Of a stretch of DNA of 64,000 nt, positions 1 through 64,000 are shown one piece after another. The stretch's first letter is position 1, and every line of letters begins with the position of its first letter. The DNA is from Octopus sinensis. Its lineage: Eukaryota. The stretch is from contig NC_042998.1 in the NCBI RefSeq assembly GCF_006345805.1, positions 11,594,001 through 11,658,000 on the forward strand, given 5' to 3'. Under the pieces are notes generated by a model. That model searched no databases. It was not told where the DNA came from and saw only the letters and a list, made by a program, of their open reading frames with translations. The position numbers were made by a program, and so were the translations under genes.

Positions 1-200
1 CTAAAGCAAAAGTATAGGCATGGTGCATTAGAAAGAACATCATTCCTGCTTTCAAGTCATAACTGAGTGTCAGTGATTACTGGAAGGGAGAGTTTATCCT
101 CTACTCATGCCTTCACACAGCATGTGTGCTCACAATCATGTTACGTACATATTCACCTACATTTACACACACACAGACACACACACAAAACACACACACA

Positions 201-232
201 CTCTTCTCTCTCTCTCTATTTCTCTCTCTCTC

Positions 233-281
<49 letters not shown>

Positions 282-387
282 TCCTTTCTCCTCTCTCTCT
301 TTCTCTCTCTCTCTTTTCTCTCTCTCTTTCTCTCTCCTCTCTCTCTTTCTCTCTCTCTCTCTCCTCTCTCTCTTCTCTTCTCCTCTT

Positions 388-457
<70 letters not shown>

Positions 458-544
458 TCTTCTCTCTCTCTCTCCTCTCTCTTTCTCTCTTTCTTTCTTT
501 CTCTCTCTCTTCTCTCTTTCTTTCTTTCTCTCTCTCTTTCTCTC

Positions 545-575
<31 letters not shown>

Positions 576-835
576 CTCCTCTCTCTTTCTCTTTCTCTCT
601 TTCTCTCTTTCTCTCTTTCTCTCTCTCTCTCTCTTTCTCTCTCTTCTCTTTCTCTCTCTCTCTCTCTCTTTCTCTTTCTCTCTTTCTCTCTCTCTCTTCT
701 CTTTCTCTCTTCTCTCTCTCTCTCTTTCTCTCTCTCTCCTCTCTTTCTCTCTCTCTCTCTCTTTCTCTCTTCTCCTTCCTCTCTCTCTCTCGCTCTCTCT
801 CCTTCTCTCTCTCTCTCCTTCTCTCTCTCTCTCCT

Positions 836-880
<45 letters not shown>
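201..880. repeat. Long imperfect (CT)n/(CTTT)n polypyrimidine tract, about 680 bp
   Basis: Almost exclusively C and T on the + strand; preceded by (CA)n. Confidence 0.97.
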
Positions 881-884
<4 letters not shown>

Positions 885-3592
885 ATTCTCTTTAATATCA
901 AATCATGAGAAAACTTTAAATATATCCAAAGTGTATAGTTTTGATTCCTAATGTATGTAGATAACCTATTATTTAGATACACCGGTTTCATTCAGGTTTA
1001 CAACTTAATATGTTTACAAATAAACATGTTGCATTGCTTCAAGTCACAAGTCATCTCTGAGCAAGCAAACCTGTGATCAGAACATTTTAGCCATGACCAT
1101 TTTCACTTATTTTCAGTGTCTTTGGCATCATTATCCATTGTCCTTTTCAAAGATGATTGGGTGTGGTCTGAGGGGAATTTGCCTCCTATTTCTCATAGAT
1201 TGGATGGCTTCATAGACCAGACAGGAGTCCCTGGTTATCATTATTTGAAAAGTGAGCCACAGAAGACATGGCTTATTAGGTGGGCTGTAGTTCTAGAAAA
1301 ATTCAAGAAAGGTTTTGGTTAGACATGCCATTCAGAAAGTCCTGTGGACCACAGCTTGCCCATTATTGTTATAGGCACTCCCTTATTGATTTGTAAATAT
1401 GTGATTGGGTACATGCTAGATTATAATGGATGATAAGTTGATTTGTTATTGTTTTATATCCTGCTCAGCCTTGATGAAGCAAACATATGATCAAAGTTAT
1501 TCCAGCTGTGATTATCCTTTGAGAAAAATTTGGCTATTGTATTTAGCAGTTAGAAGAACAATGTAGACATTCCTCTGTTGATTGGTTGTTACTGAATCAT
1601 TAACTGAACAAATGCCTTGTGGTATTGAGTTTCAGCCTTTTACTCCATTCTGAGTTCAAAGCCCACTAAACTTGGCTTTGCCCTTCATTTTCTTACAAAA
1701 TAAAATACCAATCAAGTACTGGGTTGTTTCATATTCCTAGATTTGAATAGAATTACAACAGAAAAGTTTGAAGTTCACTGTTCTAAATATACAACCTTGA
1801 TGTAAATGGAATTTCAAAAAAAACTGTATGAACTTTTGTATTTGTATTTGGTTTGCAAGATTCTTGTTGTAAACTTGTGTGTTGAAACGTGTTTTGTATC
1901 TTGGGAGGGTCATTATATCAAAATAAACATGTGCCCTGGTTTTGTTTCACTTTATTATTAGTTAGTTGGTTAATCATTGATTAAATAATTGATCAATCAA
2001 TTAGTTAATTGGTTGGTTAAATGTTAACCAGTTGACTAATAATAAATGAAATAGAATAGTACCAGTATGTGTGTATGTTTATTATTGGTAAAATGATCTT
2101 CCTGAGATACAACAGTATATGAAACCCCTGAATTATTATTTTTTTTTTTGGAATGCATACATTTTGCTGTTACAAACAAAACCATTGTTTGATATTGTTT
2201 CATGTTTGTTTATTCTTTTTATTTGTGTTGTGTTAAAATTTGTATTTTTTCCCCTTTACCCCACCTTTAGTGTTGATGAATGTCAACTTTTTGTTCTAAA
2301 CAGTGTGGTGGCAAGAACAATGTTCATTCAAACAAGCAGGTAATCTTACTTAGAGCACTTCTAAAAGTCTTGGAAGTGCCTAGTACAAACTGTTGTTTTG
2401 CAAGTACGAAGCAACGGCTGCATTATGTTCTTTTATAGTGATATCTCACGTATTTAATATAGTGAAGAAAAAAAACTTCAATTAATTGTGATTATCCATG
2501 CAGTTAGTAGACAAAAACTCTCTTTAGGATTGTATAAAATCTGAAAGCACTTAAAGGAGAGAGTTAAAAAAAAAGAAAAATATAGAAATGCAATAAGGGA
2601 GTGAGTCTGGTCTTAAGCCATGTGGTAAAAGCAGTGGACATGCTTTGGTTTTATTAGACACCTTTAGCATAGTACATCCAACTCAGATGGCAAAACTAAA
2701 CGTCATCCATCGTTCAAAACATTTATACACATACACACAGTGTGCATGTGGGTAGAGACAGTGGTTGTCATACACACACACACTCTTTTCATTGAATTTA
2801 TGACACACATACATAGATATAAAAAAAGGATTGTAGTGAGGTTGGTTATGAATATATAGAAAATGCTTCATTTTAAGTGTAACCTGACCAAATCACATTC
2901 ATCACTCTCACTTGTTGGTCAGGTCCATTTCCATAATTTTATTGGAGTTGTCTCCAATGCTTGTTGTTAGATTTTAAACACTCTCTAGAGAGTTTTTGTC
3001 TCTTTAATTGCAGGGACTGTCTCAGTTAATTGAAGAACTTGCTATGTTACATATGTGAGAGCTTACTGTATTTGTATTTAGTATGCAGAATGCTCTTCTG
3101 AGGTGTTTTCCCCTCAGCCATATTCTTCACATTACTCTTTTTAACCTGTTTGTAGTTGATGCATGAATTAACTTGCATTGTTTATTTTAAACACACTCGC
3201 ATACAATTTTTTTAAAAAAGTATTTGGTGAGTGTTTCCTAATCTTGTTACAGCTTAGTTTAGAAGAATTTAATTGTTATTAATTCTTTCTCAGAACCTTA
3301 AAAGATATGAAGGTGAAGTGAAAAAGTAAAAAATAATAATAATAAAAAAATAAAATATGGGGTGCCGAGAGGCAGCTAAAAGTAAATAAGACCAAATTTA
3401 TTATTGAGTTACAATTTATAAGTGTTAATTTTACTTGACTTTGACTCTTCTTCTTATAACTATCCTTCCAGCCCATGTACACGATTTAAATCCAATATTC
3501 ACTCTGGTAGGTTTGGCTGGTAATATTTTTCAAATTGATGGAGTTTGCGTGTTATTACTATCTAGGCACCTTCTCTTGTTAATCCTCTAAAC

Positions 3593-3793
3593 TAGTGCTT
3601 TTCAAACTTTTTGCTGGAGCGGAACCCCAAGGAAACATTCCACTGGCTCGAGGAACCCCTGTGCAATAATTTAATAGTCTTATGCACACATATCTGCACA
3701 GGAGACTTAAAAATTACTGCTGAATTTAGCAGTTTTGTAACGTCTTGTGGAACCCCTGGACTGTACTGGCGGAACCCTGGTTGAAAACCACTG
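3593..3793. mobile_element. Non-autonomous hAT (Charlie/Buster-type) MITE, 201 bp
   Basis: Termini TAGTGCTTTTCAA / TTGAAAACCACTG; perfect 8-bp TSD CTCTAAAC at 3585..3592 and 3794..3801. Confidence 0.88.
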
Positions 3794-4312
3794 CTCTAAA
3801 CCATAAGTTAAAGATTAGGTGTTGGTCAGGTGAAAGGCGGAGGGGTTTGCAGAGTTATGTACCTTTGTTAGTTACATTAGGAGTTGTGATCGTTTCAATG
3901 GCTCTAGGCATACTCAGCAGTTAAGTGTTTCTTAAAATAGCGTAACGTAGCCGTAAGTCGATCCACTTATATAATTTTATTTCTATGCAATGACAATAAA
4001 TTGAGTGAGGAAAGTTTAAAACTTTTTGTTGAATGCTCAGTGTCATAGGAATAACCGACATTTGTGCCGTCACTTAGGATAAAGTTTAAAGTATTGTCAA
4101 TTTATTTATTTATTTTTTTTATTGGTTTCATTTTTTTTTTAATTAATTGCCTTCAGAGTTTTAATCAATTAAATCAAGCTCAGTACTACCATGCTAATTT
4201 ATAGTCATAAAAATGAAATGGAAGAGGTTCAGTCGACTGGGTGCGAAGGGAAGCAACTGTGACATCTGAAATATTTTCGCACTATATAGTCTCGCTCAAC
4301 TTTTGCTTTTAC

Positions 4313-4378
<66 letters not shown>

Positions 4379-5384
4379 GGAATGAACTGCTAATCTAATA
4401 AAATGGATTTTATGTTCAAGTTAACAGCAAGAATAACAATAAATGATAAAATATTAATGATGTACCAGAGAAAATAACTTGTTTGTTTTCTATTTGGTCA
4501 TGTCATTTTGTAGTTAAGATACAAATTCCCATGGGGTCAAATTTTTCTTCTCTCTCTCTCTGTTTTATACAGACTGCATACTTAACTGGTACTTGTTTTA
4601 TCCACTTCAAAGAAGGACTGAATTTTATTTGTATATATAGTGTATTTATGAAACAAGGAGAGGGATAAAGTATGGCTAGCTTTTTCAATCATTTTCTTAT
4701 ATGATAATGTCTGATATGTTATTGCCTCAAAATATAGCTATTTCATAGCTATTAAAAAAAATATAAAGTGGTTACAATGAAGATTTCTTCGTTGTGTCCT
4801 ACTTATCTACATTTTATATTTGGAAAGATGAAGCAGATTTCAGTTGCTGGTATTGCAGTATGGGGCATTGGGTGGCAGAATTGGTACAGTGCCAAAGAAA
4901 ATGCCTGGTGCTGTGTTTAGTTATATATAGTTATGTACTATTATGTTCTAAGTTCAAATCCCTTTGGCTTTAGCTTTCACGTTAATATTGTAAAGTCAGT
5001 GAAATAAGTACCAGTTATGTATTGGAGTCTGTTCAATTGATAGCTGTATGTCAATTTTTATGGTAAGAGTTTAATAGAAATGGTAGAATAATGGACATAA
5101 CTAGAACATTGGACAAATTGCCTTGTGTTGAGCTTTTTATGTTTTGAGATGAAATCCTAAAAAGATCAGCTTTTTCCTTTGCTCATTCTAAGTTCAATTA
5201 AATGAATCAACCTATCAAGTATTGAGGTTGATTTATAACTCCTATTATGCATCTTACATGTGAATGGAATTGTAAAAGACTAAGAAGACATGACAGTAAT
5301 GGTACCTAGCATTTTTATATTTGCACTGCACTTTGAAGCAAAAAAAAATATGTTGGTGCAATTGATGCATGAAATAATAACAGG

Positions 5385-5911
5385 GAAGACGTGTTGAGGC
5401 AAGTGAGGATCAGAATCGAAATCGATCAATGGAAATTGCGGATGTGCTACCAGTGCCGGTGGCATGTCGAAACTCTGCTTGTGAAGACCCATTGAGGCAA
5501 GTGAGGATCAGAATCGAAATCGATCAATGGAAATCGATCAATGGAAATTGCAGTGTTTACCAGTGCCGGTGGCATGTAAGAGAACTTTCCGTTTCGCGAC
5601 CGTTGCCAGCACCGCCCCGTTTCGTGTCTGTTGCCAGCCTCGCCTGGCCCTCGTGCCGGTGGCACATAAAAAGCACCATCGTTCGTGGCCGTTTGCCAGC
5701 TCTGTCTGGCACCAGTGCGGGTGGCACGTAAAAAGCACCCACTACACTCACGGAGTGGTTGGCGTTAGGAAGGGCATCCAGCCATAGAAACACTGCCAGA
5801 TTTGACTGGGCCTGATGAAGCCTTCTGGCTTCACAGACCCCAGTAGAACCGTCCAACCCATGCTAGCATGGAAAACGGACGCTAAATGATGATGATGATG
5901 ATGATGATGAT
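5385..5911 (+). mobile_element. RTE-clade LINE 3' tail / RTE-derived SINE with internal tandem subrepeats and (GAT)n tail
   Basis: AAGGGCATCCAGCC motif, CCATGCTAGCATGG palindrome, (GAT)n end; near-identical copy at 41181..41673; homologous to the 3' UTRs attached to RTE ORF remnants at 14701 and 44925. Confidence 0.8.
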
Positions 5912-6117
5912 TATGAATAATTTAAAACTACAGAAAATGTTTACTTTTTTATTCAATAAATGAAACAATTAGCAACAATTAGCAAGGTTTTTTTAGTTTT
6001 AGAATTTCATTTTGTGTCACACCTAGTTACAACTTGTGGCACCATTTGAGAGTCACTGCTTCAAGTATTTTATTTCATTGGTCTATGTTCTGATTTCAAA
6101 TGACTTCAAAGATTAAA

Positions 6118-8034
6118 TTTACCCTTTATCCTTTCATTGGAGTCAATTTAATATCTACTAGTAATACTTTGGGGTTTATTTATATATACTAAATCTTACA
6201 GCTTACCTTCTATGTATAATAGTTGGTTTGGTGCCAGATTATTATTATTTATAAGCATGCTAGATTTAGTTTATAGCTTTTTTTTTTGTTTTCAGAATGA
6301 TATTTGGATACAGTGAAGATGTAGATTTTTGCATATATTTACCTCATAAACATTTTGATGCATTTTCCTTTTATTACATAACTTTTATTACATTCCATCA
6401 GAATTGCATTTGAGTAAAACAGCAGATTAATTCCTTAATAACTATCTATCACTTGTTTGTAAACTATTTCTGGTCCTAATTCCTAATTATTTATGACAAC
6501 TCTTCTGTCCTTTAATAAACTCATACACTTTGTGGTGTGTTATTTGAAAACAAAGCACTTAATATGATTTTTAAATAGAATTTAACTATTTATGTTCCTT
6601 GTTTCATTTATGTCCTGTTCTTTTCAAATTTTCCCTTTTTACTTTTTGTTTATTCTTTGAAAGAGATTTTTTTTTTCAAATTTTATATTATTTCATTATC
6701 ATTGCAATCATCACCATCACAATATCCACTTTTCTCTGCTTGCATGGGTCAGATGCAATTCATTGAGACACATTTTCTTAGGCCAAGTGTCCTTCTTGGC
6801 ACCAAGCAAGGATTATATTTCCCCGTTGCTGGACATATTTTCATGAAAGATTGGGAACTGATTATACTGTTTGTATGATAACATTCTGTAACAACTGTTG
6901 CTGATGTGAAGATATGTGCATGCCCCACCCCACCCACAAAAAAAAGAGCTTCTTAAAAGTTCTGTCTACCAAATCCACTTACAAGCCTTTGATTTGTCCA
7001 GGGCTATAAAAGACACTTTCCCTGGTGTCANNNNNNNNNNNNNNNNNNNNNNNNNNNNNNNNNNNNNNNNNNNNNNNNNNNNNNNNNNNNNNNNNNNNNN
7101 NNNNNNNNNNNNNNNNNNNNNNNNNNNNNNTTTACCCTTTATCTTTCATTGGAGTCAATTTAATATCTACTAGTAATACTTTGGGGTTTATTTATATATA
7201 TAAATCTTACAGCTTACCTTCTATGTATAATAGTTGGTTTGGTGCACATTAGTATTATTTATAAGCATGCTAGATTTAGTTTATAGCTTTGTTTTTTGTT
7301 TTCAGAATGATTTGGATACAGTGAAGATGTAGATTTTTGCATATATTTACCATAATAACATTTTGATGCATTTTCCTTTTATGACATAACTTTATTACAT
7401 CCATTCAGAATTGCATTGAGTAAAACAGCAGATTAATTCCTTAATAACTATCTATCACTTGTTTTGTAAACTATTCTGGTCCTAATTCCTAATTATTTAT
7501 GACAACTCTTCTGTCCTTTAATAAACTCATACACTTTGTGGGTGTTATTGAAACAAAGCACTTAATATGATTTTTAAATAGAATTTAACTATTTATGTTC
7601 CTTGTTTCATTTATGTCCTGTTCTTTTCAAATTTTCCCTTTTTACTTTTTTGTTTATTTCTTTGAAAGAGATTTTTTTTTTTCAAATTTTATATTTATTT
7701 CATTATCATTGCAATCATCACCATCACAATATCCACTTTTCTCTGCTTGCATGGGTCAGATGCAATTCATTGAGACACATTTTCTTAGGCCAAGTGTCCT
7801 TCTGGCACCAAGCAAGGATTATATTTCCCCGTTGCTGGACATATTTTCATGAAAGATGGGAACCTGATTAACTGTTTGTATGATAACATTCTGTACAACT
7901 GTTGCTGATGTGAAGATATGTGCATGCCCCACCCCACCCACAAAAAAAAGAGCTTCTTAAAAGTTCTGTCTACCAAATCCACTTACAAGCCTTTGATTTG
8001 TCCAGGGCTATAAAAGACACTTTCCCTGGTGTCA
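6118..8034. repeat. About 910-bp direct duplication flanking the gap (6118..7030 and 7131..8034), probable contig-overlap artefact
   Basis: Copy 1 ends at the gap and copy 2 starts right after it; differences are mostly 1-bp homopolymer indels. Confidence 0.85.
7031..7130. other. Assembly gap (100 N)
   Basis: Run of exactly 100 N. Confidence 1.
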
Positions 8035-8114
8035 CACAATGGTACTGAGTATAAAGCCATGTAGTTGAGAAGAAAACTTTTTAACTACACAGCCATACCT
8101 GCACCTACATTATA

Positions 8115-8151
<37 letters not shown>

Positions 8152-8531
8152 ACTAATCTTTTTGCTTAGCCAAGGTCAACCTAGACAGAACAGATTGAAT
8201 ACCACAAAGGTTAGCCAGTCAGACTATTAATGACCCACAGGCATTATCCATGTCTTATATAAATGTCCAGCTTGTATCTGTTGGTTGAATTTCACTGTTT
8301 GATTAATATCATGGCAGTGGACCTCCTGCCTTTACTACAGGTATGCTTTCCTAAAATTGTTTTTCATTTGAAAATATATGTAGAGAATATTCTGAAAGAG
8401 CAGTAAATTTGGTTGGTATATTAAGCAGATCAATTCTGTACAAGACGCTTCTATGGTTTGTAAAACAGGTGGTGTGGCATTTGGTCTTTCGTTTTATTGC
8501 TTGGCATTTAACTAACAGTAGCAACCTGTTA

Positions 8532-8695
8532 GGCGCAGGAGTGGCTGTGTGGTAAGTAGCTTTGTTTACCAACCACATCATTCCGGGTTCAGTCCCACTG
8601 CGTGGCACCTTGGGCAAGTGTCTTCTACTATAGCCTCGGGCCGACCAAAGCCTTGTGAGTGGATTTGGTAGACGGAAACTGAAAGAAGCCCGTCG

Positions 8696-8735
<40 letters not shown>

Positions 8736-8957
8736 GTGTGCGTGTATGTTTGTGTCTGTGTTTGTCACCCCAACATCACTTGACAACCGATGCTGGTGTG
8801 TTTATGTCCCCGTCACTTAGCGGTTCGGCAAAAGAGACCGATAGAATAAGTACTGGGCTTACAAAGAATAAGTCCCAGGGTCAAGTTGCTCAACTAAAGG
8901 CGGTGCTCCTGCATGGCCGCAGTCAAATGACTGAAACAAGTAAAAGAGTAAAAGAGT
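8532..8957 (+). mobile_element. tRNA-derived SINE family A, full length, with central (TA)n(TG)n
   Basis: A-box-like TGGCTGTGTGG, B-box-like GGTTCAGTCCC, (TAAAAGAG)n tail, TSD AACCTGTTA at 8523..8531 and 8958..8966; at least 8 similar copies in the window. Confidence 0.9.
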
Positions 8958-11065
8958 AACCTGTTAGTTGTCAACTAGACTGAGGCAGATATGTGCCTAG
9001 CTTAATTGTAAAACAGAATGGCTGCAACAAAGTTCCAATTTATAAGCGAATGAGCAGTAATTCGGCTCTTGAAACTTAGGATTATGCCTTATGTGTATGT
9101 TATGGAAACAGAATATTGATCATGCAACTCAGGTTTCATACCTCTGCAAGTTTTAGTTGAGAATTCTGTTTTGGTGGTATATTTATATTTGTTAATGTGG
9201 GTGTGGTCTTATGCCGATGTTTTTATTGGCTTGCATTTGATGACTGACTTATTTTTTCTGCCTCTTCATCAGCTCAGACCACCTACTGTTGATAATCAAA
9301 ACCTTAGTCAGTGGCATAAGCTGGAGAATATAAACAATTCCGTTTGACAAAGGAATATCTGACTAAACAGCACTGTTCTACAATGTAGTCCTATAAGCAA
9401 ACGGATTCAAAGAGAAACTGCAACTCCTACCTTAGATACCATAAATTAATAACAACAAAAGAAACCTAGAAAAAAAAAACCCAGTCTCAGTTCACCCTTC
9501 AGCTTAAATGTGGCAAAAATAGCCTATAGGATAAGGTATTGGTGTACCATTTTTAGAATGCATGAATCAGTGAACTAAGATAGATGCGTAATGCCTTACT
9601 TTACAAGGTGCAACTTCCTCCACCCCACCTTTATCCAGGACCTTTTTGAATTTTTTTACTTTTTTAGTGTCTGAAAAATTTTTTATTTCCTCATGATGAA
9701 GACTTTGTTTTGTAATTTTAAAATTTGAATTAACTTTATCATATCTAATTCACAAAGATGTTTTTATCCTAATAATTAAAACTGAAAACTGAAGCTTCTT
9801 TTCTCTTTTTGTGAGTTTATACAAGAGATTTGTATTTTTGTAACTGTTAGTTTATTTGTCTCTGATTAACAATAATATCTGTTAAGATTTTATTAACCAG
9901 TGTGTCCTATTTTGACTACATATATTTGTTCCATCTTGCAAATAGGAAGCATTTCAGTATTAGATACTTATTGTTTGTTTAGCACCAAATTGCCCCAGAT
10001 CAATCAACTTGATCAACCCTATGATCAGGCATTCAAACCATACCATTTTTTTTTCTTCTCTATTTTTCATGAATAATTTCTTGGACTACATTATTGAATA
10101 TGTCCTTTTTTTTATGATGGTAGAGTGTGGTTTGAGGAGAATTTGACTTAGATATCCAACTGACATCTTAGGGGTACCCTTTTTGGCTTGAAAAGTTATT
10201 TGATAAGAAAAATATCGACCAAGAAACAAGAATATCTCTTTATGGTTAGAGATGAATGTGGTGAGATTTGGTTGTGTGTATGCATATTTTGGCCCCCAAA
10301 TTTAAATTGTTAAAGTTTAAGATGCATAACAAAGGCATAAAGAGGTGTGGCTACACATACATATTCTCTCCCTCTCTCCTTCACTTTCTCTTAGCTTTTC
10401 TTTGTTTTGCTATTTCTGAATAAAACTGACATGATTGTAGAAAGTGTAATTGGTAGCTGGTAGAAAATGGAACTAGGAAAACAAAAATATAATTGTAAAG
10501 CAACAACTAAAAATTTAAATCGAGAAAGTTCATTAGTTTTGACTTGTTCTTTTTATGTATTGAATTTTGTGTTTGCTTTTTGAATTTGAATTTCTGAATC
10601 ACAACTTGAATTCTGATTCGAGTTCTTTTGTTTTCTAAATGACAGACATTGAATCAGATTTGCTATCTTTGATACTGTTGCCATGAATGTATTAAAAGTT
10701 GACTTCAGTGAAAAATGTCAACTGCAACCAGCAAGGCTTTGTAAACAAGTGAACTGATAGAGTTGGCCTTGCAGCAGCATCATCCTCCCTCTGCAGGAGA
10801 CATAGCTATTGAAAATGATGCACTGCTGTTTTTGTCTGAGTTGTTTCATTTATTGATTGGTTAAGTGTCTGTTCTGATATCTTGAATTAGTGAAGCTATG
10901 AAGTTCAATTAAAGAAATTTTTCTTTCAAACATATTAAGTATGCTAGTCAAGTTGTGTGTTGTGTTACTTCAAAAAATGTAGTTATTTACACAAACGAAA
11001 AACAAAAAGCTGCAGAAATATGCTCTTCCACTTAAAAACATAGCAGACCCATTTGTTTCAGTTTA

Positions 11066-11363
11066 GTAAAAAGCACCACCCGACCGTGGCCGTTGCCAGC
11101 ACCGCCCCGACTGGCCTCCGTGCCGGTGGCACATAAAAAGCACCATCCGATCGTGGCCGTTGCCAGCCTCGCCTGGCCCCCGTGCCGGTGGCACGTAAAA
11201 AGCACCATCCGTCCGTGGCCGTTTGCCAGGAAGGGCATCCAGCCGTAGAAACACTGCCAGATCAGACTGGGCCTGATGCAGCCTTCTGGCTTCCCAGACC
11301 CCAGTTGAACCGTCCAACCCATGCTAGCATGGAAAGCGGATGCTAAACGATGACGATGATGAT
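11066..11363 (+). mobile_element. RTE-type 3' tail fragment
   Basis: GTAAAAAGCACCA subrepeats, AAGGGCATCCAGCC, GATGAC/GAT tail. Confidence 0.8.
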
Positions 11364-13874
11364 TACTGGCTATAATAGTTGTAAAACATACATTCAAATA
11401 CTAGCCCTGTATATAATACAAACAATTACTTTGTTTTTATATATTAGATGTAGGCATGGCTGTGCGGATTGAGAAGCTTGCTTTGTGGCCCATGTGGTTT
11501 TAGGCAAGTGTCTTCTAGTATAGCCCTAAATCAACTAAGTCCTTGAGAATGAATTTGGTAGGCAGAAACTGTGGTAGCTTGTGTGTTTATTTCCCCCAAC
11601 ATACCACTTTTTAATAACTGGTTTGGTTTGTTTATGGCACAGTTACTCAACAGCTTAGCAAAAAGAAAAAAAGAGAAGGACAATTGAATAAGTACTAGAC
11701 TTAATAAAGAAAAATTACTTATTCATGACTCAAACATACATTGCATTCTCCTCTAAGAGCTTTTCAGTTCTGTTTGAATTCTCCTGAGAAGATTCTGTTA
11801 ACTTGTGGGTTAAACTTCACATATAGGTGCAGACATGGTTCTGTGGTCAAGAAGCTTGCTTTGCAGCTTAGTTTTGGGTTCAATTCTACTGTGTAGCACC
11901 TTGAGCAAGTGTCTTCCATGGGTCCATTTCAACCAATGCCTTGCAAGTGAATTTGGTAGATGGAAACTGTATAGAAACCCATACACGTTTTTGTGTTTGT
12001 TTCTCTAGTCCTTTACCTCTTGACAACTAGTGTTGGTTGGTTTGTTTATGTTCTGTAACTTTTCAGTTCAAGAAAAGAGACCAATAGAATAAGCACCAGA
12101 CTTAGAATTAAAAAAACAAAAAAATATTGGGGTTAATTTGCTCGGTGATACCTCTTCATGGGGTGGTGTCCTAGCATGTCCTACAATCCAGTGACTGAAA
12201 CAAGTAAAAAAAAAAAAAAAAAGATATCATTAATTTCTTTATTTTTACCATCTGCCTATAAAGGTTCTCTCTTTGCCATATCACATCTTCTAGCCCCTTT
12301 CAATCCAGTCTCTGCCTTACTATATATTCAGATTGATTTAGTAAACTGAATACTGTTCCACTGTTTTATGTTATCTTTTAAGATATAATAGCTCATGGCT
12401 GTGTGTGCTAGTTTATTCTTCAGCTGTTTACTTTAGCAACGTTTCCTTGCTCATCATTTGTATAGATCACATTTCTGTTCAAAAATGTAAAGCTTAACAA
12501 GCTATTTAACTAGCTTTTCTTCTGTTGACATGAATTTTAAAGAAAAGTTAAAATGTTGTGCAGAATTTTGCTGATGCTAATGAACTATCTATGAAAGCAA
12601 TAAGCCCACAGGAGAAATATTTACATTTTGTGATTTTTATATTTACAATTTTTAATTTTTATTTAGTAATGCTAGCTTCTATTCATTTAGAGAGGGTTGG
12701 TCTGCAAATTGATATGTTTGCATGAGTTGTTGTTACATTTATTTAAAAAAAATTTTTTATAGTTCATTATCCTTTCTGAACTTCCACTTATCAATCTTAA
12801 AGTGGCTATTGCATTTATTCTTAGCTTGATATACAGCATCAAGCAATATATTCTGCCAAATTTAGGATGTTGACCAATATCACCTTACATCTGTAGATTT
12901 ATTTGCTCACTGAAACCAAAAATTAGAAATGTCTTGCCTTCTTATATTACCGTGTTGTCTCCTCTACAATTAAATGTCAGTTGATTTGAGAAAAAAAAAA
13001 AAAAAAAAGTGTTTAGATGTGTGTTGGCCATGTTGTGGATTAAACAGAAAATGAAATTTAGTTTAGAAAGTAAAATGAAATAAAAGTACTTAAACATACC
13101 AATAAGTAGATTGTAAAACAATTTCTTTCTGATATTAGTATCTTTTGAGAAAGTTAGCAATGCACACACACACACACATACACACATATATATATATATA
13201 TATATAGTCCCCTTTGGTCATAGTTGACTATGGATAATTTGCATTGGAATAACTCTCTTGGAGAAGGGTTTGTGTGTGTGTGTATAAAAAGAAACAAGTC
13301 TCTCTCTCCGTGCTGCTAATAATGACAAAAGAAAGGTAAAACTGATATAAATTGGTATCCGTATTCTTATAGGTATTGTTGTTACAATGCGAAAGAATCC
13401 TTAGAGAATACTGAATTTCAATTAAATTATTTTGAGAAATGAGCTAAGCCTTTTTAAATGTCTTTTTTCTTTTTTTTTTCTGTTCAAATCTGATATGATG
13501 CTTCTTCAAATCAGAAGGTAGTGAGTAAAAAGAAAAATAAGTGTAATGATTTTTTTTCAAATCAGAAATATAGCGAAAGAGATAGGCAGTTGTAGGGTTT
13601 TATTTGTTTGTCTTGTCATTGGCGTTAATGGTGATTCTTTCTTAATAGTTACCATGGAAAATTCTGTTTAAGCACTTTCTCTAAGTTTCAGGTGTAGCCA
13701 TACTTCTGGATGTACATCTATTGAAAGAGATATACACTGTGCTTTGCATTTTTCCGTTTGACTTCTGCCTTCATGATTGAACATGTGATGGCCATTGCCA
13801 TACAAAGAACCAAGTGTTTATCTCACTTACCTAATAGACATACATGAATATGGATACAAGTAAACAAAACTTAA

Positions 13875-14093
13875 CCCTTTAGTGTTCTGATTATTCTATC
13901 AAACATAATGCTTATTGATTCCCATTGATTTGAATTAATCATGCATTATCTCATATCTTCAAGATCTTGATGGTGTAATTACCTAATGTAGAATAACATT
14001 GTAGGGTAGGTGTGAGAGCCTGGATCTGGTTAGTTTGAACATAAAACAGATTAAATATTTTGGCCGGATATGGCCGGTTTAAATACTAAAGGG
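13875..14093. mobile_element. piggyBac-like MITE, 219 bp
   Basis: TTAA on both sides; TIR CCCTTTAGTGTT / AATACTAAAGGG; related copies at 32756..32976 and 52180..52280 (partial). Confidence 0.82.
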
Positions 14094-14700
14094 TTAAATA
14101 AAGACTCGTCAAAAAAATGCCTTATAAATTGATTTCATGTTTTACTAGATCAACTTTGTCTTTCTTCCTTCTGCATTCAATGAAATAAGTTCCTGTTAGG
14201 TACTAGATGACCAATGTAATTGACTATAACTCACCCTACATGTGTTATTGTGTCTATATTACTTATTTTATCAAGGCCAATAAAATAATTAGCAATTGAG
14301 CACTGGATTCAATGTAATTGACTTATGCTTCCTTCTAAAATTGCTGGCCATGTGCCAAAATTTGAAACCAATATGTTTTGACTGAGTTTCTAGTATACCA
14401 CTAGCTGCACTTTTACGTGTGCAACATTGCCTTTTTGGAATGGAGAGCTGTATTTGTATGCAGCATCAGTTTTGCATTGTTGTTTCTGGTGACGTGTTAG
14501 TGTTTTGCCCATCTTTTGTGTAGAATATATAGGCACAGGAGTGGCTGTGTGGTAAGTAGCTTGCTAACCAACCACATGGTTCCGGGTTCAGTCCCACTGC
14601 CTGGCATCTTGGGCAAGTGTCTTCTGCTAAAGCCCCGGGCTGACCAATGCCTTGTGAGTGGATTTGGTAGACGGAAACTGAAAAGAAGCCTGTCATATAT

Positions 14701-15933
14701 CATCATCGTCATCATCATCGTCGTTTACGTCCGTTCTCCATGCAGCATGGGTTGGAAGGTTCGACCGGGGTTCTGGGAAGCCAGAAGGCTGCACCAGGCT
14801 CCAGTCTAATTTGGCAATGTTTCTACAGCTGGATGCCCTTCCTAACGCCAACCACTCCTGAGTGAGTGTAGTGGGTTGCTTTTTTACGTGCCACCGCACA
14901 GGTGCCAGGGGGGCTGGCAACGGCCACGGTCAGATTGGTGTATTTTATGTGCCACCGGCACGGAAGCCAGTCGAGGCGGTGCTGGCATCGCCACGAGTCG
15001 GATAGTGATTTTTGACGTACCACCAGACCAGGGATCCTGGCTGGTTCAATTCGATTTCGATTGCGCTTGCCCAAAATGTCTTCACAAGCAAAGGGGGTTG
15101 GCAAGGGTGCCTGTCGTACGGCGCATTGGAGTATTTTACGTGCCACGGCCACGAGTCGGATAGTGCTTTACGTACCACCAGACCAGGGATACTGGCTGGT
15201 TCAATTCGATTCGATTTTCGCTTGCCCCAACATGTCTCACAAGCAAAGGGGGTTGGCAAGGGTGCCTGTCGTACGGTCGCATTGGAGTATTTTACGTGGC
15301 ACGGCCACGAGTCGGATAGGCTTTACGTACCACCAGACCAGGGATCCTGGCTGGTTCAATCGATTTCGATTTCGCTTGCCCCAACATGTCTTCACAAGGC
15401 AAAGGGGGTTGGCATGGGTGGCCTGTCGTACGGGCATTATTGGAGTATTTTACGTGCCACGGCCCGAGTCGGATAGTGCATTTTAAGTACCACCAGGCAG
15501 GGATCCTGGCTTGGTTCAATTCGGGTTTCGATTTCGATTTCGCTTTCGCTTGCCCAAACATGTCTTCGCAAGCATGGGGGGTGGGATGGGGTCTGTCGTC
15601 GGATGAGGTTCTATATCGACTTCGCTTGCCTCAACCGGTCTTTGTGTCCAAGGGAGGAAAGGCATTCATAAGTGGCTGGGCTCACTTGTCCTGCCTGGTC
15701 TTCTCACGTACAGAATATTCCAAAGGTCTCGGTCTCTGGTAATTCCTCAGTGAGGCCGAAAGTTTCGAAGGTCGTGCTTTCACCACCTCGTCCAGTTTTC
15801 CTGGGTACCTCTTCCACGGGTTCCCTCAACTGCTAGGGATTGGCACTTCTCACACACCTATCTTCATCCATTCTCGCACATGACCATACCAGCGCAATCG
15901 TCTCTCTTGCACACCACAACTGATGCTTCTTAG
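14701..15933 (-). mobile_element. 5'-truncated RTE-clade LINE (decayed ORF2 C-terminus plus 3' UTR with VNTR)
   Basis: Minus-strand remnant LVWSCARMDEDRCV resembles the RTE C-terminal WYGHVLRMDEDSCV motif seen at 45602..45808; (GAT)-rich tail at 14701. Confidence 0.82.
14991..15600. repeat. About 157-bp tandem repeat, about 4 copies, inside the RTE 3' UTR
   Basis: CCACGAGTCGGATAG recurs at 14991, 15149, 15305 and about 15463. Confidence 0.92.
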
Positions 15934-16561
15934 GTATATATATATATATATATATATATGTGTGGTGTGTGTGTGTTTGTGTCTGGGTTGGTCCCCCTAG
16001 CATTGCTTGACAACCGATGCTGGTGTGTTTAGTCCCCGTCCACTTAGGTTCGGCAAAAGACACCAATAGAATAAGTCCCGGGGTCGATTTGCTCGACTAA
16101 GGCGGTGCTCCAGCATGGCCGCAGTCCTGCAGTAAAATCTGTGAAACTGTAAACATGTAAGAGTGTGAGTTGGGTTTGTGAGTTATGTGTGGTTGTGTTT
16201 CATAGGGGGTTGTGTATTAGCACATAATGCATTGGGTGGTGATTGTGTAATGTATGTGCTGTATGGAGTTGTCTTATTGAGTGGTAACTGTGTAGAATAG
16301 TGGTTCTTAAACTATCAAATACTAGTCCCCATTTCCACCGAAGTATCATCAGAGATATTAATGAGACTACCAAATAAAGTTGTCATTTCTTTGCTATGGT
16401 GTTATATAATTCATAAGAGCTTAAACCATGTTGAATGTGTTCAACATGGCAATTTGTCTGCCTGTTTTCAGTCTTCACATAGGTGTAGAGTATGTTATGT
16501 AAGTTGTTTTTTTTTTTTTCTTTTGTCATGCCTGTACAGGGTGTAAGTTGTGTTAGAATAT

Positions 16562-16790
16562 GGGTGGCAGCTGGCAGAATCTTTAGCATGCCAGGCGAAA
16601 TGCTTAGCGGTATTTCATCTGTCACTATGTTCTGAGTTCAAATTCTGCTGAGGCGACTTTGCCTTTCATCCTTTCAGGGTCGATTAAACAAGTACCAGTT
16701 ACACACTGGGATTGATGTAATTGACTTAATCCCTTTGTCTGTCCTTCTTTGTCCCCTCTGTTTAGCCCCCTGTGGGCAATAAAGAAATAA
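16562..16790 (+). mobile_element. tRNA-derived SINE family C
   Basis: GGTGGCAGCTGGCAGAATC head, GAGTTCAAATTC B-box-like motif, TCATCCTTTC.GGGTCGAT..AAGTACCAGTT core, AATAAAGAAATAA end; decayed copies near 34521 and 37790. Confidence 0.75.
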
Positions 16791-19700
16791 ATATGGGTGG
16801 CAGTTGTGTAGAGTATCATAGTCATGCCAATAATGTACTGTACCAATGGACTGAAAGAGTCTTGTGTAGGGTGTAATCTGTTCCCAGCAAGGCTAGTTTT
16901 TTGGATGTGTAAAATTGTGACCTTTTTGTATATTTTCTGTATGTTTCTGTTAATGTTTGATATTTATAATATTTAACATCCCAATCAATATTTGAATTGT
17001 TTTCATTCTCATATTACACGTCCTGCTTATTTCATATTCATGACCCTTGTTCTTTGACCAAGTTCTTATTGACTTTTTCACATTAAGCTTTTTAATGATG
17101 GATGGGGGGGGGAGGCCCCTCCAGTGAATTAGCTGAAAGGTGGGTAAGAGTGGTGAGAATGGTCTAAATCAATAGGCTACCTCTCATCATGCACTTATAG
17201 GTAGAACAAAGTTGGGAGGGGGTCACTTTATGAACTCCCTTGATTGACCTTGGGGCTTTTGTTCCCCTTTGTGTTGGGGTTTTTGTTGACATTTAATTTA
17301 CCTTTTCCTTCAGCCAAAATCTTCATATACTTTCTCCAATGTCTTGGACCCTTGCATTCAAGAAAAGAGATTATCATTATTGTTACTAGTTTAAATAAAA
17401 CCTAATCTTAGAATGTTAAGATTATTAAATTTTGATAGGTAGGAAGTACTTTTTCATTGTGATATGGGCTCCCACAATTGAAGTGATAGACCTGTGGAAT
17501 TTTATTTCTACCCTAAGTTTTTGCATATATCACTGATTAACTTTAAGGAAAGATATACACCCTCTCATAACCTCACTTTCCTTTCCTTTCCTTTTCTTTT
17601 CTATTTGAGGCTTTTGGTATTTTTTGTTTGTTTTTCTCCACTAAAACTAATTACTTTATCTGTAAGATTGTTTCATTATTCATTGATTATATAAATTTTA
17701 TAATCATTATAAATTTCTTAATAAAATTTTATAAACAAAACTAAAATTTTCATCTGTAATTACTGAAAATCACAGTAATTATTTTTATTTATCTATTCTG
17801 CTCCTTTTATTCTTTTCTGAAAATTAGCTTATCTTTTCCTTCTTTCATTTGGTTATTTCAGTACATGCATTTATCTTTTTAGCAGTAAAGATTGTACAAG
17901 AATGGTAAGCTATAGCAAGCATGAACATTTAGTTGCTGTTATTTGTTTTATTTATTTTAAAAAATTCAGATTGTTTTGCTTTTCCAGAAATTTAAGGCCT
18001 ATATTATTTAAAAATGTATTCAATTTTTCATAATTATTACCACCTTAATTATCATTCTTCTTTTCATCCTCCTCATTATTATTAAGGTGGTGTAGTGGCA
18101 ACTATGGTAGATCACCAGATCAATATGAATGCTTTACAGCATTTACTTTCATTCCATTATGTTCTGGATTAAATCCTTGCCAGCAGTGATTCTATTTTGT
18201 CTTTCATCTCTTAGATGTTGATGAACATGAATATCAGTCATGTGCCAGTATTGATTTGTCTCATTATACCACTCCATATAAATACAATTGTAGGGTGGGT
18301 ATAATGATAATTCAATCCAGTGTATCCAGTGCAAAGCCCCCAAGAAGATTTCAGGAACAAAAAACAAGAAAAAAAAAGTTGTTAATATAAGGTTATTAAT
18401 GACTTTAAACTGTAATGAAGAAACAGTAGAATTTGGCCATTCATTGAAAACCATGTGGTTTTAGCAATCATTTTACTTTGCTACTATGAAACCTTAATTA
18501 ATTCTCTGCTTTTCTCTTGAAAGATTACAGCTTGAAATATTAGACTTTCCTTTTACTTCTTTGCAACATAAAATCAATTGTGTACTTCTGTCTGTTTTGT
18601 TCCTGAAATCTTCTTACAAATGTGTGGCTTTGTACCTTGTGAGAAGGCAACATCATTAATTAATCTTTTACCTAATGTATTTTTTCACCTAAACTTAACA
18701 TTTTTTCCTGAATGTTTTTTTTTCTTCAAGTGTGGTTTTTTAAAAAAATTTATTTCAAAATATTGCTGACATTTTCTCCTTCCTTCACCTTGATTAGGTC
18801 AAGCTAGCAAAACTTTTGTTTTTGTTTCAAATAGAATAATGGGCAGTAATTATAAAGCATAATGGTTACATTGTGTAAGATACTAGCTTTGAAAATCCTT
18901 GAATTCAGCAAAGTGGTGGCAGAAAGAACGCTTACATTACTTCTGTGTCTCTTGGAAATAGTAGCCAAATCTGTCACATCACTCTTAAAATCTTAATAAA
19001 AAAAAGCTGCATTAACAGTCCTGCATACGCTGGCTGAAAGGAAAAAAAAGTCATGGCTAAAATTGCTTTGATTTATAAGGGTTGACTTGGTTTAATCAAC
19101 AACTGAGTTCATACTCTGACATTTTTCAATCTTCTTGGCTCTCATCACTCTTAGCTAAATAGTAATCATTAGATTAATATTTTGTCTTCAGCCAATGAAG
19201 GAAATTTTATGTCCAGATATGGAGTCATTTTTAGTATAGGGGTGGTGGTGGCAAATTTTAAGTACTTTAGGACCTGTGGGTTGCATCTCTTTTGAAGAAA
19301 ATATTGAAACGTTATGAAAATTCATAGGGATTCCATATATATAGTACTGTTTTAATCTAAAGGCTCAAACAATTTTTTCATAAGTATTTTTAGGAACTGT
19401 GTGGGTCACAGGGGTTGTTCTCAATTCCTCTTCAATGCAGTCATTTGGTCTGGCACGTCTTACTGACTTGGAAATAAGGCATATTGATTAATGTAGTTTT
19501 GTTATAGAAGGAAGATAGAAAACCCGGTCATGGCTGAAATACCCTTAACTATAGATCTACTCTATTAGTTGGTCTGGGGCTGAATGAATCGAATGACAAT
19601 TATCAATGGTTGTTGACTATATAGCAAAACCTACCAGGTTTGCAAACAATTGTATGCAAACTCCAACACATTCAGTCTTACTTCACACCATGGTAACTTC

Positions 19701-22026
19701 TCACCATACTGAAGTGAATAAATATTTGTTAATTACTTGGATATGTTAAATTTCATTAGGCAAAAAAATAACATTTGCAGTCTATATGCTGGTTTTAGGC
19801 TTGAAATAGGTTTTCAAACTTGTTGGTTATAAATACTCAGTATATGCAATTGACAAAGCATTAAATTAAAGTTGCCATTCATGTGTCATACTCAATGTAT
19901 GCACATTGTGGAGAAGCATGATGCTGTATTTTTTCATAGACTTGCAGTGTTAACAATATATATCGGTGTGATGAACATCATCCTAGCTGTGACTCGCTAG
20001 AATGCCAGATGTGTTTTGACCTCATTGGATCTTGTCAATGACATGTACTTGCTAGTCATATGCTTAGATGGAATATGTTTTCCCTGATATATAGGAAGCA
20101 GTGAATAATACATTCACATGCCTAATACATGTATACACCTAAGAAGCATCTGAAATTTGAAGGAATGCATTAACTACATTGGGTGTAAGTCTCGCTGCAG
20201 CTCTGCAGGTGAGATTGTTTGAATTTAATACCCAGTCACTGCAGCCAGTTATAGTATGTCAGTCAGTGTGCTCAGCTGTGATTTGACATGTCAGCTATGG
20301 TTTGACATGTCAACTATGGTTTGACATGTCAGCTTGGCCAGCTGTTTGAAGGACATTTGAAGGACCAATTCTACATATGATCCATATGATATACCAGTTT
20401 ATCTGCAATTAGCTCAATATGGTGAAATAAACGAATATTAATAGTTTTGTTTCTTTTAATGTCTTCAACTTTAGAGGGGATGTGTAACTCCTTCCATGTT
20501 TTTTTTTACATTTTTGTTTGTTTTCTTTTTTTGACTTCTTCCCTCTCTTAATCTACTTCTTGCCTCTCTCAGTACTTAGAACCTCCACATGTTGGAGAAT
20601 TAAACTGTAAAAGCAAAAAAAAAAAGCAAGCTAGCTATATAAAATAGCTATTTAAGTCATGAACAAAGGTTTTCATGTCCTATCAAATGATATGTGGGTG
20701 GGTATTGATTACTAAATGTATTTCTTTTTAAAGATATAAAGCATGGAAATCTTATTGGTGGCTAAAAAAAAAAAAAAAAAGCCAGAAACAGGACTATACC
20801 ATCTCCTGCCAACTGAGTTTAAAATTTCATTCTTGGGATGTTTTCTGTGGTCTGCTCTGCACACATTTTGCAATAAAGATCACATTGCATGAGTAATTAT
20901 CCAATAACACACGCATACACACTTACATAAAATACTGAATAAAATTAAACCTTTGAGTTTTGCTGATATTAAATATATAATTGTTTTGATATGTAATTAT
21001 TGATAGTGTGAATGTTCTTTTTGTACTACTTTTAGGCAAGGCAAAGAAAATTAAAATGTGTTACATATTTTAATCTGAAATCTTTGTCACAATGATTTCA
21101 AGTATTTCTGCAGTTTTTATTGAAAAAGAAAAAGTCTTTTTTAAATACATGCTTGTGTTTCCTCAGCTACACACACTCTCATATACACATGTACACACTT
21201 TTCAGAGTGAAACATTAAACTTTAAAAAGTTCACAAAAGTGAATAAGTTAGGATTTTGTTGAGAGAGATCTCACATTTCTGGTGGGAAGCCCTTCAGTGC
21301 CCTTCCAATTTCTCTTTTCATAGCATGTTAACTTATTCTACTCTGATGAAGTTTTTAAAGGCAGTTGAAACAATTGCCATTTTGCAATTTACTTTAATAA
21401 GGCTATCATCTGAGCATTTCATTAAAAAGCTGTTATATATAACCACTTTATAGAAGTGAGATCTGTCTATGACTTCATGTACTTTATGCATTTTACACTG
21501 TTCTAAATTGTAAATACTGAATAGCTTTGTAGAGTTTAACCATCAATACCATCCTGTGTTCAATTTTCCTGTACTTATCTTTTAATTTATTTTATATTTC
21601 ATACAATCCATTTTTGCTTTTGTTTTGATGTCTGATTTAAAAATAATGCATATATGATTATCACTGGACCAAAAACAAAATAGTCTTAAACCTTTTAAGC
21701 CAATCTTGTCCTAATATTTCGGTGTACATGTATATATAATTTTAGTGTGTGTGTATGAGTCGGTGTATACATATTTATATGCAAGCACAGCATTTTTTTT
21801 TGTTCCAATATTAAAAACATAAAAAGAAATAAAATAATATAAAACAAATTGAGAAAATATGATTTTTTAAAGCAAACTTGACTAATAATTAATGGAACAT
21901 AATTTTTAAAGATGGCAAAAATTATACATGAGACTAAAAAGAATTCCTGAGCTGTTTCTGTTTATCATTTTCTAAAGTCTAAATCAATAGATTTTTGCAT
22001 CGATTTCCTGGTTTTGTTTTCTTCAG

Positions 22027-22107
22027 TCTGGTAAGAAAGAACCAAGTGCTGAACTAGAAGATGCTATTGAGAATTGGCAGAAAAAATCTAGAGATTTAAG
22101 ACGTCAG
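22027..22107 (+). CDS. CTNNA: alpha-catenin exon (81 nt, phase 0-0): SGKKEPSAELEDAIENWQKKSRDLRRQ
   Basis: ttttcttcag acceptor, gtaagg donor; aligns with vertebrate AGRKERSDALNSAIDKMTKKTRDLRRQ. Confidence 0.95.
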
Positions 22108-22721
22108 GTAAGGATATTTCCATGACAAACTATGAATAAATTATTTTTATGTATTTCTGTTTTTGTTGTTGGTGTTGTTTGTTTATGATTTTTCTGTTAC
22201 TTATGCTGTTTAAGGGTGGCAAATTATATATATAAATAAGATATTGCAATGCAAATGTATTACTGTCCAGTGTGTGTGTGTGAGAGAGAGAGATCATAAA
22301 CAAGTATGTTTGCTTGGCTAAGAAGTTTGCTTTTCAACCACATATTCTCAGGTTCAGTCTCACTGTATGGCACCTCATGCAAGCATCTTCTGTTATTGCC
22401 TTCAGCTCACCATTACTTTGTGAGTAGAACCGACGGAGGACAAATGTGCATATGACTATTTCTCATTTCCGCTTTACTCAAATGAGACTGAGTGAAGAAA
22501 GAAGTGTTTTGTATTTACACCTCATAGTTCTGCACACTCAATATTGTGAAATAAAAGTGCCCTTTCTTGCAAAACAGGAAAGACTTAACAGGAAAAGCCT
22601 GTAGCAATATTTATACTGCCTCAGGCATGTACTTGCCCCAACCATAAGTGAAGAAACATCGACATAAATTGAATGACTGACTGTAAATATATATAGATTG
22701 TGTATATACATTGTATATATA

Positions 22722-22891
22722 GGCGCAGGAGTGGCTGTGTGGTAAGTAGCTTGTTTACCAACCACATGGTTCTGGGTTCAGTCCCACTGCGTGGCACCTT
22801 GGGCAAGTGTCTTCTACTATAGCCTCGGGCCGACCAAAGCCTTGTGAGTGGATTTAGTAGACAGAAACTGAAAAGAAGCCTGTCGTGTATA

Positions 22892-22936
<45 letters not shown>

Positions 22937-23120
22937 GCATGTTTGTGTTTGTCCCCCTAGCATTGCTTGACAACCGATGCTGTTGTGTTTATGTCCCCGT
23001 TACTTAGCGGTTCGGCAAAAGAGACCGATAGAATAAGTACTGGGCTTACAAAAGAATAAGTCCTGGGGTCGAGTTGCTCGATTAAAGGCGGTGCTCCAGC
23101 ATGGCCGCAGTAAAAGAGTA
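22722..23120 (+). mobile_element. SINE family A
   Basis: Same head, core and tail as 8532..8957. Confidence 0.9.
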
Positions 23121-23460
23121 TATGCACATACACAAGCTTTTTGAGGCATGATACCCTTTCTGATGCCAACCATTTGAGTAAATTTTTACACCAGTCCACT
23201 ACCTATTTTAAAACTGGGGTACACATAGCGAATGCATACATATGTACTGGGTACAGCATCATATTTACCCATTATTTAAGCATAATTAACAATTTAAACA
23301 TAAAATAGGGGTGGCCATTTTGAAATGTAAATATATTACTAATAAATATAACAACCAATTTACAAACTTTCATTAACCAAAACTTAAAACTTAATTTTAT
23401 GATGAAATGAATGATGGGTAAATATATATATATATGTATGTATATATATATATATATATT

Positions 23461-23759
23461 GGCTTCCGTGCCGGTGGCACGTAAAAAGCACCATCCAATC
23501 GTGGCCGTTGCCAGCCTGGCCTGGCCTCCGTGCCGGTGGTACGTAAAAAGCACCATCCGATCATGGCCGTTTGCCAGCCCCGTGTGGCACGTAAAAAGCA
23601 CCCACTACACTCATGGAGTGGTTGGCGTTAGGAAGGGCATCCAGCCGTAGAAACATTGCCAGATCAGACTGGGCCTGGTGCAGCCTTCTGGCTTCCCAGA
23701 CCCCAGTTGCACCGTCCAACCCATGCCAGCATGGAAAGCAGACGCTAAACGATGATGAT
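23461..23759 (+). mobile_element. RTE-type 3' tail fragment flanked by (TA)n
   Basis: Same motifs as 11066..11363. Confidence 0.8.
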
Positions 23760-24328
23760 ATATATATTACAGAGAGAGAGAGAGGGGTGTGTCTGCCTGA
23801 ATGTGCATTTTCTAATCATTCTTTAGTAGAAATCATTAATCTTCATAGCTAAAAATTAAAATAATATTGATAAAAATAAATTACATGACTGTCAAATTAA
23901 AAATTTCTCTAGGGAAGAAAATAAATTACAATGTAGAAAAAAAGTGTACTAGTGAATGGAATACGAATCTAGCTCTTGCGAGGTCAGCTTGATGGTTATT
24001 TCACCTAACTTATTCTTTATAACAGTCAATGATCTGTTGAATAATAAGCTCTGCTAGACTGATTTGGCCTCCAGCAAGGAAGACAATGGATTTAGTAGTA
24101 ACCCCCTCCTCTCTTTATATATATGGATATGTATCTCTTGCTCTCTCTCTCTCTCTCCCCACACACACACATACACACAAATATATATAAAACAATAAAT
24201 AACTTGGTTTTTGTCTGTCAGTAAGTAAACTAAAGCAAATGGTGCTGTATGTTATTCTCAGGAGTAATGAATACAAACATTTTTTTCAGATAATTTGTTT
24301 TGTGGAATGTAATAAATGTTCTGTCTAT

Positions 24329-24364
<36 letters not shown>

Positions 24365-24368
24365 CACA

Positions 24369-24408
<40 letters not shown>

Positions 24409-25280
24409 ATATATATCTAAGGTTCCTGTTGCAGGGGAAGATTGAGAAAGGGATAAAATCATATTCCATCCCAAAAATCTACATTCAATCGGCTTTGCTG
24501 TTCATCCTTCCAGTATAATTTAAATAAGTACCAGTAATACACTACTAGTTTAGATGAAATTGAAACTGGTTTGCAGCTTTGGCTTCAGCTGGAAATTAAC
24601 CCTTTGTTAGTTGCCTGATCTTTCTGAACATGGTTAGTCACATGGGGTGTTGACACACCCCAATACAAAAATGTTTATAGTTTTAGTATTATGTGAAATA
24701 TACTCATTCTGTTGGTTCAGAATATATCTGCAATCACTGCTGAGAAGTTTGAAACCTTTGTAGCTGATTGATATTAATATAAAACAATACTATAAAATTA
24801 GAGAAAAACTAAAAAAATCTTAGATTCAGATCATATTTATTGAGAAAATACCCACAGAATACACCATTTTGTGGAATTTTTTGATATCTATAATGAATAT
24901 TGATATAAAAAATGTAACTTAATGGGCAATCTTTGTTACAATATGCTTTAAATCAAAACTCCAACTGTGTTAGTCACATGGAGTGACTAGACAAAAATGT
25001 CTACCTCCCACGACAACTGAGTCATGACTGTGCCACACCACCTGCCATAGGCCCTCACTGAGTCAGAAGAGTAGAGGAAGGAGCAAAAAAAAAAGCTGCT
25101 AACTGGAAATTACGAATGTTTAAAAAAATTTAGGGTGACAACACACACCTGTGTGACTAACAAAGAGTAATTATTTTTGGCTCAAGCTTTCAGGTTAAGG
25201 TGTGACAGTTTTGGTAAATATATCTCATCTGACAAATACAATAGTGGTTGTTGGAAAAGGTAGTGGAGAGACATTACTAA

Positions 25281-25662
25281 TCTTTATATATAAAAGAGAA
25301 GTTGTGTGTCTGTCTCCTACGATTTAGATTCCTAACTACTCCCACATTTTGCGGTGCAGTTTAACCAAAACTGGGTATCTTTTAGTCGTGATTCATATCG
25401 AGCCCTTCTGGGTATTAGCGCGCGTCTACGATTTAAAAAAAAAATTTACCATCAATTTTTCCCATTTTTAATGCATTTTTGGCATATATAAGGGAAGTAA
25501 CTCTAAAAATTTATTATTAAACCTCAGAACGTAAAAAGCTACAGTCACACACCCCCCTTTGTGGTTAGCCATATTGAGATGGCTATTATACTTTACATCT
25601 CTAAAAATGCTTATATAGTTATTTCCCTTACAAACCCGAGCAACGCCGGGCGATACTGCTAG
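25281..25662 (+). mobile_element. Non-autonomous Helitron, 382 bp
   Basis: Starts TC after an A, ends CTAG before a T, GC hairpin CCCGAGCAACGCCGGG (25635..25650) 8 nt before CTAG, no TSD. Confidence 0.85.
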
Positions 25663-27075
25663 TTCTGAATAAACTATAGACATATAAGTGCTAGTGATTT
25701 TATTTTATATACAGCTAAACCACTAATGAATTTGTCCAATGCTCATAGATTTAGCTGTCATAGGCTTATGTTGAATAGCTGTTACCAACTCTGCTGTCAA
25801 CTGACCATATCAAGATCACTCTTTAGTCTTACTTATGACAAATATGATCAATTAGCTTTTTTGTTGTTGTTTAGCTCCAGGCCGACTCTGACTGAAAAAC
25901 CTGTAATCAAAGGCATTCTAACCATGACTAACCTGTAATTCTTTTGGGCCTTTGTGTATCTAGGTCTACATTATTTAATGTTTTACCTTAGGAAGATTTA
26001 TTTTTTTCTGGAAGCTGAATGAGAGCAGTAAGTTTTATGCAAGTGAAATTTTTCTCTTTAAATTTGCTTGGAACCTGGAGCAAGGAGAGGGAATTATCTT
26101 TGATTAAAAGATCTTTGAAGTTTTAGCAATCCCTGAACTTTCTTCTGTAATCATTGAATCCATTATAAAATTTTGCTGTGTGTGTATATATGTACACACA
26201 AAGGAAGATTTCACATTTTTGTCTAATTTGTATTAATAATTTCATTATTGCGAAGTTCTTGTAAATATCCTCATCTTCCACACTAGCATGGGTTGGGTGT
26301 TAGGCAAACCAGAGAACTGTACCAGTTTCCATTGTCTGCTTTCATGGCTGGATACCCTCTCCAACACCAACCACTTTACAGAGTGTGCTGGGTGCTTTTT
26401 TGTGGTACTGGTACATTCAATGTGGTATCAACACCTGCAGGATCACCTGCTGACAACTTGCATGACAAAGACTTCTCAGCTGGGAGAGGGAGTGGACCTG
26501 AGGGAGGTTGCTTTGTGTTCTTTGGGAGGTTAAAGAATAATAGAGGGATAGAGATTGGTATCTCACCACAGAGGAGATGCTTAGCTTCTCCAGTAGAAAA
26601 AGAAGAGGAAGGAGAGAGTCAGAAAGATAGATAGGCAGTGAGAGAGAGAGAAATGGATGGTGGAATTGTGGGGAAAGAAAGAGGTGTAGAGGATTAATTT
26701 TTATGAGTGAGGAGAGATGTTTAGAGATGAAGAAGTGGTGGTGAAGGAAATTGGAGTGGCGGGGAAGTGGGTATGCTAGATATGAGAGCAAGTGCATGCA
26801 GATAGGCACATGAAGGATAGTAGAGGGCCTGCAGCAGGTGGTGATCATGGATGGGTAGTTGGGTAAGGTGGATTGTATTGAAGTTTTGAAAGAGGTCAGA
26901 TTGCGTGAGGGGAAGCTTGGCTTTAAATAACATGCCTATATGTATGGATGGCCATGATTTTACTTCGTTTGCCATGTCTTCTCAAACAACAAATCACTAA
27001 AAGCCTCAGTCCCTTGTCAACTCTTCTGTCAGGCTCAACATCGAATCATTTCTCACCACCTTGTTACATGTCTTT

Positions 27076-28134
27076 CTGAGAATAGATGTGTACAAATCCT
27101 TCACCATCTTCACAGGTATGAGTTGTCATTCTCTGTGACTGAGCTCCCACAACTCAGGATTGCATGGATTCTTCTGGCGAACTCTTCTCTTTAGTTCTGT
27201 CCACATGAGTTGGTCAATCTTTCAATGCGGTAGCACCTTCATCTTCTAGGCTCTGTTGTGTTGCACACCATCTGTGGCATGGAGCTCCGTCATACTGAAA
27301 AATCTCTACTTCATTTAGGTCTGCTATCAAATTGTCATTCAGTAACTCGATGTATTTGCCACTATTCAAGTTACCATCAATTTTAACCAACTTTCTTGAA
27401 CCATCACTTTTTATGTATCCTCAAAGCTCTTCACTCTTACCCCCAAACTTCACTGTTTTCATTGTGTAACATGGGCTGTTTTGCTTTCCTGGTGGCCTTC
27501 TGACAAATTCTCACTTATTAGAAAGCTAAATGACCCATGTTATACAATGAAAACAGTGAAGTTTGAGAGTAAGGGTCTGATGCTTTGGGGATACATGAAG
27601 TGATGGTTCAAGAAAGTTGGTTAAAATTGACAGTAACTTGAATAGTGCCAAATACATCCAGTTGCTGAAGGACAATTTGATACCAGACCTGGATGAGGTT
27701 GAAATTTTTCAGCATGATGGAGCTCTATGCCACAGATCGCATGCAACACAAGAGTCTGGTTGATGAAGGTGTTACCATATTGAAAGATTGGCTAGCTCAG
27801 AGCCCTGACTTAAATATCATTGAGCAAATTTGAACAGAACTAAAGAGAAGAGTTTGTCAGAAGAATCCACGCAATCTTGAAGAGTTGTTGGAGCTCAACC
27901 ACAGAGAATGGCATCTCAAACCTGTAAAAATGGTGAAGGATTTGAATGCATCTCTTCCTAGGAGCATTGAAGCAATTATTTTAGCTAAGGGAAGCCACAT
28001 GAAATATTAACAATGTACAGTAACTTCTTGAAATGAAAGTTATGTAATGAATTTTCAATATAAACATTTTTCTGTTTTAAAATACTGTATCTTGATTGGT
28101 TTATGTGAGGTGACTGAAAACTTTTGCGTGGCCA
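27076..28134. mobile_element. Decayed Tc1 transposase 3' region present twice as an inverted pair (27076..27489 minus; 27520..28010 plus) with 3' TIR-like end
   Basis: Plus arm encodes FQHDGALCH, WLAQSPDLNIIEQI and AKGSHMKY* (Tc1 DDE motifs, frameshifted); minus arm gives FQYDGAPCH; GACTGAAAACTTTTGCGTGGCCA near 28112..28134 resembles a Tc1 TIR. Confidence 0.88.
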
Positions 28135-28527
28135 TTTTTGGTGGTCATCTCGCATCTTTCCCTCTCATTCCGAACCCCTACTACAAAAGATAAGGATTAG
28201 GTATGGAAATGACTCCAACAGGGTCAATGTTTCATCTGTAAAAAACGCAATGTGAAACATCCACTTATAAGTTGGCAATTAGTGGAAATTTACAATAGTT
28301 TTGCGAAGACATTTGCACAGTACTATATACCCAATTTTTCCCTTTAGATATTTATACTCTGTCATACATGTAATGAATAGATAAAATATTACTACTGCAA
28401 TACCTTTGGTAACTTTGAAATGTGTCTTATAATGAAGTTTGAAATCTGTCTTGTAATGAGGTTTTCTTAATTGATTTTTGTTCAATTGCTTTTTTATTTA
28501 ATTTTAATTTTTTTTTTTTTTTTACAG

Positions 28528-28680
28528 CTAAGGAAAGCTGTTGTGGATCATGTATCTGATTCCTTTCTGGAAACCAACGTTCCTCTTCTTGTGCTCATTG
28601 AAGCAGCCAAAGCTGGTAATGAGAATGCGGTAGAAGAGTTTGCAGTCATATTTACTGAACATGCTAATAAGCTTGTAGAG
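28528..28680 (+). CDS. CTNNA: alpha-catenin exon (153 nt, phase 0-0): LRKAVVDHVSDSFLETNVPLLVLIEAAKAGNENAVEEFAVIFTEHANKLVE
   Basis: poly-T + acag acceptor, gtatgt donor; hallmark M-domain sequence. Confidence 0.98.
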
Positions 28681-31530
28681 GTATGTATCATTATTATCAT
28701 AGTTCCCATCCTTATTGTCATTATCATCAATATCATTTAATATCTATGCTGGCATGGCTTGATGGTTTAACAGGATCCAACCAGCCACAGAATTGTTCCA
28801 AGCTCCAATGTTTTCTACAGCTTGATGCCCTTCTTGCCCATCATTTTATTTGGCAAATTTGAGTGAGCTAATTGCAAGATTGCTTTCTCAGCTGACAACA
28901 CTTCATATTCAAAGGAAGTTTTTAATTGTTCAAAAAGACTGTTTTGACAAGGTTTTCTTAGCACCACCCACTTTACAGTTCTTACTAGGTGTGGCTTTTT
29001 TTTCTGTGTCATTGCATTAACATCATTGAGGTCACTGTGAAGCTTGCAAGACTAAAATCATCTTTGGCTGAATGGAAAGAATGCAGTTGCTTCATACTAG
29101 AAAATGAGAGGTGGAAGTAAGAGAGAAGGCTCCAGAATGGAACAGGTTTCTTGTAGAAGAGTTACATGGCTACTTGCATTATAGAAAAGAAAGTGGAGTT
29201 GGAAAGAGATAAAATAGTGGTGATGAGGTTTTGAGGTGGAACCTCAAAGTGTGAGGATAGAAAAGAGTGCTGGTGAATAGAGATTGTAAGGTGAGGGGAT
29301 GAATATTATGAACAGGTGTTTAAGGGTGATGAGTAGGGGAGGTAGGGAAAAGTAGGTGATGACTAGAAATTGGGTAGGGTTGAGAGGTGGATGTAATGAA
29401 TGGTGGATAAGGGTCAAGGTGGGTGACCAATAATGCATATATGGTAGGAGAGAATAGAAAATAACTGACAGTGCAAAAAAAAAAAAGGTGGTGAGTGAAG
29501 CGCTACAGAAAAAGTAATGATGGTACACTAGATAGGGGTAGGGCAAGAGAGAGAGAAGAGAAAGATGATATATGGTTGTGGGTGATCGATGTAAAAGATT
29601 TGGAGGAAACAGTGTTAAGAATGAAAGATGGATAACAAGTGAACCAGTTCCAAGTAGTAAGAATGGTGTGTGTTATTGGAGGAAAACTGGTCTGTTCTGC
29701 AGTTATATCATTTAATTATGGCAACAGAATTCTGCAGTTAGAGAGATGGTGGATAGTGGGAATGTCTTGAGGAGTCATTTGTGTGTGTGTTACTGTTTTC
29801 TTGCCTTCTCATCACATTACAGTTGTAAACAAGTGTCTTATTTGCAATCATCTGTAAAAATGTCTGGTCATGAGGAAGTGTTATTTTACTTGGAGACAGG
29901 TGAAAGCTGGCAACTAGAAGGGTATCTGGCTGTAGAAAATCTACCTCAGCAATATCCATCTGAGTCATGTGAGCATGGAAAAACAGACATTAAAATGATG
30001 ATAGTGATTGTTTTCAATGAATGGTATTAGATAATGCATGTAACCAAGACTACAATATGTCTTTCTGTTTGGAAAAGAGACACATTGGTCATAGCTACTG
30101 CCTTTGACCGTAAGTCTCCTTATTCTGGATTTACCTAGGATTAAATGAAGTTGGCAACAATACAACTCACTTATTTTGGAGTTGAGGTGATAAAACATTT
30201 GTGGTACTGCATTCTCAAAAATTTAAGAAAATCTAGTTTCCACTTGTATTTGATATTTAAATTGACATTAAAATAAAAAACACTTTCCGATACTGAAGCA
30301 AACAAAATTTTATTACTGTTATTATAGTAATTATTTCTAAGTGTTCCTCCACTATTATTCTAACGGATGTTTTCATAGAGTTGCTTGGCCATAATCACCA
30401 TGTTAATAGATACAAGGAACTCTTGGGTTAAAGTGGGGCAGTTGAGATTGTATAATTGATATATGCTAAATATTTCCTGTCTGCTAAAGTGTATATGAAT
30501 GAGGCTTGATTCTTGTTGCATAATTTTCTCTTTGGTAGTCACTTAAAAGCTGCAATTAGTTTAGACGCCCTCACCCTTTACTCATTTTCTGCTTCTTCAG
30601 TCTTCTCTTTCACAGTGAACAAACCTTTGATTGAAGATATTTTAGCTGTAATCATCTTGTATTTTTAGGGGTAACTAGGGAGACTTGACTTCTATTTCTA
30701 GCTGGTTGAACAATCACATAGACTCCTTTAACTTGTTGGCTTGAGTATAATTTAATATTGGAGATACAGCTGAATTTGCAAGATTTTGATGTGCGTACCT
30801 GTGCGCACACACAGACCTTTAGTGCTGTGTATTTTAAAATATTTTTTTAGTTTTCTATTTTACAAAAAACCTCAGCAAATCAAACTATTATGGTGTTAAG
30901 GGTACTGAGTGAGGGGTTCAGTTTGAATTCTGTGAGGCTTCTGTGACAATTTAGATAAGCTGTACTTTGTGTTTAGAAATCCTTTGAGATCAGTGTAGTA
31001 GGAATAGGCTTTGAATTTGTTCTCGGTTAAGATATTAATAATTTTCAGATGGCTCAGGCCAGTTCACTGTAAATAGGTATACCATGGGTTTGTACAACTC
31101 CCTACTGTATAACCAGCTTTCAGCGCTTGCAAACCATGGCTCATCTTAGGAAAAGAAAGATGTGTTAAGATGAGTTGACCTTTATTTATTACCTGTCTTA
31201 TCATGGGGAACTTTGAAAATATATTTTTCAACCATGGGTAATATCAAGAAATGAGACATACATCCAATATATATATAGTTTAACTTTTATCAAAATTGTA
31301 TAATGAATTGTAATTTTAGAAAAATTATATCTTTAAAATATAATAAATAAAACAAACTTCTCATTTGTATATTTGCATTAAATGTTATTTTTCTAAATAT
31401 TATCAACATAAACATAATCTACTCTTATCAGAAACCTGTCTCTACAATATTTGATCTCCTCTTATTACTACTGTCATTTACACCTCTACTTTTGAGTCTC
31501 TCTCTCACTGTGTGTGTATGTGCGTCAGCA

Positions 31531-31894
31531 TACTCTTTACTCTTTTACTTGTTTCAGTCATTTGACTGTGGCCATGCTGGAGCACCGCCTTTAGTCAAGC
31601 AACTTGACCCTGGGACTTATTCTTTGTAAGCCCAGTACTTATTCTATCGGTCTCTTATGCTGAACCGCTAAGTTACGGGGACTTAAACACACCAGCATCG
31701 GTTGTCAAGCAATGCTAGAGGGACAGACACACAAACACATACACACATATATATATATACATATATACGACAGGCTTCTTTCAGTTTCCGTCTACCAAAT
31801 CCACTCACAAGGCATTGGTCGGCCCGGGGCTATAGCAGAAGACACTTGTCCAAGATGCCACGCAATGGGACTGAACCCAGAACCATGTGGTTGC
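31531..31894 (-). mobile_element. SINE family A, 5' end truncated
   Basis: Reverse complement of family A tail, core and part of head. Confidence 0.88.
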
Positions 31895-32587
31895 TACCAC
31901 GTGTGTAGCATTCCTTACTCATTGCCTGCCACCTAACCAAGCATGCAGACTCGGGCATCTTTATAGAAACTGTCTTTTACTCTCTCTCTCTCTCTCTCTC
32001 CACCTTTCTAGACAATGTAAAGTATAACTGGAGAGCTCAATCAACCAACATTTGTTGCAGCTATTATTAATTAGATGATGGATTAAATGCTTTGTTCAGA
32101 GCATTTCTGATAGCAGTGATAGCACACATTACCAATTAAATTTTCTTTCCTTCACTAAATTACTGTAGGGATATATATTTTTAACCTTTTGCTGATGAAA
32201 GCCAACTGCTTGACCATATTTATGAGAAACAACACAATAACATTGTTATATGAAATTCTTTTGAGAATCTCTTTTTCTTTCTCTCTCCCTACCTCAAACA
32301 ACACCTAATTATCTTCCTAACATAAAAATGGTGGTATGATCCATCAGCCCAGTTTTTTTTTTTTTATAAGGATTAATATTTCAATAAAGTATTGTAAATT
32401 TTTCATCCCTCTCCCTGTTTTTTTTATTATTTTGTTTTATGCATTTTTATACATTTAAGTAAGTTTTCTAATTCATTCTCTATAATAATTTTTCCCACTA
32501 CTGTTGAATCTATATTTATTCCTTGTGTGCATTAGTTAGAGATTTATTCACTCACTTCTGATACACACACACTCATTAACTCATTAA

Positions 32588-33032
32588 CCCTTTCATTACC
32601 AACCCAGCTGAAACCGGCTCTGGCTCTGAGTACAAATGTCTTGTTTTCATAAGTTTTGAATTAAAATCTTCTTCCAAACCTTGGCCACAATTTATGTTCC
32701 TAAAATTAGCTGAATGATAACTAAGTTATTTTACCAAATTCTTTGTTATATTTAACCCTTTAGCATTCAGATTATTCTGTCAAATGTAAAGCTTATGTAT
32801 TCACACCATGTAAAATTAATCTTGCATCATTTCATGGCTTTGAGATTTCAATGATGTGATTGTTTATTTTTAAAAATGACACAATAAGATAGCTATGAAT
32901 GACCATATCTGACTAGTTTGAGCATAAAATAGGTAGAATATTTTGGCTGGATATGGCCGGTTTAAACACTAAAGGGTTAAAGTAATTGAAAGGAACATAG
33001 AGTATATCAAAATAAATACAGTAACAAAAGGG
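32588..33032. mobile_element. piggyBac-like MITE with a second piggyBac-like MITE (32756..32976) nested at an internal TTAA
   Basis: Outer TTAA-CCCTTTCATTAC ... GTAACAAAAGGG-TTAA; inner TTAA-CCCTTTAG ... CTAAAGGG-TTAA. Confidence 0.8.
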
Positions 33033-33580
33033 TTAATCTTCATTCATTTTATTTTCACATTTCTTATACTTCAAACCATCATTCAGTCATTTTACCATAT
33101 CATCTACATTCATTTGTTTCATGAAGCAGCAGTCATTTTCATTCTTTACTTAATCATTCTTTCTTTCTCAGTCATGTTTATTTCTCATCCATTTTCTTCA
33201 TTAGTTAGAATCATCAATTCATTAATTTCCCTTTATATCAATCACATTTGTTTGCTCAGTCTTTTGTTACATTATTCATTAATTCACTCATTATCATGTT
33301 ATGTTAGCTCAGTCTTTCATTCTTTCATTCATTATCCATCATATTCAATCATGGTTACTTATCTATTCACTTACTTTATCAGTTCTTTTCATTCATTTGT
33401 TACATCTATTGCAAGTGGTCAGTGACTTGTTTCCTACCACCTCCTTCATTGTTACATCTATCTCTGTTACAATCTTCCACTTTCTCAATATATCTTGGTC
33501 TCTGTCTTTCCAATCCAGGTGACTAATTTTCCATCATCATGTGTATCATACTCATTCAATTTACCATGTCTTGTCTTTAG

Positions 33581-33673
33581 GTAGCTAATCTTGCCTGTTC
33601 AATGTCCAGCAATGAAGAAGGTGTCAAGATGGTTCGTATTGCTGCAGCTGAAATAGAAAGTCTCTGCCCCCAA
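33581..33673 (+). CDS. CTNNA: alpha-catenin exon (93 nt, phase 0-0): VANLACSMSSNEEGVKMVRIAAAEIESLCPQ
   Basis: ttgtctttag acceptor, gtaagt donor; conserved VANLACS..NEEGVK..LCPQ. Confidence 0.97.
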
Positions 33674-33909
33674 GTAAGTATTATTAATTAATCAGCCTTT
33701 TTTACTCTTGTTGAGTAGCTCTGATCAGTTGTGGTTGAGTATACCTATGACATGGAGGTAACTAAATGAAGAAATCTTCAATGAGTATTGAAGCTAAGGT
33801 CATGGTTTCTTTATTCTTGGGGCATGCTGTCCAAAGATTTACTTACATCTCCAAGCAGTAGCTGTTATATTAAAAGGAGTAAAACAAGTTGAAAGATATA
33901 TTTTTTCTC

Positions 33910-34110
33910 AGCATGGGGCTTTCTCCGTCCGGGTTGCGGATCCGTGGAATAAGCTGCCGGACGAGATAGTGAAGATGCCGACGACCGCTCGGTTCAAAGT
34001 CTCCCTTGACCACAAGTGGCCTGAACTCTTTACATGAACACCACCCTGTACATAACTCCATGTCCCCCTACATGGCCTTGCTTTTTTAGCCAAAAAATTA
34101 ACTAACTAAC
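33910..34110 (+). mobile_element. CR1-type LINE 3' end fragment
   Basis: HGAFSVRVADPWNKLPDEIVKMPTTARFKVSLDHKWPELFT* matches the CR1 ORF2 C-terminal RV..WN.LP motif; short (CTAA)n tail. Confidence 0.78.
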
Positions 34111-35374
34111 ATTGAACAGTATATATATAAAGGATAAAATCCTTTTAAGAGCAGAAAAATTTGCTGGCAACCAGCTATGATTGCTGGCAAAATTTTTATG
34201 CTTTTGAAAAGATTTTATCCTTTATATATTCTGTTCAGTATTTTACATGTTGAAAAAAAAAATTTTTTCTACTTGTTCTACAATACATTTCAACGCTCCA
34301 AAAACAAACCACATTAGAATGACTGGAGACGTGACTTTAAAAGTGGATGAAGCTTGAACATCTTTCTTCATAAGCTTTTTTGATCATGGATGGACCTGGT
34401 GCTAAACAACAATCAACCTTATCTTAATTATCAATAAACAGTATGTGTGGAGGAAGGCTTTGTTTTTTTTTTTTTGTAACAAAGCGTATTTTTCATTTTT
34501 TTATTATTTTTTTTTATTTAAGGTGGCAAGCTGGCAGAATTGTTAGCACACTTAGTAGAAAGTGTAGTGGTATTTCACCCATTTTTACTTTGAGTTCAAA
34601 TTCCACTGGGTTGGCTTTGCTTTTCATCCTTTCAGAGTCAATAAAATAAGTACCAGTTGAGCACTGGGATTTAATTAACTTTGCTCTTCCCCAAAACTGC
34701 TGGCCTTGTGCCAAAATTTGAAACCATTATTATGTTATTTACCAGGTCAGCCTTGATTGAGCATACTTGTTATTAAAGGTATTCTAATCATGACCATCCC
34801 CCCTTTATTTTTTTTTACATGTAGGATTTCATTATCTAACATTTATTTTTTAAGGTAGCAGGTTGTGAAGAAATTTAGTGCTATTGATAGTCAGTCAAGC
34901 AACAGCATAGGGGTTTTGTTGTGTAGGTGGGGCTGCCTTCACAGTGCTATAAATGCCTAGGCAAAGTAATGCTCTTGGACCTTAGTATTTATTTGACAAA
35001 CCAGTGCATTCATAGATTAACATTGAGCCTCGTGAACTTTGATACCTTCCTCCACCTGCTTAGTAACTGCTCAAACAGACCTCTGAACAAAAGTATTCTA
35101 GCCATGATCACATCACTCTTTTCCCCAAGTACAATATTCCTAGAGTCACATTATTCATTGTACCTGCCTTTCCCTAGAAAGTAAGGTGTGATTTGAAAAG
35201 CTGATGAGTTTAATGGTCAGGTAGAGGACCCTTCATTGGCTTGTCCTCATTATTGCTTATACTAAATGTTATGGATGATTGATACTCATTAAATATTGTG
35301 TGATTAATGGTTTCCTGAAATGTTTTAGATTAGTTAACGGTTTTGTTAATGTTATGCTCCTGTTGATGTTATAG

Positions 35375-35531
35375 GTAATCAATGCTGCCAGAATCTTGGC
35401 CGCTCGTTCACATTCCAAAGTAGCCCAAGAAAACATGGCAACATTTAAAGAAGCATGGGTGAAGCAAGTACAACTCCTTACTGAAGCTGTAGATGATATT
35501 ACCACTATTGATGACTTCTTAGCTGTGTCAG
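35375..35531 (+). CDS. CTNNA: alpha-catenin exon (157 nt, phase 0-1): VINAARILAARSHSKVAQENMATFKEAWVKQVQLLTEAVDDITTIDDFLAVS
   Basis: gttatag acceptor, gtaatt donor; conserved VINAA..AVDDITTIDDFLAVS. Confidence 0.97.
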
Positions 35532-37329
35532 GTAATTAACTGAAGTGGTTTTTGTATTTTGTTTTGTTACTTCATATATTGTCTGAATATGTGTGTTGAT
35601 GTGTGATTGTGTGTGCGTAGGTGTGTGATTGTAGGTGTGTGTTTTGTGTGGATGTAATTTTTTTAGTGTGTCTGTGGGCAACACTCCTAATTCAAAACTT
35701 ATTAGGATTAAGGACAACAGCCATAGTCTTTGTTTTAGCATTTTTAGTCTTGAAGGTAACAAGCTGAGATTAATGTTCATTTTGAAACTTTTATTTTATG
35801 CATTAATGATGGGTGGAATAAAGATGGGCAATGAGAATGTTCCAGAGGGTTACACTATTGGTGGGGAAACATTGGAGTTTTGGTATTTCATATATGATCT
35901 CATTCACTTAAATCCTTAAAAATGTTTTAGCCCGAAGGCCGCGGCCATGCTGGGGCACCACCGCTGGAAAAAATATGGAACGCTTCACGAATTTGCATGT
36001 CACAGTAAGGACTACCTTATCCAATATATCCTTCCTTTCTTTCTGTTTGAATATGGTTGTGTAGGTTGAGGGAGGCATAGCTGCTATATTCAGTAAGTTG
36101 AATTGGCTCATCCAGATTCAGTGTCTGTGGTTTCTGCCAGGATCAACTTCTTTTCTTCTTTCCGGGATTATTAGTTTAAATAAGCTGAGTACATTACTTA
36201 TGACTCTACCACTACTACCATCACCACCAAAATGCAAAAAATCAATGCTTAGTGTAGATGAAATATTGATTTGTTTTGCTAGTAACCAAACATGCATATT
36301 TCACTAAATGTAATGTCGGTTTATTACCAAATGATTGATGTTTAATTATAAAAGATGTAGTATAATTAAAACAGTTTTTAATAGCATTCATATTGGTTAA
36401 ACAGATGTTGCGAATGGATCATTGCGCATATGTCTTCCATTGGTGCTGCTTGTTTTTTATTCTTGTTGAGCACAGTCTGTAGACTGGATATTAATTCTTT
36501 ATTAAAGATATTAAGCTTTATTATACTTGATTTTAATGACTCAGTGGAGAAAGGTTAATGTCCTTGAGCTTTTGTGAAACTTCTCAGATATGTTGTGGGG
36601 GAAAAAGGAAAACAGAAACCAATTTGTAGCTTGCTGAAGCAAGAAGCAGTGGACTTGAGATGAAATTTCCCTCTGACCATAGATCTAATCTGAATGTTTG
36701 AAACAGTGGTCTCTGCTAAAGGCACCAAAAAGAGCTTGGTGGCAGCATTATTTTGATAGAATTTTGTGGGAGGGGTTTAGTCAGTTATATCAATTCCAAT
36801 TCTTGACTGGTACTGGAAAACTCTTTACATTGAAATTGCATTCTGCCTCATCAAACTTTCTCTCTCTCCAGAGTCAACAGCATGAAGTAGAAGTCTTTGT
36901 ACTGGGGTTGATGTAATTGACTCTCACTTGAACAAGTCATGCAATGAATTTTAGGTGATCAATTAACTGCTTCCCCAAAATTTCTGGTCATTTGCCTCTA
37001 TTAAAATCTATTATTAAATGCACTAAATTGGCAGAATCATTAGTACATTGGACAAATGAGATGAGACTTCAGGAGGATTTGAATTCAGAACATAGAGCCA
37101 GTTAATGATTCTGTCCATTCTTCTGTGGCTGCTTGAAGAAGATTAACAGAATTGTTAGTGTCAGACAAAATGTTTTGTTGTAGTGTTTTTGCAGTATTTA
37201 TATTCTGGTTTCAAATCATGTCAAGGACAGTTTTGTTTTGCATCACTCCGAGGTTCATAAAATAAAGTACCAGTGAAGTATTGGGGTTAGTGTAATTGAA
37301 TAATACCCTTTCTCTAAAAATTGTCCATA

Positions 37330-37494
37330 GGCGCAGGAGTGGCTGTGTGGTAAGTAGCTTGTTTACCAACCACACGGTTCCGGGTTCAATCCTACTGCGT
37401 GGCACCTTGGGCAAGTGTCTTCTACTATAGCCTCGGGCCGACCAAAGCCTTGTGAGTGGATTTGGTAGACGGAAACTGAAAGAAGCCCGTCGTA

Positions 37495-37540
<46 letters not shown>

Positions 37541-37745
37541 TTTGTGTGTCTGTGTTTGTCCCCCTAGCATTGCTTGACAACCGATGCTGGTGTGTTTACG
37601 TCCCCGTCACTTAGCGGTTCGGCAAAAGAGACCGATAGAATAAGTACTGGGCTTACAAAAGAATAAGTCCCGGGGTCGAGTTGCTCGACTAAAGGCGGTG
37701 CTCCAGCATGGCCACAGTCAAATGACTGAAACAAGTAAAAGAGTA
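37330..37745 (+). mobile_element. SINE family A, full length
   Basis: Head, central (TA)n, TAAAAGAGTA tail. Confidence 0.9.
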
Positions 37746-38036
37746 CCTAATTTGAAATCTATTCTAATTACATAAAATAATGTGCTGAGCTGACAGAATC
37801 ATTAACATCCCAGACTAAATGCAGCCTAGCGTTTTTATCTGTCTTATATGTTCTGATTTTAAATATCACCAAGGTTGACTCTGTATTTGGTCCTTTAATT
37901 TCAATAAACAAGCTTACTGGTTGAGCAGTGGGGTCGTTGCGAGCAACTAACCTCTCCCAGCAAAATTTCAGGCCTTGTGCCTATACTAGAAAGGATTGTT
38001 ACAAAATGAAATTCTTATTTTTAATTTCTCTTTCAG

Positions 38037-38237
38037 AAAACCATATCTTAGAAGATGTGAACAAATGTGTTATTGCATTACAAGACAAAGATGCTGATAC
38101 CTTAGATAGAACGGCTGGTGCCATTCGAGGGCGAGCAGCTCGTGTAAACAATGTTGTGATTGCAGAAATGGACAACTATGAACCTGGGCGTTATGTTGAA
38201 AATGTAATGTCATATGTTAAATTGTTAAGAGACCAAG
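38037..38237 (+). CDS. CTNNA: alpha-catenin exon (201 nt, phase 1-1): ENHILEDVNKCVIALQDKDADTLDRTAGAIRGRAARVNNVVIAEMDNYEPGRYVENVMSYVKLLRDQ
   Basis: tttctctttcag acceptor, gttagt donor; conserved ENHILEDVNKCVIALQ and AGAIRGRAARV. Confidence 0.98.
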
Positions 38238-38332
38238 GTTAGTTACATTTTACATATATGTACACACATAATACACGAACAGACGTATATAGACTGATAC
38301 ATGCTCATATATGCATGCATACACATAATCCC

Positions 38333-38367
<35 letters not shown>

Positions 38368-38457
38368 ATTAATTCGAGACAAAACCACTATTTTGCAAAA
38401 CAAACAAGGAAAGACTTAATCAATACATAAAAATTTTTAATATAAAGAAATAAACCG

Positions 38458-38500
38458 CCACTACAATCGTTTCATGTCTTCAATGACATTCGTCAGGTGG
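38458..38500 (-). ncRNA. Minimal type-I hammerhead ribozyme motif (43 nt), GUA site
   Basis: Minus strand reads CCAC CUGACGA AUGUC-AUUGAA-GACAU GAAAC GAUU GUA GUGG; all core nucleotides and three stems present. Confidence 0.85.
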
Positions 38501-38515
38501 ATTTTCGATCTCCTA

Positions 38516-38753
38516 ATTTACTATAAAATTGGATTTAATCCTAAATCTGATTTTTTCCCTGTAAATTTGGATTTATTCCCTAATATTTATTATTATTTAC
38601 TATAAAATTGGATTTAATCCTAAATCTGATTTTTTCCCTGTAAATTTGGATTTATTCCCTAATATTTATTATTATTTACTATAAAATTGGATTTAATCCT
38701 AAATCTGATTTTTTCCCTGTAAATTTGGATTTATTCCCTAATATTTATTATTA
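38516..38753. repeat. 79-bp tandem repeat, 3 essentially perfect copies, adjacent to the hammerhead at 38458..38500
   Basis: CTATAAAATTGG at 38521, 38600 and 38679. Confidence 0.95.
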
Positions 38754-39980
38754 TATATATATATATATATGCATTCATTCAAATACAAATCATTTTCCTG
38801 CTTTAATGGACTAGAGGGCCATCATGATCTGATTCAGTTCTTATTCAGACTTACTATCTTCTAAGACTGGTCAGATATCATTTCTTTCTTTTTTTTTTCT
38901 GGCATAGCTTCTATGGTTGGATGCCTGTGTTGTCTTGCAAACAACTTGCACATGCAAGTGCTACCAGTTAAAAGCTCCGTATACCGGAATTTAGCAAGTG
39001 TATCGGCTCATCAGGAGAGAATGCGCGCCATTTCGGGCCCTACCTCTCGACGGCATCAATGCGCACCGGCCCCCCCTCACTGATATGAGGTCCCGCTTGC
39101 TAGATCAGCTGGTTATGCTTACATACACACATGGACTTTTACTTTCCAACTACCAAATCCACTCACAAGGCTTTGGGTAAATATCTTCTATCACCCCAAA
39201 CCAACCAAAGTGCCATGCAGTGGGACTGAACCTGGGACCATCACCACACAACCATGTTATTGCCAGTCACATTTTAGAGTGTGCTTTAAAAAAGTGATAT
39301 AATTCAAGATAGCATTTAAGGTACTGAAGCAAACTCTCATTGCCTTAGTTTTTAATTTTTTTTTTATGGTACTTATTCTTTACCATGATTATATCCATTA
39401 TAAAATTAATGGAGAAGCATTTGTTTCCATGGTTTTTGTTATTAAAGATGCTCATTTCCATAAAGTTCACTGTGTGTGTATGCATGGTTTCTAAAACACT
39501 ACCTTTATGTCAAGGTATGTTTTGGTATATTCAGACAGTTCTTCTGTAAAACTGTGTATCACCAATCAGTGCAGTTCTTTGTCATCTCCTTCATGAGCTG
39601 CATCTTCAGGCCTGTTTGCATCACTCCATCCTAAATCTTCCTTTGTCTCCTTCTTCTGTAGGTTCCACTAACAGAAGTGCTCAGCAGCTATCATTCTCCA
39701 TGAGCAACACATGCCTTTATTAGTGCAGCTTCTTCTCTTACCACATCTGATTCCTCTTATACCCCATTTTACTCTTAGTTCATATTTACTCAAAGTTTCG
39801 TGCATACTAACATTACACATGTATCGGCTTGCTCACTTCATTTCTTTCTAGTTTTTGCAGGTCTTTTGTATTCAAAAGCAATATCTGACTACCATGTAAC
39901 ATCTCAATTCTAGCACAAATGTTGCACACGTTGACCTTCACTCTGGAGGAAAAAGCTTTTGTTGCCTGCAATGGTAGTAA

Positions 39981-40372
39981 CTCTTTACTCTTTTACTTGT
40001 TTCAGTCAGTTGACTGCGGCCAAGCTGGAGCATCGCCTTTAGTCGAGCAACTCGACCCCGGGACTTATTCTATTGTAAGCCCAGTACTTATTCTATCGGT
40101 CTCTTTTGCCGAACTGCTAAGTGACGGGGACATAAACACACCAGCATCGGTTGTCAAGCAATGCTTGGGGGACAAACACAAACACACACGCACACACATA
40201 TATATACTTATATACGACGGACTTCTTTCAGTTTCCGTCTACCAAATCCACTCACAAGGCATTGGTCCGCCCGAGGCTATAGTAGAAGACACTTGCCCAA
40301 GATGCCACGCAGTGGGGCTGAACCCGGAACCATGTGGCTGGTAAGCAAGCTACTTACCACACAGCCACTCCT
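39981..40372 (-). mobile_element. SINE family A
   Basis: Reverse complement of full family A structure. Confidence 0.88.
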
Positions 40373-40738
40373 GAACATTTTTTAACTTGTCCTTACCTTG
40401 GTTACTTTATTTTCTGAAGAATCACCTCCACTGCTAATTATGTCTCATAGATAACAGAAGCTATCAACTATGTCTAGTGAGCCATCTGGGCATTAAAAAG
40501 AAATCCAGTACATTGCAATTTTAGCTGGAACAAAAATTTAAACAAAAACAGCAAACAAAAATTAGCCAACATAGTACTTGTCTAGAGAATTGTCAGTCTG
40601 TCTAATTTCTGCTATTCTCATTGCAATCATATTAAATTTCATTTTTTTTTTATTAAAGACAATTGTTTAAAATTTTTTTCTTTAATTAAATTTCTGCTTG
40701 TCATATTACATTGAACATATTTGTGTGTGTCATTGTAG

Positions 40739-40887
40739 TGATGCCAAATTTTGCTCAGAAAGTTGAAGTAGCTGTGAATTCTCTGAATTCCTCATCGAAA
40801 GAAATTGATGAAAATGAGTTCATTGATGCCAGTCGCCTTGTTTATGATGGTGTTCGTGATATTCGGCAGTCTGTGTTACTCAGCAGA
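40739..40887 (+). CDS. CTNNA: alpha-catenin exon (149 nt, phase 1-0): VMPNFAQKVEVAVNSLNSSSKEIDENEFIDASRLVYDGVRDIRQSVLLSR
   Basis: cattgtag acceptor, gtaagt donor; conserved DENEFIDASRLVYDGVRDIR. Confidence 0.97.
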
Positions 40888-40926
40888 GTAAGTTTTTTCA
40901 CTTATATATCTACAAACACCCTACTA

Positions 40927-41143
40927 TCTTTTACTTGTTTCAGTCATTAGACTGCAGCCATGCTGGGGCACCGCCTTGAATTTTTAGTCGAGTGAATCGA
41001 CCCCATTACTTATTTTTTCAAGCCTGGTACTTATTCTATCGATCTTTTTTGCCGAACCGCTAAGTTACGGGGACGTAAACTAACCAACACCAGTTGTCGA
41101 GCGGTGGTGGGGGACAAACAGAGACACAAGGACACACACAAAT

Positions 41144-41184
<41 letters not shown>

Positions 41185-41669
41185 AATCGATCAATCGAAA
41201 TTGCAGATGTGTTACCAGTGCCGGTGGCATGTCGAAACTCTACTTGTGAAGACCCGTTGAGGCAAGTGAGGATCAGAATCGAAATCGATCAATGGAAATT
41301 GATCAATGGAAATTGCAGATGTGTTACCAGTGCCGGTGGCATATAAGAGAACCTTCCGTTTCGCGACCGTTGCCAGCACCGCCCCGTTTCGTGTCCGTTG
41401 CCAGCCTCGCCTGGCCCTCGTGCCGGTGGCACATAAAAAGCACCATCTGTTCGTGGCCGTTTGCCAGCTCTGTCTGGCACCTGTGCAGGTGGCACGTAAA
41501 AAGCACCCACTACACTCTCGGAGTGGTTGGCGTTAGGAAGGGCATCCAGCCGTAGAAACACTGCCAGATTTGACTGGGCCTGATGAAGCCTTCTGGCTTC
41601 ACAGACCCCAGTAGAACCGTCCAACCCATGCTAGCATGGAAAACGGACGCTAAACGATGATGATGATGA

Positions 41670-41703
<34 letters not shown>

Positions 41704-41866
41704 GACAGGCTTCTTTCAGTTTCCGTCTACCAAATCCACTCACAAGGCTTTGGTCGGCCCGAGGCTATAGTAGAAAGACACTTGCCCAAGGTGCCACGCA
41801 GTGGGACTGAACCCGGAACCATGTGGTTGGGAAGCAAGCTTCTTACCACACAGCCACTCCTGTGCC
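40927..41866 (-). mobile_element. SINE (family A head) with an RTE tail (41181..41673, +) inserted in its central (TA)n
   Basis: SINE tail at 40927, (TA)n 41147..41180, RTE tail, (TA)n 41673..41702, SINE head ending at 41866. Confidence 0.82.
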
Positions 41867-43006
41867 TATATAATCATTATTTTAATGTTCTCTTTTCCAT
41901 GCTTGCATAGGTCAGACTCTCAATTGTTTCCAGGCAAGGTAATATTTCCCTATAGTCAGACATGTTCTTGCAAAATATTAGAAGTGACACTGCTTGTATA
42001 GCAGTGACAACCATTTTGCAATTATATGATGTCAAGACAAGGGGACACAAACATACACACATGCATACGTACACACATGGACTTTTACTTTCCAATTACC
42101 AAATCCACTCACAAGGCTTTGGGTAAATATCTTCTATCACCCCAAACCAACGTGCCATGCAGTGGGACTGAACCTGGGACCATCACCACACAACAATGCC
42201 TGTGTCTAATTCTCAGGTAGAATCTATGACACAGTGTGTGACAAAGCTGTACCTTTTCAGTTAAAAGTGCAATCCATCTGATGGACTTTGTAGTCTCTGA
42301 ATTTTTCTCACAAGATATGTTAACCCAAAGTTATAAAAAATGTCATTTGCTCAAGATTCCACATAATGGCATTGAACCTAGGATCTCATGATTGTGGAAG
42401 GAACTTTTTAGCTGCTTAGCCATGTACCCTGTTGTCACATGTTCAGATGAAATTTATCACTTCCAATATATAACAGTGGAAACACGTCTGGCCCTGAGGA
42501 AATATTACCTTACTTGGAGAGCGGTGAAAGTTGGTGACAGGAAGGGCATCTGATTGTAAAAAACCTACCTTTGTGTATTCTGTATTACTCATGAAAGCAT
42601 GGGAAAGTGGATGTTAAAATGATGAACAAACATTGATGTATATATATGTGTGAGTGTGTGTATATATGTCTGGCTTTGTGCAAGTGATATCTACCAAATT
42701 CACTGCTACTGAATGAATGGAAGTAGGTGTCATGCTGGTGACAGTATATGGAATTGTGTGTGTGTCATCGTGAACTTCACATATAAATAAATGGAAATAA
42801 AACTTTTAAAACAAATCATTCAAACATTAGAACTAGATGGCAATATAAAAGTTTCTGGTTCAGTCCTTTGTTTATCTCAAAAGCATCACCTGGACTGGAA
42901 ATGACTGGTGACAGTGAAAGTGTTGACCACATACCTAAAGATGAGGAAATAGTTTGTAAAGCAGACCACACTTCATTTAATAAATTGTATGTGTATGTGT
43001 GCATGT

Positions 43007-43380
43007 GGAGGTGCAGTGGCCCAGTGGTTAGGACAGCAGACTCGCAGTTGTAGGATTGCAGTTTCGACTCCCAGACCGGATGTTGTGTTTATTGAACGAA
43101 AGCACCTAAAGCTCCACGAGGCTCTGGCAGTGGGTGTTGGCGAACACTGCTGTACTCTTCCACCACAACTTTCTCTCACTCTTTCTTCCTGTTTCTGTTG
43201 TACATGTATTTCGAAGGGCCAGCCTTGTCACACTCTGTCACGCTGAATTTCCTCTGAGAACTACGTTACGGGTACGTGAGTCTGTGGAGTGCTCAGCCAC
43301 TTGCACGTTAATTACATGGGCAGGCTGTTCCATTGATCAGATCAACTGGAACCCTTGTTGCCATAACCAGTGGAGTACCA
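43007..43380 (+). mobile_element. tRNA-derived SINE family B
   Basis: GGTGCAGTGGCCCAGTGGTTAGGACAGCAGACTCGC...GTTTCGACTCCCAGACC tRNA-like head followed by non-tRNA body. Confidence 0.75.
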
Positions 43381-43449
43381 TCTTTGTGTGTGTGTGTATG
43401 TATATATGTGTATATGTGTGTGTATGCATATGTGTGTGTGTGTGTGTGT

Positions 43450-44858
43450 AATGAAAAATGGGTCTTTATCAAAATGTTGGTGAAGGGGAAAAACTCCAAC
43501 CGAAAAGGGAACTCCATGTGAAGAAGGTTCTTCTGTTTGGTGAGATTGCAAAGGAGTCATTCACTTTGAGTTTCTACCAACTAATGCAACAATCAATGTT
43601 TAAATCTATTGTTAGCAATTAGTGTTTGAACGTCTCTGAAGAAAAAATAGGTCTGCTTTAGTGAATTGAGAGAGTGGTGTTTCATCAGAAAAATGCAAGA
43701 CCCCATACTGCAAAGATTATGTCAGAAAATCGAGGAACTTGGCTTAGAGAAAATTGCTCATCTACCTTATTCCCCAGACTGTGTTCCTTCAGATTACCTT
43801 TTGTTCCATAGTTTACAGAATCATTTGGATGGATTAACTCGTGAAACAACTGAGCAAGTTGAAACTGACATGTCAAAGCTCTCTTCAAAATTGAGAGTTT
43901 TCCATTAATGGGATTAATAAACTTATAAGTAGATTGAAAGCTGTCATAGATAATCGTGGAAGCTATATTGACTATTGTTTCATTAAAATGAAAATGTTGA
44001 TCACTTGTTTTCCTTATTTAAAATCCGAACAATACTTATGAGATTACCTGAAGCAGCAAAATCATCACAAAAACTGCTACTCAATTTTATATTCCAGTTT
44101 CTTGGGCAGTTGTGATCATGAACAGGAATGTGAAGCTTACGTGTGTGTGTGTGGTGTGTGTGTGTGTAATGAAAAATGGGTCTTTATCAAAATGTTGGTG
44201 AAGGGGAAAAACTCCAACCGAAAAGGGAACTCCATGTGAAGAAGGTTCTTCTGTTTGGTGAGATTGCAAAGGAGTCATTCACTTTGAGTTTCTACCAACT
44301 AATGCAACAATCAATGTTTAAATCTATTGTTAGCAATTAGTGTTTGAACGTCTCTGAAGAAAAAATAGGTCTGCTTTAGTGAATTGAGAGAGTGGTGTTT
44401 CATCAGAAAAATGCAAGACCCCATACTGCAAAGATTATGTCAGAAAATCGAGGAACTTGGCTTAGAGAAAATTGCTCATCTACCTTATTCCCCAGACTGT
44501 GTTCCTTCAGATTACCTTTTGTTCCATAGTTTACAGAATCATTTGGATGGATTAACTCGTGAAACAACTGAGCAAGTTGAAACTGACATGTCAAAGCTCT
44601 CTTCAAAATTGAGAGTTTTCCATTAATGGGATTAATAAACTTATAAGTAGATTGAAAGCTGTCATAGATAATCGTGGAAGCTATATTGACTATTGTTTCA
44701 TTAAAATGAAAATGTTGATCACTTGTTTTCCTTATTTAAAATCCGAACAATACTTATGAGATTACCTGAAGCAGCAAAATCATCACAAAAACTGCTACTC
44801 AATTTTATATTCCAGTTTCTTGGGCAGTTGTGATCATGAACAGGAATGTGAAGCTTAC
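43450..44858 (+). mobile_element. Decayed mariner transposase fragment in a 718-bp tandem duplication (43450..44140 and 44168..44858)
   Basis: HLPYSPDCVPSDYLLFHSLQNHLDG resembles the mariner YSPDLAPSDYHLF motif, plus KKVLL and ARPHTA remnants, with stops and frameshifts; identical ORFs at 43666 and 44384 (offset 718). Confidence 0.88.
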
Positions 44859-44873
44859 GTGTGTGTGTGTGTG

Positions 44874-44924
<51 letters not shown>

Positions 44925-44925
<1 letters not shown>

Positions 44926-45850
44926 TCATCATCGTCATTTAACGTCTGCTTTCCATGCTGGCATGGGTTGGACGGTTTGACCAAGGACTGGTGAGCCAGA
45001 AAGCTGCACCAGGCTCAATCTGATCTGGCAAAGTTTCTACAGCTGGATGCCCTTCCTAATGCCAACACCCACAAGGGTGTAGTGGGTGCTTTTACATGCC
45101 ACTGGCATGGGGGCCAGTCAGGCGGTTCTGGCAACGACCATGCTCAAAAGGTGTTTTTTATGTGCTATCTGCACGGGAGCCAGTCAGGCGGCAACGACCA
45201 CGCTTGACTGTTTTTCATGTGTCACCAGCACATGTACCAGTAAGGCCATGCTGGCAATGATCATGTTCGAATGGTGCTTTTTATGTTCCACCAGCATAAG
45301 AGCCAATCCATGGCCCTGGCAACAATCATGCTTGGATGTGCTTTCAACCTTCCACTGGTATGAGTGCCAATCAGGCAGAACTGTCATTGGCCATGTCAGC
45401 GAATTTGATTTCATTTGCCTCAATAGGTCTTCGCGAGCAAAGTTTATTGTCTAATGAATGAAGGGTATTCATAAGTGGGCTGGTTACACCCACTAGCATA
45501 GGCCACAGGCTATGGTCTCACTTGGCTTGTCGGGTCTTCTCAAACACAGCATATCTCCAAAGGTCTCGGTCACTATTCATTGCCTCGGTAAGGCCCAATG
45601 TTCAAAGGTTGTGCTTCACCACCTCATCCCAAGTTTTCCTGGGTCTACCTCTTCCACAGGTTCCCTCAACTGCTAGGGTGTAACCCTTTTTCGCACAGCT
45701 GTCCTCATTCATTTGCAACACATGACCATACCAGCACAGTCGTCTCTCTTGCACACCACATCTGATGCTTCTTAAATCTGAATTTTCTCTGAGGGTGCTT
45801 ACTGTCATGTATACACACTGACATTACACATCCAGAGGAGCATACAGGCT
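44925..45850 (-). mobile_element. 5'-truncated RTE-clade LINE
   Basis: ORF 45602..45808 reads RRLCWYGHVLQMNEDSCAKKGYTLAVEGTCGRGRPRKTWDEVVK (RTE ORF2 C-terminus); 3' UTR and GAT-type tail at 44925. Confidence 0.88.
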
Positions 45851-46293
45851 TCATTCCTTGCAAGCTTACTGCCTATGTTTTGCTGCCAGGTAGTATGGCT
45901 GTTCATACACATGCATCATACAGTCTACCTTTTACTCTGAGTGACCCTAATTTGTCACCAGCAGAGGTAGGAGCTCTCTGAACCTTACCCAGGCTATTTT
46001 TATTCTAGTAGCTACACTTTCAGAGCATCCACCCCCGCTCCTGACTTATTCCCCTAGGTAACAGAAGCTATCAACTACTTGTAGTTTTTCTCCCTGGAAT
46101 GTGACAGAAGCTGTTCTTTCACACTTTCAGTGTTTATAGCCCCTACAAAAACTATCTTCCCAGAGCATAGGATTTACCAGTTTGGCTGTTTAAAATTTGT
46201 AAATTTTTTTGTTTTCACTAAGTTTTTATTTACATCAAAGAAAATAAGACAAAATGACAATTCTTTTCATGTCCTTCTTTTACAATCATTTAG

Positions 46294-46354
46294 AATCCTG
46301 AAGAAATCGATTCTGATACTGAAATTGAATTTGAAGATGATACCAAGAGTAAAT
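46294..46354 (+). CDS. CTNNA: alpha-catenin exon (61 nt, phase 0-1), acidic P-linker: NPEEIDSDTEIEFEDDTKSK
   Basis: tcatttag acceptor after a pyrimidine tract, gtaaga donor; resembles vertebrate TPEELDDSDFETEDF; phase needed to join the next exon. Confidence 0.92.
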
Positions 46355-47005
46355 GTAAGATTTGAAATATTGTTCTATTTTATCTTTTTCTTTTTGTGTA
46401 TGTGTGGTATGTATTTTTTTCTTTTATCAGTCTTTTTATTTCAGTTCTTTTACTGTATATGCCAACATATAAGACAATTGAGGGTATAAAACCTAGGAGC
46501 TTTGGTTAGTCAAGGTCTGTTATGTATCTGTATCAGTTTGTGCATGCCTAAATAAGGCTTTTGATGGAAATCTAGCAGTTGTTTGTGCATGCAAGTCTCC
46601 TTCTCTATGCCACCATGTTGTCCAAGAGACAACATGGCTAACACAACTTGGTACTGGCATTGTCACAGGTGTCGTTATCATTATGCAAAGAGCCAGGGTA
46701 TATATTGTCAGACATCCTGACATTTTAATAGTTGAATCAGTCTACAACATTTGATTGGTATGTTTTGACTCCCAAAGGAATGAAAGGCAAATTGGCCTTG
46801 GCAATATTTGAACTCAGTGCACAAAGAGTTGGAATAGATACTGGGAAATATTTTGTCTAATGCATTGCCAATTCCCTGCCTTTATATGTCAGTAATTAGT
46901 AAGGTAGGGTTAACTTATCACCATCACAAGAATTTTGGTTCACATTTTATACCTGGAGTACAACTCTCAATTATTTTTTAAAATTAAAAGCACATTTTAA
47001 AATTA

Positions 47006-47390
47006 GGCACAGGAGTGGCTGTGTGGTAAGTAGCTTGCTAACCAGCCACATGGTTCCAGGTTCAGTCCCACTGCGTGGCATCTTGGGCAAGTGTCTTCTA
47101 CTATAGCCCCGGGCCGACCAATGCCTTGTGAGTGGATTTGGTAGACGGAAACTGAAAGAAGCCTGTCGTATATATGTATATATATATAAGCGTGTGTGTA
47201 TGTATGTGTGTGTCTGTGTTTGTTTCCCTAGCATTGCTTGACAACCGATGCGGTTCGGCAAAAAGAGACCGATAGAATAAGTACTGGGCTTACAAAAAGA
47301 ATAAGTCCCGGGGTTGAGTTGCTCGACTAAAGGCGGTGCTCCAGCATGGCCGCAGTCAAAAGACTGAAACAAGTAAAAGAGTAAAGAGTA
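47006..47390 (+). mobile_element. SINE family A with an internal deletion in the core
   Basis: Head, core and TAAAAGAGTA tail. Confidence 0.88.
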
Positions 47391-48804
47391 CATGCTATAT
47401 ACAGACATACATGGTAAAAAGTTATCCTCTAATGCTTTGGTCAGGAGGAAGGCCTTATGCCCTTACTCATGTGAGATTCAACATGATTGTTCTTTAACAA
47501 CTCAAAATTGTTGGAGGCAGAGAGGGAATTCCAGTGTGCATATGTTCTAAGTAGTACAGAGATTGGGAGTAAGGAGATGGTCACAGTATGGGTTACAAGA
47601 GGGGGAGAGCTGAGGATGAGTAAGGGAGAAGCTAAGTGGAGATTAAAATGTTACTCTGTTTTCTCAGTAAGCTTTTGTTTGCATATGCTTCGTTCCCTTC
47701 TTTATCCCTCTATTTATTCCGGTTTTTGTTTGTTTTGCAAGATGTTTTTGCATATTTTTTTTTTTTGTTTGTCTTTTGTTGTTAGCTGGTGTTGGTTTGT
47801 AATATGATATGACCTTGGTCAGCTCATATCATGCTGGTAACTAAGCAACAAAGAATATGTAGTGTTGATCTTTTTTGTGGACATTTCCCAAGAGTTAATA
47901 CCTGAAATATGTGATGTTCTCTTCATTAAATAGGAAATACAGTGTGAGAGATTTAATCTTGAATGAACTTAATGACTACAAAGGAGTTAGTTGCCTTGTT
48001 AGATTTTTGTTTGTTAATATAATTTCGTGTGTAGTAGTAAATCTTGTTAGCTGTTGCTTTTTTTTTTTTTTTTACAACTAGCTACAGATGGCTTTTTATA
48101 TAAACTCTAAAATCAATTCTTTCTTCAGATGTTTTATTTTTTAGTTTTCTTTAAGATAGGCAGATTGTAAGTTCTTACTTCTTTTGAAGAATACAATTAT
48201 CAGCATAGAAATATGGGCATTTTATTTTATTTTATTTTAAATTTTTTTTGTTTGCTGTAGTTTTTGGTCCAAACTGGAAATAAATGAAAAGCAATAAATG
48301 AAACAGTTATCTTTCTAGCGTAGGAAAGACCTTTGGCTACATGTATCCTCAACCTGTTAGATATGGCAACCAAATTTCCATCAAATCAAGCCCTACCATT
48401 TTAAAAAGGGAAATTTGGTTCTGTAGTTTCAAGATATGGCTGAAAATAAAATTGGTTGGTCACAAATGGATTGTCTTTAATCATAGGTTTGTTGCATCTT
48501 GGGTTCAACAAGAAGAACAGCAGTCAATGTAACAGGAAACTCTATGTGGTTGTTTAATCTACTGAAAATAACAACCAATATCTTGTAAAAGGACTAGGTT
48601 ATGTAATCATAGTCACTGTTAAACAGACAGGATGGTCACAGTTGTAATGCTTCCACTTTTAAGCCTCCTTAATCAACATTGACCTTTACTAAACCAAGAA
48701 CTTATGCTTTCAGACATGGATTAGGTTATTGCATTTTGTCAAAAGCATTTTATTTTTGTTTAGTTTAATTTAACTTTTGCTTTTTTAATTCAAACATTTT
48801 ACAG

Positions 48805-49030
48805 CAAGTTTCATAACAGAACAAGATTATAACAGCAAGAGTGACCGAGCTATAATGAGGGATCTTCCAGAGGCTGAAAGGGTCAAAATTGAACAACAGG
48901 TTGATGACTTCCGTAAAGCAAAAGCAAAATTAGACCGAGAAGTGGCAAAATGGGATGACAGTGGCAATGATATTATTGTTCTTGCTAAACAGATGTGTAT
49001 GATTATGATGGAAATGACAGATTTTACCAG
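48805..49030 (+). CDS. CTNNA: alpha-catenin exon (226 nt, phase 1-2): SSFITEQDYNSKSDRAIMRDLPEAERVKIEQQVDDFRKAKAKLDREVAKWDDSGNDIIVLAKQMCMIMMEMTDFT
   Basis: attttacag acceptor, gtaagt donor; invariant KWDDSGNDIIVLAKQMCMIMMEMTDFT. Confidence 0.97.
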
Positions 49031-49161
49031 GTAAGTCTTTTGCCAAGTGCCAATTAAACAAATTCTTTTTTTTCTTGTTCGTAATTTCATTTTGCAATCA
49101 TCTTTTGATAACAGAGCGAGTGAGAGAGACAAAATAAACTAGCAAAAAAAATTATTGGATA

Positions 49162-49222
49162 ATTCCAGATCCCGGATTTCTGGCTCTGCTTTGCATAAAT
49201 GCTTTGCCTTCATCAGTGGAAT
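49162..49222 (-). ncRNA. Type-I hammerhead ribozyme motif, AUC site, stem II closing pair mismatched
   Basis: Minus strand reads AUUCCA CUGAUGA A-GGC...GCC-A GAA AUC-CGG-GAU C UGGAAU; 6-bp stem I, 3-bp stem III, A.A at base of stem II. Confidence 0.7.
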
Positions 49223-49369
49223 ATATGCAAATAGCACATAAATGTAAATATATATACCCTTAATTATAATTTTGATAATAATTATTACCTATTAGGTTTT
49301 TATTCCCATGCTGGCCACATGATTTGATCGGTATTTTAAATAACGATCTTATCCTTATTTAAATATATT

Positions 49370-49425
<56 letters not shown>

Positions 49426-49723
49426 TATTTATATATATTAATGTGTGTGTATGCATGTATATATGCGAGATAATAGATTCACTTAATAGGGAAACTAATA
49501 AACTGAAGGTATCTCACATCACAATAGAGATGTTATGGTTTCTCTTTTGACACTTAATACTGGAATAGTGTAAGAGATGAGAAATTGCTCCGGGCTCATA
49601 TTAGGCAAGAAGTTGAATGTTTTTTTTTATCCATGACACTGCATGGACCCTAAGTAAGGCATGTGTAAAATTTGAATGAAACCAGTTTGGTAGTTCTCAA
49701 GTTTTTTTGTAGGCTCTTACAGC

Positions 49724-51076
49724 CTCATCCAGCCGTCACAATTCAGATTTATTCCTAACTCCAGCTGCTGTAATCAACTCATCGAGTTTCTTGAGGACGT
49801 TACCCAAATCACTGATCGCGGATCCTGGGTGGATGTTGTTTACCTGGACTTTGCTAAGGCTTTTAACTCTGTGCCACACAAAAGACTTATGGTGAAGCTT
49901 TCTGCGTTGGGTGTAAGAGACGAACTCTATAACTGGTTGAAGTCCTTTATTTTCAGCCGAAAAGAGGTTGTCACAGTTCTAGGACAGCACTCTTCGCCCT
50001 ATGAGATGACATCTGGTGTACCACAGGGATCTGTTCTTGGCCCCCTTTTATTTGTTGCATATGTTAATGACATAGATGCCAACTTAAAGAATGCCACAGT
50101 GCTGAAATATGCAGATGACATCAAGCTGTACCTCGAAATAAAGAGGTCAAATCCTGTACACTATAGATCTCTATTGCAAGCAGACCTGGACACAATGCAG
50201 CAGTGGATCATGGACTGGCAACTCAAGCTGGCTGTGGACAAATGTACCACCATGCATTTTGGGAGGAGAAACCCAGTGTCCACCTACTCCCTCCACAACA
50301 CTAGTCTCAAAAAGTCTTCATGTGAACGTGACCTGGGTGTTATTGTCGACAGTGATTTGCGTTGGACAAAACACATCGCTAAAATTGTCAAGAAGGCTGA
50401 GGGTGTCTTAGCATCACTCACCAAATCCTTTGTGAGCTGCTCTCCGGCTATCTATCTGCGGTTTTATATAGCTATGGTAAGACCTCACCTGGAATTTGCA
50501 TCACCGGTCTGGAACCCCTATCTTGGCCAGGATATCAATCGTCTGGAAGCTGTTCAGCGACGTGCAACCAAAAGAATACCCTCCATCAGGCATTTGCCAT
50601 ATCCTGAACGCCTTACTTCCCTGGGCATGGACACATTGAAACTCTGACGTCTGGCAGCTGACTTGGCAGACACCCATAAAATTATCAACCATCGTACAAA
50701 CAATAACTCTGAGCACCTTTTCAAACTCCACTCATCTAACACCCATGGACATATTTACAAAGTAAGAAAACAGCACAGCTCCCATGACTTCAGGAAACAT
50801 TTTTTCACGCTGAGAGTTGCTGAAGCATGGAACAAACTGCTGGCATCAGTTGTTAGTTGTCGGAGCACTGCATCCTTCAAAACTTCCATGCTTCCTGAGA
50901 TTCCCCAACACTACACCTGATTTTCTCCCCTCCATACACACACAAGCAGGTATCTGACTCATACATTGTTCGCTTTCCAGACATTTCTACATTACTGCAT
51001 GTACTTTATATGCACTTTCTGACAAGTTGTGGTGCACCTGAGCACTGTATACAATAATTTCATTATTATTATTATT
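49724..51076 (+). mobile_element. 5'-truncated CR1-type LINE; reverse transcriptase ORF with one premature stop (50645..50647)
   Basis: YLDFAKAFNSVPH, GVPQGSVLGPLLF, YADD, ERDLGVIVD, VRPHLEFASPVWNP; same frame resumes to 50920; (ATT)n tail at about 51061..51076. Confidence 0.93.
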
Positions 51077-51338
51077 ACAAACCTACCTCATCAGTTAATT
51101 AATCAAATAATAATAATAATATATAACAATATTTATATATGTACATATATAGTAGTAATAGGGATTTAAAAACATCACACAGCCAATTGCATGGCTAACA
51201 AGAATAATTGATAGGGGTTAGGGTAAACCTTAGCATAACACAGGAAAATGTATATAAATGAAACAAAAAAAAAATAATGAACCATGGCTGCATGTAATAA
51301 AGTAAATGTAATTAACATTCTCATTAAATAATACCCAG

Positions 51339-51444
51339 GGGGCGTGGACCTTTGAAAAGCACAATGGATGTTATTAGTGCTGCCAAGAAAATTTCCGAAG
51401 CTGGAACACAAATGGATAAAATGGCAAAAACTATTGCAGATCAG
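51339..51444 (+). CDS. CTNNA: alpha-catenin exon (106 nt, phase 2-0): RGRGPLKSTMDVISAAKKISEAGTQMDKMAKTIADQ
   Basis: atacccag acceptor, gtattg donor; conserved GPLK..DVISAAKKI.EAG. Confidence 0.97.
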
Positions 51445-52843
51445 GTATTGTATTATGAAATAAATTTTTTGTATCTTTTTTTTTTTTTTGCTTCTTTATA
51501 ATGTAATTCTTGTGTGAATTTTGTTACTATTATAGGTTGAATGTTGTCACCGTTAAACCTCTTCATATTGTGGTGTTGGATGTGGCATGTTGTTTTGTAC
51601 TGAATGTTGTTTAGTCCCTGCTCCAATCTGAGAGGCCTCTAATTAAATGCACTCTGATTGTGACAATCCTCTTTTTTTTTTCTTGTGTGTATTGAACCTG
51701 ACACTGCCAATATTCAATACTCATGTTCCTATAGTGATAGGATGTAATTTGAAGGAATTTGGCTATTATTGCTTGCAAATTGAATAATTGTTAGAGCTTC
51801 CCTTGCTTTTGTAATCTGTTTTCATGAGCTGATGTTGTTGTCTAACCCTTATTAAGCAGACATATGATCAGACCTGTTTGCCATGACCATCCTGTCTTTT
51901 TCATGTGTGTGTGTGTGTGTGTGTGTGTGTAACCTAAGACAGCATCTTCTAATATGCTTTTTTCTAAGGTGATTAATGATTTCAGGACATTTAGCCTGAT
52001 ATTTCTAGCAAGCCAAGTGACTATATGAAGCCTGCCTTGTTGACTTGTGTTGTGGTAAGCATTGTGTTCTGTGGGGTTGTGTGCGTTGTTGTCTAGCTCT
52101 TGTCATGCAGACTTCTGTGTCAAAGGCAATCTAGTCATAACAGTCCCATCTTATTTTCAATATTTCTTTCCCTTTTTAACCCTTTAGCATTGAGATTACT
52201 CTGTCAAATTTAATGCTCATTTATTCATTGTTTTAAATTAATCAGGTGTTATCTCGTAGCTTTGAGATTTCAATGATTACCATTTATTCAGTCATTAGGC
52301 CACGGCCTTACTGAGGCATTGCCTTGAAGAATTTAGGTTGAACCAGTTGACCTTAGTATTTATTTTTTTAAGCCTGGTACTTATTCTGTCTCTTTTGCAG
52401 AACTGTTAAGTTACAGAGATGTAAACACACCATTATCAGTTGTCAAGTAGTTTTTGGGGACACACACACACAAAGCTTCTTTCAATTTCCATCTATTCCT
52501 CTTACAGGGCTTTGGTGGCTGAGGCTATTGCAGAAGACGCTTGCTCAAGGTTGAATAGAAGCTTGTTGCATATGTGTGTTTGTGTGTTACTATCTCCTTG
52601 CCATAACATTGTGACAGTTGTACATAAATGTCACCTTCGTGCAAGGACGTCTGGCTGTAGAAAAATTTGCCACAGCAAATTCTGTCGTGGACATTAAAAC
52701 ACTGACACCCTCCATGTTATAAGATCTTCATTATTTGATATAAATAGGCTTCATTTTTCTGAAAAAATTAGATATTGGAAACTCTTTGAAAATTCTTCCA
52801 TTTTCAGTAATTATTTTAAAAAACATAAATATGAATTGGGAAA

Positions 52844-52972
52844 ATAACTTACAGCTGTTTCAGCCCATAGATAAAAATACCTCATTCTACCTTTATTACT
52901 CAAGTGGATTGAAGTAATAGGCAGATGAAAATGAGGTACTTGTATATATCTCTAGGCTTCATCAGAGATTAT
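52844..52972 (-). ncRNA. Type-I hammerhead ribozyme motif with 97-nt stem II, GUA site
   Basis: Minus strand reads AUAAUCU CUGAUGA [AGCCUAGAGAUA...UAUCUAUGGGCU] GAAAC AGCU GUA AGUUAU; stem III ACAGCUGU is a perfect palindrome. Confidence 0.85.
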
Positions 52973-53056
52973 AAAGTACATAATGTTAAATTATAAATAA
53001 ATATAAAATAAATAAAATATACACACATTTGAATATTTATATATATATATAAAAAA

Positions 53057-53106
<50 letters not shown>

Positions 53107-54094
53107 GGCGGTGCATCAGCATGGCCGCAGCTCTGAGCTAAAACTAGAAAAAAAAGAAAAAATATAGATATAAATATACATACATATATAGATATACATA
53201 AATACTTATATATATACAGAAATATATATATAATTTGAAAATTCCACTAGAATGGACGAAAGCGCTAATATATGATATATGATGTATAAAAACATGTAAT
53301 ATACAAATAAATATCTGTAAATATAAAACCATCCGGATTTTTGAGTACCTCATTTCTTCTAATACAGAAATATACATACATATCTACATCTATAAGCATA
53401 TACAATATTCAGTTATTACTAATATTATTAATATTAGATGCATTCTGTTATTCACAATAGATATAATATGTATATTCAATTTTCCTGAATGTTTACAAAT
53501 TTATTCGATTCTGTCTTCTGCATAATGGAATTAATATGATTATGCAAAAAAAGGAATTTAAAAAAAAATCTACCCCACCACAACTTTTTTAAATTTGCGT
53601 TTTTAAAATATGGACAGTCTGAATCTACCATTTCTCTTTATAATTTCCAAATATAGTCCCCTTTTCTGTTGAATAAAATAAACTCGCAGAGGGGAAGTTT
53701 CGTCTTCCTTCAATTTCATTACACCAATTATGTGACTGTTTCTGACAAGAAATTTCACCTTCATATAAAGCTATATTTTGTAGTCATCATCCGTAATCTA
53801 CTCCCCAAACCCTTCAGTAGCTCTACTTTACATCGCTTGCAAACTTATATGTTCTATGATAACCAAAGTGCAACAACCTCCACAATAACCACCCATCAGT
53901 TTGATTTTTCCATTCCTAGGTTAACCAGAAACATAGATTGCTGTACTACACATAAACCTTCTCGGTAGTTTAATTATTTGGTGAAAAAATACCACCAAAG
54001 CAACTTAAACCGTCCAAAGGACAGGTGCATTCACTAGTATGTATGTGTGTGTGTGTATAAAGTGAGAAATGTGTGTATTTGCATACATGTAATG

Positions 54095-54308
54095 CGTGTA
54101 TATGCATACATGTGAGTAATGTGTGTATATGCATACATGTGAGTAATGCATGTATATGCATACATGTGAGTAATGCATGCATGTGTGTATATGCATACAT
54201 GTGAGTGTGTATATGCATACATGTGAGTGTGTGTATATGCATGCATGTGTGTGTGAGTAATTGTGTGTATTTATATATGCATACATGTGTGTGTGTGTGT
54301 GAGTAATG
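54095..54308. repeat. Imperfect about 27-bp minisatellite (GTGTATATGCATACATGTGAGTAAT core)
   Basis: Core recurs about 6-7 times with variable TG runs. Confidence 0.85.
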
Positions 54309-54426
54309 TTTGTGTATATATATGATATAATCATTTTGCTTTTTGTAGTTCTATATGCATTTGAAATATAGAGTTTATTCTCTAGTCTACAGTTGTTTTG
54401 CTTTCTAATTTCTCCACATTTTTTAG

Positions 54427-54561
54427 TGTCCAGACTCTGTGTCCAAGAAAGATCTTCTGGCATATCTCCAGCAAATTGCATTATATTGCCATCAATTAAA
54501 TATAACCAGTAAAGTGAAAGCTGATGTACAAAGTGCTAGTGGGGAATTGATTGTGTCTGGG
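54427..54561 (+). CDS. CTNNA: alpha-catenin exon (135 nt, phase 0-0): CPDSVSKKDLLAYLQQIALYCHQLNITSKVKADVQSASGELIVSG
   Basis: atttttag acceptor, gtaagt donor; conserved DLLAYLQ.IALYCHQLNI.SKVKA. Confidence 0.97.
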
Positions 54562-54691
54562 GTAAGTTAATTTATTGTATCTTATTTAATTTCTATTTTT
54601 CTTAATACAAATAAGTAGATGGAATGTGACTGAAATGATTAAGAAGATAATTTTGCAACCATGAGTACCTGAGTTCAATATCACTGCATAA

Positions 54692-55092
54692 CATCGTTTA
54701 ACGTCCGCTTTCCATGCTAGCATGGGTTGGACGGTTCAACTGGGGTCTGGGAAGCCCGAGGGCTGCACCAGGCCAGTCAGATCTGACAGTGTTTCTACAG
54801 CTGGATGCCCTTCCTAATGCCAACCACCCCGTGAGTGTAGTGAGTGCTTTTTATGTGCCACTGACACAGGTGCCAGACGAGGCTGGCAACGGCCACGCTT
54901 GGATGGTGTTTTTACGTGCCACCAGCACGGAGGCCAGGCGAGGCTGGCACAGCCACGATCGGAGGGTGTTTGTTACGTGCCACCAGCACGGAGGCCAGTC
55001 GATGCGGTACTGGCTACGGCCACGTTCGGATGGTTTTCATATGTGCCACCGGCACTGGTACCACAAAACTACAAATTCCATTGATATCTTCG
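54692..55092 (-). mobile_element. RTE-type 3' tail fragment
   Basis: Reverse complement of the 5385..5911 family. Confidence 0.8.
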
Positions 55093-55293
55093 GTAAATGT
55101 CATTTTTGGTAATATCAGTGCTTGGGTTGATGAAATTGCATAGAAGTTTCAGTGGATTGTGTCTGTGATTCAAAAGCTACTGCCATGTCACTTTGTCATG
55201 CTAATTCTACCCAAGAATTATGTTGAGTGTGTGTATATCTGGAATGCTCAGTCCCTTAAACATTAATTCAGTTGACTGAATGATGGAGATCCA

Positions 55294-55603
55294 CCATCAT
55301 CATCATCATCGTTTAGCATCCGCTTTCCATGCTAGCATGGGTTGGACGGTTCAACTGGGGTCTGGGAAGCCAGAAGGCTGCACCAGGCCAGTTTGATCTG
55401 GCAATGTTTCTACGGCTGGATGCCCTTCCTAACGCCAACCACTCCATGAGTGTAGCGGGTGCTTTTTACGTGCCACACGAGTCTGGCAAACAGCCACAAT
55501 TGGATGGTGCTTTTTATGTGCCACCGGCACGGGAGCCAGGCGAGGCTGGCAACGGCCACGAACGGATGGTGCTTTTTACATGCCACCGGCACGAGGCCAG
55601 TCG
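55294..55603 (-). mobile_element. RTE-type 3' tail fragment
   Basis: (CAT)n then reverse complement of the RTE tail motifs. Confidence 0.8.
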
Positions 55604-57069
55604 ATAGATAATATCCCAGTGCTGTGATGTTAAAGTACTGAATTTCACTGACTGATCCAAATTAAGGTTTCAAGCTACTTTGCTACTGAGTACAACCCTT
55701 GTAATATGTATACCTTTCAGTATAGCAGGAAGAATTTTTAAAAGAAAAAGGTGAGTGGATATGGTATTGAACTCCCAGATCGTAGAATTTTAATTCAAAT
55801 CTCTTTTCTTTTTTTTTGTGAATTTAGGCAGTGTGTTAAATTCTACTGCATTAGTTAATGATGTTAAGTAGCTACTACTTCCAAATGGTAATATTACCTG
55901 AGATAGACTAAGGTCCTATTAATGGGTAGATTTATGTCTAATCTGCTTAATTCCATAAAAGCAGTTCATTTCATCCCCTGGGGATTAGCAGATAATATTT
56001 ACATCTTACAAATCTAGCATTAGAGGTGTCTTTCCACACTTCAGTTTGTGTACAGCTTATATAGAAGTTAGGTTGTAACATTTTATAACACCCTCATGTA
56101 ACAAACCATCAAAAGAAGTCTCTATGGTAGTTTGACCAGCTAGAAATAACAGCCAAATCACCTTATGACACATTTTTAAAGAAAAAGTGTATTTGATTAT
56201 ATAGTCCTGCATTCCCTAATAGACAGAGTAGTCATTGCCTGAAACTTCATCTGCTGGATGTCAGGTTTGACTTGGGCTAAACAACCTTTAGTTGATGAGC
56301 TACTGTGGTAGCCATTATGTGGTTTCTCAGCCGTTTAGAAATAACTAAATACCTTAAAAGTACACCTTACTATCTTAAAGGTAAAGGACACAATGGTTAA
56401 TGAAGTCCTAGATATTCAAAAACAGAATGGTTAAAGATGGACTGTTTATGATAATAGATCTACTCTATCAATGTTGAATTTTACTAAACTATAACAATAA
56501 TCATCTGTTGGTGAGAATGTACTGAAGTGAAACAAAAATTCTTGGTATATTTTTCAAATATTTGGACACCAGCAGCAATAGTATATTTTGCTACCACCTG
56601 TCCTGTAGTTCAATAGTTTAGAATATGTAAGGTAAAAGTCCAGTTGACTATGTGATTACCTGAATTGTTAGTATTAGTGGTAGAACATCTTTCAAATAAC
56701 ATTCTATCTTTAGAAATCAAAATAGACACATTGAGTATATTCAAGCTACATTTTATATATGTGAATAAAAATTGGGGTGGTTGATCTGTTCAATTGGGAT
56801 TATTCTGGGGTTGGACACCAGCAGCAATAGTATAATTTGCTACCACCTGTCCTGTAGTTCACACATCTTATTAGAAATCAGTCTTCTTGAATTAATATAG
56901 ATTAATAACTGCAAATAAATTTCAACTTGTAAATGAGGGTTAAAACAGGTTATGGATATTTCTGTTACTACTCTTTAGACTTACTAAACATAGGATGCCA
57001 ATCTAGAGTACTAGAATATTTTTTATCCATCTAACCTAAGAATATATTGAAAAGACTTTCATTATATTA

Positions 57070-57411
57070 CAGAGATGTACTTGCATAGCAAGTGATTTGA
57101 TCTGAGATCGTGTGCTGGAACGAAAACAATTGCAGCGTGGAAGGTGTTTATAAGCCATTTAAGAAACACACAAAACCGTTAGATTCACTTCAACATTTAA
57201 ATTTAATTTGTCAAAATATTTTCATCGCTTTGAGACCACGAACTGTTCACTGACAAAACTTTGTGCTGTATGTGCAGCAGTTTTGTCAATGAACAGGTCG
57301 CGGTCTCAAAGCGACGAAAATATTTTGACAAATTAAATTTAAATGTTGAAGTGAATCTAACGGTTTTGTGTGTTTCTTAAATGGCTTATAAACACCTTCC
57401 ATGCTGCAATT
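57070..57411. mobile_element. Palindromic MITE-like element with 133-bp inverted arms (57128..57260 / 57279..57411)
   Basis: Arms are reverse complements with about 5 mismatches; 18-nt loop. Confidence 0.8.
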
Positions 57412-57534
57412 ACTCTCATTATAGTTGGTATTAAAAGTATTTTCATTGGTTAATGTACAGAATGGAAAAAAACCCAATATTATTGCACTTGTGTCTGTAT
57501 TGAAATGCATTCTATTTTTGTTATTTTTCATTAG

Positions 57535-57627
57535 CTTGACAGTGCCACATCCCTTATTCAAGCTGCCAAAAACTTAATGAATTCAGTAGTTTTGACAGTG
57601 AAAGCTTGTTATGTTGCTTCAACTAAG
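57535..57627 (+). CDS. CTNNA: alpha-catenin exon (93 nt, phase 0-0): LDSATSLIQAAKNLMNSVVLTVKACYVASTK
   Basis: tttttcattag acceptor, gtcagt donor; conserved LDSATSLIQAAKNLMN..VASTK. Confidence 0.97.
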
Positions 57628-59129
57628 GTCAGTATAGTCTCTTTCTTCATTGTGCTTGTTATAACACCCATAAACCAATTTCTCTTTAAGTTTTAAGATT
57701 AAAGCACATTCATTTTGAATGTGCACAAACATTTTGAAAGCTTCGTCTCTACTAATGCAAAGATTGTGGAATTTACCAAATTACCAAATCAAATGGGTAT
57801 TCCACAATACTAATTGTAGGCAGAGTTGGTATATTTTTATGTCAACATTGGGCATAGCTATGTGGTTTTGGGTTCAGACCCATTGTGTGGCACCTTGGAC
57901 AAAAGTCTCCTAGTATAGCTTTGGTCCGACCAGTTCCTTGTTAGTAAATTTGGTAGACGGAAACTGTGTGGAAGCTAGTCATGTGTGTGTGTTTGTCTCT
58001 CAACACTGCTTGATAAAATAAGCATTGGGCTGATTTGTTTGACTAAATCCTTCAAGGTGGTGTCTCCCAGCATGCCTGCAGTCCAATGACTTCAAATAAA
58101 AGATCACAATTGGGTTTCCAGGTTTAATCCCTCTATGTGGTATTTTTAATAAGTGTTTTCTCGTATAGCCTTCAGCTGAGCCAAACTTTGCGAGTGACAT
58201 CTGTTTGATGGAAACTGAACATTTTGTTGTCTGACTTTAACACCTGGTTCTTGGGTGCCTTTAGTGAAGTTCAGAGAATTGCAAGAACTATGGCCGAGCC
58301 TCCAATCTAAGGATAAATTTCTTTCAGTTTGCTATCAAACTCAGAGGCCCTGCAAAAAAACAAAACAAAACCCGGAAGCACTGTTGCTCCACCCTTGACT
58401 AAGATCTGAAAAAGAATTGAAAAAAAAAAATATTGTATTGATAGACTTCATAATCTCTTCAGTTGTGCTAACAATATCTATCGGAGAAATATTTACCAGT
58501 TTCTGTTATTAGAAATGTGTATTTTGCAGAAGCAAGTACAGTTTAGTTCAATTAACAGTAACAGCGCTGTATAACCCGATACAAAGCTCTGTGTTTATAA
58601 GTTGGACTCATTTTTTGAGTATAACATAGAGAGATGTGCCAACAAGCATATTGGTCATACACGCTAGATGAAAATGACTTTCATTGGTGCTGCAAAGGAC
58701 CAAGTGAGTCCTGTTAAATCCTAAAACATTGTTAAATTCAGATCAGATATTGTCAGTTTTCTTTTTAAAATGCCTGTAGTAGCTATGTAGTTAAACAAAT
58801 GTGAACCAAAAACAGGGCTCTACATGGTCATTAGACCTGATAGAAAAATCAGAAATAGCAGTCAAATCTTCAAATCCCAACCAATGAATTAAAGACCCCC
58901 CCCCACCTCTATCCACCAAATTTCTAATATAACCTTAGACAACTCTAAATAGATTGGATGGCCATAGTTGGAATATCGTTGATCACAGGTTTAACTTGTT
59001 TGGTCTCAGGTTAAACAGTAATAAATTCAAATGTTACCAGAGTCATTACATATTTCTTTAGCAATCAGCTATAATTAAAATGTCACAAATGAAAGAAATA
59101 AGACTATCAGCAGTTGAATAATTAGCAAT

Positions 59130-59790
59130 ATCATCATTGTCGTTTGATGTCCACTTTCCATGCTGGCATGGGTTGGACGGTTTGACTGAGGACTGGCAAG
59201 TCAGAAGGCTGTACCAGACTCCAATCTGATCTGCCCTTCCTAATGCCAACCACTCTGAGAGTGTAGTGGGTGCTTTTAGTGCCACCGGCATCAGGGCCAG
59301 TCAGGCAGCACTGGCAATGTCCATGCTCAGTAGGTGTTTTCCATGTGCCACCTGCATGGGACCCAGTCTGGCGACACTGGCAACGACCATGCTTGAATGT
59401 TTTTCACGTGCCACTGGCACATATGGCAGTAAGGCGACGTTGGCAACGATCACGCTTGAATGGTGCTTTTTACGTGCCACCAGCACAGGAGCCAGTCAGC
59501 AGCTCTGGCAACAATCATGCTTGGATGGTACTTTTAATGTCCCACTGGCACTAGTGCCAATCAGGCAGTACTGTCATCGGCCACATCAACAATTTTGATT
59601 TCACTTGCTTCAACAGGTCTTCGCAAGCAAAGTTTATTGTCCAATGAATGAAGGGTACTCATAAGTGGGTTGGTTATACACCACTGGCATAGGCCACAGG
59701 TTATGGTCTCACTTGGCTTGTCGTGTCTTCTCAAGCACAGCATATCTCCAAAGGTCTTACTCACTAGTCATTGCCTTGGTGAGGCTCAAT
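59130..59790 (-). mobile_element. Decayed RTE LINE 3' fragment
   Basis: Colinear with 44925..45600 (same 3' UTR subrepeats and ORF end). Confidence 0.8.
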
Positions 59791-60042
59791 ATGTGTATAT
59801 CAGCTTGCAATAAGTATTTGTTATCCATAAAACACAAATGTTCAAATTGCTAAAATCATCCCACTAATTTTAAAAGTATATTAAATTTGTAAAACAATAT
59901 ATATATATATATATATATAAGTAGGTGAATGAATTATCCTAGTATGGATAATTCGGTTAACCGATACCCGGGTAGGAAATTATCACTGTGGACTCCATGT
60001 GGGCATTCATCTAAAAGTTTTTGTTCGTCATGATGCTGACAT

Positions 60043-60147
60043 AGGTTCCTTGTCTTTCCTGATGAGAAGGCGGCATAATGTACCCTTTATTCCTTCGGAA
60101 TTAAGAATATGCAGTCTTCGAAACATATGTCGAGAATAAAGGAATTT
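60043..60147 (+). ncRNA. Type-I hammerhead ribozyme motif, GUC cleavage site after 60131, sense to the alpha-catenin pre-mRNA
   Basis: Stem I UUUC/GAGA plus 3x3 loop plus AGGUUCCUU/AAGGAAUUU; CUGAUGA 60059..60065; stem II GAAGGC-G-GCAUA/UAUGC-A-GUCUUC; GAAAC 60120..60124; palindromic stem III ACAUAUGU; GUC 60129..60131. Confidence 0.88.
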
Positions 60148-60183
60148 TGTTAAAATCATCGTTCGACTCCATCCTTTCATTTA

Positions 60184-60274
<91 letters not shown>

Positions 60275-60705
60275 TTTAGAATATGAGATTGTGTAGCATA
60301 CAAAACATGCTTAATGAAGTAAATAATGAAAGAAGGCCAATGTTAAAAGTAAATTGGAATGGGTGCTACATATAACTGTGTCATACTTCTTTTAGCGGTG
60401 CAGCTTAAATATTGTGAAGCTGTCTGATGTTTACGTGTGTGTGTGTGTGTGTTGATACAAACACACACATATACAGAATTTCATTGTACTTTTTTTCTCC
60501 CTCTCCATCTGTCAGCTTTCTCTATCTCCCTCTCTACTTCTCTCGTCTTTTTCTCTCTTTCTTGCCATTTCTCTTATCTGTCTTGCTTTCTCTCTCTCTT
60601 CCCCCCCCCCCACAAAAGCACCTCCATTCTGTCATGATTCATATAAATCTATCTGCTTCATTCACTTAAATGACTTGTCTAATTTGTTTTTAATTTCTTT
60701 CACAG

Positions 60706-60726
60706 TACAAAAGTAGCTCCGTTTAT
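60706..60726 (+). CDS. CTNNA: alpha-catenin microexon (21 nt, phase 0-0): YKSSSVY
   Basis: taatttctttcacag acceptor and perfect gtaagt donor; supplies the Tyr that follows VASTK in other alpha-catenins. Confidence 0.85.
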
Positions 60727-62263
60727 GTAAGTATCAAACATTTGTTTATCTCTGTTTTGTTGTCACTTGAAAGTTTGCTTTATATTGAGTCATTAAAAGT
60801 TGATTTCAAGTTTTTAATTAGTTACTGATAATACACTCTTAATTATAGCAATTAATCTAAATAGGTTTGTTTGGATTATGTTATAAAAATATTTGAAGTT
60901 TGATGAAATATTGGTTTCTTTTGGATTGATTATTGTCAATTATTTATGAAACTATTGATCCAATATGAAAATATAATTAACCGCATAACATGTTATATAA
61001 CTGCTTACTGACCTAAATTTGCTATTTTCAGTATGAATAGCACCAACCATTAAATGCTTTCAAAGGAACTTTTAGGAGAAAACAATCTAGAAAAACTTTT
61101 AGTTTATTTTTGTTGTGATGGTTGAGTGGACAGAATGGGGATAGTTAGTGAAGTAAAGAAAATGGGTTCATATGGAAGCACCATAACAAAAAATATTTTC
61201 ATTGATGTTTTTGTCCATATTCCTGATGGAAATTTTGAAATTCCAAAAATGAGTTAACCCTATATGCCTATTGTTAATAATTTTTTATGCTTCAAATACT
61301 ACACTTTTATGCTTGGACGAGCTCTAAGGATTCTTTACATTTGAATTTTATTGCATTCAAGCAATAATGTTCAAAAAAATATCTGATGGTTGTTGAAGAA
61401 TTGACTTTTAAAAAGTGTGTTTGTATATATGTATACATGTATGTATGATATGTGTGAGAGAGAATGAATGAATGTGTGTATGTTATATGTGTTGTGTGTT
61501 TATGTATATTTACATATATGTCTGTGTGTATAATGTTTAAATATATGTAGTAATGAAACTTTTGGAAACAAATCAAAATAATTTATGTCTGCATATTGGT
61601 GATTTCAGTACTGTAGAGTTAAGAAAGTGAAGAACATACTCTCTGCAAAATCATGAGTTTAGTCCATGCTCCTAGCATTGTATTTGCATTTCACAAATAA
61701 ACTACTCTACACCACTATTTTCCTTGATCATCTTATAACTCCAGACATCATTTGTTATATTGGCTTAGCTTTGATTAACATCTTGCTGCAAAGTCTAGAA
61801 GAAAATCTAGTTTTCATAGATTTATGATGACACCTTTTGGTACTCCACTGCAATTACTAATCTCAAAATAAATAATAACAGTGAATATAGCCAGTGGGAT
61901 TGTCTTTTTTTGTTTTCTTAAATGGTTATCATAACTCTAGTAGGATGCAATTATTATAAACATTCCTTGAATATGATGCTGAGATAGCTTGGAATTTTGG
62001 TAAAGAGGGCTTTTGGAATTTTATTGTTCCAAACAAATTATGAGAGCCTGATATACAGATACAAAAAAATCTTTAATAAAATGGATTAAATTTTAAAAAA
62101 GCCATGTTGTCAATGTATATTTATGCCCCACATAAGTGTCGTCACACACACACATTGGTGAGTAAAGTTTGTTTGAAGCTGATGATTGACTGAGTAGTGA
62201 TGATTACTCATTAGCTTAAAACAGATATATGTAAATATTTATATATATACACGCGTGCGTATG

Positions 62264-62296
<33 letters not shown>

Positions 62297-62647
62297 ATCA
62301 CCGTGATCACCGTGACCGACCAGGCCATCAGATGCTGCTACACATCGCTGGTCACAATGCACTTCGCATTGTTTTAGCCTTCAAATGACACCACCCCGCT
62401 GGCTATATATATGCATGTATTAGAAAGCAAATTATTAATTCCAGTTTTCTGTAGCCATTGTAATTGTGTATATGGACAGATTGGCTGCTTGTTTTTCTGG
62501 TTTTGGTCAAATTGATGTAGACACCTCTGATGAGAATCCAGTAAGATGTGAAAATTAAGGTTGTTTTCAACCTATGGAGATATAGCTAGATTAGCCCTAT
62601 TTATATATCTAATATATAGGTTACATATGTGTGTGCTTGTCCATGCA

Positions 62648-62709
<62 letters not shown>

Positions 62710-63297
62710 TTCAAAATTAAAATAAAGTTCTTTTTTAATCTAAAATATACTCTCCTTCATTTTCTACAATGCTTTTCCATCTATATAATAACTGTTAAAA
62801 TCAAATTGCACTTGTCAAAACTTGTACTAAGAATAAGGACAAGTTAAAATTACTACCTACTTTTAAAGCAAGTTGATACAGGTAGTTTATCCCATTCCCC
62901 TCCTATTTTTAGTTCATACAATTGTAAAAACTGCATTTATGGGGTGACCCAATTTATATATATGTGTGTGTGTGTGTGTGTGTCTGACTTCATCTTCCAT
63001 GCTGGCATGGGTTTGATAGGTTGACAGAAGCTGCTAAGCTTCAGGACTGCACCAAACTCCACTCTGTCTGCTTTGACATGGTTTGTACAACTGGATGCCC
63101 TTCTTTATGCCAACCATTTTATAGAGTGAATTGGATGTGTTTTACATAGCACCAGTGAAGTGAATACTCTTACATTCAAAATTTATTTTTAATAATTAAT
63201 ATCTTTGTGCATTGATAAACAAGTTTATAAACAAAATATCTAAAAAAAAACTAAAAATGATTTTAACAAAAAACCTTTTTTGTTTTTCAATTTTCAG

Positions 63298-63456
63298 AAC
63301 TCTGTAGTTTTGTGGAAGATGAAAGCTCCTGAAAAGAAACCTCTAGTACGGAGAGAAGATCCATCTGAACTAAAGGCTATTGTACGCAAAGGTGCTCAGA
63401 GGAAGCGCATACAACCTGTCAAAGCTCTGAATGAATTTACAGAATTAAGCATCTAA
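63298..63456 (+). CDS. CTNNA: alpha-catenin terminal coding exon: NSVVLWKMKAPEKKPLVRREDPSELKAIVRKGAQRKRIQPVKALNEFTELSI*
   Basis: ttttcag acceptor; WKMKAPEKKPLV and PVKALNEF motifs; TAA at 63454..63456. Confidence 0.97.
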   Translation, partial: NSVVLWKMKAPEKKPLVRREDPSELKAIVRKGAQRKRIQPVKALNEFTELSI

Positions 63457-64000
63457 ATCTCCTGTTTGCTGGTTGTGGATGAGTTGCAGAAGAAAAAGAA
63501 AATGACTGTATTTTAGTAATCATCATCATTATCATCATCAAGAAATACATAGTGCTTGGAAATATCACATTGTTTACAAATATATAATTGGTTTTATAAT
63601 GTATTAAAGATTAAAATTTGTGAACAACGTATGTATGTATGTATGTATGTATGTATGGATATGTGTGCATGTACATAAGATCGTCTGACTTACTGTCTGA
63701 TTGATAGTTACAAAGAATTATAAACAATGTTTTTGCCTGAAAAAAGAGATGTTAAAGGTTCCTGATCAACAAATTTTATTTCGAATATTCTGAAAGTGTT
63801 AAACATAGGCATCTGACTATCTTGTTAAACTATAATGAAGTTGTGTTGCTTGATGTCATATTGAAAAGTTTCTGACTGTTTGTGTCCTTTTCTTAGAATG
63901 AAACAGGAGGCCACAAACTGTGTGGAACTGGTTGTTATTTAAGTAATAGACCCTTCACCTCTCCAGAGCACAGTTGTAAACTACAGGCGATGAAGCCCTA
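63457..64000 (+). other. CTNNA: Probable alpha-catenin 3' UTR (end not defined)
   Basis: Follows the stop codon; ATTAAA hexamers near 63603 and 63610; (TATG)n at about 63629..63656. Confidence 0.6.

What the first reader, a model, noticed from the sequence alone, without database searches (positions are those of the whole stretch)
60043..60147. Intact GUC hammerhead in the sense strand of the alpha-catenin pre-mRNA, upstream of the microexon
Seen: full core (CUGAUGA, GAAA, GUC), 11-bp proximal stem II in a 54-nt arm, and a stem I of 4 bp plus 3x3 internal loop plus 9 bp. Predicted cleavage is after 60131, 574 nt before the 21-nt microexon, in a 266-bp element bounded by (TA)n. Established: intronic self-cleaving ribozymes exist in vertebrate genes (CPEB3 HDV-like; amniote HH9/HH10 hammerheads), and a 2-bp palindromic stem III (ACAUAUGU) normally needs a second copy to fold. 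Inference: either silent as a monomer, explaining tolerance in an essential gene, or a conditional cutter activated in trans by related RNAs that could alter microexon inclusion or yield transcripts lacking the C-terminal tail.
Basis: partly seen in the sequence, partly recalled or inferred. Interest (0 to 1): 0.85.

Follow-up and report, generated by a model that had tools for sequence, protein, structure and literature searches.

The report
Transposon-type hammerhead ribozyme in catenin intron
A complete hammerhead self-cleaving RNA motif does lie in the sense strand of an alpha-catenin intron, but it is built like the hammerheads that animal retroelements carry in thousands of copies, so it is most likely a stranded mobile-element copy and not a regulator of the gene.

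Summary
At 60043-60147 (+) there is a type I hammerhead with a perfect core (CUGAUGA, GAAA, A15.1-U16.1, G10.1-C11.1, GUC). It has a 54-nt helix II arm, a helix I of 4 bp, a 3x3 loop and 9 bp, and a 2-bp helix III inside the palindrome ACAUAUGU. It lies in the sense strand of a 3078-nt alpha-catenin intron, 574 nt before a 21-nt exon. A motif this good did not occur in 5.74 Gb of random sequence of the same composition, so it is not chance. No Rfam hammerhead model detects it.

A type I topology, a minimal palindromic helix III, low GC and a discrete 266-bp insert splitting a (TA)n microsatellite are the published signature of hammerheads carried by Penelope-like elements and non-LTR retrozymes. 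These are dispersed as solo monomers, often in introns. As a monomer, helix III is predicted unstable (+0.6 kcal/mol), no partner copy exists in the window, and the usual loop-loop contacts are not recognisable. I expect little or no cleavage.

No cephalopod sequence was reachable, so copy number and conservation are untested. Verdict: an ordinary new member of a known kind, and a splicing role is unsupported.

The parts
59898..59919 (.). Left (TA)11 microsatellite flank of the insert
59920..60185 (+). 266-bp insert carrying the hammerhead. GC is 38%. The termini are 8/10 inverted-complementary (AGTAGGTGAA / TTCATTTACT). As RNA it folds with its ends paired (MFE -68.8 kcal/mol, z = -2.0).
60043..60058 (+). 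Helix I 5' strand: distal 60043-51, internal loop 60052-54, proximal 60055-58
   Evidence: duplex -9.5 kcal/mol; P=0.026 given the proximal 4 bp
60059..60065 (+). Core C3-U4-G5-A6-U7-G8-A9 (CUGAUGA)
60066..60119 (+). Helix II arm, 54 nt: G10.1-C11.1 pair, 11 pairs in 12 proximal positions, 7x2 internal loop, then a distal 3+5 bp hairpin with a UUC loop
60120..60123 (+). Core G12-A13-A14 plus A15.1 (GAAA)
60123..60130 (+). Helix III, the palindrome ACAUAUGU. As a monomer it forms 2 bp plus an AUAU loop (+0.6 kcal/mol). As an intermolecular duplex it forms 8 bp (-7.0 kcal/mol).
60129..60131 (+). Cleavage triplet GUC. The predicted scission is 3' of C60131.
   Evidence: sequence; cleavage itself is inferred
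60132..60147 (+). Helix I 3' strand: proximal 60132-35, loop 60136-38, distal 60139-47
60161..60170 (+). GTTCGACTCC, a Pol III B-box-like decamer and the only GTTCGANNCC in the window. Its significance is uncertain.
   Evidence: ARAGORN found no tRNA
60186..60268 (.). Right (TA)n microsatellite flank (42 units)
57535..57627 (+). Alpha-catenin exon (LDSATSLIQAAKNLMNSVVLTVKACYVASTK) upstream of the host intron 57628-60705
60706..60726 (+). 21-nt exon (YKSSSVY) with AG/GT splice sites, 574 nt downstream of the predicted cleavage site
63298..63456 (+). Last coding exon of alpha-catenin, ending in a stop codon

Best explanation
The motif is a genuine type I hammerhead ribozyme sequence that entered the intron as part of a 266-bp mobile-element insert in a (TA)n microsatellite. 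It is most likely a solo monomer of a non-LTR retrozyme or a 5'-truncated terminal fragment (pLTR) of a Penelope-like element.

In that family the ribozyme processes multimeric element transcripts. Two adjacent copies pair their palindromic helix III strands into one long helix, each core cleaves after GUC, and the unit-length RNA is circularised and reverse-transcribed.

This copy is alone in the alpha-catenin pre-mRNA. Its helix III is only 2 bp and its helix I/II loops are not the canonical docking pair, so it is expected to cleave very slowly or not at all. It would then be spliced out with the intron as a neutral passenger.

Shown: the motif, its statistics, the insert anatomy, the gene context and the fold energies. 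Inferred: the mobile-element origin, the family mechanism (from the literature) and the inactivity.
For: - Complete core and three helices at the stated coordinates.
- 0 equally good motifs in 5.74 Gb of random sequence.
- Helix III as a monomer costs +0.6 kcal/mol, against -7.0 for the palindrome duplex.
- The insert is discrete, 266 bp, 38% GC, and splits a (TA)n tract.
- Published metazoan type I hammerheads have a helix III of 1-2 bp capped by a 2-4 nt palindromic loop. They occur in PLE terminal repeats and are mostly found as single dispersed motifs with low in vitro activity (PMC4209133).
- Non-LTR retrozyme units are 150-450 bp with low GC, and are reported in a mollusc, the mussel Mytilus (PMC7229834).
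- PLEs show an insertion bias for microsatellites, (TA)n for Naiads (PMC8557442).
- In Xenopus about 43% of retrozyme copies are intronic and monomers are evenly dispersed (bioRxiv 10.64898/2026.07.22.740005).
- A cephalopod genome (giant squid) has 235 Rfam Hammerhead_1 loci and Penelope elements (PMC6962438).
- The surrounding intron is repeat-rich: an interspersed repeat copy lies at 59232-59700.
Against: - No second copy of the element or of the ribozyme was found in the window, in metagenome or viral contigs, or among predicted proteins. Those collections appear to lack cephalopod genomes, so family membership is untested rather than refuted.
- There is no PLE reverse transcriptase or GIY-YIG ORF nearby. 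The only RT in the window is LINE-like and 10 kb away.
- The helix II arm (54 nt, about 20 bp) is far longer than in described PLE or retrozyme hammerheads.
- Naiads, the PLE clade with the documented (TA)n preference, lack canonical hammerheads (PMC8557442).
- The imperfect terminal inverted repeats and TA flanks would also fit a MITE.
- No Rfam hammerhead model matches.
Confidence: 0.68

Rival explanations
1. One reading: a domesticated or conditional intronic ribozyme. It would be silent alone but activated in trans by related RNAs pairing through the helix III palindrome, and would modulate inclusion of the 21-nt exon or truncate transcripts before the C-terminal tail.
For: - The motif is in the sense strand, has an intact core and lies 574 nt upstream of a microexon.
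- The palindromic helix III could pair with any RNA carrying the same palindrome in a hammerhead context (-7.0 kcal/mol).
- Amniote intronic hammerheads derived from retroelements are a precedent (PMC6155905).
Against: - No conservation evidence could be obtained.
- There is no partner copy in the 64-kb window.
- The 7 microexon residues align without gaps to a gastropod alpha-catenin, so the exon looks constitutive.
- Slow hammerhead cleavage in an intron leaves splicing intact (the exon-tethering work summarised in PMC2995048).
- A 5' fragment cleaved there would lack a poly(A) signal, so a stable tail-less product is not expected (inference).
- Domesticated examples are defined by deep conservation and stable monomeric folds, neither of which is shown here.
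Confidence: 0.05
2. The hammerhead is real and mobile-element-borne, but the carrier is a different class. It could be a TA-targeting MITE-like DNA element with short terminal inverted repeats, or a Pol III-driven SINE-like retroposon of the Schistosoma Sm-alpha/Sj-alpha kind.
For: - The termini are 8/10 inverted-complementary exactly at the TA boundaries (P about 6e-4).
- The flanks are TA, the Tc1/mariner target (my own knowledge).
- The only GTTCGANNCC B-box-like motif of the window lies inside the insert at 60161-70.
- SINE-like elements bearing hammerheads are documented in schistosomes (PMC2770079).
Against: - ARAGORN finds no tRNA-like structure, and no A box is recognisable by eye.
- The inverted termini are only about 10 nt and imperfect.
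- Pairing of the ends is also expected for rod-like retrozyme RNAs (PMC7229834).
- I know of no MITE family described with a hammerhead (my own knowledge, not searched).
- Both clues were noticed post hoc.
Confidence: 0.17
3. A chance hammerhead look-alike: an AT-rich hairpin-forming sequence that happens to be bracketed by CUGAUGA, GAAA and GUC and never descended from a ribozyme.
For: - Minimal-descriptor hits do arise by chance, at 0.034 per window and about 1500 per genome-equivalent.
- Given the proximal pairs, the extra helix II stability is unremarkable (P=0.10).
- Rfam models do not score it.
- Real genomes are richer in hairpins than random sequence, and the first stage may have screened many windows.
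Against: - There were 0 motifs with helices I and II as stable as observed in 5.74 Gb of random sequence, about one genome on both strands.
- The motif also has the fully palindromic 8-nt helix III and the G10.1-C11.1 pair, which are hallmarks not demanded by the descriptor.
- It sits in a discrete insert of retrozyme size.
Confidence: 0.07

Closest known systems
Type I hammerheads of metazoan non-LTR retrozymes (coral, mussel, axolotl; Cervera & de la Pena 2020, PMC7229834)
   Same: - Type I topology, with helix I open and helices II and III closed.
- Canonical core with GUC.
- A 2-bp helix III capped by a palindromic tetraloop, described as typical of invertebrate hammerheads.
- Unit size within 150-450 bp and low GC.
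- Mollusc examples (the mussel Mytilus) also lack the archetypal loop1-loop2 nucleotides.
- The element RNA is predicted to be highly self-paired.
   Different: - It is a single copy and not a tandem array.
- Helix II is about 20 bp in a 54-nt arm, against about 4 bp.
- The helix I internal loop comes after 4 bp rather than 6.
- No circRNA or expression data are available.
- No sequence relative was retrievable.
Minimal and atypical hammerheads in the terminal repeats (pLTRs) of Penelope-like elements (Cervera & de la Pena 2014, PMC4209133; Craig et al. 2021, PMC8557442)
   Same: - They are mostly found as solo dispersed motifs, attributed to truncated PLEs.
- Helix II is longer than usual and helix I is short (4-5 bp).
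- Positions 15.2-16.2 and loop 3 are palindromic, and G10.1-C11.1 is conserved.
- Activity is low and dimer-dependent.
- PLEs insert preferentially into microsatellites, including (TA)n.
   Different: - There is no RT/GIY-YIG ORF or second pLTR in the window.
- The unpaired nucleotide between A9 and 10.1 that is typical of PLE min-hammerheads is absent here.
- The PLE clade documented to target (TA)n (Naiad) lacks canonical hammerheads.
Conserved intronic hammerheads of amniotes (HH9 in RECK, HH10 in CTCL/C10orf118, DTNB; Rfam RF02275/RF02277; de la Pena & Garcia-Robles 2010, reviewed in PMC6155905)
   Same: It is a type I hammerhead in the sense strand of an intron of a protein-coding gene, thought to derive from retroelement hammerheads.
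   Different: - The amniote motifs are defined by conservation across amniotes and by similarity to canonical type I hammerheads. Stable monomeric activity is my recollection, not something I checked.
- Here conservation is untested and helix III is minimal.
- Rfam HH9/HH10 models do not match.
Sm-alpha / Sj-alpha SINE-like retroposons of schistosomes bearing a hammerhead (Ferbeyre 1998; Laha 2000; cited in PMC2770079)
   Same: It is a short (about 300 bp) dispersed non-autonomous element with an embedded type I hammerhead. A B-box-like GTTCGACTCC is present at 60161-70.
   Different: Sm-alpha is recognisably tRNA-derived and tRNAscan calls it tRNA-Gln. Here ARAGORN finds nothing, and the B-box-like motif lies 3' of the ribozyme with no A box.
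Newt satellite 2 and ASBVd double-hammerheads (Forster et al. 1988, cited in PMC6155905)
   Same: The weak palindromic helix III implies activity through a two-copy extended helix III.
   Different: Those RNAs are made as tandem multimers, so the partner lies in cis. This copy has no partner within 64 kb.

Membership tests
Hammerhead ribozyme (type I) | Conserved core: C3 U4 G5 A6 N7 G8 A9, G12 A13 A14, A15.1-U16.1, H17 | tested here: met
   CUGAUGA at 60059-65, GAAA at 60120-23, U60130, C60131
Hammerhead ribozyme (type I) | Three helices around the core, with helix I open and helices II and III hairpin-closed, and a G10.1-C11.1 pair | tested here: met
   Helix I has 4+9 bp and helix II has 11 of 12 proximal pairs with G66-C119. 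Helix III has only 2 bp plus a tetraloop and is marginal, at +0.6 kcal/mol.
Hammerhead ribozyme (type I) | Score above the curated threshold of an Rfam hammerhead covariance model (RF00163, RF02275, RF02277, etc.) | tested here: not met
   No hit at gathering score and none at E<=10 in a 401-nt search. The likely causes are the roughly 40-nt insertion in helix II and non-canonical loops (inference).
Hammerhead ribozyme (type I) | Loop1-loop2 tertiary contact supporting activity at physiological Mg2+ | tested here: inconclusive
   The 3x3 loop in helix I after 4 bp and the G.A mismatch at helix II position 7 are the only candidate docking sites. The canonical loop nucleotides are not recognisable.
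Hammerhead ribozyme (type I) | Site-specific self-cleavage giving 2',3'-cyclic phosphate and 5'-OH ends | not testable with these tools
   Needs a transcription/cleavage assay or RNA-end sequencing.
Non-LTR retrozyme | Head-to-tail tandem repeats of 150-450 bp, each with a type I hammerhead | tested here: not met
   There is one copy only. blastn of the insert against the window gives no second copy, and there is no second CGAAACATATGTCG-like site. A solo monomer derivative remains possible.
Non-LTR retrozyme | Unit size, low GC and a highly self-paired RNA | tested here: met
   266 bp and 38% GC. MFE is -68.8 kcal/mol with the ends paired, z = -2.0.
Non-LTR retrozyme | Multicopy family in the genome, expressed as circRNA | not testable with these tools
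   No cephalopod genome or transcriptome was reachable. Searches of metagenome, viral and protein collections were empty or gave chance hits only.
Penelope-like element terminal repeat (pLTR) | Hammerhead within a repeat flanking an RT plus GIY-YIG ORF | tested here: not met
   No such ORF is nearby. The only RT (49829-50647) matches RVT_1, looks LINE-like to me by its motifs, and is 10 kb away. A 5'-truncated solo fragment is not excluded.
Penelope-like element terminal repeat (pLTR) | Insertion into a microsatellite target | tested here: met
   The insert splits a (TA)n tract: 59898-59919 and 60186-60268. The bias is described in PMC8557442.
Domesticated intronic hammerhead (HH9/HH10-like) | Orthologous conservation of sequence and structure across distant species | not testable with these tools
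   Alpha-catenin homologues retrieved reach at most 80% identity and none is cephalopod. Exact look-ups of window ORFs failed.
tRNA-derived SINE with hammerhead (Sm-alpha-like) | tRNA-like head with A and B boxes | tested here: not met
   ARAGORN finds 0 tRNAs. Only a B-box-like decamer is present at 60161-70.

The most novel reading that the evidence does not exclude
The insert could represent an undescribed cephalopod hammerhead lineage with a greatly extended helix II. This copy might have been co-opted: the intronic ribozyme would be switched on by pairing its helix III palindrome with abundant retrozyme RNAs of the same family, coupling mobile-element expression to processing of the last alpha-catenin exons.
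Probability: 0.04. Interest if true: 0.7.

Novelty: new member of a known kind. Interest (0 to 1): 0.25.

Why it matters
If the ordinary reading is right, this is one more dispersed retroelement hammerhead. Its use is as an annotation point: Rfam models miss it, so hammerheads with long helix II arms are probably under-counted in cephalopod genomes. It would matter more if the copy proved conserved or catalytically active in the pre-mRNA. That would be an invertebrate parallel to the amniote intronic hammerheads, and a test case for trans-activated ribozyme control of splicing in an essential adhesion gene.

Tried and rejected
- **Rfam**, whole window at gathering score and local E<=10 searches at both motifs: no hammerhead family.
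- **Second copy in the window**: blastn of the insert, a core/helix III pattern with up to 3 mismatches, and a terminal-repeat pattern. Nothing beyond chance.
- **Relatives elsewhere by DNA pattern**: viral contigs gave 0. Metagenome contigs gave 3 hits that are one unrelated sequence lacking helices I and II, so chance.
- **Relatives through ORF translations of the insert**: 0 hits in the 5.8-billion protein set and 0 in the 1.84-billion representative set.
- **Orthologous loci through alpha-catenin**: homologues were found but none is cephalopod. Ten window ORFs are not in the collection, so the look-up of encoding contigs could not be used.
- **tRNA/SINE head**: ARAGORN was negative.
- **PLE ORF in the window**: none. 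The only RT matches RVT_1 and looks LINE-like.
- **Chance origin**: rejected by the 5.74-Gb null.
- **Stable truncated alpha-catenin product from cleavage**: rejected by inference, because there is no poly(A) signal argument for it and slow intronic cleavage is tolerated (PMC2995048).

Full report
**Observation**

- The core is CUGAUGA at 60059-65.
- The helix II arm is 54 nt (60066-60119). It opens with the conserved G10.1-C11.1 pair and has 11 pairs in its first 12 positions, with one G-U and one G.A mismatch.
- GAAA lies at 60120-23.
- Helix III is the fully palindromic octamer ACAUAUGU at 60123-30. As a monomer this is only A-U and C-G closing an AUAU loop.
- The cleavage triplet is GUC, ending at C60131.
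- Helix I has 4 bp, then a 3x3 internal loop, then 9 bp (60043-58 against 60132-47).

The motif sits in a 266-bp, 38% GC segment (59920-60185). This segment interrupts a TA microsatellite: (TA)11 at 59898-59919 and about 42 units at 60186-60268.

**Gene context**

The exon at 57535-57627, the 21-nt exon at 60706-60726 and the terminal coding exon at 63298-63456 all read on the + strand. They match the Pfam Vinculin/alpha-catenin family.

They align at 76% identity and without gaps to a gastropod alpha-catenin. That alignment includes the seven residues of the microexon, which therefore looks like a normal and probably constitutive part of the protein.

The hammerhead is in the sense strand of the 3078-nt intron 57628-60705, 574 nt upstream of the microexon.

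**Is it chance?**

A simple descriptor was used: core, helix I of at least 4 bp, helix II of at least 4 bp, helix III of at least 2 bp. It finds this motif and one weaker one in the window.

In 5.74 Gb of random sequence at the window's base composition, roughly one cephalopod-sized genome on both strands, the counts were as follows:

| Criterion | Hits |
|---|---|
| Minimal descriptor | 1531 |
| Helix II of at least 6 bp | 235 |
| Also a short helix III | 24 |
| Helix I duplex and helix II arm as stable as observed | 0 |

Given the proximal pairs, the distal part of helix I is unusual (P=0.026). The extra helix II stability is not (P=0.10).

The perfectly palindromic helix III and the G10.1-C11.1 pair were not demanded by the descriptor. 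I conclude the motif descends from a real hammerhead.

Two caveats apply.
- No Rfam hammerhead model scores it, even at E<=10 in a 401-nt search. I attribute this to the long insertion in helix II and the non-canonical loops.
- Thermodynamic folding puts the hammerhead-consistent structure (-22.0 kcal/mol) 3.4 kcal/mol above an MFE that shifts helix I by two nucleotides and pairs core A6-U7-G8 with the helix III strand.

**What it is**

The architecture matches published descriptions.
- Most metazoan hammerheads are type I, with a helix III of 1-2 bp capped by a 2-4 nt palindromic loop. This helix is too weak for efficient monomeric cleavage but can form an extended helix III between two copies (PMC4209133; PMC3088659; PMC6155905).
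- Such motifs reside in the terminal repeats of Penelope-like elements. They are mostly found dispersed as single motifs attributed to truncated PLEs, and they show low in vitro activity (PMC4209133).
- The related non-LTR retrozymes are 150-450-bp, low-GC, highly self-paired units. In a mussel their hammerheads lack the archetypal loop-loop nucleotides and cleave slowly (PMC7229834).
- PLEs have an insertion bias for microsatellites, (TA)n in the Naiad clade (PMC8557442).
- In Xenopus about 43% of retrozyme copies lie in introns and monomers are evenly dispersed (bioRxiv 10.64898/2026.07.22.740005).
- A cephalopod genome, the giant squid, has 235 Rfam Hammerhead_1 loci and Penelope elements (PMC6962438).

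The insert here has the right size and composition, splits a (TA)n tract, folds with paired ends (MFE -68.8 kcal/mol, z = -2.0), and lies in a repeat-rich intron. The best reading is a solo retrozyme or PLE-derived copy.

**What could not be shown**

I could not retrieve any relative.
- There is no second copy in the window.
- Viral contigs gave nothing.
- The metagenome scan returned three copies of one unrelated sequence that lacks helices I and II.
- Translations of the insert found nothing in either protein collection.
- The collections appear to lack cephalopod data. The best alpha-catenin hits are at most 80% identical and non-cephalopod, and ten window ORFs are not on record.

Copy number, PLE linkage and orthologous conservation are therefore untested.

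Three features fit the PLE/retrozyme picture imperfectly.
- The helix II arm is about 20 bp.
- There is no PLE ORF in the window.
- The termini are 8/10 inverted-complementary exactly at the TA boundaries (P about 6e-4).

Together with a B-box-like GTTCGACTCC at 60161-70, the only one in the window, these leave room for a MITE-like or Sm-alpha-like SINE carrier (PMC2770079). ARAGORN, however, sees no tRNA-like head.

**How it most likely behaves**

As a monomer, helix III is predicted to cost +0.6 kcal/mol, whereas the palindrome duplex gives -7.0 kcal/mol. No partner lies in cis, and recognisable tertiary docking loops are missing. Slow or no cleavage is therefore expected.

This is an inference. 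Invertebrate retrozyme hammerheads, described in the same paper as having a 2-bp helix III capped by a tetraloop, did self-cleave in co-transcriptional assays of cloned genomic copies (about 0.8 per min for coral and about 0.1 per min for mussel, PMC7229834).

Even if slow cleavage occurred, published work shows that introns cut by a hammerhead are still spliced, and only very fast ribozymes abort processing (summarised in PMC2995048). An intronic copy in an essential gene is thus tolerable without any special explanation.

The proposed trans-activation and control of microexon inclusion have no support in the data, though they are not excluded.

**Verdict**

This is a new member of a known kind, a dispersed retroelement-type type I hammerhead with an unusually long helix II. 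Interest is low to moderate. The decisive tests are genome-wide copy search, comparison of the orthologous intron, and monomer-versus-dimer cleavage assays.

Noticed in passing
window 38458-38500, minus strand: A second, compact hammerhead-like motif lies antisense to the gene: CCAC CUGACGA AUGUC-AUUGAA-GACAU GAAA CGAUUGUA GUGG. Its core is intact, but it has A10.1-U11.1 instead of G-C and helix I is only 4 bp. It sits next to a 79-bp tandem repeat at 38516-38761. Chance expectation for motifs of this quality is about 0.03 per window, and there is no Rfam hit at E<=10.
   Followed up: partly
window 60161-60170 (+): GTTCGACTCC matches the Pol III B-box core GTTCGANNCC. It is the only match in the 64-kb window and lies inside the 266-bp insert, 29 nt after the cleavage site. 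No A box or tRNA-like fold was found.
   Followed up: partly
window 59920-59929 and 60176-60185: The insert termini are imperfect inverted repeats (AGTAGGTGAA / TTCATTTACT, 8 of 10, P about 6e-4) directly abutting TA repeats. This is MITE-like, or it reflects rod-like RNA pairing.
   Followed up: partly
window 59232-59700, with copies at 5630-5776, 11066-11228, 14834-14994, 23460-23639, 41396-41544, 45048-45509 and 54806-55602: An interspersed GC-richer repeat family of up to about 470 bp with internal sub-repeats, present in at least 8 copies in both orientations. One copy lies 200 bp upstream of the hammerhead insert. It has no Pfam match.
   Followed up: partly
window 49829-50647 (+): A 272-aa ORF matches reverse transcriptase RVT_1 (E=1.5e-25), with motifs that look LINE-like to me. 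It is a retrotransposon fragment in another alpha-catenin intron, not a Penelope-like element.
   Followed up: partly
window 67-991: A long low-complexity CT/GA-rich tract that produces spurious ORFs of 260-290 aa in several frames.
   Followed up: no
window 7031-7130: A run of 100 N, which is an assembly gap.
   Followed up: no
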